A DNA stretch of 64,000 bases from NCBI RefSeq assembly GCF_018977255.1, contig NW_024704759.1, forward strand, positions 9,734,001 to 9,798,000, in the 5' to 3' direction. This DNA comes from Callorhinchus milii (taxonomy: Eukaryota). Position 1 is the stretch's first letter; every line of letters starts with the position of its first letter. The position numbers and the translations under genes are program-made. The notes below the pieces were generated by a model. That model was given only the letters and a program-made list of their open reading frames with translations, made no database searches and was not told where the DNA came from. This document shows positions 1-64,000 of the stretch, piece by piece.

Positions 1-21
1 ATAGTTGTGTTAAAAACAAAT

Positions 22-391
22 ATGATAATAATGATCCTTGCATTTGATACAGCGCCTTATCACGTCTTCGAGACGTCTCAAAGCGCTTCACAGAATATAC
101 TGTAAAGTGAATTGACTGTATATTTGTGGGCGAAATGGGGCAGTCAATTGCGCACAGCAGCGTCCCACAAACAGTCGTGGATTGAGTGACCAAATTATAA
201 TTTTTTTGTGAAGGAATTATCGCCCCCGGAAAAGCGATCTGACAATCGACGTTAACAACCGGGTTTCTACTTACTGCTAGGTAAACAGAGGAGTGTGGAT
301 TAAGGAAACCTGCCCAACATTTTGCCCTGCCAGGAACAAACCCAGGTCTCTCACTTGTGAGGCTAGTGCTCTAACCACTGAGCTACAGGAC
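22..391 (-). mobile_element. Full-length tRNA-derived Deu-domain SINE, long subfamily
   Basis: tRNA head gtcctgtagctcagtggttagagcac with B-box, Deu-like core (tgggacgctgctgtgcgcaattg), LINE-type tail (aaggcgctgtatcaaatgcaag) and (ATT)n end. Confidence 0.9.
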
Positions 392-469
392 TAATACGAT
401 GCTACAATGCTATTTTTTTTACTGATTTTTTTCCTCTACTCCTAACTCTTACTCGGGTATGTTTCTGAG

Positions 470-780
470 GGTACCTCGTCCAAGTGTCTATTCTTAATGT
501 GTTAGGCTAGAAGGTGACGGCAGCCTATTCAACCATGAAGGGCATCGCAGTCCAAGCTGATTCTGTTCTCACCCACAGTCCACTTTCGTGAACTTACCGA
601 CAAGTCTCACTGGAGACTGTTGTATCAGGAGCAGGAATACTAACAGAGTTTCCCCCTCCCTAATCCAAGGGCACTGAGATCAGCTGTAGGCACCACAACC
701 AATGCCCTGGTTTAAGATAAACTAGCTCAGCACAAACCGGGGAAGTAACCAGGACCTGATGGTCTTTCTGGCCCGGTGGC
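470..780 (-). mobile_element. AmnSINE2-like ancient tRNA SINE relic
   Basis: ccaagtgtctattcttaatgtg...atcaggagcaggaa...cccctccctaatccaagggcactgag...ctagctcagcacaaaccgggg. Family name assigned from my memory of the consensus. Confidence 0.6.
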
Positions 781-1395
781 ATAAACTGGGAGATCGATAA
801 GGAGCTGGTAAAGTTCACTTTATACAGACCAAGTATGGATTAGATCAATCGATTTCCATTCACTTATAGTGAAGGGATTGTAGTGAGTATTGTCGATTTT
901 AAAATGTAAGATTTTTAAATGAGAGCTTTTTAATATCGAACTGGCTTTTAAATTTGTACTTGATGACATATGATCCGCTGCGAACAATGGGAGTCTCAAC
1001 TACTGTCGTGGAAAACGTGTAGAGTTTTGCGAAGGACTGAGAATTGTGTTTGACATTTGTCGCTACTGGTTTCAGAATGCTGCTATTTGTGTGGCTCAGT
1101 TATGTGGCTCTGTGTTTAAAGCTTCACATTTTTTAAACCTGATTCATAGTAAATACAAGAAGAGGGAGTATGAAGTCTATCAATTTCGTGGCCAGGCTCG
1201 CTCCTAAAGTATGTAAATAGTGAGTGACTCCAACACCTAACTTTCAAACATTATTGTGGGTGAGGATAAGGTCAAGCTGAAAACTTGGCAATTGTGCTAA
1301 AAGGCAAGATCCCGTCTCTCCTCTCATGGTTCAGGTGTTAAAGATCCTGTACGTCTATTTTGAGGAAAAACAAGCAAATCATGACAAAATATATT

Positions 1396-1510
1396 TTGCC
1401 CACAAAATATACAGTCAATTCACTTTACAGTATATTCCGTGAAGTGCCGTGAAATGTCTCGATGACGTGATAAGGCGCTATATCAAATGCAAGGATTATT
1501 AATAATTATT
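1396..1510 (+). mobile_element. SINE 3' fragment; similar fragments at about 1669-1738(-), 3119-3200(+), 14953-15050(-), 17921-18025(-), 22480-22566(+), 23270-23432(-), 25321-25407(-), 32030-32152(+), 35801-35912(+), 38457-38509(+), 49022-49190(-)
   Basis: Shared tail motif gataaggcgctatatcaaatgcaaggattatt. Confidence 0.8.
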
Positions 1511-3721
1511 GTGACCAATATTCCTCCCTTGTTCAATTTGCCAAAACAAAATTTAATTTGTGTGTTCATCTCATTTCTATTCATGGGGCACTGCGGGCAA
1601 GGATAAGCTGCCGTGCAATTCCTAAGTTATATCAAGTTATTACACACACTTTAAAGTAAGTCATTATATAATAATAACAACCCTTGCGTTTGATATAACG
1701 CTTTATCATGTCGAAACGTCTGAAGCAACGGCACAAAATTACATTTGTATAGTACCTTTCAAGTCGGGAGAATATCCCGAGATGCTGAAAGCACTTTGCA
1801 GAGTTTTCTGTGATGTCTAGTGGCTGTATTTGTAGATGTACAGGAAGCGCTTTGAGATGTTTCAAAGTGAAGATGTTGAAGGTGAATGTATCTAGTTGCA
1901 TATTTTCTTGTGCTGTAAATGTTCCACAATGTTTTCAGTCATGCTTTAGAATGTATTTCAGAATGATGCTGCTCGCTCAGGCAATCAATATGAAATGAGC
2001 CTTGGCATCATTGGGAAAAAACCTGGTTGTTTCACTTTTGTTATATAAAATAAAAGCTGCAAGGCAATGTCTTCCAGGTAGTTAAACATTTGCTCTCGAG
2101 TGGGGGAGGGGAGCTATCTCAAGCCCTCCCTTTGAATAGGTTGGGGAAAACAACTGCTATGCATTTAGAAATACTTCCACATGAAAGATAGCTTGGTGTA
2201 TGCATTTGCATAGACTTCTGTCTCACTGCCGGCTTTGACACACATTGCTGGCTTTGACACCCACCTTTCTTTAATCAGACAGTTTTGAGTTACGTTTTTA
2301 ACCCTGAGGGAAACCCTCCCTCACCATCCTAAAGAAAGACTGACTTTCTGGGTCGCTCGCTTTATTGCAGTGAAGTAATTCCATGTTAGTTCGAAATATC
2401 TGTGGAATTTGCAAAGCCGAGATTTTCTTTTTAAAATAAATTTGAAGTGTTGGGGCTGTGGTGTGGATAAGGTGTTTGTTGTGTGTGTTTGTTGGGTAAC
2501 AGTAAATTGCATGATATTGGAGCCAAACAAAAACAAGACTGACGAGTTTTGACCTAATTTTTGTTTTTGTTCTCTTGTTAGTTTTTACAGCTGCTTGGCT
2601 GAGATGGAATTTACTGAGAGGACAGGTCTGGTTTTGCCATTTCTTATCACACTGTCCTGATTACAATTACACATAGTTCTGAATAGCAGCCTAGACTTTC
2701 CAGTACTCCAGAAGCACAAACAAAAACCAGCTTAAATTGTTCTCGGGTGAGAAACAGCAGGCAAGCAAGTACCTACCACATGAGCCTTGTTGTTTTGTGC
2801 GGTATTCTTTTGCTTCAGGTTCTGTCTCACAACGACAGCTATAAACTCAATTCTGGTCTAAAAGCTTCTACTGTTGTCAAAAATGGAGTCTGGATTTACC
2901 GGCCCAATGATTTCCCCCCCCCCAAAAAAAACCATCATTCCAAACGTCAAAATACAGGTATATTCCAGTCGCGTTTAGCGATCGGTTCAAATAGAGAACG
3001 GCAGTCACCACCTTCTCCGGGCGAGTAGGGATGAGCATTAAGTATTGGCCTAGCCAGGGTTACTTACATCTTGTGATAAAAAAAAGTTGACTTTTGAACA
3101 AAATATGTGTTCAGATTTTCGTTTCACCCACAAAATACAGTCACACTATTTTAAAGTATAACCTGTGAAGACATCCCGATGATATTATTATTATTATTGT
3201 TGTAAATTGCTGCACTTCAATTGATTGTCCAGCGCCTTGGGACATCCTCCCGACGTGAAATGTACGAACGTAATTTTGTTGTGGTTAAATTACACTTGCG
3301 TTTTGATATTGATATTTGATATTTGCATTTTGAAGGGATTTTACAATACAACTGATACTACTTGAATTAAGGCGCCGTTTCATCTGTGTTATAAATTGGC
3401 GCAGTTTTCACCCTCGGAGGATGCACATTGTTTACGATTCTAAGCCAACTTTCGCACGCCGAGATGAGATGGGCTGCAGGTATGTTTGCTTAGATGTGTG
3501 TCGCTCTATAGTGCACGTGATGCATTGACTCTCGTTAACTCCTGACAGCATTTCTTGCAGGTTTTTTTATTACGCAGGCACCCGGTTCGACTCAGTGCCT
3601 GCAGTGGAGGAGTCCTAGGTGGCTGCCTACAGTTGCACATCTGGACTCGCACCTTGTGCGCTAACACGTGGGACTAGAGTTGCATTAAACCCAGGTGGAG
3701 AGCTGGTTAATTTTAACATTA

Positions 3722-4056
3722 TTATAATAATAATAATCCTTACATTTGATACAGCGCCTTATCACGTCTTTGAGATGTCTCAAACAAAGCGCTTCACACA
3801 ATATACTGTGAATTGAATTGACCGTATATTTTGTGGGCGAAACGTGGCAGCCAATTGCACACAGCTGTGAACCACAAGCAGTTGTAGATTCAGTGACCTA
3901 AATTATTATTTTTTATTGTTATTACTCCCAGAAAAGCAATCGGCCAATCGACTAACAACCAGGTAAATTTGCTTAATGTTTCGCCCCGGCCAGGAATCGA
4001 ACCCAGGTCCTCTCGCTTGCAAGGCAAGTGCTCGAACCAATACGCCACAGGACTCC
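3722..4056 (-). mobile_element. tRNA-Deu SINE, near full length
   Basis: Head with ggttcgattcctgg B-box; same core and tail as 22-391. Confidence 0.9.
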
Positions 4057-4638
4057 ACATTAGTAAAGAACTAACCACCAGAAACCTTAAGGGCAGATCT
4101 GAGGACCTCCCCAGAAGAACTTTTTAAACCTGAAAATTTTGATTTAAACGTTGTGTGCACTCCAGTCGCACTTTAGTCAGTGTTACACCACGGTGCGAGG
4201 CAGTGAGCTCTGGCCCCAAGGTGATCTCTCAGCGCTTGTTTAAATTGGGCACATACTGCAGAGTTTGCATCAGTCTGATGTGAATATCATATTGAATCAG
4301 TGCATAGCGTGTACAATAATTAGTCTCTAAGCATTCAGAGCAACCACCTCCTGTTGTGAAACCACTGTGCTTGTACACTGGAGGTCTGTTTAGCAAATAG
4401 CAGGAAACTAAAAACATTTCTATTGTGTGTGTGTGTTTTTTTAAAAAAGAAATGCTGCCAGTTTCCGTGCCTCTTGTCCTCACATAACAGCGCTGCCCAC
4501 TCCCCTCTCAGTACTTTCCATCGCAATTCACCCCCAAACACGATCTGTTTGATTTTTTTATATATGTGGATCTCTGAGTAGTTTAATTCAGAGACTGCAA
4601 AGGATTTCACATTGATGAATTTCTGGCTGTGTCAGACA

Positions 4639-4779
4639 CCTGGCTGACTGATTATTATTGTGAATTGCCCACGTGTGCGCAATGTGCTGAATGCACGCAC
4701 AGACTATTTTTTTAAAAAAAGGTTAAATTGAATCAGTGCAAACTTAATCGAACTTTATTCGAATAATCAGTCAGCCAGG
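4639..4779. repeat. Perfect 18-bp inverted repeat (MITE/hairpin-element-like)
   Basis: cctggctgactgattatt (4639-4656) and aataatcagtcagccagg (4762-4779). Confidence 0.85.
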
Positions 4780-5799
4780 AGTTTTATGTCCGAGAGATGA
4801 GAAACAACATCAGTGAATATACGACAACAACAGCTAACATTTGTATAGCGCCTTTCACGACAGGAGGACGTCCCAAATAAAACACAAATACAAATAAAAA
4901 CCACAGAGACAAGAGCAGGGCACAAGCAGACAGGCTGGTAATGGCCACTGTGTGTTTTTCGCTGTCATGAGTCCTGCAATGAAGCTTTTAAAAATGAACC
5001 CTAAATGTTCGGTCGACTCGGAAACGATAAAATCCTTTAGATTATTGTGAATTGACAAAACTACAAATCAGAGCCGAATCAGGCAATGCTTTTATTACCC
5101 TTTTTATGTGTAATTAGATGAAAGATAATTAATGGTGCAAGTCAGGTGACTCTAAAGTTACTGCGCCCAATATCCTATATTCCACCTAGTCTCAGCCTAT
5201 AACATGTCTTGTCTAAAAATGCCGGATTGATTAGAATTGTGGGATGTCAGTTTGGAAGCCAGTTTACTGCAGTAATTAAGAAGAACTGAATTGATGATTT
5301 TTCCACAATTCTACGCAATCCTAAGTTTGGATGCTAGTTGGGACTGTGGGCCTCTGATATGAAGAAAACAGTGTATGGTGATTTAATTTGATCAAGTTTG
5401 TTGAAGTGATTAAAGTGAGTCTCTTTGGCTAATGCAGAGTCCAAAGTACTTTCATGAGACAATGCCGTCTTTTGTTTTCTAACACAGGCGGGAAGGAAAA
5501 ATAAGTAAATCAGAAGTGAACTCTTGCTTCTTATGAGTAAACAAATAAAATCAAATATTTTCCTTTACCTTCCAACACATTTATTGTTTTACCTGAACAC
5601 AATTATCTACAATTATTTGTCATATCTAGTTGATTCCAATTTCAGTTTAGTTCTTAGATGTGCTCTATACCATTCCGGTCTGTATCTCAAGTGATACATA
5701 CTGAAATTGTACCTGGGGATACTTTTTAATGTTGCATACATTAGGAGCAAACGACATAACGGATGGTGTCAGCCTGGCTCAGGTAGGTATTCTGGAAGA

Positions 5800-6184
5800 A
5801 TGATGATGATAATAATAATAATCCTTGCATTTGACACAACGCCTTATCACATCTTTGAGACGTCTAAAAGGGCTTCACAGAATAGACTGTAAAGTGAATA
5901 GACTATTTTTTATGGTGAAATGCGGCAGCCAATTGCACACAGCAATTTCCACAAACAGTCGTGGATTGAATCAACAAATTATTATTATCTTATTACATTT
6001 TTTTTAAGGCATTATTATCCCTGGAAAAGTGATCTGCCAATCGACTAACAACCAGGTTCTTACTTACTGCTAGGTAAACAGAGGCGTGTGGAGTAAGGAA
6101 CTTGCCCAAAGTTTTGCTCTGCCCAGGAATCGAACCCAGGTCTCTCGCTTGCGAGGTGAGTGCTCTAACCACTGAGCTACAGGA
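5800..6184 (-). mobile_element. tRNA-Deu SINE, full length, long subfamily
   Basis: Same head, core and tail as 22-391. Confidence 0.9.
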
Positions 6185-8249
6185 TGAAATCAAAAAGGCC
6201 AAAGGGGATTCTTCCTCCGCACCAATTTTGTGATCTCGTGATCTGTTTAAATGCTTAAAGGATTAGGGGGATAAGGAGCCCATTTCTGATCGCGAACCAA
6301 GAACATTTGGTACCCCTCCGCACAGTGAGGGGGCCTGGAGCCCGGGCGGAGTCTGTGGTCAGGCTGGGCCCCCTCATCTCGTGCTCGCTGTCAGGTTTCC
6401 GCAGAAATGGTAATCGTCTGCCCCTTGCGAATGGGGCTAATTATTGGCTGGGGCTCCAGGGCATGTCCAGAGGACATCCTTTATACCCTGCAAAGGAGAA
6501 AAGAAGTGAATTGCCCGCTGGCAGGGGAGAGAAGAGGAGGGGGAATAGAGGGATGAAAATTATAGGAGGAAATTTGACAAGGAAAAATGGCACGGCTTAA
6601 CATCATCAAAACAGGCTTTTGATAGAGCTCTTTGAAGTGTTACTCTGTGGCACCAACGCAGAATGTTTTGTGGGAATTATGCTAAACTTTTCTGAAAGGT
6701 TGTCAAAGGTTAAATAATATAATATTTCAAAAAGGATAGTGCATCTTGGAAATCAGAGGCTCAATCTCACGGTCTGTTCCTTAAACCATTAGACGCATGT
6801 CAGTACATGATTATTTCATGATTTTTACCAGAAGAAACTGTCAACAGGATCTTGTAAACATGTGAGGTTTTGGAAATGAAAAACTCCCAATAGATATCTA
6901 AAGATTTATCAGCCAGTGAATCATATGTATTGGATTACAGTGATGTAGAATTAAGATTTAACAGTGCCTGACAACATAAGGGAACTATGATTCAACATAT
7001 AGTTACAATATCTGAAACATACTACAGTAGTTTCCCATTTGTAGAAATTTCTAATAAAATTAAATTAAATGTTTGGAAGCAACTGGATTTACATTAGATC
7101 AATGATTTTTGGTTACATCTGTTTTAACTCGTTCCTTTTCATTCTTTTTTTCTTTCTTTCGACATCTGATATTTATTTTCCTCCAGTTTCCTGTCTGAAC
7201 TAATTTGACCATCAACAAAAGTAAAAATGGCAGGAAGCAATAGTCTGTATGACACAACTGTTCCCCACAAAGTTTTTCGATTCACCTACCAGTAATTTCC
7301 TTGTCTTCTCATCCCAACAAGATAGTCCGAAAATCAATACTTCATTGCAGAGCTTGATACAAACACTGGATGAGATCAGGAGGGTTTAGTAAATAAAAGG
7401 GGAATGGCAATTTTCCACTTTGGTATGTATAAGCCAGAGAACAATCCTGCCTGCCAGAATGCTTATCATTCTCTCTCCCTTTCTTGTCTTGCTGTTTAAT
7501 CAAGATTTCTTGATGCTTTGGGAGGATAAGGGAGGCGAGCAATCAGTTCCCTGACATTAAGGCCACAAAGATGACTCTCATGTTTGAAAAAGCAGAGCAT
7601 AGAATGGATTTGGTGTGTACTGGGTTATTCAAGTTAAACAAACCCGTCTCAGTGCCTTCCTTTGTTTTTTTGAAGATTATAGTTGAATCAGATAATTGGA
7701 AAAAAGGGTTACGTTTTAGTCCTTCACTTGCATCTGCTGTTCAAAATTATTTTTATGTATGACATGAAATAAATGTTTGTGTTGTCTCAATAACTTCTTC
7801 TGAATGATGATTTTTTAAAATCTCATCAGCTATAGGTCAAAGTTTTAGTATGACCAGTTGGGTCATTTCAAGACATGAAAAAATAGCAAATTAATTGAGG
7901 CTATTACTTTTTTATATGCATTATTGCTTTGAATATGTCCAAAATACAAGCTATGAACCGATGTATATATTCAGTGATTCAAAAATCCTTCCCACTTACC
8001 TTTTCTAAAATTTTCTAAAGTAATTCCACATTTCGACATAACCCAGTACTGGACCCGTCACTCAATTTACCTTTGCATCGCACTGCTATGTTTGTCCTAA
8101 CAGGGAGACAGCTATCAAATGTGTGAGGGATCATCCAAAAATCTTCCAAGTTAAATTTAAGCAAAGTCAGACAACAGGTAATGTTCTCAAACAGTCTGCT
8201 AAGAACTCTGGAGAAAAGCAAGACTTTACGCTTATAGTCACTGTGTTCT

Positions 8250-8770
8250 TTCTGCAGGATACATATTCCTTTAGATAGGCAGGGGGGTTCGTGACTGTGG
8301 TTTGGGGTTTTCAGTGAGATGCCTTCTGAACCTGATTAACAAGAGGATTTGCTGTTTTTCGAGCTGAGTTGAAGAAGTCATTGTGATCTTCCTCGGTCAT
8401 GGGAAGGTTCATAGTTCTTTCCATGCAGAACCTTGAAATGGGAGATGTTTGTGGTGATCACATGGTTTCCTCTCTTAGCAGTAATCACTGTCCCTGTTTA
8501 CTCAATGACCTGATATGTTTGAGGTTGATAAGGTGCTGAGAGTTTGTTGTGCAGTTGTAGATTCTTTATGAGCGCAATGTCTCCTACTTTTTGAAAAGGA
8601 TCTTTGATATTCCCATATCCATCGGCATATCTTTTCATCTTCCCTTTAGCAGCTGTCTCTTGAGATGGATCTCAGGATCTCTCTCTTCCTTGGGCAAATG
8701 AGAAGTTTAATCTGTGGTGGTCTGTTGAATAACATAATTGCTGTTAGAGTTCCTCAGTCATTTATGAAAA
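8250..8770 (-). mobile_element. Degenerate Gypsy/Ty3 LTR-retrotransposon pol C-terminus (integrase tail)
   Basis: Manual translation of the minus strand gives AKGKMKRYADGYGNIKDPFQKVGDIALIKNLQLHNKLSAPYQPQTYQVIE*TGTVITAKRGNHVITTNISHFK ... PPAYLKEYV, typical of Gypsy integrase ends. Contains in-frame stops. Confidence 0.75.
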
Positions 8771-9005
8771 TAAGTAAGTCACACAGTCTTGCTTGCAAAT
8801 TTTCACTTCAGCTTGAGGGCTCCTTGATGCTCATGTGTCCCCTTCTGTTGGTGGCTCTTCTGGTTGGTTTCCTTGAGTATTATGAAGTGAGTATTGGCAA
8901 AAATCTGAAATAAAACAAACACAGAAGTGGCAAAAGATTAGCAGATTTCTCATTTAAGTGGTGTTCAATGATTTTATGTTGCAACCCTTTTTGGATGAGA
9001 AGACA

Positions 9006-9145
9006 TAATAATAATAATAATAATAATAATTATTATAATCCTTGCATTTGATATAGCTCCTTTTCATGTTTTCGAGATGTCTCAAAACACTATATACTAT
9101 AATGTGAATTAACCAAATATTTTGTAGGTGAAACCCACAAAATGA
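9006..9145 (-). mobile_element. tRNA-Deu SINE 3' fragment with long (TAA)n tail
   Basis: atccttgcatttgatatagc tail motif. Confidence 0.8.
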
Positions 9146-9357
9146 GCTAAGAATAAGCGAAGAATCCTATGGTTTTTCCTGGTTATTTACATTTTTTTGC
9201 AGGTTGCTCTCAATTGGCCCCCAAAGCAAATAAAGTCAGTTTTTGTGTTGCTCTTGGATGTGCCAAATACCAAGGCTCCATTGGCACTCCAGAACAGGCA
9301 ACCTTTTTTGGTTTGAAGGCTGCTATATAAATCCCGCGTGAAGGCCGCTATATATGT

Positions 9358-9672
9358 GGAGTCCTGCAGCTCAGCAGTTAGAGCACTTGCCTTCCAAGTG
9401 AGACACCAAGATTCAATTCCAGGCAGAGGGCGAAACCTTGGGCAAGTTTCCTTACTCCACACAGAGCCTAATAATAATCCCTCCAAAACAAAACAATAAT
9501 AAATTGATCATTTTCAATTCCGACTGTGTGTGGGATACTGCTGTGTGCAATTGGCTGCCACGTTTCACCCACAAATATACAGTCAATTCACTTTACAGCA
9601 TATTCTGTGAAGCGCTTTGAGACGTCTAGAAGACGTGAAAACGCTATATCAAATGCTAGGATTATTATAATA
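9358..9672 (+). mobile_element. tRNA-Deu SINE, short subfamily
   Basis: Head ggagtcctgcagctcagcagttagagcac; lacks the central cctctgtttacctagcagtaag segment. Confidence 0.9.
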
Positions 9673-10224
9673 TTATTAAATGCAAGCCGTTGCTCTTGAT
9701 TCAATATTTCTTGATTTATGGCAGCGATGGCCAAACTTTTGGGTTGATTTACGGCATAAATTAAGAAATATTTATTTTGTTGGCCAGCCAAAAAGGTTGA
9801 CCACGACTGCTCCAGGGATTCCAGTTATTGGGATCGCCAACGGGATTCAGACTGGATTCCTTCATCAGGAATTTGGGAATATCCAATATTTGGACTGTTT
9901 GAACTCCAATATCTGGATTATCTCACGTTGAATGTTACCAGAAGGGACGCCTTCAAGTAACTGGATGAACGTGACACCAACCCACGGGAACTCTGCCTCA
10001 AAATGAAGCTGAGTTGATGTGAGTGCGTGTGTGTTGGCATGAAGGATGCTCTTTACTCTATGCTTCTACTCTTTGTTTGACTTTCCCTTCTGCCGTATAT
10101 GTAGAGATTCTGGTCTACACCCTCTAGTGGACTGGAAGGATATTGCGCATTGGTTTCTTTTCCCAGTGTTACTGCCTCCGAAGGGTGTTGAATCTTTGCG
10201 GAGTGTTCTTGTCAGCTGCTCTCC

Positions 10225-10470
10225 AGCACAGTGGCTATTCTTCATCTTTGAACGCAGCAAGTGAATGATGGCAGGATACTCATCCCCGAGTAGTTGGAAA
10301 GGACTGAGCCTCGTATCGTCCTGATTTACGGTCCGCACATGCAAATTTCTACCCACAGAGTGACTGTTGGGTTTTTGGGGAGGGGGTTGCCCTTCATAGC
10401 CTAGAATACTGAAACCAATTGCCACATAACCACTGCTGCCCTAGCTGAGATCAGAGATAAAGCCTGTCTC
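10225..10470 (-). mobile_element. AmnSINE2-like relic; further copies at about 11750-11910(+), 13940-14200(-), 15180-15460(-), 17455-17650(+), 19465-19680(-), 20930-21130(-), 35940-36250(-), 50900-51250(+), 51650-51870(+)
   Basis: Recurring motifs agtggctattcttcat, gccaattg...actgctgccctagctgagatcag. Confidence 0.55.
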
Positions 10471-12399
10471 TGATTCAGTTTCACTACAATCCATACTTCT
10501 GACTCAGTTTCATTACAGTCAGCGGCTTTACTGACTGAGCAATTGGAGGAGCCNAAAAAAATTGTCAGCATGATATATTTATTCAACTATTAATGAAGAG
10601 GAAATTCATTTCCAACTTCAAGTGAACAATAAAATAAATGCATAAAGAATTTCCTTTGTGGGCAGCTAAGAAGGCAGCAGAATTTAAGAGCTTTGGCTTA
10701 TACATTCTTATGAGATTGACATTTTTACATTGAGCTGCACTTTGTAAGAAAAACATTTTTTGGAAACCAAAGTAAACCTCTTGTAGAACTGCTTTGCTCT
10801 TTGAAACAGGAGCAGAATATGGTCACTAATGACAATGATTATATGCCAGGCAGACAATCTAACCTCTTCAAATTAACTGTTGGTAAGTGAATCAATGTTT
10901 TGAGATATCTGAGGGTGGTCAGTGTCACCTCTAGCTAAAGTATTGAGGTCTCTTTAGGCAGCAATAGATGATTTCTCTGTTACATTTAAATGATGTATCC
11001 AGAAGTGACAGAAGATTGAACTTGATGTCCTGGAAGTTGGACATTTTTTAGCCTACAGGAAACTAGCTGGTGTACAGGAACATGGTTGCAGCTCTACAGG
11101 GCACCAACATTGCAAGTCAACCCGTGTTATAACGAAACACTTTACAATGGGGCTCTCGTGTACTAATTTCTTTTCGTTCTGACCAGCGTACAGAGGAAAC
11201 GGGAGGGAGGAGGAATTGTTTGTATACAACGTACACGTTTGATCTGTTCTAATCCATAGTGATTTATGTGCAAAATAATAACCATTGGAAATGTATCTAC
11301 ATACAATAGCTGGTATAATGATTGGGGATTTAAACCTTGCCTACCTTAGCTCCTGCTTTGACCCGAATGAATATAGGTCCCTCCAAGCACTAACACTGCC
11401 CTAATTGCATTGCTCCTAACAGCAGAGAAGCTTGTACTATTGATAACAGCTTGTACATGCCAGCACCTCTTTAAGACATGTTAGATGTCAGCGGGTGTTG
11501 TGCGATGCTGCTGACATCTCCTTATTAAAGTCTCTGCTGCTAGATTACTCCTATGGTTGATTCCAGTTTGACTTTTGATATTCACTCACATCTTATTTAA
11601 TATTCACAAAGGGGATTTGTCTGCAAATTGAAATGATTCAAGCAGCTCTTCTGCACTCTAAACCAGCCAAATTCCCAAACTCTGAGCTGTTAAGTAGAGC
11701 AGTTTCCTTATACCATACGGAGCATAACATTCCACGTTCCATTCTCAAACTATGCTGAGTTAGTTGCTCTTAGTTCAGGAAGTTACATTGGACTTCAGTC
11801 CCTGGGCTAAGGGGGTTGGAGGGGACAAGGAAACCAAAGCACCACCTCATGATCACTGCTGCAAAATATACATGGGTGGTCATCAGATGAGGAAGGGTTG
11901 GCCTGAACTCGTCAACTGGAGGAGATTCCAAAAGGTGGACAGCACCTGAGAAACCCTGTTGAAGTTTGAATCAACACCATGAGACTCCTACGAAGAACGG
12001 GATTCTGGCAAAGAACCAGACCGATAGTGGCACTTGGAGAATAATACCCCAGAGCGAGCACGAGTCTGAGGACAGGAGGTGTAAAGTCAGAAAATCATGG
12101 GGGAAAACTGGAGGGGAAAAAACAGGAAGAAGAACAAGTGGCAATATGTGGCATTCCCTTAGCTCAGAAATTGAACATCAATCCATTCAATCCCTACTTT
12201 CAAACAAAAAGGATGCACAGTTTAATTGTTTACTCCTTTGGTTTGAAAATATGAGTCAAAAGGCTTACTGAAGTGGGAGCATGAAAGGTTTGACGCGTTG
12301 TATCCGGCAGTATTGATCCTCAGTATGAAAACGAAAGAGTAGGATAACTGAAAATGATTTGGGAATGATAACTGACAACTCATTGATACTATCACTGAG

Positions 12400-12725
12400 A
12401 ATCTAATGAAGCAATTAAGAAAGTGAATCGAATTTCCAGGATATAATCAATATCAAACAAAAGGTACCTTGAGTAAAAGTCAAAGGAGGTTAAACTGAAT
12501 TTCAATCTGTCTAATGCATTAATAATACAATACGTTAAATATTGTATCTAATTTTAGTCTCGTATTTGTAGATAGATATAGAGATTCTGCAAAGAAAGCA
12601 AAGAAGTGCAACTGGAACAACTCCTGGGCTCAGATCCAAGAGATATAGAAATAGACAGAGGAAGTTCAAGTTATATTCTTATCAATAAAGTTAAGAGACA
12701 TGATATGTTCTTCAATATTATGAGT
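12400..12725 (+). mobile_element. Highly degenerate CR1 LINE ORF2 C-terminal remnant
   Basis: Residual similarity to the KKANR...YKS.EV.L.LY.AL...EYC.QFWSP...DI..L...QRRAT..IPGL pattern. Confidence 0.55.
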
Positions 12726-15700
12726 TGGCTGATCTCAGTCAGGACAACAAATGGGACTTTGCACTTGGCTTAAATGTTTCGAGGTTAGGAAGCGGATAAT
12801 CAGTCAGAGTATAATGCCTCTTCCCCTCACCTTAATGTTCTAAGTTCTTAATCTTAACTATGGAGGGCAAGTGAAGGGAGTTATTGCCCTATAGGGGAGG
12901 AGAGAAAATGGAAGGTTGAGTCACTTTCTGGCCACTTGTTTGTCCACTGCGCCTGATCAGTCGGGTTGAGACAAACAAGTGAACAGGAGCTTCAGATCTT
13001 GTCTGTTTGCTTTGTCCCTAATTGAGACCACGCTTTTTTATCCATCCATGTGTAATTCATCAGGACATGGGAATTTATACCCATGTACCACCATTAAATT
13101 GGGTGGGGCGGGGCGGGGGGGTGGGCATTCTGCTTATAAGATTCATCTGATCAGATTAGGCACTTGGCTCACAGGGAGTTGACACATCATAACTTAAAAT
13201 GCTGTTATATTTATGCTTTTTGCATTGTATGTTGAACTCTAATTTTGTCCATTGATAGATGGCAAACAAGAAAATCCCAAACATGTGTAGCGTAATTGTG
13301 ATAAGCAAAGGTAGGTGCCCTCCTTATATATGTTACTCATTAACAAACAGCTCCCAGGCACTAATAAATATCCGTGGTGTTTATTCGGTGCATAGAAGCC
13401 ATTTATAAACCCAGTGGTTCTTGAATGTATTGCTTAATTAACATACAAGTGCTTCTAGAATACAATGAATACGGTTAATAGGGATGAGCATTTCAGTTTT
13501 TATTTAATTTATGCATTTTTTTCTCCTGAGATAATTTTTTTTAGGGAGAAGGCCAGAAGTCCGATGAAGATAATATTGGATAAAATGTACATTTTTTTTT
13601 ACATCTGATTTTCATTGATAATTTCCCAGCCAGTGGGCGGGCACCCATCTTCCGAGGTCTCAGACTTTGGTGCTCTGAAACCAGCCACTGGAAGGCTTGA
13701 GAGATGAGCTTGTGATGCCCAGTTTCCAGCGCCTTGGGATGTCCTCCAGACGTGAAAGGCGCTACACAAATGTAAGTTGATGGTGTTGTTTCTGTCTTTT
13801 CCTTCCCTGCCATAGAAAAGTGACTGCTGTTAGCTCAGACTACCTCAACTTCTCAAGATCAGGAACTCACCATGTGAGAAATTGTGGGCTCACCTGTAGT
13901 TGAGCCCATGCTATAGCTATAGCAGCAGAGGCAAGTGTGAACCTGACCTGTGTGTAGGAACAGGCTGTCCATGTTTAGAAACCTATTGTCAGGCCTAATG
14001 CTGCCTGTGATCACTGTCAACACTTGCACTTTTTAGCAGGAGCTAATGAACAGTGACCGGGAATGGGAGCTCTGTCCAATTTATAGGCTCCCAAGCCCAG
14101 GGGGTAGTGAGGATGTTCTACCACCACATTCCCTTCTACAGTGCTACCCTGGCTGAGAACAGATCAGGAAGTTAACTGTGGATGTCTTTGGTCTCTACAG
14201 CAGAGTATCATGATAAGGGTGCTATATAAATGTAAGTTGTTGTGATTGTTATTGGCCAAGTAATCATTCCTGTGCAGATGACCACTTGGAACTGGGGTGT
14301 GTCAGATTAGATCACATGAGTCTCATGATAACCAGACCCAAACTGTTTTACCAGAGGCCCTCTGTACCTTTGTGAACCAGCTACTATAGTCAATTCTCAC
14401 TCCTCCTTAGCCTTAGGTTATTGAAGCAAATTGTCACCTCCACCACCCTTTTTCCCTGAGCTTGTCTCACTCAGTAAGGACCACACATTGAACCAGAGAT
14501 TCTGCTAATCCTTTAAGATTCGCTTCCACAGCACCCAGCACCCTCTACCATTGGGGAAATATTTACTTCATACATGTGTCATTATTTTTTTTCTATTATC
14601 TAGAATAAATATTGATCCACTCCCTATTCCATGCTGCAGTTAGACATTGAGTTTGCATGAGTTCAAATGCATTTTGTACAGAAGCCCTTGTGGCTAGTTT
14701 AGATGAAAATATTTGTACGAAGTTGCAGTATTTGTACAGCATTCAAATTATACTAGCTAAAAGAACTCAATAAGGTTATTTGTGTATGATGCAAATAAAG
14801 TATGTATGTATATCTGTGTGTGTGTGTTAAAACCTTTTGTACCCTGAGCTACAATAACTATTAACTGGCAAATTTGAAACTGCACCTCAATGGACGCGAA
14901 AATGACTCAAATAGATTCAAGAAAAAAGACTAGAGGAAAATAGAAAATAAGTAATAATAATAAATCTTGCATTTGATATGGCAGTTTATAACATTGTCGA
15001 ATGTCTCAAAGCACTTCACAAGGTTTTACTGTAAAGTGCAGTGACTGTGTATTCAGACAGACCAGATTCCCTATAGACCAGGTTAATTCCTTAATTTTGT
15101 CACTGTTTTTATTCACTTGAATCCAACAGCCTGTGTTATCACTTTTCTCTTCCTCCCTCTAATTTTCTTGCCTCATCTTCTGAAGGTGCTGACTGAGACT
15201 GCGTCTGTGTACATGTTATCTGGCCTTCAGTACTTTGGCCAAGGGGTCATTTCTCATGTTGCAGCCTAGAGCCAAATGAGTATTGATGGGCTATTCAACT
15301 GTGAGAAGTACTGCAGCTGAAGCACTCTGGGATGCTACCCCGAGTGAAGAGCGCTATATAAATGCAAGTTGCTGTTGTTGGATAGAACCTGGACCTGCTT
15401 TCCCACAAGTTCACCTTCCAACAGGCGTCCATAGATAGTCATCAGGAGTTGGAACCCTGTGTGATGTCTTTCTAAGCATTGTGTTTACTACGCTCGTGTT
15501 GGCTGCTGCCTTTTCCAGCAGTAATTACACTTTAGAATATATCCTGTAAAGCACTTTGTGATATCCTCCTGACATGAAAGGCACTACACCAGTTGCTATA
15601 CCAATTGTAAGGATTATTAATATTTTATTTGCCAATGCCCCGGATTAAAGATCAAACATCAAGGTCCGTATGGCTCAGTTGCACAATAGGTCATGGGTCG

Positions 15701-17102
15701 TCCACTTGAGCTATTGGGCTATTGGTGTTTACCTTTTCTTGGACATGCTGATATCTGTTCCGAAATAGCAATGATTTCAGAACAGAGACGATCCCTCAGA
15801 AAGCTCAGAGGCTAGTCTTTCATATGCAAAATGGTCATGTGTTATCAATGATCAGCCGTCGTCATGAAAATTGGCCCAAACGTGGGCCCAGGGTGCCATC
15901 CGTGCATCACTTAACAGTCGAGTCTGTCACTTACCACAGAAGATAAGAGGATTGACAGGCACTGACTGCTAAGCTGGTACAAGCTCCAAGAACAGAAACC
16001 AGGCCCTTGTTAATTAACGTTACGATGTAGGTGGGGTTTTTTTTGGCTGCACGATTGAACTAAAATTAAAGAAAAATGTAGTGATACATTTACATTTCAC
16101 AGCACACTCCCAGGTGCACAAAATACAAGCAGGCAGCAGTGCCTCTTTAAGGCTAAAAAAAAAAGCTTTTATTTGTTATTTTGCACAAAATGAGTATTAC
16201 ATGTATCAATCAAATTTGAGGCATCAAAAAAAATGGGGTTCATTTTTTTCCTCTCTCTGTGCCTGTCCTTCTATGTGATGCTCAGCATGTAAACATTGAT
16301 TACAAAAGGTTATTTCATGAGTGTGAAGGAGCCATAACTTGCCAAGACCTGACCTCTGATCATCATTTGTTAAATTTTGTTTGGACAGTATTATTCTTAA
16401 ACTCTCTATTCCCCCTCCCCCCACGCAGAGTGTACATGTCAGGCCCCAAGGATTTGTATAGAAGAGAGAGGTTTAATTCTCGAATTTACACAAAGAACTG
16501 CTCAGCCACAGCTAAGTTAAAGCCTCAGTGTCGTCAGGAATTTCTTCTGAGAATGAATTCCTGTCAACAAATATTCACAGCTTGAGGTCTTTTCTGCTGT
16601 GGAGCAGCGGGTTAGTAATAGCACAGAGGGTGGCATACAGATTTTGTTGAGTAAAGGGCATTTTAGACCGTTTCAAACTAAATGATGAAAGTATTTCAAT
16701 TGAGATCCATCTATTGAAATTGTACAAAGCACTATCTACAGCAAAATCATAGAAAGCGGAATTTTGTTGATTTCCATCTTTGATATTACTGGACTATCTC
16801 CTCATTAAGCGTTTAAGTCCCACATGTTCTAAATATCTGTGAACAAGAATTTCTTGTTTGCAAGCAAGAAATTCTTGCTGCTGGAGCTTTAAAATCTGGG
16901 TACGTCATTTATATAGCAGAGTAAATGCTGCTGGTGAAGAAAAAAGTGTAACCTTTAGGCAGTGAAGCTGGATTTGTATTGTAGTAATGATAGGGGAACA
17001 AATAGATGTACCACAGAGAAAATGGAGAGAATCAGAGATTTGCAGCACAGAAAAAAACCTTTTTTGGCCCATCTGCCTGTACTGGCTCTTTGAGGAAGCT
17101 AA

Positions 17103-17432
17103 ATAATAATAATATCAATAATAATCTTTACCAAATCATCAAAACATATCAAAGTGCTTCACAAGACTTACCTTAAAGTGTAGTGATTGTATATTTGTAG
17201 GTGAACACAGCAGCCAATTTGTGCATAGCAATGTCCCCCAAACAACCATGAAGTGAATGGCCAATTTTATTTGGAGGAATGTTAGATGGGACACAGGGCA
17301 AAACTCCCTTCTCTTTTTGAGTAGTGCCATACGGGATATTTAATGTCCATCTGAATTGGCAGATGGAATCTACAACAACAACTATCTAGGTTTAATATCT
17401 CATCAAAAGGACGGTACCTCTGACAATGCAGG
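17103..17432 (-). mobile_element. Older Deu-domain SINE (SacSINE1/AmnSINE1-like) with fuller core
   Basis: agtagtgccatacgggatatttaatgtccatctg...ggtttaatatctcatcaaaaggacggtacctctgacaatgcag resembles the Deu core as I recall it. Confidence 0.7.
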
Positions 17433-20400
17433 AACTAGGTTGATGCTGCTCCAATGGATGGTCAAGGTTTGGTCCCAGATTTGGGTTAAGTTAGTTGTCT
17501 CACATAGGAGCACTATTATTGGCCTTAATGCCCCAAGGGCTCCTACTGGATATTGAAGTCAGGGCAGGATCAGCCTTTGATTGTCATTCCCCAACCATCA
17601 CTCAGTAGCTAATCTCTCACATGAAGAATGGCCACTCGGATGTGCTATCAAATGACTGCGAAAGACCTTAACCCCACATACATCAGCCCCTCTGGAGAAG
17701 AGAGACGAAAGGGGAGGAGAACTCGAGAGAGAGAATATGAATGATGTCTATTTCATCAACATGTTATAACCCTATTAAAATGCTGAGAAATTCCAATAAA
17801 GTGTCACAGAAAATAGTGTGAAACTCAAAAGACTTTTTCTCTCGGCTCTGCTTAGGGTATATAAAGTGCCAACGGTGAGTTGTTATCTTTTCATAAGATA
17901 GTTTCATTCCACATGTAAACAATAATAATCCTTGCATTTGATATAACGTCTTATCACATCTTCGAGAAGTCTCAAAGGACTTCACAGAATATACGGTAAA
18001 GTAAATAGGCTGTATATTTTATGATCGAAAATCTGTAAAGGGCAGCAATTGGTGACCGGTATTTCCTGGCAAACATGGTAAAGCCTGGCATTCATTCATA
18101 GAGTGAAGAATAGAGTGTTTCAATGAAGGGAAGGAAAAGCTCGTACTATGAAGTACGACAGAACGACTGCAGCCACCTGTGTTCCTGTCAGGCCAGGTGA
18201 CCTTGTTCTGAACCCATGAATAATCACTTGGAAATGGTGATAATCTCTATCCATAACCAAACGATTATCCATGGCTGTTATTGGTGGAATTTCTGCCAGG
18301 TGAAAGGGATAAATGGAATATTCACACTGTCGACGTTCTGTTATGTCACTTGAGTAATTGATATTTCGGATTCAGTCAATCACAGAATGAACGGCATAAT
18401 GCACTGTCATTGATACAGTGATCCTCCTCACAGTGTGGCCTACAACATGACAGCCAAGTGCTTGATGTTATCCATATAATTGACACGCCAGTGTCAATGT
18501 GGTAAAGTGGCTTGCACGAAAGTTTTCGGTATTTGTAAGCACTGATGACATAATTTGTGACATGTCAATGTAATTCACCCGACCAACATGTTGGCCATTA
18601 CTAATTCACCAAATCTTTTTAAACCCTTTCCATTTAAGACTTTGACATTAACAGCAGGATTAAAGAGATAGAAGAAAAAATGACACAATCTGACACATTA
18701 CAGTAATCCATCATAACCAGCAGTCAACAGTGACTGACCAGAACTAATACACGGTGAGCGTGAGGATTCTGTGTTAACCACCACCTTGAGCTCTAGTCTA
18801 CCCATTTGGGTTCAGGTACTCATTTCAAACAAAGAGAGCTAAAGATCATGTGTCAAAATTGACACGGAAATTGGCTGACACTGATTATGGAAGACTAAGA
18901 GGTAGAGCAGGGGTAACCGAGAGGAGGGTGAAAGTATGAATGAGCACTGCTATTGTGCAGGTTTATTCAGTGGGAAACAGATGTTTTCAATCCTAAATAA
19001 ATGAGCTATGGTCCACATAGTTGCAAAGGGGTCATTGGTGTGAGAACAAATACACCGATGCTTTCTTTAGATGTCAGGGTACCTCGGATATGATTCGAGT
19101 ATAAATGCAATCTAAATTAACATGGAACCATCAATGTGCATCCTTTTACACTGTGGGATGGAATTCAAAGACAGGCAGTAACAATGATGCAAATGTCCTG
19201 TATGAACCGATAGTTGGTTCTAAACCATAAGCATTATTTTCTGGCTGGGACTCTCCCCGATCTCAGGAAGATCCAATCATATGTTGACCATTCCATATTG
19301 TTGTAGAAACATTCGAGCACCTCAGCCCGGTGCATTGTGCCTGCAGAGTGGACCGTTTGACCCGCTGTTGCAAACAACAGCAACAAATTACATTTGTGTA
19401 GTGCCTTTCACATCAGGAGGAGGTCTCTAGGTGCTGGAGAGGCAAGGCTTAGTCTGATACCTTGATGAAGTCACCATTCTTTGTTTGTCAGCTTCCAAAG
19501 CTAGAGTCGGTGGGTTATTTGACAATGGAAGGCACCACAACCAAAGCCTGACCCTGTCCTGAGCCAACACTCAGATGCACACACTTGCCAGCCAGGATCA
19601 ATGAATAGCAATTAGGAACGGGAACTCTGTCTGACTTTTCCCTTCTATACTGCAGACCTTAAAGCCAATTACTCCAGATTGTGAGACCCTCCTCTTCAAG
19701 ACTGCTTCCTCACGTGGAGCTCGGTCCATTAGACACAAACTCAGTCAAAAGCTGAGTTAATCATCACTTGGTTCAGGATGCATTTTAGACAATGGGAAAT
19801 CCGTTACTTTCCTTTTTGGTGCGACACTGGAATTTCTTCTGTTCTCTGTTTACATAGAAGTGTAGACCAGGGCCCAACCTACGAGACCACTGTCTTTGTT
19901 ATGGTTGCTGTCAGTAATGCACAGTTCTTTGTTACTGTATTCTGTACAGACCTTTTTTGATAATGAAATGTTGCGGTGAAGTTGCAACGCTGACAGTATC
20001 TTCTTGCACCCTGTTGTCAGACCACCGAATACTCAAAACAAATACAAAATGTAACTCAGTAAACCATCAGGAAACGGGTCTGCTGCGAAGGCAGGTTAAC
20101 CTGATACTGTGCTAGGAGCGACACTGAAGCTAAATATTTCAAAAACATTTAGAAGGGACACAATAATATTATTTCAAAAGTGGTTACATCTGTATCTTCA
20201 TGCTGGAGTGTAAGTTTGTGTTGACAATTTGTAGGTATTAGCAATAGTGATTCCAGCGATTGTGTGTCACCAGGAAAATCATTATGTGTCACCTGGTTTT
20301 ACTGAACACGATAATATTTTCCCTGAAGAACTCGTGCAGTTTACTCTGTCCGAAAGTAATGTTGTCTAAAGCTGAAGCAAGGTATAAATCTAGAGCTTGT

Positions 20401-21933
20401 AGTTTGCTGACAAGGACTCGCCATCAAACTCTGGTAACCTGGCATCACTGTGTTAACATCTTGTGTTAACAGCTTTTTTAAAATCTATTTTAATCCGGTA
20501 AATATTAAAGCTCTGGCTAACTTTCATTCCACAAGTGCTTGATATTGTTCGTGAGTGTAAATTTACTCCAGAACTGCACGTTGCTTTATAAGTATAAAGT
20601 TGTGATAAAATAATAATAATCCTTGCATTTGATCTTTGCATTTTGTAGAATTATTCGTTGGTTTACAATCCGATTGATAATTTAGCCAATGGAATGGATT
20701 GGAGCAGAGAGACAGCTGTTAAGGCAGGATATTAATATTGCTAGTGATATTTAAATACTCCAGGGTGTGTTGCATCGCTGCTTTGCAACTTTCGAAAATA
20801 TATTCAAATGTGTACCAGACTTCTTTTTTGCCTTATTGTTCTTATATTTTTTTTCCTTCTCTCCGGAAGGGACAGACATGAAATGTTGGGATATAGTTCC
20901 AGAGTTGCCATTCCTTCCACCAATACCTCATCCAAGTGGCCACTCTTCACCTGGGCACCAGTAGACTGTTGGAACCAGTTGACTATAATTCTGCACTTGC
21001 ACACACTTACCAGCAGCTATCATTGGATAGCATTCAGCTAATTTGTTTTCTTTCTAGTCCAGGGACGCAGTCCCCTGCCCCACCGACTGACACCGGCTAA
21101 CTCAGCGCGGAGCAGGGAATAACTCTGGGATGTAACATTATAACAAGGAATGAATATTTATCCAGGCTACAAAGCTTGACTTTGAACTATGAAACTCGAG
21201 TGTGGTCTCACACAAAGGATAAAGTGGTGAAGTCGTGCTATTTGTTTTCCTTTCTTTTTCTCACCTCTTCCTTGCAGTTATGGGCAAAGGTCTTGAATTG
21301 TCTCAGCCAGGTCACCCTTGTTGATGTGTGGCGTAGACTGTCGATAGTTTATTGAATGATTGTGAACATTCCAGCTAAACCTAATCTCTACTGTACAGGT
21401 ATTAAGTAAGGGGTAGGCGATTTCCCAAGAGAGAGTGGGGGGAGAACTGAAACAGCAATTCATTTCAGTTCATATTCTCACTACCTCCTAGAGACTAGAT
21501 GCAGAGTGTCTCTGAGAAAAAGCTAACTAGATCGCTGGAGAGTAACTTTACCACAGAGAGATCATAAGAGGAGATAAGAAAATAATTTTAAAAGAAAGTG
21601 TAGTTAAAAACAATTGCAGCGACTTCAATTGTTATCATATGTGTCGGGTGTTAAGGCAGGCTGCAGTTGAAGTGGTTCCTGTTGTCTGACTAACAGATTA
21701 ATTATCTAGTATCTTTAATCCGTGATAAAATAAAACAATATTGTTGCCTACAGCAACTGTAGTCATTCTTTAGATTGAAAAACAAATGGTTGGTCTGAGC
21801 ACTGTGGAGCCGAGCAATAAGTTGGAGTCAGATGATCATTCAGCAAAGGTTTAACCGTCCCATAATTTTCCCATGTTTGTCTTTTTCATGTTTTCTGCCA
21901 AATCTTAGCACCGGGCAACTGGACAATCTGACA

Positions 21934-22235
21934 TGGCTCAGCTGTAGCACTCTCACCTCTGAGTGAGAAGATTGGGAATTCAAACCTCACGTTGAGACTT
22001 TGAACTGGGAAAGGTGCCATCCTTTGGATGAAACATTAAACTGAGGACCCACCTGCCTGGATGTTAAGAACCCCATGGCACTGTCATGGCCATCAATCAC
22101 TCAGATAAAATTGGTCATTCACTTCATGGCTGTTGATGGGCTGAGTGTAAATTGGCTGCCATCTTCCATATTTGCCTACAAAATACAGTGACTACACTCT
22201 ACAGTAATTCCTGTGAAGTGTTTTGAGATGTGTTT
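21934..22235 (+). mobile_element. Older Deu-domain SINE (SacSINE1-like)
   Basis: Head tggctcagctgtagcactctcacctctgagtgagaag; core ggtgccatcctttggatgaaacattaaactgagg...cccatggcact. Confidence 0.7.
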
Positions 22236-22897
22236 ATGACTCGGCAGAAATGTCACACTGATGAGGGAGGGATGCTCTTCTTCAAATTGAGACAGATTTA
22301 CATTTTTTGGGTGGAGGGAGGAAACTCATATTTTGTCTGACCTAATGCATGGCGCTAACATAGGATACCCAAAGGCAGGGTGTTTCCCTTACTGTCCAAT
22401 ACTTCTTCCAAAAAAAACTGTATAAAAAGTGGTGGCATTGGCAATAAGATAAAATGGAGACATTAGTGAGTACACAGTAACTACTACAACTAAATCCACT
22501 TTGAAGCACTTTGAGATATTTTGACTGTGATAAGCCACTATATCAAATGCAAGGATTATTTTTATTACAGATTTGATCTAAGTGCATAACTTTATTTGTT
22601 TAAGGATTCTTCCCCTCCCTCCTGAAAACAAAATCCATCGATTACAGATAGCTAATGCTTGTTGTGTTTCTCCAATCTTCTTTGACTTAAGTTACCTGAA
22701 AAATCATAAATGGATAATAGAATTGGAATATTCAAAACAGAATAGTCTGTAGCAAGTAGAACTGCTTCTGATATTGTCAATTTTCACCTATCAAAACTGA
22801 AGCAAGGGTTATTCTCTTTCTCCAAAAAGTGCTAAATAATTGTGCAGTGATTTGAGATGTCATGAAAGTTGCTATATCAAATGTAACAATTATTCCA

Positions 22898-23120
22898 TAG
22901 GTTTAGAGTTGCAATGGGCAATTTCAGGACAGATACCAGGAAATTGCTCTTTTGCCCAGTTGTAATTAACAACTGTAACAGATTGCCTGAAATGGTGGTT
23001 AAGACCAGGACACTGGACTCATTTAAAAAAAAGCTTGTGATTGTGATGGGAGGAGAGCAGTGAGGAGCAATGAGATCAGATGGGCTAAAGGGCCTTCTTT
23101 GTCCAAATCAATCTTGTGCT
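22898..23120 (+). mobile_element. CR1 LINE 3' end
   Basis: ttcaggacagataccaggaaa...aacagattgcctg...tcatttaaaaaaaagctt...agatgggctaaagggccttctt, i.e. CR1 ORF2 end plus 3'UTR stem. Confidence 0.65.
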
Positions 23121-23539
23121 CGCTGAGAATGGGAAGGAGGAGGAAGTAGAAGAAATATTATTTTCATTCTTTACATGATGAAAGGAAGAATGTGATCTCA
23201 GCCACTTGTGAAGAAAACATTATCACCTTCTCTAGTCAGCTAAATAAATTGCACTATATTTACTGCAACAATAATAATGATCCTTACATTTGATAAATTG
23301 ACTTTCACATAGGAAGGTTGTTTCAAAGAATCTTTACAGGATATTACTGTAAAGTGTAATAACAGTATATTTTGTAGGTGAATGCAACTTGTCACAGCAG
23401 TGTTCCACAATTAGTCACCAAGTGAATGACCAAGGCTTTTGTATGCAACTTTTGCCGACGGCTTCTTTGCACCAAACACTTACTGTATACCTTTTAAAAT
23501 AGTCAGTACTATTTCACTTATTGGAAAAGATGGGAAGTG

Positions 23540-24296
23540 CGATCTTGGATATGACAGAATTTTGGCAAGATAGAAGCCTTGGAAAATCTGAGGGTTTGTC
23601 TCAAAGTGATACCATTGCTTGCTCGCTTGTATTAGAGAAGTGAAAGGGGAGGTGAAGGGGGGGCAGGGGAGTCACTTACATTACTTTTTGTGTAGTTGAG
23701 ACCCTGCATTTTAATCTATAATTACTGATTCAGTCATGACCACAATTGATACCACATATGAAGTGTGTCAGTGCAATGCAGCGGCTTAATTTTCCATCGG
23801 TTATTTTTAACTCAGAAGTAATGTTGATCACATGGCGTGACCTTGGTTTATGTCTGCTGTCACATTTGTGACAATTTTTTTTTTATTAATCTGCCTCATT
23901 CTGCCGCACAACCATTGCCACCGAGTTAGCAGCACAGGTGGCATATGGAAACTATTATCAGCAATGCGGGAAATCCAGACGATTCTTTGACTTTACGCTT
24001 TACCATCCCGGATCCTATTCCTTATGGATCGTGAGATACTTGTAAGTCTGTAGTGAAATATGCAGGTCAAGTTTTTAAATCTGCAAACATACAAATGGAG
24101 TTTGTCCCAGGGATCAATTTGATTTGCACCCATGAAAAGCACACACTGATGGCAGTGGATGGCAGTACCAGTTTGCAGAGGTGACATGCTGATGACAATC
24201 AATAGGGAAGTCTGTGCTGTTTGCAGCTCAACTCGAGATATCTTACCCTGCTACTGATGGCACACCAAAGGTGTAGATAAGATATTGTTTCATTCA
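23540..24296 (+). repeat. Left arm of a near-perfect ~755-bp inverted duplication
   Basis: Reverse complement of 26117-26871. The only difference I saw is a T10 vs A8 homopolymer. The ORF track shows the same 69-aa ORF in both arms. Confidence 0.95.
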
Positions 24297-24731
24297 CACC
24301 ACACCAACCCCCCACCCCCCCCCACACACCCCCACACACACACCCAACCAACCCCCACCCCACACACCCCATCCAACCAACCCCCCCACACCCCCACCAC
24401 ACACCCACCCAACCAACCCCCACACCCCCCACACCCACACACACACCCCCACCCCAACAACACACCCCACCCAACCAACCAACCCCCCACACACACCCCC
24501 ACACACACCCCACACACACACCAACCAAACCCCCCACACACCCCCACCCAACCAAACCCCCCACACACCCCCACCCCACACAACACACCCACCCAACCAA
24601 CCCCCACACACCCCCCCCCCACCACACACCCCCCACCCCACACAACACACACCCAACCAACCCGACCCCCACCCAACCAACCCCCACCCCACACACCCCA
24701 CCCCCAACCAACCCCCACCCACACACACACA
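24297..24731. repeat. C/A-only low-complexity minisatellite (CCAA/CACA/CCCC units)
   Basis: About 430 bp almost devoid of G and T; source of the spurious HPT and GVW ORFs. Confidence 0.95.
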
Positions 24732-26116
24732 TCTCATGATCACATTTGATCTTGTCCTTCCTTCCCACCCCCCCCTCTCAATCTTCTACCCAACACCCAC
24801 CTCCCCAATTCATTTATCCATCTATCTATCTCTATCTATCTATCTGTTTGTGTCTGTCTATCTATCTATCTGCCCCTTTCCTTTCCATTTATCCTTCCAA
24901 TTTCCGTTTTATTTTTTACCCCCCCCCCACCATTTGTCTCTTGTTGTTCGCGCACACACATACACCTTCGCCCTCATTGATCATTTCCCCCCCCTTTTAT
25001 TCACCCCCTTTTCTCCATTCTTTTATCCCTTTTCCCCCTTCTACTTATCCTGTTTTGCCCCCTTTTCCATTCATTTAGCCCACCCCCCCACCCACCATTT
25101 CACTTTTTTTCCCTTCGTTTTTAGTAATAATTCAAATAATCCAATAAATTATTATTGATAAATTATTACTGCCAAAACAGAATCCAAAGGTGCACAAAGT
25201 TCTTTCACAGTCAGCTTTTACCTTCCAAATTCACTTCCAAAGAAGATATCAAATGATGTCCCAATTTAGGAAATTATTCCAAACTGTTTAATTGGAGGAG
25301 GTTGTTGATGAAGCTGAACAAATAATAATAATAATAATCCTTGCATTTGATAGAATGCCTTATCACCTTCTTCGAGACGTCTCAAAGCGCTTCACATGAT
25401 ATACTGTGAGCGCTTTCAAGTGCTTTGAGACACCTTCCTGACATGAAAGGCACTAAATAAATGCAAAAAACACTGCACTGGAGCATCAGTTGAGACGAAG
25501 AGTTGAACGTCCCTGGCACAGGACACAAACCCCTCGTGGTACTATCAACCAAGCCAAATTCTGATTTGCCATTGCTTTTTTGCAGCTAAAGAAAAGTTCA
25601 AGACTTAAAAATGTCAAAGCAAAATGGTTTCAGAAACTGAAAGATGATTGCTTAGAGACTCTTCACAAAAGGAAACTGGGGAAAACTGGAGGTCGGGTGG
25701 ATGGGGGGAGGAACTCTTAAGTGCACAGCTCCCTTTTTCCAATCTTGGCAAAGTTAAACACAATAACAATTTACGTTTATATACAGTGATGCTTTTCAAG
25801 ACGCAAGGACGTCTCAAAGCGCTTTGCACAGCTGACTGGGAGCTCAAGCTGGGGATGGGTGTTGAGGCAGATGGGGAAGGAGAGGTGACTGAAATCCCAG
25901 TTGAAAAGATAGATCTTAAATATATAAAGATAATATTCTTGTGGAGGAATTGATGCATTTTATCGGATAAGAGTAATGAACCATTTCTGTCCATCTTAAA
26001 TATGCATATAGCAGAAATGTTCTACTGCAATTGCTTGACGTGCAACAAGGGTATATTGCTTGTACTGCCTGAGGACAAAGAAACTATAAAACAAGCCACT
26101 GTTCATAGATCAGACT

Positions 26117-26871
26117 TGAATGAAACAATATCTTATCTACACCTTTGGTGTGCCATCAGTAGCAGGGTAAGATATCTCGAGTTGAGCTGCAAACAGCACA
26201 GACTTCCCTATTGATTGTCATCAGCATGTCACCTCTGCAAACTGGTACTGCCATCCACTGCCATCAGTGTGTGCTTTTCATGGGTGCAAATCAAATTGAT
26301 CCCTGGGACAAACTCCATTTGTATGTTTGCAGATTTAAAAACTTGACCTGCATATTTCACTACAGACTTACAAGTATCTCACGATCCATAAGGAATAGGA
26401 TCCGGGATGGTAAAGCGTAAAGTCAAAGAATCGTCTGGATTTCCCGCATTGCTGATAATAGTTTCCATATGCCACCTGTGCTGCTAACTCGGTGGCAATG
26501 GTTGTGCGGCAGAATGAGGCAGATTAATAAAAAAAATTGTCACAAATGTGACAGCAGACATAAACCAAGGTCACGCCATGTGATCAACATTACTTCTGAG
26601 TTAAAAATAACCGATGGAAAATTAAGCCGCTGCATTGCACTGACACACTTCATATGTGGTATCAATTGTGGTCATGACTGAATCAGTAATTATAGATTAA
26701 AATGCAGGGTCTCAACTACACAAAAAGTAATGTAAGTGACTCCCCTGCCCCCCCTTCACCTCCCCTTTCACTTCTCTAATACAAGCGAGCAAGCAATGGT
26801 ATCACTTTGAGACAAACCCTCAGATTTTCCAAGGCTTCTATCTTGCCAAAATTCTGTCATATCCAAGATCG
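26117..26871 (-). repeat. Right arm of the inverted duplication, ending exactly at an N gap
   Basis: Matches the reverse complement of 23540-24296 and stops at the first N (26872). Confidence 0.95.
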
Positions 26872-26896
26872 NNNNNNNNNNNNNNNNNNNNNNNNN
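26872..26896. other. Assembly gap (25 N)
   Basis: Run of N. Confidence 1.
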
Positions 26897-26989
26897 TGTT
26901 AACATTCAATAAATAGTTCTTTGAGGCATTCGCCATTGCAAACAATGGGTAGGATGCAAGATAGTCATGCACTGCAAGAACAACAAATG

Positions 26990-27688
26990 TTGTTGGGGGG
27001 GGGGGGGGGGGGGTGTAGGAGCTCCTACCAGCCAAGCCCAAACTGGTGTGCAAGTAACCCTGGTGAATTTCATTTTACAAGCAAATGATAAAAGTGTTGA
27101 CGATTCTGGCCATCCTCACTTCTTGCACTCAACTGCAATTAACTGCTACACTAATGGGCACCAGCTGCAATACATTACAGATATAAATACCCCCCTTGCT
27201 GTAGGAGAGAGGGAGGCAACACAAAAATCTTCAGCTGATAAAGGAGGAGGGGGAATCAACTAAGATGCAACCTGATCCTGTGGGGATTTGGAAGGGGATG
27301 GGCAATGGGGTGGAGGAGGGGAAGAGAGAGAAGCTGTCTGTGAACACTTCACCACCAGAGTGGTGCCATTCAGATAATTAATGTTAAACGTGGGCAAAAG
27401 GGTTTAATGCTCAAGATATCTAGTAATACAAGTACTACCACGTGCTTCATATTAGACCCCCCCCCCACACACACACACACACACTCCCATCCCCTCCCCA
27501 TCAATCATTCATGAATTGTGATGCAACCCATTCTTTTTCCCCCAAAAAAGATAAATCTGCAGTTACGATTTCTGTAAATGCTAATGCAAAACACGTTTGA
27601 TCAATATTAAATCATCGGTGATGAATTGCACGATGACCTCGTTAGTTTTGGTGCTGAAAGAGGTCCAAAACAATTGAGATTGCTTTAA

Positions 27689-27723
<35 letters not shown>

Positions 27724-28060
27724 TCTATATTAAAAAAAAGCTGTTGGTGAGGGAATCACTAAATAGCTGTTCACTGCAGTTTGATCTGCTTCCAATATCG
27801 ATTGTATAAGAGGGAGGGAGGGAATTATTATTATTATTATTATTTATTGGTGGTGGTGGAGGGGGGGAATTAAACTTCCCAATACTGCACTGCAATTTGC
27901 TGATCACACAGACTTTTTTTTCTCCTCTTTTCTTTCTCTCTCTCTCTCTCTCGCATTCTCTCTCAGATGAATCGAACGGATAAGAGGGAACTGCTTTTTT
28001 TTCCCCCCTTTTGGCAACTGCAAGTTGGAGGAGAAGAAATTTCGATATGTGTTTTTAAAA

Positions 28061-28096
<36 letters not shown>

Positions 28097-29249
28097 AAAA
28101 AAAGGGGAAGAAAAAGAGGAGGAAGGGGCTGGTGGGGAAAGGAGAGAAAATATACCTAATATATGTAAAAGACCCAATATATTATACTATATATTATATA
28201 TGTGTGTGTGTGTATATAAAGAACAACTGCGACCATTGAGTGAGTGGCTGTAGGAAGTAGGAAATCAAAGATGGCTGGAGGTCATGGCTTCAGGGGTACA
28301 GGGGATCAGCATCTCGCCCTCTCTCAGCTCCACACACACACACACACACACAATAAGGCAACACACAACAGCACCTTCCAAATAAAAGGAAAGACAACAA
28401 CCACAGAAACCTTTCCTCTCTCTCTCCCCCCCCCCCCACCACCAAAAAAAAAGTGGTCCAAATAAAAACATGAGATGGAAAAACTTTTCTCTCCCTCTCT
28501 CTCTCTCTTCTCTCCCCCCCCCCCCCACCACACACACCCCCACACCCAGGGATGCAAAAGGGGGTCAAGTGTTTTTTTTCGACTTGTTTACCAACAAAAC
28601 AAAACTTGGGACAAAAAAACACACATTTTTATTGCCAAACACACTCACTCCCCCCACACACACATTTTTTGGACACACACACACACACACACATACACAA
28701 GTTGGAACATCAACTAAAGTAGAGAGATACAGGAGAGAGAGAGAGAGATAAAAGAGAGATACAAATACATATATTTTTAAAAAAGATTACCCCCCACCCC
28801 CCAAAGCTTTGCTCCTCTGCGAATGCATCGCGAAAAACAGGTTAAAAAAAAAACCCCCAGAGACCAGAGCTGAAATACACAGTGCGAACACAGCGCAGAG
28901 CGTGTGGCACAGATATATATATATAAAAAAGAGAGAGATAATTCTTTCTTTGTGTGACATGTTGCAAACTATTTATACCGACACTCTCGATCAATAAAAA
29001 AAGGGGGAGAGAGGAGAGGGAGAGAGAGAGAGAGATTTAGGCTCTGAAACGTGCGCTCCTCCAGCTCTCCCCTTTTCCTCTGCTTTTTCAGCCCAAATGT
29101 AACCCCCACAAAACCACCACAAAATCGAAGTTTGGCAGAAAACACCAGAGAGCATCGATCGTGAACACGGGGTATCATTTAGAGCCGGTGATTTGCTTTC
29201 ATTCGAGGTTTTTTTTTAAAAATATATATATATATTTTATATTTATATC

Positions 29250-29280
<31 letters not shown>

Positions 29281-29960
29281 GGCAGTGGTCAATAGCTCAG
29301 GTCTTGCTCTCTCCCCTCTCTTTCTCTGACCACCACAAGGACATTACAAGCGCTTGAGCCTTGGGTCATTTTTCTTCTCTCTTTCTTTCTTTCCTTCCTT
29401 CCTTCCTTCCACCTTCTCCCCACACACACTCTCTCTCTCACTCTCCCCCCCACAACTTTTACCATTCAAACAAAATTGATCCACATCAGTTCCCCCCTCC
29501 CACCCACCCCCTCCCTCCCTTCTCTCTCTCCCCCCCCTTCCTTCTCACTCCTTTTCCTTCAAAAGAAATGTTCATCTTCAAGATAATACCTTCAGAAACA
29601 ATTTCTCTTTTAAAGTAAACCAACGCCATCTCTTTTTGAGATATTGCTCTCCACCCCTCCTGGGTTGTGTGTGTGTGTGTGTCTCTCTCTCTATCTCTAA
29701 CTCTCTCTCTCTCTCTATCTCTTTCTCTGATGGTCAGTTCAAAAGAGGTTACAATCTACAGCAAAGTCTAACACACTCTCTCTCACACTCACACCAGTTT
29801 AATTAAATCACTTTATCGTCTCTCTCTCTCTCTACCCCCCCCCATGCACATGCACCCCACCACCCCACACTCCTCCTCTGGAACTATTAGATCAATCAAA
29901 CCCATAACCCCCACAACCCCCACCCCCCCAAAAAAAACACACACACACACAACTACCCAC
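26990..29960. repeat. Microsatellite/homopolymer-dense stretch (GA, CA, TA, poly-C, poly-G) in SALL4 intron 1
   Basis: Many short tandem repeats, e.g. poly-G near 26995-27014, (TA)n(CA)n 27689-27722, (GA)n 28063-28092. Confidence 0.85.
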
Positions 29961-30029
29961 AACAGCAATGTTATTTAACAAAAAAAAGCAACGTTGGGAA
30001 GGGAGAGAAAGAGTAGAGAGAGACACAAG

Positions 30030-30788
30030 ACTCACTCACACACACTCTCTCACACTCTCTGTGTCTCTCTCTCACACACTCTCTCTCACTCTCACTCACA
30101 GACTCTCTCACACTCTCTGTCTCTCACACTCCCTCTCACACTCTCTGCGTCTCTCTCTCACACTCTCTGTCTCTCTCTCTCTCACTCGCACACACTCTCT
30201 CACACTCTGTGTCTCTCTCTCACTCTCACTCACACACTCTCTCTCCCACTCTCTGTGTCTCTCTCTCACACTCTGTCTCTCTCACACTCCCTCTCACACT
30301 CTCTGCGTCTCTCTCTCTCACACTCTCTGTGTCTCTCTCTCACACTCTCTGTGTCTCACTCTCACTCGCACACACTCTCTCCCACTCTCTGTGTCTCTCT
30401 CTCACACACTCTGTGTCTCTCTCTCCCACTCTCTGCGTCTCTCTCTCACACTCTCTGTCTCTCTCTCACTCACTCGCACACACTCTCTCTCACACTCTCT
30501 GTCTCTCTCTCACTCCCTCACTCACACACACTCTCTCTCCCACTCTCTGTGTCTCTCTCTCACTCTCACTCACACACTCTCTCTCCCACCACTCTCTGTC
30601 TCTCTCTCACTCTCACTCGCACACACTCTCTCTCACACTCTCTGTCTCTCACTCACTCTCACTCGCACACACTCTCTCTCACACTCTCTGTCTCTCACTC
30701 ACTCTCACACTCTCTCTCACACTCTCCGTCTCTCCCTCACTCACACACTCTCCCTCACTCACTCCCTCTCCCCTCTCTCTCTCTCACT
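30030..30788. repeat. Compound (CT)n/(CA)n minisatellite directly behind the exon-1 donor
   Basis: Repeating units such as ctctcacactctctgtgtct over about 750 bp; source of the SLSH/LTL ORFs. Confidence 0.95.
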
Positions 30789-30795
30789 TGCTCAC

Positions 30796-30862
30796 CGTTC
30801 GCCACTTTTAGCTGCTGCTCGGAGTGGATGTGCTGGGGGTTCGGCTGCTTGCGACGCGACAT
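30796..30862 (-). CDS. SALL4: SALL4 coding exon 1 (MSRRKQPNPQHIHSEQQLKVAN+G), antisense to exons 2-4 in this assembly
   Basis: Reverse complement reads gccATG TCG CGT CGC AAG CAG CCG AAC CCC CAG CAC ATC ... AAC G|gtgagc. This is the SALL N-terminal NuRD-recruiting motif (MSRRKQxxPQHI) followed by a phase-1 GT donor that matches the phase-1 acceptor of exon 2. Confidence 0.88.
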
Positions 30863-31320
30863 GGCAGATGCATCAGTAACAAATAAAACCCCCCAAAAAA
30901 AAAAATTTCAAACAAATTCTGGTGGAGTTGCCAAATTACTGCGGGGAGTGGAGTGCGCATGTGTGATGGTAATTATGATTATCAATAATGCATTGCGATT
31001 TATCATCGCCCCCCCCACCCCCCACCCATAGCCCCCACCCCCCCACCCACACCCCCCACCCACAGCCCCCACCCCTGACTGCCCATTGGCCCTCAGCCAA
31101 GATCCTTCCCTCACCGTATTCAAATCAGCTGACATGGGGGGGGGGGGGGGGGGGAGAGGGGGGAAACACCCATCATTACCATCACCATCACCCATCACAT
31201 CCTCCCCTGACCAGGGCAGTGCGGGGAGGGGCGGGGCAGTGCAGGGCGGGGCGGGGCAGTGCGGGGAGGGGCGGGCACTGTAGTCACTGGACACTGCACT
31301 GCACTGCACTGCACTCAGTC
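30863..31320 (-). promoter_or_regulatory. SALL4: SALL4 5'UTR and proximal promoter
   Basis: Directly upstream of exon 1 on the minus strand: AT-rich block (30971-31004), CCAAT box (ATTGG at 31085-31089), tandem GC boxes GGGGCGGGG in a roughly 20-bp triple repeat (31214-31275), and (ACTGC)n at 31293-31315. Confidence 0.7.
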
Positions 31321-31380
31321 CAGTGGCCCCTTTTTTTTAAAAAACACAGCCAAACCACCACTCGTCGCACACACGTTGGG

Positions 31381-31881
31381 NNNNNNNNNNNNNNNNNNNN
31401 NNNNNNNNNNNNNNNNNNNNNNNNNNNNNNNNNNNNNNNNNNNNNNNNNNNNNNNNNNNNNNNNNNNNNNNNNNNNNNNNNNNNNNNNNNNNNNNNNNNN
31501 NNNNNNNNNNNNNCCCCACACACACACACCCAACCAACCAACCCCCCCACACACACACACACCCAACCAACCAACCACACCCCCCTCACACACCCCCTCA
31601 CACACACACACCCAACCCCTCACACACACACCCAACCAACCAACCCACCCCCTCACACACACACACACACACACCCAACCCCTCACACACACNNNNNNNN
31701 NNNNNNNNNNNNNNNNNNNNNNNNNNNNNNNNNNNNNNNNNNNNNNNNNNNNNNNNNNNNNNNNNNNNNNNNNNNNNNNNNNNNNNNNNNNNNNNNNNNN
31801 NNNNNNNNNNNNNNNNNNNNNNNNNNNNNNNNNNNNNNNNNNNNNNNNNNNNNNNNNNNNNNNNNNNNNNNNNNNNNNNNN
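31381..31881. other. Two assembly gaps (31381-31513, 31693-31881) around a CA-rich fragment
   Basis: Runs of N. Confidence 1.
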
Positions 31882-31984
31882 CAACCCCCCACACCCCACA
31901 ACCCCCTCACACACACACACACACCACACACCACACAACCCCCACACACCACACACACACCACAACCCCCTCACACACACACAT
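31514..31984. repeat. C/A-rich minisatellite fragments similar to 24297-24731
   Basis: Units such as cacacacacccaaccaaccaacccccc, interrupted by gaps. Confidence 0.9.
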
Positions 31985-34770
31985 ACTCTCGAAAGGACCG
32001 TTCCTCCATGTTGTAACATTGCTGTCTTGTGCAAGCTGTTTCGCCCGCAAAATCTACACGCAATTCACTTTCTAGCGCATGCCGTAAAGCGCTTTGAGAC
32101 GTCTCGAAAATGCGACAAGGCGCTGTGTCAAATGCAAGGATTATTTTTATCATAGGCTAAAGCGCCTGTACTTCAATGTGTGCTGAGGATCATCGTGTTT
32201 GAAAGAAACGTGTTTACTCACATGCGAGTTACGAAAAAATGGAAATACATCACTTGCTGCACATAGCTGGCCGGATACTCTTTCGTACTGTACAGAACTT
32301 TTGGGGGAGGAGATTACTGTTTCAATGTAAGAACGAGTATCCTTTCAATGCAAATCAAGGAAAAATTGGCATAAGCTTCTTGTTCAGGTGATTTACTACA
32401 CCTTTTGCTGCCTCTCCCCTGGTAAATGCTTGTGGTTTATATTTGATTAATTTTTTTGAAATATGCAAATTTATATCTTGTTTGCAACCGATTGACATTT
32501 ACAATCTTAAGATCAAAACCGCGGTCAAGAAAACTCCCAAAATGTGAGCCAACAAAACTCATCCTTCCGGTGGATTACAAGACTTTTTGAAATGTATTGA
32601 GGGAGGGCAAGATAAATCAAAGCTTGCAGGTTTCAGAAAAAAATTCTAATGCCGATGGTTCATTCCCCTTTTCACAATTACCTGGTGTAGTTTCTTTGTA
32701 AGCGTTCCTTGAATGACACTGTGATCTGGAGGCTTTTAAAGCTGGGTCAGTTACATTGCATTTACAGCAGGAGGTGTTTGGTTTTGGATCGTTGGCAGGT
32801 AGTCATTGTGACGACTACCTGGAGGAAAAAATCCCCCCTTTTTGAACCTGGCTGGATGTTCAACTTCCATTTGCCGTGCTCGCGAATGATCTTCGAGTAT
32901 AGTTACAGTGGCCAATCTAACAAAGATGGTAGCCACAGCTCTCAAAATGGCTGCAATGTGAGAGAGAGCCTGCTTAAGACACACACATGGACTAACTGGG
33001 TGCCAATACATTAAACTTGGAAGATGAGGTTTACGCCACAAGTCGTTGGACAACATACTGCGTCACTAGTGTACTGTCATAGCTGAGGTTCATCTCGGGT
33101 TGGGTTAGGAACCTGCCAACATTTAGACGTGAAAGGGCATCACACAGCCCCCATCCTGGAGATCTTCTGCCAAGTTTACTTTAAAATCCATTTATTCATT
33201 TGGAGGATCGGGGTTTGCAGCACAGATTGAACTGATTATCTCGAGTTTCTTTGAAAGTCTTTATTAGTGCAAATGGGGTGAATATCAACTTCACTGGGGC
33301 CAGTTTGGCTTGCTCAGAACTGCTACATTTTAACATTGCTCTGAAAGTTTTTTTTAAACAACAGCTGATGCCAAAACATCGCTAGTTATGGGCAGGTTCG
33401 CTGTAGATTCTTACCATTATAAGATGCAACATATCCTTGCGACAATGTTAATCTTTCAATTTCAATTGAGTTCAATTGAGTTTTACATCATTGCCCAAGG
33501 GTCTCAACTTGTGAGGTGAATGTAACAGCTGTGGTGTCTTGTTAAACATTTTGCTTTTACCATCTTAGCCGTAGCTTTTTTGGGAAAAAAAATTGCTTAA
33601 ATGCATGACTCAGTTTTACTGTTGGGCATTCCCAGATGTTAGCACGTTCAGATTCTTTTTCATTCTGGAATCATCTCACCCTGTGCTTTGCCCCCAGGGT
33701 GGTGGGGGCTTGGGGTGGTGGGGGGGGGGGCGGGGGGAGGGGAAGGGAAAGTTGGGTCACAAAAGAATTTATCAAAGACTTCTGCTGTGGTACCTGCAGA
33801 TTTGACTTGAACAAATTTGTGACATTTGACTTCAGTACTGGACGTTGGCAGGAAGAAATTCTACTTGGCTCTAGATTTATTCTTAATGACATAGCGTTTC
33901 AACTTGTCCAAAATTTGTCAAACCTTTTAAATACAAATTAGTAAGTTCAAAATTGAGTTATTTGAAGGACTATAGGCTGGGCTTTGAAATGATTACTGAA
34001 TTCAATAAGCTGTCAAACTCTGCACAGTCGGAAATGCTACTGTTAATCCAGACACAGATGGAATTTCAACCCATAAAATTGCTTAAAAATACTCAATACT
34101 GCCGCTGAGTGGTTTAAACAAAAATGAATTGCAAGTTGTGGATTGAGATCTGTCGCTGTTGGTTGAGGATTTTGTGAGTAAACTGAATATGAATATTTTA
34201 TTTGCTAGAGTTACATTTATTCCAAATAGGGTAATTGAAATTATGAAAGAAAAGAACATAAGTAACCTCAAAAGTACTATAGTCACATATAGCACACCTC
34301 AATAATGTGCATTTTATTAGTTATGTACATATGTGATTCTTGCTATTGTCATTTGATCAAATTGCTGGCGCTTACCCCACTCTCTCCAGGCTTTTAATGG
34401 GTCACAAGAAATATTGTGGTTCAATTCAATTTCAGCTCAAGCACTGTGATGGGGAATAATTACGAACATTGCAATGATGGATCTTTAACTAATAAAGCTT
34501 TTCTGGACTTTGAACAGCTTTTACTGAACTTTTTCTCATTTTCCAAATATTTTACTTCCTAAAAATAGTGCTTTGTGAAAAGCACAGTCATTAACAGGAC
34601 TGCATTGTAGATCTGCCAGGCAGCTCCTGATGTGAATTTCACATTGCAACTCGGAAACTAAAGCTTTGAATGAGCATACTCTACTCAGTAGCAGATCTTG
34701 TGGCAATGATTCACTCGTGGAGTTATTCTTCCAGGCACGTGAATCTATCCGTTGGTAATTTAAGGATTAG

Positions 34771-35068
34771 AATAATCCTTGCATTTGATATAGAGGCTTA
34801 TCATGTTAAAATGTTTCATTGAGAAAGTGTAGCGACTATATTTGTAGGAAAATTTGGCAGTGAGTTTCAACACAGAAATGTTGCATAAACAGTATGTAAA
34901 TGACAATTTTTTTTAAATCTGGGGAATGTAAAAAACCAGGTCAACAGGAGAAACTTCCCTCTCTTTCAACTCACACCCTGGGATTTTTGAATATCCACCC
35001 GAACAAGTAGACTGGACCTTGGCATAACGTCTTAACCAAACTCCGACACCTCTGATAATGCAGCTCTG
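34771..35068 (-). mobile_element. Older Deu-domain SINE, degenerate
   Basis: Tail motif plus ccctgggatttttgaatatccacccgaac...acacctctgataatgcag. Confidence 0.65.
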
Positions 35069-37734
35069 TGTTAATAATAATCTTTTGCATTTAATATATT
35101 GAAGCTATTATTTAGCATCAGCCTAACGTTGAAATGCTGCAAGTGGAATAACTGAAGATCTGCATGTGTTAGACTTGATGAGGAGGAATTTTTTCATTGC
35201 TTTTTGATTGCTCTTGATTTATTAAAAAAAATTCTCATTGTTGGTTTACAGACCCTCTGTCACACATTGCTTTGTGCTTACCCATGACTTTATTAACCTC
35301 GACTGTTAGTTTAAGTTGTCTGTGTAGTAAATAGACTTGAGACATTAGTAATAGTAGTAGAGATTCTTCAAAATAGAAAGAATTGAAACTGAAAATGGAA
35401 ATCCATCCTACAAGTTTCGATCACTTCATCAAAACTAGTGACTGACTTGCTCTCATGGGCGTGTGATGAGAGGGTGATGTCTTTTTTTTAAGGGGGATTA
35501 TCAGTAATGACACCACTCCCTCCCCTCCCCCTCATTTGTATTGTGCTTTTTGACCTCTTGTTAATTCTGATTTCCAATGCAGTGCTATTCTTTTTTTAAA
35601 AAAGAAGCAGTTTCTCCAGATTATGCAGGTAATGTGTATAAAGAAGCATTTTGTGGACCCGCCCAACAACACAATGTTATTTGCAATCAATTCCTTTTTC
35701 ACCTGGAGGGCAATTAGCAGCTCTGCAGTGACCAAAGGGGGGATGACAATGATGTTGTTAGGCAGCGAGTCCTATATTACACGTTAGACATTTTTAAACG
35801 TTTCGCCCACAAAATACACAGTCAGTCCACTTTGCGATATATTCTGCGAAATGTCTGGAGATGTCTCAATGACGTGGTAAGGCTCTGTATCAAATGCAAG
35901 GATTATTATTATGGCTGATTTTTTTTTTTTGCTAGTGTCATTCCCGTTTTGGCTGCAGTATGGTTCCATGTGTCCTGTAATATGCCAGTGTGGTGTCAGG
36001 AGCGTGTGTTGGCAGGCACTTCTAATTGTTGGGCATCACAGCTGAGCCTCACCCTTGCCAACCCCAAGTTCCTTTCCAGGAGGCATATCTGGGTAGCGAA
36101 CAGGAGCAGAAACCTCTCGAGCTGCCCCCCCAATCTGTATAACCTAGATAATCTTAAAACAATTGTAACTTTTTCCACTTCCCTCCACTGCTGACCTGGG
36201 TGGGATCAGCTAACTAACTGAGCCTAGAATAGGGTTTCAACCTGTAACCTTGTGCTTGCTCTGTGCAGGCAAGGGCTTATTTAATTACGAAACCATCATG
36301 AATGAAACCCCATTTTTTTTAAAAAGCAAAATAAGGGAATCTCTCTGGAGGTCGGGGATAAAGAGCAACGTATAAGCTATCCTGAGTCTTTGAAAGTCTT
36401 AAGAATTCGAAATGATTGTAAAAGATTCCACAACATGGAACTGTAAACAGATTAAGTGTAAATCTTTTTTTAAAAAACACGTTGACATCTGACGTCAGCT
36501 CCTAGACTTTCTTATGAGAAGTGAAGAACTCGAGAAGATTAGATTGAATAAAAGGTTTCCCTTGTATTACACCCAAATCTACTTTGAAATTCTCTAATGC
36601 TGTGCAAATTAACTTCTGAAGGACGCCTGTACTTTTTTTTAAACCATTTGTCCTATCTCTGAAAAAAAGCAGTGGAGAACAAATATCTAAGAGCATCTGG
36701 GAAATTTTTGATAGATATTTGTAATTTTTAAGAAACCGATCAGTTAAATTTGTTAGCAATCTGGTGTGGTTGGGAATAAAGAACGATTATAAACAGACTG
36801 TATTTCAGTCTTTCACGCTTCTAACTGGTTCAGTGAAACGAAGAGATGCTGGGAAATGTGAAGTGCAAATGTTTTTCTAAAAAGATCCTGGGTTTGTAAA
36901 GTTTCCAATGGCAATAACCAACCCCACGGTTTGCGTTTATCTGTGTCTTGGGACTAAATTTTTGCCTCAAATCCAAACCATGTTGTGTATTAAAACCACA
37001 TTAAGTACATGCCTTGTTCTATATGGTGGTAAAGCTTCAGTGTCTGGTACTATGTTACCAAATAGAGCATCCTAGCAGGGGATGGTAACTAAATTACATT
37101 TCTAATGTAGATTTAGAATGAAATGTTTACATTTCTCCTACCCTGCTCCGCTGAAGAGCTCACTCGGGCTGGTGTATGGTCCGAGGGTGCAAATGGGCCT
37201 GCAGTGTCTCAACTAAAGTAGCCGTGGGCAAGTGCGGACTTGCTCAGGCAATTTGAGCTCAAATCTATTGGCACACCAGCTTGTAAGCAGTATAAACGGG
37301 GTAGTGATCAGTGGTACCTCAGTTGTTTCTCTTTCTTTTTTCCCTCCCGCACTCAGCACTGAGCTGGGGAAGAATTCAGATTTTTTTTCTCTACCACTCT
37401 TGAGGTTAACTAACACACTGACCTGATCGAGATTGAACGGGAAATGTCCTGCTTTGCAGGGCTCAATAATATCACACCATCGGGGCTGGACCGAGGATGG
37501 TATGTGCATGTTGTAAAATTTACTGTGTTCCTCAGTGATTGCCGTCTTTGTAACTGGCAGGAAGTAGCTTCCAAGAGCAGCGAGCGAGCTGACTCATAAG
37601 TATCCAGCATTTCCTGTTCTTAATTTCTTATTTATATCGAATACCCCAGCAGTCTTGTTGAGGATGATTTTTCTTTGTCCCCTAATGTAAGGTTCCTCGG
37701 GTCTGCTTTCCACATCGCAACCTTCCTCGTGAAA

Positions 37735-38091
37735 TCCTGTAGCCCAGTGGTTAGAGCACTCGTCTCGCATGTCAGAGGACCTGGGTTCGTTTCCCGGGCA
37801 GGGAGAAATGTTGAACGTATTTCCTTACCCCAAACTCCTCTGTTTAACTTGCAGTAAGTAGGAACTTGGTTGTTAGTCGATTGACAGATTGCTTTTCTGA
37901 GAGATGGAAATCTCTTCAAAAAAAAATTGGTCGCTCAATCCACGACTGTTTGTGGGACACTGCTGTGCGCAATTGGCTGCCGTGTTTCACCCACAAATAT
38001 ACAGTCGATTCACTTTACAGTATATTCTGTGAATGCTTTGAGATGTCTCGAAGATGTGATAAGGCGCTATATCAAATGCAAGTATTATTAT
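37735..38091 (+). mobile_element. tRNA-Deu SINE, full length, long subfamily
   Basis: Head, core and tail intact. Confidence 0.9.
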
Positions 38092-41000
38092 ACTTTTGAG
38101 GGCTGCATGTAAAACAGCTCAAGAAAACCTTGATTTCCTAATTGGATCAGCGAACAGTGTGATTGTAGCCGTAGTGAATGCGGGTGTTTAAAAGAATTGA
38201 GCACTACAGTATTTTCAAAGTCAAGAGAGCTCAGTTTTCAAGATGTTAAATTGTTGACCGTGCAAAACATTGTATCGATCTTCTGCGGATGAAAGGAGGA
38301 AGCTGCATGGATTGATCCAGTGTCTGTTTGCCTTACTTGGTACTTTTTCCTAAACTGGCTGACTGTACAATCCTCAAGACGGTTGCTTTCTCTGTATTTT
38401 AATGCAAAATTGATGTGGGCTTCATGAATATTTTTATGCATCCTGCATACATTTTATGTGTTCTCGACGACGTGATAAGGCGCTGTATCAATTGCAAGGA
38501 TTATTATTACATAGTCCATTAATTGGGACAAAAGCTGTAAATTCCAATTGTTGGAATTGGAAAATTCCCAAAAGAAGATCTGGAAACCTTTCTTTTGAAA
38601 GATATTTATGTGGCCTGGATCTTAAGCTTGGTCTGAACTGTAAATGCCCAGTCCCGCCAGCTAGTGTTTAATGGGGTGAAACTGCATTGGCATTTGTTTG
38701 ATTTGCATCTACAGTATTGCAAGAAAATCTCGCCAGGCAAAACCTCCCATGTGGTTGCCTTATTTTCTTGCTTGACTGGCTTTTGTTTCTGACCCACTGC
38801 CACTGTTTCACTGCCCCCGCCCCAACCCCCACCCCCTCCACAGTGTTGGCCAGGGCACTCACGTTGTCATGAAACTGCTGATGTAACCTTTGCCTTCTTG
38901 GGCCCGCTGGGTGGCAAGTTGATGTCAAGCTAACAATTAGGGCTCCCGAGCAATTGACCTTGGCAGCAGGGTTTTGCGTTGTTTAGTTTACTGTTAACAC
39001 CGAGGTAGTGTTAAACATGACTTGGAGTAGCCTGTTTTACCAACCAAAGCTTATTAGAAGATGTGTATGGGCACTGGCAGTGTTTCCCGTTAGTGTGCAA
39101 TTTCTGTCGTTGGATTAACCTTGGGTACTTTTTCTTGGGAAGACCAGAATGGGAAATGTATAAGGCTTCCATTGTCTCTCTGATTCCCTTTTGAAGTTTC
39201 ATTTTCTAGGCTGCTGTTTAACCTCTTTCGGCATTAGTTCTTGGTAGACTTGAGAGAGAATGCTGGTTGTTTTCATCAAGCTTCGCTCTTAAAGCTAACT
39301 CTCTATCAAGAGTTTTGCACAGATGAGCTGCATTATTGTAATTTTTGCTGATGTATCATTAACTTGCACCAAGGACATATAGTTTAAATTGGGATTATGC
39401 AAACTGCACAGGACAACCAAAGAGCGAGATGAGTTTTAGACCTTACCCCCCAAGATTAAAAAGTGTGAGAAATGCAACAACTTTAATTTTTAACCTCTCA
39501 AGGACTGTAGTAGAATATTTCTTTGCAAAGATCAGATGTGCTTTGTTGAGGCCTTTTCCAGAATATTAGGGATAAAAGGATGTGGTTGGATAGGTTTTCT
39601 CAATATTTTAGAATCGTATTACATGTGGTATGTGTGATAATCCATTCTTTTGCAAAAACATTGAGGTTTTTAGCTTCAACACATGAGCAGCCAAGTACCC
39701 GTTTTACTTCCAATAAACACCTTAAGATACAAACTGATACTGCACGTTGAGTCTTGGATAAATGTGTGTTGTTAACTTCACTTGTGAAGGAAATCCAAAT
39801 ACATCTTCCAGCCGTTCATGTGAACTATTGTAAGTTGAAGGGAATGGGGGAGGGGGAATTAAGTGTTGTACTTGTCTAACGGTGTGGTATGTATTCTTAA
39901 CATTCCCGCACATTAGTGCTTGTACGTATGACCTTATACTTCTGTGCTTGGAGTATGTGGGAATACAATAGTTTAGGGATTTTGTTTCTTGTTTCCTTTT
40001 TTTGTTGTGGTGAGTGAAATAGTTGTTTTTTGGTAAATCCCTGGTAGAAATATTTTCAAAGGAATAAGCTCCATGGTACAAATGGTTTGTGAAAACAGCA
40101 ACTGGTGTGCAAACACATTTCTAACTTATTTTTTAACTTGAAGCCTCATTCTTCCGTTTGCACTATTTCATCCTTCTCAAAGCACCACTGTATCAAATTT
40201 AGATTTTTATGGGTAGTACCTCATTTTTTTGTGTGTGTGTCTTTTTTTGTGTGATTTGAGTGTTGTTCCCACATCGGCAGTGCCTGCCTTACCTGTGAAC
40301 ACTTTTGTGGTGTTCGCTTGACTTGAGTGCCCTCCTGTGTTTAATCTTTCTCGTTGCAGTCATTACGTAGCTGGTACTCCCATGAAACAGATGTTTATCA
40401 GTATGATAGCTTTCAGCATTCTGCCCCCAGCAGGTAATTCAGTCTGTCTGCTTAAGAGGATTTTAGTCATGCTATTTGTTAGCATGCTTCCACATTTTTA
40501 ACCATCTTACAATTTAATGATCACATTTTTTTTAATGCAAGATTTGGCCATTTTTAGTAATTAATCAGCTTTACGCGCTGGACCGGGTTCGGTAAGTGGC
40601 ACATTCAATGATTTTATAATCTGTAAACTAAATGGCACTGTACTTCAGTGTTTAACCAGTTTTGCACGAACTGTTCCTTGTCATTCTGAGTCCAGAGATA
40701 TTGTGGATGGAATTGGGACGACTTCAAGGTAAAAGGATATTGTGAACAGAGTGAAGGTTTCAGATTCAAGTTCCTTACATTTTATATTAAGTTTGCCTGA
40801 AGTGGCTCTTGGCTTTTTTCCAATGGTCTCTGACCATTCACTCTTTCTCTCTGCTGCACTAATCAGTCTTTAATGCAATATTATTAAAACCCTGTTTTTT
40901 ACGTAGGATACGGCTATAAAACCCCAAATATTTTTTTAACTGGTATGTTTTTTGGGGGTGACTTTCCTCTTCAATTTCAATTGCTTTTGTTCAATTGCAA

Positions 41001-42829
41001 GTGGAAAGAAAAGGTTTTATGAGGTGTCATAGCAACCCATCTCCATGCTGTATTCCCTCCCCCTCCGTGCTGGAACTTCTTTCCTTCTCTGAAGATGTTT
41101 GGCTCCCCTCCCCCCCCCCCTCTACAGAGGTATGGTACGAAGTGACTATTGTTCCAGTGTGAGTCTTGTCAGACTACATGATCACTGGGTTCAGTAGTTT
41201 TATCAGCTTATGAGAGAAACAAACTGATTCCTACCTCAATTTCAACTTGAAATACAGTTGCACTGAGACAAGCTGCTGATTCCATCTTTAGTGTTAAAAG
41301 GTAAAGTTTAGGGTGATGGAACGGGAGGTGAAATAGTGTCTTTTTATTTTTATAAGGCGGTTAGGGTTCAGTTAATTGCCACCCAGCTAATCTAAAGCAA
41401 AAGGTTATGGGTTATTTAGATTGGGGGAGGGGGAGAGGCTATGGCTTTCTTCTGGCATGTTTCAGTGGGAATTGCAGCTGCTTTCATGCATCAAATATAT
41501 AACCCTGTTCCGTTAAGGGATTTTGACTTTGCTTTATTATCTTACTACTTAACAACCTCCTTGATCTTGTTAGAATTCTGAATCATAGATGATCATAATG
41601 CTGAGTGATACTGTATCTCACAGTAAATGTACAGTTTCCAATGTTAACCGGTTCTCAAAAGACTTGGGAGAGTCAGTATCTGTGCACTAAACATCGTTAA
41701 TTAAAATATTTGATTGATAAATTTAAAAAGTCTGATTTATGTACATTTTATATAGTGTTTTTTTGCTATCCCAACACCCCACTTTTGTTCTGAACTCCCC
41801 CCCACACCCCCATTCCCCCCAAAGATATACCAAGGCAACTTTCTTGTGCATTCTGCTCCAATTCTTTTAAATTGCAGGTTTGTGCTATCACAAGGGGTTT
41901 CAACACTGTTGATTTGAACATCATTTTTAATTGTCTTGTGAGTCCACCGAGTGTAATGCCTCCCCCTTCTCATTGTGTGATTTCCCCCCGTTGAAAGCAG
42001 TAATGCTTTCTTTTTTTTTGTCTCAATACCATTTGGCAACAGTTGGATCTCAATTCCCTGCTGAGCTGGGTGCATTCTCAACATTTATTGGATTACAGGA
42101 TGGTTGGAGATTACATTCTTGGAATTCTAGGATCTAGATAAAAGAATGGGGGGGGGAGGGAGACAATGAGGTTGAAAAGTTTTTTTAAACAAAAACAATG
42201 ACTTGGAGTGTCACCATGTGGTTTCTACCTTATGTGGTCAGATTCAGCACTTTTGGCGTGAGATAGGCCGATTTAGCACTGTTTTTTTTAAAAAAAATGA
42301 TCTTAAAACCATAAGTGTTTCTTTATTGTTAGTAATCTGCAGTGTGGGTTCATTGTTTAAAGATAGGTATGCTCTTCAAGTTTCTGAAAGCAACCTGTAT
42401 TATTAGAGGATGTTTGACCTTTGTGTTTGGCGGAGCATGAAACACTCATCAGTGGGTGCTGTCTCTGCTGTTCTCAATCATACAAAACCTCTCCTTTTAT
42501 AACTGCGCCGAGTGTTCCATCCAGTTGTGGGATATTTTTAATTGCTGGCTTGAATGAGATAGGTAGATGTCGCCAAGGATTTTTTTCTAAGTCTTGAGCC
42601 GTTGCTCCACAGCTACTCTTGTTCGCGACTGTGACCCAATGTGGGAATTTAGATATTGTTTGTTAGATCATTTGTACAAAAGCTAAATAGTGTTTACCTT
42701 CCACTCTGTTTGGGCACTGGTGTTCTGAATTATTCACTTCAATTTTTTTAATGAAAAATAAGCAACTCTTTTTTAAATTGCAGCATTTCCTTGTTTTATC
42801 TTGATCACAGCACTGACTTGGGTTTTGAT

Positions 42830-43036
42830 TATTATAATAATAGTTATTATAATAATAATAAAACTAATAATGAATAATAAAAATAATAATGCCTTATCAC
42901 GTTGTTGAGACGTCTCAAAAGCACTTCACAGAATATACTGTAAAGTGAATTGACTATATTTTGTGGGTGAAATGCGGCAGCCAATTGTGCACAGCAGTGT
43001 CCCACAAACAGTCGTGGATTGAATGGCCAAATTATT
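42830..43036 (-). mobile_element. tRNA-Deu SINE 3' half
   Basis: Core and tail with an expanded (TAA)n end. Confidence 0.85.
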
Positions 43037-43669
43037 GGTATTTATTTTTTATTAAATTCAAACTCTAGTCTAGTGAGTATAAATCGATCTGTGTGACTGC
43101 ATGTGGTGGATTGCTAGTTACTGTACAAGCCAGAATATCTGTCTGTTCTACTTAACAGTTTCCGAATCAATGAATTGCTTTAATTTATTTGACCTTATCT
43201 GAGAAATCGGAGCCAACAGGGACATGACCAGTGGCCTTCAGTGAGGGTAAAACACTGATTGCAATCTACAGGAAGTCCAGAGAGCCTCACTAATGAGGCA
43301 AAGACAACTGTTTCTTCTCAGGCTTTTAACTGGCTTACAGTGTTCAACTGCATTCCTTTTGACTCCTTATTTGTGTAGCAGTTAGTATACAGGGAGCTGA
43401 AGGTCTAACTACACTGTCTTATTACAGGAGATTTCAAGGGAGGTGGGCAACTTCTGCTGTGCATATAAGAGTGGGGTGTCCAGCAATGCGGGGGTGTCTA
43501 GCAATGGGCTAGTTCTCTTGTTAACTTGAATGGTGCAGCACTTCTGTCAATATTGGGAGACATTGGGAAGGGGTCAAAGAGGTTAAGGAATGCTGGCATA
43601 GTTGCAGCTGCATTATTTTACATATAAATGTAGACTTGAGCAGAGACCCCAGCAGTATGAGGAGGGAAC

Positions 43670-44830
43670 TGAGTGAGATGGAACAGAGTAAGAATTCTGT
43701 TAAGGAATTTGGTGAGAGTGGGAATTCTGTTAAGGAATTTTGGTGAGAGCGGGAATTCGGTGCAGAGTGGGAAAGAGGTGTATAATTATAAAATATATAA
43801 TAGCTATATTTAAATAATGTCTGGGAAAAGGGACCTAGCTAACGTAGACTGGAAAGAAAGATTGGCAGTTAAAACAGCTAACGAGCACCGGGAAGCCTTC
43901 AAGCAAGAGATAGTTTGGGGACAGAACAAATACATTCCCACAAAGGGGAAAGATAGGCCATCCAATCTCCAAGGATGAATAAGGAAATTGGGATTAGAAT
44001 AACACAGAGAAAGGAGGTTTATGATAAATGACAGGTTCAAAATACAGAAGAAATCAAATACAACATAGAAGGTACAGAGGAGAACTGAAGAAGGAAATAA
44101 GAGGGGTAAAGAGATTGTATGAGAAAAGATTAGCGGGTAATATAAAAGGGAACCCTAAGGTATTTTATAAGCATATAAAGAATAAAAGGTTAGTCAGGTA
44201 GGGTGGGTCCAATTAGGGACCAAAGAGGAAATCTCCTTGTGGAGGTAGAGGGCATGGCTGACGTATACAGAATGAGTACTTTACACCTGTCTTCACAAAA
44301 GAAGAGGATGCAGCCAATGCCACAGTATCGGAGGAGAGGGTAGAGAAAGAGAGCGGTGGTGAACGGTTGTTTTTCTGACTGGAGGGAAGGTGTCTGATTG
44401 GAGGTATCCCCCAGGGGTCAGTATTGATAACGCTGCTGTTTTTAATCTATATAAATAACCTGGACTTAGGTACAGGGAGTACAATTTCCAAGTTTGCAGA
44501 TGATGCTAAGCTGGAAAAAGTAGTAAACAGCGAGGAGGATCGCAGCAGTCTGCAAGAGGACATAGACAGACTGGTAAAATGGGCAGACATGTGGCAGATG
44601 AAGTTTAATGTGGAGAAATGCAAAGTGATGCACTTTGGGAGGAAGAATGAGGAGAGGCAATATAAGCTGATGGTACAATCTTAAAGGGGTGAAGGAACAG
44701 AGAGACCTGGGGGTTCATATAAGTAAATCTTTGAAGGTGGCAGGACAGGGAGATAAAGCTGTTAAAAAAAACATACGGGGTACTAGGCTTTATAAATAGG
44801 GGCATACAAAAGTCAGGAAATTATGATAAA
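43670..44830 (+). mobile_element. Internally deleted CR1 LINE (tandem-repeat 5' region, tether, RT C-terminus)
   Basis: LLFLIYINNLD...ISKFADDAKL...LQEDIDRLVKWADMWQMKFNVEKCKVMHFG contains the RT FADD motif. Tandem ~29-bp units gggaattctgttaaggaatttggtgagag at 43685-43775. Confidence 0.9.
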
Positions 44831-45114
44831 CCTTTGCAAGTGAGAGACCTGAGTTCAATTCCAGGCAGAGGGCGAAACCTTGGGCAAGTTTCCTTACTCC
44901 ACACAGAGCCTAATAATAATCCCTCCAAAACAAAACAATAATAAATTGGTCATTTTCAATCTACGATTGTTTGTGGGACACTGCTGTGTGCATTTGGCTG
45001 CCGCGTTCGCCCACAAATGTGCAGTCAATTCACTTTACAGTATATTCTTTGAAGGGCTTTGGGACGTCTAGAAAACATGAAAAGCGCTATATCAAATGCA
45101 AGGATTATTATTAT
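44831..45114 (+). mobile_element. tRNA-Deu SINE, short subfamily, 5'-truncated, abutting a CR1 remnant
   Basis: Shares a 95-nt identical block with the 9358-9672 copy. Confidence 0.9.
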
Positions 45115-45459
45115 CTATGGATGGTGCACAGTCCATTCTTATGAATGGTGTTGATGCTCTGCAGGACATGACTTAACCATTTAGACTGGGAGTCCTCTTT
45201 GTTAACAGCAGAGGTAAAAAGAAAAAAAAAGTCAGATGCTGAAAACTAGAAAACCTCTAAAAGTAGAAGGAGCGCATGTCAGGTGTGAACCTTTTACTTA
45301 AATACCTGTGTCAGCTGGCTCATCTTTCAGGCTATGGTTTGTGAAATCGGTGCAATAGGTACCGTCTCCTGCCTGAAGTTAAACTGTGTTCTTTAGTTAC
45401 TTACATTAGCTCATTAGTGCTGTACGTCATTGCTCTATGGAACGGCGCTATGTAATAAA

Positions 45460-45560
45460 AATAATAATCCTTGCATTTGATATTGTGGCTTATCACGTCT
45501 TCGAGACGTCTCAAAGCGCTTCACAGAATATACTGTGATATGACTGCAAATTTTGTGGGA
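45460..45560 (-). mobile_element. tRNA-Deu SINE 3' fragment
   Basis: Tail motif in reverse orientation. Confidence 0.8.
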
Positions 45561-45785
45561 AAAATGCAAGTCTTTACTTTAGTCCATTGTGGGCGCCCTC
45601 CTGTGTAAATGCAATCTGGACTTTTTTTCTGGATATCAAAAAGTTATTTCAAAGTACAATTGGTGGCACTGAAACTTTCGGTCAGAAGAAAGTCTTGCCT
45701 GTTTCTCTTGAGCCATATTTTTGATTCCAGGAGGTGTGAATTTGTTTGTGGATCCTGTTAAGTGGATTGACTGTATCTTGTGGAT

Positions 45786-45903
45786 GTTTCGCCCACAAAA
45801 TACAATGTCAATCCATTCTACAGGATATCCTTTAAAGCGCGTTGAGACGTCTCCACGACGTGATAAGGCGCTAGATCAAATGCAAGGATTATTACTTATT
45901 ATT
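45786..45903 (+). mobile_element. tRNA-Deu SINE 3' fragment
   Basis: tttcgcccacaaaataca...aaatgcaaggattatt. Confidence 0.8.
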
Positions 45904-46446
45904 GAAAACTAAACTGATCCACAAAAAGGAAAGAAATAATGTGACTGCAAGTGTAAGTTCCCTTTTAGGATTAAATTAACAAACTCTTTGCAGAAAACGG
46001 AAAGGATGTGGTTTTGGAAAGGCAGATTGTATTTTAGAAATTGAGTTGTACTCTCCCCATAATGAACAAATCACCCAAGGCTACCAGAAGCATGTTACTT
46101 TTAGCCTGCAGTGTCCTGTCACTGCACCGCATGTTGTAAGGAGAAACTACTTCAAGCCAAGTGGCTGAGAATGTGCAGCTGCCACCTCCTCCTTGCATTT
46201 AGGATCTGTTTTATTTTATTTTTTTTAAAAATGCACGGTTATTTGGTAAAAATTTGGCAGAAACCGTGCCAAATTCAGGCATTCGTCTTATTTTTCTCCT
46301 CCTAATTTCTCATTCATGATATTCACACGTGAGCAAAAGTTACAGGTTATTGTATATCTGATCGATGACCCAAAAAGAGGCTCTTTTCTTTAATGTGGAA
46401 TTTAATCCAGCTCACCTTTAAACTCCTGAAGTACAAGATTCCTGTG

Positions 46447-46767
46447 GGAGTTATGTTGCTCAGTGGTTAGAGCACTCGCCTTGTAAGCGAGAGGCCTGGG
46501 TTCGATTCCAAGCAGCGCAAAATCTTTCCTTTTGTTTCCTTACTCCATATACCTGATAATAATCCCTCAAGAAAACAAACAATAATAGATTGGTCACTTC
46601 CATCCACGACTGTTTGTGGGACACTGCTGTGCGCAATTGGCTGCCGCGTTTCACCCACAAAATATACAGTAAATTCACTTTACAGTATATTATGTGAAGC
46701 ACTTTGAGACATCTAGAAGACGTGAAAAAGTGCTATATCAAATGCAAGGATTGTGATTATTATTATT
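46447..46767 (+). mobile_element. tRNA-Deu SINE, short subfamily
   Basis: Head gctcagtggttagagcactcgcc...ggttcgattcc, core and tail. Confidence 0.9.
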
Positions 46768-49700
46768 CCTTCTATTTTCTGCAGTACATCTCACTTTGAT
46801 ACAGATTTGTAAGCTGTTTTCCCGCCCCGCCCCTGACAATCAAACCAAATGATCAGATGCTGTTGCCGTTGTAACTGAATGCCCAATATACCTCAAAGCC
46901 TCTCCTTCCAGTGTTCCTATCCCTTACCATACAGATCCTACACATTAGTATTCCCGCAAAGCGCCTCGAGACTTTTTGATGTGGTCAGGTGCTATAAAAA
47001 TGCAAGTTCTGAAAGTGTTGATTAGTTCAATGGAAGATCATTCGTAACCTGTTCGAGCACACTTGCTCCTCACCACATCCTGAACAGTTACAATGAATTC
47101 AGATACCAGCAAATCAGACAATCTGTCATGATTCAGAAGGCGCAGGGCAGAATAGTCAAAACTGATGCACAAAATCAGAGGTAGCAATTGCAGTCCCTGT
47201 TTGTTTTCTTCCCTCCTTCCAATCATTCAACAAATGCTTTGAATAATGTGGTAAAGTACAGTATTCTAGTGACTGGATTAGCAGGTGGCTGTCATTCAGC
47301 TGTTAATTTAGTGGCTTGCAGTGCAGCCTGTGGTAACTAACATGTTTTGTGATATGACACAATAAGGTGACTTGTGAGCTAAACTGAAACACTGCTAATT
47401 CTGACTTCTGCTGAAGCTTCCCCCTGAAATACATATTGTGGCAAGTGGGTGACTTGTGTGTGTTCGTCTCCTGGATGAGAAGGTGTTGCTAGTATGTGTG
47501 TGTGGTAATACCTAAGAAGTTCGACAGTTATTTTCAAGAATGTAATCACAATTGTGCAATGACTTCTACTGGTCAAACCTTTGATCCCTACATACGCAGA
47601 AGCTCACTGCTTCCCCCACACACAGTGCAGCATTTGCACAAGACATTGTGTCACTGTGTGAGCTGTAAGGAATCTTCCTGGAAGCTCTCGATTGAATATT
47701 GCAGTATTTTGAAACTCTATGGACATATAGCATGGCAGCATGTTGGGGCGGAGGTAAGTTGGGTCGAACGAGATGTTTTGCAGAACTAAAGCCCTTTTTA
47801 TACGCCTAATCATATGGAAATGTGTCTTTATAACTGATAGGCGCAAACAATTTAAATCTGATTCTTTTTGGTGACTTTTTTTAAAAAAAAGACTCGACTG
47901 GTGTTTGCATAATTTGATCAAATTATATTCTTGTGAAACATTTTTCAAAAGCAAACGGAAACCTGAACTGATTCTCCTGCTGTGGTTCCTAGTTCATCTT
48001 GTACACTCATAAGCAAACCCTTCGGTTTTTGAAAGGATGAATATCCATTTCTTCCGTTCATTTCTAGATTTTTTTTTCGTGTGTGACCATAGAAACTTGG
48101 GCCGATCGTGTAAGTTCATGTAAAATAAAACTGGACCATTCGATGGCCATGTTCTGCCAATCCAGCAATCCCTTCAGATTGCCGGGCATCTATGACACAC
48201 CCGTCACATCGCTGACTAGCTACTAGGAGTGAGAGGCCTGAACTTTACTGACGGTCTGGGCCTTTCTTCTTCCCTCCATTAAGACACAGCAGCAGTGACC
48301 TTCCAGAGGCCCATACCATTCTAGCAGCTTCAAGACATTGGCTTGAGCAGGGTAGTGCTCAACTGGAACAACTCCTCAAGAGCCAAGTTGATGATCTTGC
48401 TCGTGAACATGCCTCTCGATGCCTTCCTACACACAACAATCCCCAGAAACTATCCCATCACCATCCACGCAGTGTTCGATTATCGGGTCAGTTTGTAGCT
48501 TTCAAGATACTGTACTGCTACATACGAAGAACCTGGCAATACTTCTAGCCTTCTAATATTTTTGTGGCCACTTTTAAATTTGTCCCTTACTCGTCCCAGC
48601 AACAGATTTTTATTTTGCTCCCATGTAAGCTTCCAGAAAAAACAAAATATCTCCAGTATCTTCTTCAGAAATATTTTCTTGAAGAGGAGAAAATGATTAA
48701 CTATATCCAAGCTGATTGATAACCACAGATTATCTTAAAACGAAGGCTTGTTATAGAAAGGTTAGCAAAAAAAACCTTGAGTTATGCTATGCTTGTTTTA
48801 CCTTGTTTTACAATCTCTGCATAGGATTTCAAATTCCTATTTACATGCCTGAAGGCATGCATACTTCCAGGAGACATGAAACTTGCCCTTGGGGTATGTT
48901 TGGAATTACAGAGGGGAGGGAAAGGGAGAGGAGAACTACAGGTCTATTGAGCGGGGAACGAGAAGGAAGGAGATGATTGTGAATCAGTACTTTGAATGTG
49001 CTCTCCAAAAAATGCAATCAAAATAATCATCATAATCCTTGCATTTGGTACAGCCTTTCACTTGTTGTCGTGCCTTTCATGTCAGGAGTTCCTGTCACAG
49101 TGCCTCACAGGGTATACTGTTTAGTGACTGTGTATTTGTAGGGGGATGTGGCAGCTCAATTGCGCTTAGCAATGTTTCGGGAGTGACCAATTTTAGTTGG
49201 GCTTGTTGGCCAGGATGGATATCTGGCCTCTCCCTGTAGAATTGTGCAGCATGAACCCATATTCAAATTGCAGAGCATTGTGTGGTTTGCTCATTCGGTT
49301 CTCTCCCTTCCTGTTCCCTGCCCCCTCGTCTCCTGCAGGCTGTGATTTTGTGCAGCATGTTACACGGATGCCAGTGGTCCTCCAGCACTGAGTTTTCTCA
49401 ATGAAACATCCAAGTGAAAGTGTTTCTCTTTCTTCCTCCACCCACTCCCACACGTACTGTTTCCTGTCCACATGCCTCGGATGTGGTGTTTTTAGGGAAG
49501 ATGCCGTAGCATTATTGAGTGCCTCCTGCCGTAAGATCACTCATATTGATTTGGGTTAACCAAAGCATCGTTTGGCTGTGACATTTCTCTTAGTTCATGT
49601 TAAATTATGGTTGGGGGGGGGGCGTGGAGAAATGTACAGATAGGGTGCTGCACCTGTACATCTGGAATGGTTTGGATACTCTTTAAGCATGTGTCAGACA

Positions 49701-50084
49701 CCCAGATGACCCCCACTCCCACAAAAAAAAGTTGAGGGCTTTAAGCAGCAGCACAGCTTAACCAATGAGTATAGAGCTCCCTCTACAGTATATGGCCAAC
49801 ATGGAACCTTGCTGTACAAAACTCCAGCAATATCACTTGCAAGATGATTATAAATTGCCTTGAGCTAGAACTGGAAGAGGGGAGAGAGACCGAGCAGGGG
49901 AGGGTACAAAATGTCGCTTTTTGGGTGCAACTTTCTTTGCAGTTCACTACTTTTACAACTTTTGATATTGACATAACAGCTACGACTTGTATTTACGTAG
50001 CTTCTGTTACTCAGTAAAGCGAATCTGAGCACTGTACAGTGGCAGAGTTGGACACGGAGCAAAGGGGGATGGGACCATTGGCAC

Positions 50085-50215
50085 GTTCAAAGAGACTGGG
50101 TCTTAAGGTGGGATTTAAAGATAGATAAAGAGGTGGAGGAATTGAGGCAGGCAGTTCCAGAGGTTAGGGGTGTAGTGGCTGAAGGCACGGCCATCAATGT
50201 TGGCACAGAGGGGTT
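50085..50215 (-). mobile_element. L2 LINE 3' fragment
   Basis: gggtcttaaggtgggatttaaag...agttccagaggttaggg...ggctgaaggcacgg, typical of the reverse strand of an L2 end. Confidence 0.5.
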
Positions 50216-51997
50216 GGGTGGGGGGTGGAGGGGGAGAATGAGCATCAGACCTTAGCTCTACTTTTCTGAAGTGTGTGTGTAGGAACTAAAAGTTTCAAAG
50301 ATTATAAAACTTTTTAAACGTCGCACAAAATATCTCATCAGTGTTTCTCAATGTTAATTTTTTTCCGCAAGTAGGATTTGTGGGAAAGAAATTTGTGTGT
50401 GTGTGTCTGCATCTGTGTGTGTGTCTGTGCGGGGGTGGGGCGGAGAGAGAAGGTCTAAGGGGCACTGTTAATTCTCCATTCCAGGGTGTTTTAAATGCAC
50501 ATGTGTGTTTAGCAATATTTAGTGTTGCTGACAATACCTTCAGGCATTTCCTAATGGACTTAACTGGCAGTAATTAAACTGATCTGTTTGTCATTTATTT
50601 TTAAAAAAAATGTTTCTTTCATTGAAGGCACACAGTCTTTTCTTTGGTAACATTCCAAACATGTTGTTAAAGTTCGAAACAGCCACCGCTAGTAAAACCT
50701 TTGATTTAATTGTGGAATCCCTCTCAAGATTATATACATTTAGGAATTTGTAACTAATAAAACTGACTGTCGTTTATTTGGATGTTATAAGTTGTAAATT
50801 GTTTTCCAGTGCATGTGTGCAATCGTATATGCCTTTTAAGCTGTCAATGAACAGTCAGTGGTTAGGTTAAGTTGCTGCTACTTGCCATGGCATGGAATTG
50901 CACAGACCCACAAGATCCCAGGTTTTGCTGAAATTTGTGCAGTTGGATGATCTTAGCTGGGATGAAGGGGAATTTTAGTCGGCTTTAGAGGTTCTGGATT
51001 AAAGTACGGTCCATGAGTGGCTTGCTGGTGTCCTGATAGTACAAATGCTATAATCGATCTCGTTGGCTTGAATTGGGGGAAGTTCAAATCAGCCATGCTT
51101 CCTGCTGCTGATCACTGTCCAGTGGAGCCTTGATCGAAGGAAGGTGTGTGGGTGGCTGGACCAACAGAACAGGTTTGACTAACGTGCTGCCAGCTGAGAC
51201 GCACGTGAAATTACCAGTTGGGTGAAGTAACCAGAGGGCACTCCGCAGCATTGGTTGGCACTTCGAGGAGAGAGAGAGCATTTTTTTTAAAAAAAGCAGA
51301 CGTAATGTTGGCACTGGAATGTACTGTTGTGTCTCCTGCGTAACAAGCATGTAAGTGTGTGGGGCTGTGTGAGACTTGCAGACTGGCATTTGATGCCTCG
51401 TTTATTGTGGCAGACGGCAGCTGAAATGGAAAATAACGTTGGCTTTATTGCAAACTAAGTGCAGAGTTCCTGTCCTTACAATTTTGGTGGGTTCCAAGCC
51501 CTCAATTAACAGTGACAGAGACCCGACCGGCCATTTAATAGAATTTTACTGCTGTTCCCTCAGCTTTCTCTGCTTGTGTTTTTAACGTGGCTGCAGGGAA
51601 GGGACCCAGTTTGTTTCAGCCTGACTTCTAAAGCTATGGTAGACAACCATGAGGGCAGTTTAATCAACACTGCTTGCTGGGATGGTGATGGAACTGCTCA
51701 AATTGTTGTCAGTGTCTCTGGGCTAGTCAGGAAAGGTTGGCGAGGGTCCTGCTAACTGTCCTCTAGACAGGGACCTGGAAAAGGGGTGCGTTGTGGGCTT
51801 TTGTAGTCAAATGTAGTCACTCAGTATCCAGAATGATCACAGAGATGGTCTGTGGAATGCTACTCGCTGTCCCAATCCCTGACTGTCCTGCGCTTTGAAA
51901 TGTCCTCCCGACTTGAAAGATGCTACACAAATGCCTTCAGGAGGGGTGAGGAGAAAGCTATCAGTTTGAGAATGATGGCTGTTGACTGTTCTTTAGG

Positions 51998-52062
51998 TTA
52001 AAATCCTCGTCCTCACCTTTAAAACCCTCCACAGTTGTGCTACTCCCTACCTCTGCGACTTA
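51998..52062 (+). mobile_element. Short L2 fragment
   Basis: ttaaaatcctcgtcctcacctttaaaaccctccac...ccctacctctgc, matching the L2 copy at 63915-63980. Confidence 0.6.
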
Positions 52063-52315
52063 TTAACACCATCTCATCCTATGGGGAATTAAGCGCAATG
52101 ATACGATTGCTAATTCGTACTAAGAGCCTAACAATCGCGACACTAGGAACCTGGCACCAGCTTTGTGTTTGGGAAGGTGCCTTGCAGGAGAGAACCACAT
52201 GGGGGAGCAAAGAGATTTGTACAGTAATTCGTTGGAAGTTATTTTGCAAAGAGCATGACGAGAGTTCTTCTTCATACAAACGGATAACTTTTTTTTCCCG
52301 TTTTCGTTCCGTTAG

Positions 52316-54964
52316 GAGGTTCTCGAGAATGCCAGGATGATGGAGATCATGAAGTGAGCGCCAAGAAATGTCGAACCGAAGACACCAACGTCTGTAAGAA
52401 ATGCTGTGCTGAGTTCTTCGATCTGTCCAAGTTCCTCGAGCACAGGAAAAATTGCACTAAAAACCCACCCGTTTTGATTATGAATGAAGGCGAGAGAGGA
52501 ATGCCTCCAAAAGACTGCCCAGAATCCTGTCCGGAAACCTTTACCAGCAACCAAATGGAAGGTCAGACCTCGAGTGATCAGTCCAAGAGCAGTGGTAGCT
52601 CTGACGGGAGGATGGACGAAGAGAGCGAACCTGCTGAGATGGATACTGATCATAATAACGTAGAATCTCAGAACGCATGTGCCTCAAATGCTGCTGCCGC
52701 CACCGCCAGTTTACATCAGTCCTCTGACGTGAGCACCGTGCCCCAATCCAAAATCCCCAACACTAACGTCACATTAGAGACCATTCAGAACACTAGCGTG
52801 GCAGTGACTCAGCACGTTCCTGACCACGTGCCTTCCAACAATTCCAACGCGACCGGAAGTGTGAACGTCATTCCCATCCTGCTCGAGCAACTGGTCTGCT
52901 TGCAGCAGCAACAGCTCCAGCAGATCCAGCTCACTGAACAAATCCGCATCCAAGTGGCGATGATGGCTCCTCATTCCCTGCACCCCTCGATTGTGGCAGC
53001 CGCAGATCCGCTCAAAGCCCTGGGGACCCACCTGTCGCAACAGCTTTCTGCTGCCGCTGCTTTAATTGGGCAGAAAGTCGGGAACCAAAGCTTTACCCTG
53101 GAAGGGTTCAAACCAGTTCAACTACCTCGTTCTTCGGTTGGCGTCATCCCAACGCCTTTCGCCAAAGGTTTGCACCTGTCCGAGTCAGGCTCTCTGCAGA
53201 CTGTCGGCCTGCTGTCCTCGCTAACCTCCAAGCCCGATCCCATCTCGCGCTCCGAAGTGGGGCTGAAACCCGGCTCGGCCATCCGATTCCCGAACCCGCT
53301 GCTACCTCAGTCGCCAAACGCCGTGTCGTTCCACAACTCGCTGTCGGGCCTGTCGGCGGCGTCCGCTGCCCGGAACCAGAAAGGTAAGCCTCCCAATGTC
53401 GCCGTGTTTGAGACCAAGTCCAGTTCCGAGGAGTCCTTTTTCAAACACAAGTGCAAGTTTTGCGGCAAGGTGTTTGGAAACGACAGCGCTCTGCAGATTC
53501 ACATCCGCTCGCACACCGGGGAAAGACCGTACAAATGTAACATCTGTGGCAATCGCTTCACCACCAAAGGAAACCTGAAGGTCCACTTCCAGCGCCACAA
53601 GGAGAAGTACCCTCACATCCGGATGAACCCCTATCCCGTTCCTGAACACCTGGACAATGTTCCCACCAGCAGCGGCATTCCCTACGGCATGTCCATACCG
53701 CCCGAGAGTTCAGCAAATTGGGTGGACACCAAGCCCGTCTTGCAAACATTGTCGAATTCCGTGGGGTTGAACCTATCCAGCGGTTTTGAGGAAACATCCG
53801 ACAAAGCTCCCGTCAGTGACTTTCTGCAACGACAGTCACCGACGGTTAGTGAATCTGCCTCCATGTCGTCCAATGTCAGCAACTACGAGGTTAACCTGGA
53901 TGTCCAGCCCAGCAAGCCCACCGCCGAAAACGGCAACGCCCTTAATCTGGCCGCATCCACATCCGAATCACTGAAGGCTAAGCCGTCTCTTGGTAACGTG
54001 TTCGACGAGAACGGCCAAGCGTCTGAGACCTCCAAGTTGCAGCAGTTGGTGGAGAACATAGACAAAATGACAAACGACCCGAATGAATGTGCCGTGTGCC
54101 ACCGTATACTGAGCTGCCAGAGCTCGCTCAAAATGCATTACCGCACCCACACTGGGGAAAGGCCGTTCAAATGTAAAATCTGTGGCAGGGCTTTCTCGAC
54201 CAAAGGCAACCTCAAGACTCACTACGGGGTTCACAGGGCAAAGCCACCTTTGCGAGTGCAACATTCATGCCCCATCTGCCATAAGCGCTTCACCAATGCC
54301 GTAGTCCTTCAGCAACACATTCGAATGCACATGGGAGGGCAGATCCCCAACACGCCTTTACCCGAGGGCTATTACGACGGCTCTGACCCAGAGCCTCTTC
54401 TGCTCGACGAAAATCTTGATTTCGACAGCAGTTTCACCGACGAAAACATGGATGAATCGGAGTTGGAGGGCGACAAGGGTACAAAGGTGCCTCCGGCTGA
54501 GGATTCCAAACCAGTTTTGCCTTATAGTGACTTGCCATCCAACTCCCCTTTGTTGGTCTTCTCAAGTATTGCTGCTTTAGAGAGTCAGATGAAAATGATC
54601 AACTCGGATGTGGATTTGCAGCGAAAGTCCAGTCTGAAATCGAGTGAAAACGGTTCTCCAGAAAGTGAAGTTATGACGAATGATTCCTTCTCGGCAGCTG
54701 GGGATCAGGAATATCCAATTGCACGAAGCCCAAGTGCCTCCGACTCTGCTTTGGTCCTCGCTTCATCTCCTGTTAACTACAATGACAAACACCAGTCTAA
54801 GTCGCCGGGATTCCTCACCATCTGTGAAGCTTCCAGAACCAACACCGAGCCTGCCGAGACCTCTGATGGGGCAAATGACGGGGCACTGGATTTAACCTCT
54901 GGCAATATATATCGCAAAGTTAAGGAAGAAGCACCTAGCGTTCCATTTACAAATGGGGACTGCA
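52316..54964 (+). CDS. SALL4: SALL4 exon 2: C2HC finger, Q-rich multimerisation helix, ZFC1 (double C2H2), ZFC2 (triple C2H2)
   Basis: Pyrimidine tract plus ttag|GA acceptor at 52315/52316, in frame with the 872-aa ORF. Motifs: [43 protein letters not shown], and SAL boxes [16 protein letters not shown]. Donor A|gtaagt at 54964/54965 (phase 1). Confidence 0.96.
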
Positions 54965-57831
54965 GTAAGTAACAGATTGCAGCCACTGCAACTTACTCCT
55001 TCCTGGCAGATCACATCAACATGGATTAATTCCATTTTAATTTTCCATTGTAGTCTCCAGAATAATGGTGTGTTGCTCTTGCTTAAAATGGGCCCTGATG
55101 CGATGATAGACTTTTTGGTTTAAGATTTCTTTACCTGAAAAATAAAATGGATCCAGATTTTAAGGGATGATGGGTGTGGTACCAAGATAGAAAGACAATC
55201 TCCTTTGAGCTTGGATTAGATAAATGATGCAACTTAAAATCAATGGTGTGATGTAAACCACTTCTGTAATGCTGAGAAACTGGGCTCCAAACGTAGAATT
55301 TGTGTCTAGCAGTAAATTCCATTTCCTACGTCGCCTGTGTTTGCCCTCCTGGTAGGAATTTGTTTGCTCTTTTCAAGTTGTGAATACCTTAGTCCTTGTT
55401 CTCCATCCGATTCCCAATGGATTGAGCTTTCCTTCAAGGAGAAGGAAGCCAATGTTGAGAAATGGGACACTTTTCCTAATTGGCATTCCTTGCCCCATCA
55501 AGCCCTCCCGGCCTGCTCCAGCAGAGATGAAATCCAGAGTTCTGCCTTGTTCTGCCCCATGAGGAATATTCCCTACCCCACCTCACTGGTGTGAATTGCT
55601 CATTGCTGTGTGAGCTACTGAATACTGGGCAAATACGGGTTGGCCAGTGGTCAACTGGGTTAGGTGTCCACATGTTATGTAGTGTTTCAGGCTGGTAGAG
55701 AATGCCGTGCCATCTGTCCAGGTTGGATTTAAACCAAGCTCCCAAAGATGAAAGCTGCTCTCTTGTTACATTGCAGTGAACATTGAGCTCAAACGATATT
55801 TAAATGAGCCAAGTGAATTTATTCTCCCTTTGTGACATTGGCAACAGACCTGGGTGTATTTCTGCTCTCTCGAAGTGAGATGACAAAAGTTGGGGGTGGG
55901 TGTGGGGTGGAAAGATTATAACCGAGTAACAGAATAGAAACTGAACACAATTAGTTGGTAAGACACATTGCACCTGGAATAGTTACATGTGTCTCACATG
56001 TTTATTTTTGTGTGAAATTTAGGATGATGCAGAATTGTGAAAAATTCTTCAATTAGGACTTAATTTGAAAGCTGATTTTCCACAGTTCTTAAATCCAAAT
56101 AAAGAACGTAAAGAGTTTTTTCCACAATTTCTGCGCAGTCTTAAATTTTAAACGCAAAATGGTCTTACAAACTGAGGCGAGATGGAATTTCAGGCCGATT
56201 GTCTTCATTCAAGCAGATTCTCAGTGTTTCCTGACCGGTGAAGACAAATGAATCACGTGACAGATCAACATATTATCTGATGAAACTGCAAATGAAATGA
56301 ACTTTGAAGCCAAAATTCTCTTTGTTTCTTCTCTTCTGCTCCCAAAGGGAAACCTTGCACATCTACTGCAGCTCACACCAGCTAACACTGCACAGCCATT
56401 GCTTCTGCTCTTGCTTTACAGCCTGCAATGCTCAATGCGCTCACCACAGACTACTACACTGCCATTACCGTGCAGATATCTTGTTGTTGCACAACCCCAG
56501 CAGTGTTCTGTATTCTGACCAGTTAAATCACCTCCACCAGAAAGTAGTACTTATGTAAGACCTATATTTGAAGTGACTTGCGGAGCAAAGATAGTTGTGA
56601 GAGAACTTTGCTCGGGGTTTGTCAGACTGGCCTTGTATTATTCCCATTGTGTGCTCTCTCTGATTCCCCCCCAACTTGGCCAGAGAGATCTGTGGATCTT
56701 TGGGTTGTGTTAAATTAGTTCACTTCAGCTAGGGTAGCAGTTGGAAGCTTGGGTGTTGTCTGCTGTTGTTGGATTTCGGGGGGGGGGGGGAGGGGAAACC
56801 GCAGGAGTAGACTTTATACCGTCAAATTACAATTCTTAATGGGGGTTTCTGTTAATTTTCATCTGCTGAAATGTCTTGAGTTCTATGTATGCTTCCATGA
56901 GTGCCAATATACAGTACGTGCACACACGCCTAAACTAAACCAATGGAACCTTATTTTTTTTAAGTCTCCTAATCCTTACCCATTAGTACTCTATTGATCA
57001 GTTGACTCAGCACAGACTGGGAATTAAATTTAAGACCGGCTAGAAAGGATAGCTTGGTGCTATACAGTTGTCTTTTCTCGTGAGGCTATCAGTGAATGTG
57101 GAAGCAGCAAGGGTTAATAAGAATTACACAGGAAACTTCAAACAGTCCAGCGCTGTGGTGAAGAAGTTAGTAGCTGTTCTTTTGACTCTGGGATCTGGGT
57201 TCAAGTCCAGTCAAGGGCGAAGTTCTGGAATGAGGGTCTGAACCGAAATGTGTTCAGGTCACTTTAGCTAATTGGTCTAATGTAGCACGTCAAGCACTAA
57301 TTTGGTAGTCTCACTTACAGTTTATAAGGTGACTGTTATGAGACACGGAAAACTCGTACTGATACAGTTGGGGCTTTTCTGAGACTGCGTTCAAGTCTGT
57401 GGTTGGACAGAGTAGAGATATTTATGGTTTGCTGGATGCTTGATGAGATATGATGCTAGGACTGGATGTGTTTCATTGTCTGTTACTTGGCTTGATGAGT
57501 AACAATGAAGATAACATCAATTTAAAGGCAGGGTGTTGATCTGTAAGGACAGTGAGCACAATTTTTCTCAACGTAGATTGCATTTTGCATTGGCTTGTGT
57601 TGTACAAAAGAAATGATTAAGAAAAGACGTGGTCCTTTATTGTTGAGCCTTTTGCTTTTAAGGTACATTTAAAGGCATCTGGGGACAGATTGCACGGAGC
57701 AGTTAGCAAATCTGTTGCATTTGGTTGCTGAATTAGCGACATTTGGTAGAGTGAACAAAAACCCATTATAAGAAGGGGTCCCTTGAGTGGCCCACGGTAG
57801 ACTAAACAGTCAAACTGTTGTATGTTTTCAG

Positions 57832-58145
57832 GTGCTGTCCAAGTTCCTGCAGGTTCCTTTGCCAGGATTCCTCCCGCTCTGATTAAAGTGGAAGCGAGTG
57901 GCCATGGAGAACGTCCAGTAAGCACCACTGCACAATTTCTTTCCCCGTCAAGCGTGGCTCCAATCTTGCCACCCATTTTGGCACCTCCACCCCGCCGCAC
58001 ACCTAAACAACACAACTGCCCTACCTGTGGAAAGTCCTTCTCCTCCGCGAGTGCTCTGCAGATTCATGAACGCACGCACTCTGGTGAAAAGCCATTTGCG
58101 TGCACCATCTGTGGAAGAGCTTTTACAACCAAAGGAAACCTCAAG
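57832..58145 (+). CDS. SALL4: SALL4 exon 3: most of ZFC4 (AT-rich DNA-binding finger pair)
   Basis: Acceptor ttttcag|GT (phase 1). Encodes [45 protein letters not shown]. Donor AAG|gtaact (phase 0). Confidence 0.95.
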
Positions 58146-58334
58146 GTAACTGGTTCAGATTGAGAAAATACTACAGTTGTGTACTGGTCTAAAATTCTTT
58201 TGATTTTTTTTTAAAAAAGCAATGACAGATAGCTCCAATAAGAACTAGCTTGCAAGTGAAGCGGACTTGTTTTACTTGGCGCCTTAGATCTAAGCGCCTT
58301 AGATAGCTTCTCTATCGACTCTGGTTGCCTTGTA

Positions 58335-58505
58335 GGATACTGAGCCGTACAGACAGGAAGCTTCCAGGTTTGATTCTTGGTCTGTGCTCATTTAGCTGAT
58401 CTCAATAGAGGCATCTGCAACTGACGTCCATGTCCCAGGTGATGGAGAGAGAGGGAAAGGGGAAATGGAGGCAGGATTCCTATTCATGATCAATGTCCAA
58501 TGGCT
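58335..58505 (+). mobile_element. AmnSINE2-like 5' portion in SALL4 intron 3
   Basis: actgagccgtacagacaggaagcttccaggtttgattcttggtctgtgctcatttagctgatctca. Confidence 0.6.
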
Positions 58506-59339
58506 GTTGAAATTACGCTTGTCTTGTGGTTGCAGATTTTCTTTCTCTCATTTCTTCTCTCTCTCCATCACATACATACAACACCTAGACATTTAAACAC
58601 ACTGCTGTTATTTGCTGTCCAAACTCTCCTGCAAATAATGACCATTGTGTGGAAGCACTATCCTATCAAGGGGAGCTGTACCAAGGATACAGTTGGTATC
58701 TGGAGTAGGGGGGTAGGGAAGGGGAGAGGTTATTTTCCCCTGCATGACTTGTGATCTCAAAGGCAGAGATGATTGCCCAATAATGACTGTTCTATTCCCG
58801 TGTTTTTACTCTCCAGTCTAGGCGTGTGTTCAGAGTTTTAAAGTTGTGAGGAGTTCTTTCAGTGGTAAACTGAAGCAGTTTGTGATGGAAGTGGTGGAGG
58901 AAATACTCTTGTATGGTCTGTGTTAAGGGCATTTCTTTGGGAGTTGGAAGGGTGTATTTCATTGGAAACTATTAAACCGCATAGCAGCGTACATCAAAGG
59001 TGGTTCAATCTGGGAAATCTCAAACAACATTGCTGGCCTGCAGATGAACTTGCTCACAGGGAGAGGAACACCGTGGCAATTGTACCCAGAGGTGAGGGAG
59101 GGGAATAGTTGTACCGTTTTTGTCCTGTTGAGGCAACAGCTTCGTTCTATTCATGTTGCTGTAGACCACTTCACTGCAGTATAAATGTGGCGACTTCAGA
59201 CTGTCTGTTCAGGTAGTGCTTGAAGCTGACAATCGCATATGTAGTGATCCTCTCGAGTTGGTATCTGCGACTTTGCTTGAAGCCTCAACGACAATAATAC
59301 TAATCATGTTAAAAAAAAATATTTTGCTTTGTATTGTAG

Positions 59340-59765
59340 GTGCATATTGGAACTCACATGTGGAATAACTCGGCCAGACGTGGGAGGCGTCTTTCGTTAG
59401 ACGGTCCTATGGTATTAATAGGCAATGACCCAAAGAAGTTCGCTGAGATGTTCCCCAAAGATCTAGTGGCTCCTGCGATGAAGGTTGAGCCGACGCTATG
59501 GAATCACTACACCACCTCACTCACCAATGGATTAGTCATGAAAACCAACGAGATCTCCGTGATTCAGAATGGTGGCATTCCTCCCCTCACTGTTAGTGTC
59601 ATGGGGAGTTCTGTGTTGAGTAACAGTGCCGCAGTCTCCAAAGCTGAGGGAACCCCACCTGCTATTAGCCCAGTGATGGCTGATGAAGACAAAGCCAGCC
59701 CTGAAGGCATTGTAACACCAACCTTCCCCCATTTTGTGGAGGAAAGTAAAATAGCTGTTAATTAA
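59340..59765 (+). CDS. SALL4: SALL4 exon 4 (terminal coding exon)
   Basis: Acceptor tttgtattgtag|GTG. Encodes VHIGTHMWNNSARRGRRL...KTNEISVIQNGG...FPHFVEESKIAVN*. The C-terminus, absence of ZFC3 and four-exon layout fit SALL4 rather than SALL1/3. Joined CDS is 3456 nt = 1151 aa. Confidence 0.94.
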   Translation: MHIGTHMWNNSARRGRRLSLDGPMVLIGNDPKKFAEMFPKDLVAPAMKVEPTLWNHYTTSLTNGLVMKTNEISVIQNGGIPPLTVSVMGSSVLSNSAAVSKAEGTPPAISPVMADEDKASPEGIVTPTFPHFVEESKIAVN

Positions 59766-60291
59766 AAAAAAACGAGACGTTCTTTAGCAAATGTGCAGTT
59801 TAGATTAGATTTTAGTCTTTAGTTTTTTTAAATGAAGAAGAAAAAAAGTACAACTACAAACCTCACTATGGGCTACTAATTTCAAATAAACCTCAAAAGT
59901 GTAAAATAGATTTTTACTGTAGCTGTGTCTCTAAATATCAAAATTGCTGGGTATCTCCTAAATTTAAGTTACGAGTACAATCAATGCTTTGCAAATTTAG
60001 TGTATAAAACTCTGGGATTATCTAAAGAAGAAAAATAAAGCGGGTCTTGCAAAGTGAAGCGTTTACAATGTTGACTTAAGTTTACAATATTTTTGAAGTG
60101 TACAGCCTCTTTCTCATGAATTTTTTTACTACAAAAAATCGTTATGAATCCAAAGATTGAAACCTATTCTGTAATGAGTGCTAGATTTTGGAATAATTAG
60201 TAGAAATTGAAATGAATCATTTCCATAACTACTATAGAGATTTTGTCTTTGAAGATGTGTGTGTATTTGTATTTACTGTTTATACATTAAA
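59766..60291 (+). terminator. SALL4: SALL4 3'UTR with candidate polyadenylation signals
   Basis: AT-rich sequence after the stop codon, with AATAAA at 59885-59890 and 60034-60039 and ATTAAA at 60286-60291. The site actually used cannot be determined. Confidence 0.5.
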
Positions 60292-61722
60292 ACCATTTAT
60301 GCGGGTAACTATTCTAGAATGTCAGTTGGTGCCATCCGTTTAGATTTTGATGACAATTCATTCCTTAAATCTTGAATGAACTCTTGTTTTTTTTTATATG
60401 GGGAAAAAAAAGTCCTAGTTAAATGATTTATTTGTAGGACTATATGTCTCTTCAAAGAAAAAGCTGCATTTTGGATGGAAATAAGTATCAAACTGGCCTC
60501 GACCAGGCCAGTAGAAATGTGTTTTTGGCCAAAGCAACTCATTTTTAATGCAGATGTTCCAAGCATTTGGCTGTGATATAATTTCTGATCAGGCTGTTAG
60601 TTTTCTGGGTGTTTAGGCTCCAAGCATCTCAGCAGTGGGGAGAATTTTTACCTGGCCCTTGTGTTTTGGAGCTTCCAGAACTTGGCAAATTATTGAATTC
60701 AGTCTTAACTTTGAAGTCTTACAAGAACTTACAGAAAGTGGGCTTCAAATTTAAGACCGTATTTTCCAAATTGTGGACTTGCGAAATGCTGGATAAACAG
60801 TAAATTTAGACGCAGATGGAATTTCTTCGCAAAGCCTGTGTTGTGGATTCATCTGTCCTTTTGACTTTGGCTTAGGTCACCAATTATTTGGGGGTGGGGT
60901 GGGAAGCTCTTATCACAGAGACCTTAGTGCCTTGCACACGGTCTGTGCTTTTTAAAAGAAATTAAATGAGAATGAGTGCTCATTTTTTTTAAAAAAAAAT
61001 AAGTTAATTGAGCGAGCAACCAGTTGATCAGAGCATTTAAACGAGGTAATTGACTCCATTTTTTTTCAATGCAAAATCATCGGGCAGGGGAGAAAAAAAA
61101 ACAAGAGAGAATTCTTGATGAGCGTGTGCCCACCCTGGTTGATTTCAAACCAGGGTTATGTGTTTAATTTCTGGATGGTGCACCATTTGTGCTTTGGCCA
61201 AAGGAGACCCACATGTAGCATATGAGGGAAGTGGGGAGGGTGGGCCCCAGAACTTGAAGTAATTTTGTTTAACTACCTCACTTTTTTTTTAAAAAAATTG
61301 CCATTTGTGTTTTTTTGTTGTTTGGTCGTGCTGGTTCCTTCCCCTCCCCCCCCCCCCCCCCCAGGCTATTGACCATTTTTTGTTCATGAACTGACCTCGT
61401 GCGTGGTCGGAAGGTGTCATTTCTCTTGCTTTTGGTGGACGACGGTTGCATCAGGTAGCGGATCGAGAGTTTCGCTGACGCAAGGATTTGGGAGCCTCAC
61501 ATAGACTTTTGTTCCACATTCTCCGACTCTTTTTCTGAGTGCTATAGTTTAACACTGAATGTACAACTGGAGTGCTGAACAAAACGGACACCGCATCTTG
61601 CTTTACTAACAGTACTTTGGGTCTTTCGGTAGCTGGGCTGATGTTTCAATGCCAAATTGAGAGCAAGCTACCATTTGCAGTAGTGTTTGATGCTCGGAGA
61701 TTACTGCTTCACATCGGCCTTG

Positions 61723-63247
61723 TCTTTGACTTTAGTTCACAATGTTTTTTCATGGTGCTTTGACATGCAAGTGGACTGATGCAGGGGTAACTGTGAATCT
61801 GCAGAACCTATATGGTTTACATGGAAAATGGATCTTTTGTTACATCATGTCAAAGATGCCTTGAATGGCATGATTATGTATGCTGTCTTTCATGAATGTT
61901 TTAGTGGCTCTCTTTAGTGCATCTACTGAATGTAAACTTGATTTTTTTTTCTTTCTGGCATATGGGAATAAATGCAGGTTGACATTGTTACAGTCAATCG
62001 TTGTCGTCTTTTGTCCTTTATTTCAAACCTCTTACATGCAAGGCTCAATGAAGCTACTTAACTAGGTGTTACTCGTCTGGTTTGCCAATCTACACAGCTG
62101 TGCAGATGAATGCAAGTTCTGCACAGGGACCAAGATTTCTCAATTGGTAAATTCACTATATGACGTGGTCTTGAACTATATAGGTTGGGTGGTTCTCAGG
62201 AGCTTGGTCCTTCCTCATCAACTTCCAGCTGAACTGACAAGCAGGACCTCAATATAATGTCTATTCTGAAGGACAGTTCCACCCACAACTCCACTGGAGT
62301 ACAGTGGCTAGTCTTTTGACTGTGACTTGGGTTAAAGTCCAGCCTAGCATGAAATTCTGGGATGAGGGGCTAACATGGAGTGTCAGTTTCTAACCTATTA
62401 TCTGGTTGAAGCACTAAAGTCCTATGCCTTAGTGCTTAGAGCACTTGCCTCGCAAATGAAAGACCTGGGTTTGATTCCTGGCAGGGCGAAACCTTGGACA
62501 AAGTTTCCTTACTCCACACGCCTGATAATAATTGCTCAAGAAAAAAATCAATAATAAATTGGTCACTTCAATCCATGACTGTTTGTGGGGCGCTGCTGTG
62601 CGCAATTGGCTGGCGGGTTTCGCCCACAAATATACAGTCAACTCACTTCACAGTACATTCTGTGAAGTGCTTTGAGACGTCTAGAAAAGGTGAAAAGAGC
62701 TATATCAAATGCAAGGATTATTATTAGAGAGCTGCTGAAACCATAGTTGTAAACTAGCAAACAACTTCAGGAAAACCAGTAAAACCTGATTCAGTATTTT
62801 TTTATATAATCAAATTCTCATTGATCTAATCTTTCCCTTGTCTTGTGAGTGAGTGTACAGAGGGCACTGTCGAGGGAATATGAGCTGCAGATGGGTAAGA
62901 ACCAAAGCTTGAGGGTGGGGGTTTGTGTTGGTACTGCTTGAGTTTAGTTAACTAAAACCTGAGCTTGCCATTGAAGGCAAATGAAAGGCAAGTGGATAAA
63001 TATATACATGTGTTTAAACACTAGTCGTCTGAAGAAATAACTGGAAAGTGAGATTAATAGTACAATAGGATTGATTCTGATGTACTTTGGCCCATTTGAT
63101 CTCAATCTTCCAGGATACTCACTCTAATATCTTTGACTTCAGTTCACAATGTTTTTTTATGGTGCTTTGACATGTACGTGGACTGATGCAAGAGTGACTG
63201 AATCCGTAGAACCTATATGGTTTACATGGAAAATGGACCTTTTGTTA
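61723..63247 (+). repeat. Pair of ~120-bp direct repeats (61723-61842 and 63130-63247)
   Basis: tctttgactt.agttcacaatgttttt..atggtgctttgacatg...agaacctatatggtttacatggaaaatgga.cttttgtta occurs twice with a few substitutions. Confidence 0.9.
62418..62726 (+). mobile_element. tRNA-Deu SINE, short subfamily
   Basis: Head, core and tail present. Confidence 0.9.
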
Positions 63248-63509
63248 AAAAAAGCTGTGCCTTTGTTATTGAAAGCCAATAATAAATTAAGACATAAATG
63301 AGGGAAGTAACATTAGAGCTAGCCATGTTCCCACCTAGTGTACAATATTCATATTGGACCAAGCACCTTTCTTGCCATGTTATCGCTCATTGGATCCGTT
63401 AGGCAGGAGTCGATCTTGGGTTAGGTGTCAGCTGGGTTCAGTTGGCAGCATTTTTGCCTCTGAACCAAAATGTTAGTGGGTTCAGGTGCCATGTTAGGAC
63501 TTTGAACTC

Positions 63510-64000
63510 ATGTAGTTGCCCTCAACTCCAGGACCACTGCTGTCCTGACAGACTGCCTGTTGGACATTAAGTCCTGTATGAGGGAAAATTTCCCACAGTT
63601 GAATGTGAACAAGACTGAGGCCCTTCTGAATGGCTCGCGCCAGCGCCTCTGCACCTCAGGCTCTGGCAGCATCAACCTCCATGGTTGCACACAACTCACC
63701 AAGCCAGTCAGGAACCTAGGTGTCTTGTTTGACCCTCAACTGTCTTTTCTTCCCCACATCCAAGCCATGGCTCACTCTGCCTTCCCTCACCTCTAACATC
63801 ACCCGACTCCACCACTACCTCACCCCTCAGGCCGCTGAAACTCTTGTTCATACCTTCAGGCTCGACTATGCAAACGCCCTGCTTGTCGGCCTTCCCAATC
63901 ATTCAAAGGATCCAGTTCAAGATCCTGGTCCTCACCTACAAACCCTCCATGGCCTCGCCCCACCCTACCTCTGCAACCTCCTACCAACCCGTCCGCTCCC
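63510..64000 (+). mobile_element. L2 LINE ORF2 C-terminal remnant, running off the window end; preceded by a SINE head at about 63424-63508
   Basis: DCLLDIKSCMRENFPQLNVNKTEALL...VRNLGVLFDPQLSFLPHI...RLDYANALL, characteristic L2 motifs. Confidence 0.88.

Follow-up and report, generated by a model that had tools for sequence, protein, structure and literature searches.

The window, by which we mean the whole stretch of 64,000 nucleotides of Callorhinchus milii DNA analysed here, carries the SALL4 gene, with exons 2 to 4 on the plus strand and coding exon 1 on the minus strand (Table 1). Exon 1 is 67 nt long (22 codons plus a G), is directly followed by GTGAGC and starts a protein with MSRRKQPNPQ...; a six-frame scan of the window gave a single match to MSRRKQ, at 30862-30845 on the minus strand. 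Exon 2 begins on the plus strand at 52316, after an acceptor AG at 52314-52315 that follows a pyrimidine tract, and its join to exon 1 (G+GA = Gly, then GSRECQDDG...) leads into an open frame of 884 codons. A preliminary description of this DNA had reported a 67-nt exon with a phase-1 GT donor at 30862-30796 on the minus strand, its in-frame join to 52316, exons 2-4 on the plus strand and the absence of any plus-strand MSRRKQ exon; our coordinates, length, donor, acceptor, frame and exon positions agree with it throughout.

The N-terminal NuRD-binding motif of the first exon reads RRKQPNP (30836-30856, minus strand) and fits the N-terminal RRKQxxP consensus presented in 10.1101/2023.07.31.551264, the binding itself being a prediction for this protein. 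Among the 87 MSRRKQ proteins compared, the motif was RRKQAKP in 85 and RRKQANP in two; a change in RBBP4 binding through the RRKQPNP variant would be conceivable. Searching the whole genome with the exon-1 pattern returned three matches (none in the reversed control), and none of the three was on the plus strand at the SALL4 locus. A second SALL4 exon 1 elsewhere in the genome was considered and rejected, the other two matches being paralogues (the pattern is exact, and a diverged copy could escape it). Closer to the ATG than the 31-nt element, the sequences upstream of the three SALL first exons have more blocks in common; tables of paralogous conserved elements for SALL1/3 and SALL1/4 are included in PMC3595034.

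The protein encoded by exon 2 matches a public Callorhinchus milii SALL4 model (P0002, XP_042197883.1) at 100% identity and shark and ray SALL4 (nearest P0003-P0007, from Carcharodon, Hemiscyllium and Leucoraja) at 77-80%; of the 120 matches listed, the best that carry a name are annotated as sal-like protein 4 or spalt-major. By its sequence, the gene is SALL4. It shares with vertebrate SALL4 this exon-2 identity, the small first exon of 22 codons plus G with RRKQxxP, and the C2H2 clusters in exons 2 and 3. It differs in i) the motif, which is RRKQPNP here but RRKQAKP in all 24 shark and ray MSRRKQ models (and ANP in two amphibians), and ii) the reversal of exon 1, which is found in this assembly only. 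For 57832-59765, three zinc-finger clusters only were noted, together with an N-terminal C2HC finger in the protein, which is the usual SALL4 layout. The neighbouring genes, a C2H2 gene at a distance of 90 kb upstream and an NFAT-like one downstream, would fit the order ZFP64-SALL4-NFATC2. Downstream of the stop codon, 61723-61842 and 63130-63247 form a 120-bp direct duplicate (90% identity). A dispersed repeat of ~370 bp, by inference SINE-like, occurs in many copies and both orientations (19-390, 5809-6184, 9358-9678, 37735-38091, 44834-45114, 46447-46765, 62418-62726 and others).

Table 1. Features of the SALL4 locus (positions in the window)
Feature	Position	Strand	Basis or remark
Block D, first copy	23540..24296	+	non-repeat; exactly two copies found in genome
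Left CA/CCAA array	24297..24730		probably makes up, with right array, one array lying upstream of promoter; boundary with D (24296/24297) likely a false join
Unique sequence in first likely flipped block (24297-26871)	24731..26116		orientation inferred
Inverted copy of D	26117..26871	-	last base adjoins 25-N run; probably an overlap left unmerged, or an extension into the gap
25-N run, likely true assembly gap	26872..26896		N in genome's copy too
Start of SALL4 intron 1 (3.9 kb), in second likely flipped block	26897..30795	-	includes GA array 30045-30785
SALL4 coding exon 1	30796..30862	-	MSRRKQPNPQHIHSEQQLKVAN + phase-1 G, GT donor; RRKQxxP inside
31-nt element	30970..31000	-	present unchanged ahead of each of the genome's three SALL first exons
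G+C-rich upstream region, putative promoter	31001..31380	-	sequence composition
Right CA/CCAA array	31381..31983		continuous in genome's copy; likely holds right-hand false join
End of cryptic or alternative exon, GTAAGA donor	32298..32326	+	a single contig, from run X2, connects it to exon 2
Substitute first exon of P0002 (MVDNHEGS...)	51636..51735	+	public model XP_042197883.1
SALL4 exon 2	52316..54964	+	acceptor, open frame, protein matches
SALL4 exon 3	57832..58145	+	protein-model comparison
SALL4 exon 4, coding part up to stop	59340..59765	+	protein-model comparison

Edges of the reversed region

The genome's copy is identical to the window everywhere outside N, and between 23001 and 33000 it contains N at 26872-26896 only; the runs on the right-hand side are filled there and lie inside one continuous CA/CCAA array that extends from 31381 to ~31983. 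Thus the preliminary observation stood in its exon coordinates, strands and frame but not in its claim that N gaps flank the segment on both sides, since the left edge is a 25-N run and the right edge a simple repeat array. The disturbed region is also larger than had been described, beginning at ~24297. Programs that fill gaps mark an overfilled one with exactly 25 N.

Immediately left of the gap lies the inverted copy of block D. Block D is 757 bp long, and the two copies are identical at 755/757 positions (99.7%), the sole difference being the length of a T run. Within the 464 kb around the locus (400 kb flanks included), 32 pairs of sequences were at least 97% identical over at least 100 bp, and the D pair alone exceeds 324 bp; its inverted copy stops one base from the sole remaining run of at least 10 N, no further such run in the 464 kb being also N in the genome's copy. 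A systematic pattern of 25-N gaps with inverted duplicates was tried and rejected: the 400 kb flanks contain no second run of at least 10 N, and the gap with its inverted duplicate is therefore a single case.

At the outer edges, 36 of the 37 CCAACCAAC words in the 464 kb fall within the left and right arrays, and two further long arrays, of CA or GT, lack the word altogether. The CCAA units vanish from the right array after ~31880. The two arrays are in direct orientation, with no reverse-orientation 10- to 25-mers in common; exact matches between them are short (29 bp at most) and do not fix an overlap. The intron end at 26897 and the sequence that follows the right array share no overlap of at least 40 bp. 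Neither the join at 24296/24297 nor the one within the right array contains N, so the assembly presents both as continuous.

Two signs of mis-orientation are present: i) the reversed block is edged by a 25-N run, probably an assembly gap, on one side, with CA/CCAA arrays at the outer edges; ii) a near-identical duplicate of unique flanking sequence, namely D, ends at the gap. Both the inverted 757-bp duplicate ending exactly at the 25-N run and the CA/CCAA array, which appears split in two, are new here. Of 20 one-kb bins of intron on the plus strand, 17 had a G+T fraction above 0.5, and all three bins of the reversed piece as assembled had values of 0.40-0.49; this strand skew fits transcription with exon 1 but would be the same for an artefact or an old real inversion, and was therefore not used as evidence.

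Transcripts, paralogues and relatives

The exon 1/exon 2 junction was found in contigs of X1 and X2 (study P1) and X7 (study P3), that is, in three of four presumed RNA runs (X1, X2, X7 and X8) from two studies, although such contigs are blind to cis- versus trans-splicing. Ahead of 52315 these contigs carry 34 (X1), 129 (X2) and 108 (X7) loose letters; the 30 letters next to the junction match 30826-30797 on the minus strand only, and none of 100 shuffles matched. The contigs of X8 stop short of the junction. The junction that the preliminary description had predicted for RNA-seq is thus present.

In addition, one X2 contig (depth 6.7) joins the plus-strand donor at 32326 to exon 2. This join places a switch of orientation between exon 1 and 32298, for which the right CA/CCAA array is the obvious place. 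It also creates a TGA in the exon-2 frame, so that such an mRNA would start at an internal Met (MNEGER...), a start also found in models P0122, P0128 and P0167. The substitute-exon region (bins 51624-51893) had zero contig cover in all four runs, which was not counted as evidence.

The genome holds three SALL zinc-finger exons. On C2 and C14 the first exon and the zinc-finger exon are on the same strand in the right order, and the only discordant pair is that on C18. Relatives were compared through genome-based protein models of sharks and rays. An MSRRKQ start was found in 24 of 40 models longer than 1000 aa, covering 21 of 22 named species, with an exon-1 length mostly equal to that of Callorhinchus milii; the one species lacking such a model is Rhincodon, whose listed members (15 of the 17 in its cluster) are of isoform X2 only. 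The comparison with other chondrichthyans proposed in the preliminary description thus finds exon 1 nearly throughout the sharks and rays. The remaining 16 of the 40 are alternative-start isoforms, from which NuRD-less SALL4 isoforms may truly exist as real products in cartilaginous fish.

On the other hand, none of the three SALL4 models of Callorhinchus milii itself carries MSRRKQ or the NuRD motif, as had been anticipated for a falsely N-truncated annotation: P0002 uses the substitute first exon, the second model takes in pieces at 3421 and 8102, and the third begins at an internal Met. The latter two models are older ones in which two residues depart from the window, and they too miss exon 1; the same orientation could recur in another version of the assembly, or exon 1 could simply be absent there.

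Orientation of exon 1 and its consequences

Sequence comparison argues strongly that the opposite-strand exon 1 is an assembly artefact within an ordinary four-exon SALL4 gene and not new biology. As exon 1 is joined to the rest in presumed RNA sequences, SALL4 is probably an ordinary gene here, and its public protein models are likely in error. A mis-oriented contig had been proposed before on the ground of two flanking gaps; that argument fails, and the proposal is supported instead by the inverted overlap at the gap, the split array and the junction.

The two flips, the precise limits of the flipped blocks and the course of the assembly are inferred as follows. The true order would be upstream DNA, D, the unique 1.4 kb, one GT/TTGG array, the promoter, exon 1, intron 1 (at least ~24 kb in this order) and exon 2. 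Assembly may have stopped at two places, inside the array and where the GA-rich intron piece ends, giving two contigs (24297-26871 and 26897 to ~31.9 kb) that would be adjacent and in the right order but each placed backwards. Where the first contig ends, an overlap or an extension into the gap would then have left the inverted D copy halting at the 25 N; the ends of low complexity were probably fused to their neighbours without N. If 24297-26871 were flipped, the D duplicate would become a mere overlap; if 26897 to ~31.9 kb were flipped, the promoter and exon 1 would come onto the plus strand; and the two flips together would set the left and right arrays end to end as one array. The reversed exon would have been out of the reach of gene predictors, with other first exons substituted for it. 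The corrected protein is predicted to have 1151 aa, with RRKQxxP at its start.

Such errors have precedents. PMC3504050 (PBJelly) defines a gap as 25 or more N and takes overfilled gaps, as well as flank extensions failing to meet, to indicate inversions and other errors of assembly; PMC9516821 presents first exons and promoters as prone to loss in assembly. Our locus resembles their cases in having a promoter and first exon that are rich in G+C and repeats and lie at a gap, a duplicated flank and a false gene model, but differs from the first-exon loss of PMC9516821 in that the exon is present and reversed, the likeness being one of analogy.

The artefact has to be weighed against a genuine inversion allele carried by the animal that was sequenced. 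One haplotype would then have the promoter and exon 1 reversed and would likely be null or NuRD-less, and ordinary alleles, in the same animal or in others, would supply the normal mRNA. We consider this improbable. Both outer joins being without N would suit such an allele, D with its inverted copy would also be expected from a staggered-break inversion of 24297-26116, and the T-run difference between the copies could be allelic; but two abutting inversions would be required, with their common breakpoint exactly on the sole remaining gap in 464 kb. The F8 intron-1 inversion arises between inverted int1h repeats, with loss of function. Known from haemophilia A, it is an example of inversions of a gene's first part in humans, and there, as here, the promoter and first exon point away from the remainder of the gene. 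Unlike in F8, the normal junction is present here and a search for inverted repeats flanking the exon 1 segment found none; the arrays are direct and the D copies flank 24297-26116 rather than exon 1, and recombination between inverted repeats therefore cannot have flipped exon 1.

Finally, the orientation could be fixed in the species, with a bidirectional promoter near 31 kb, exon 1 transcribed leftwards, the acceptor pre-mRNA transcribed rightwards and obligatory trans-splicing as in Drosophila mod(mdg4), where likewise the exons of one mRNA lie on opposite reference strands (PMC4387717 and PMC6237743). This is highly unlikely: the junction in two studies despite the opposite strands in the assembly, and the 32326 junction, which would imply a transcript start at or left of 32298 near the promoter, speak for it, but cis-splicing fully accounts for the former once the block is flipped, the latter is equally a cryptic exon of intron 1, the flipped block is surrounded by assembly scars, and nothing in the colinear paralogues and relatives requires trans-splicing. 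An opposite-strand layout conserved in relatives, as expected of a mod(mdg4)-type gene, was not found among the two paralogues, both colinear, or the shark and ray species, 21 of 22 of which have exon 1. Moreover mod(mdg4), according to PMC4387717, has variable 3' exons with their own promoters and relies on conserved intronic elements (TSA/TSB), whereas SALL4 is a single conserved gene.

Therefore the reversed exon 1 is a real feature of the assembly but most likely not of the animal, by which annotation would have been misled. Judged by titles and the beginnings of abstracts, a literature search on SALL4 in Callorhinchus, with most subscription journals and supplements outside its range, returned nothing on this locus. 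Were the orientation true, an essential developmental regulator of vertebrates would gain its NuRD-binding first exon through obligatory trans-splicing, which would be rare for a vertebrate. As an artefact it is a matter of curation; since all three public models of the species' SALL4 are without the NuRD-recruiting N-terminus, outgroup studies could wrongly infer that the motif was lost in chimaera SALL4 or that it originated later.
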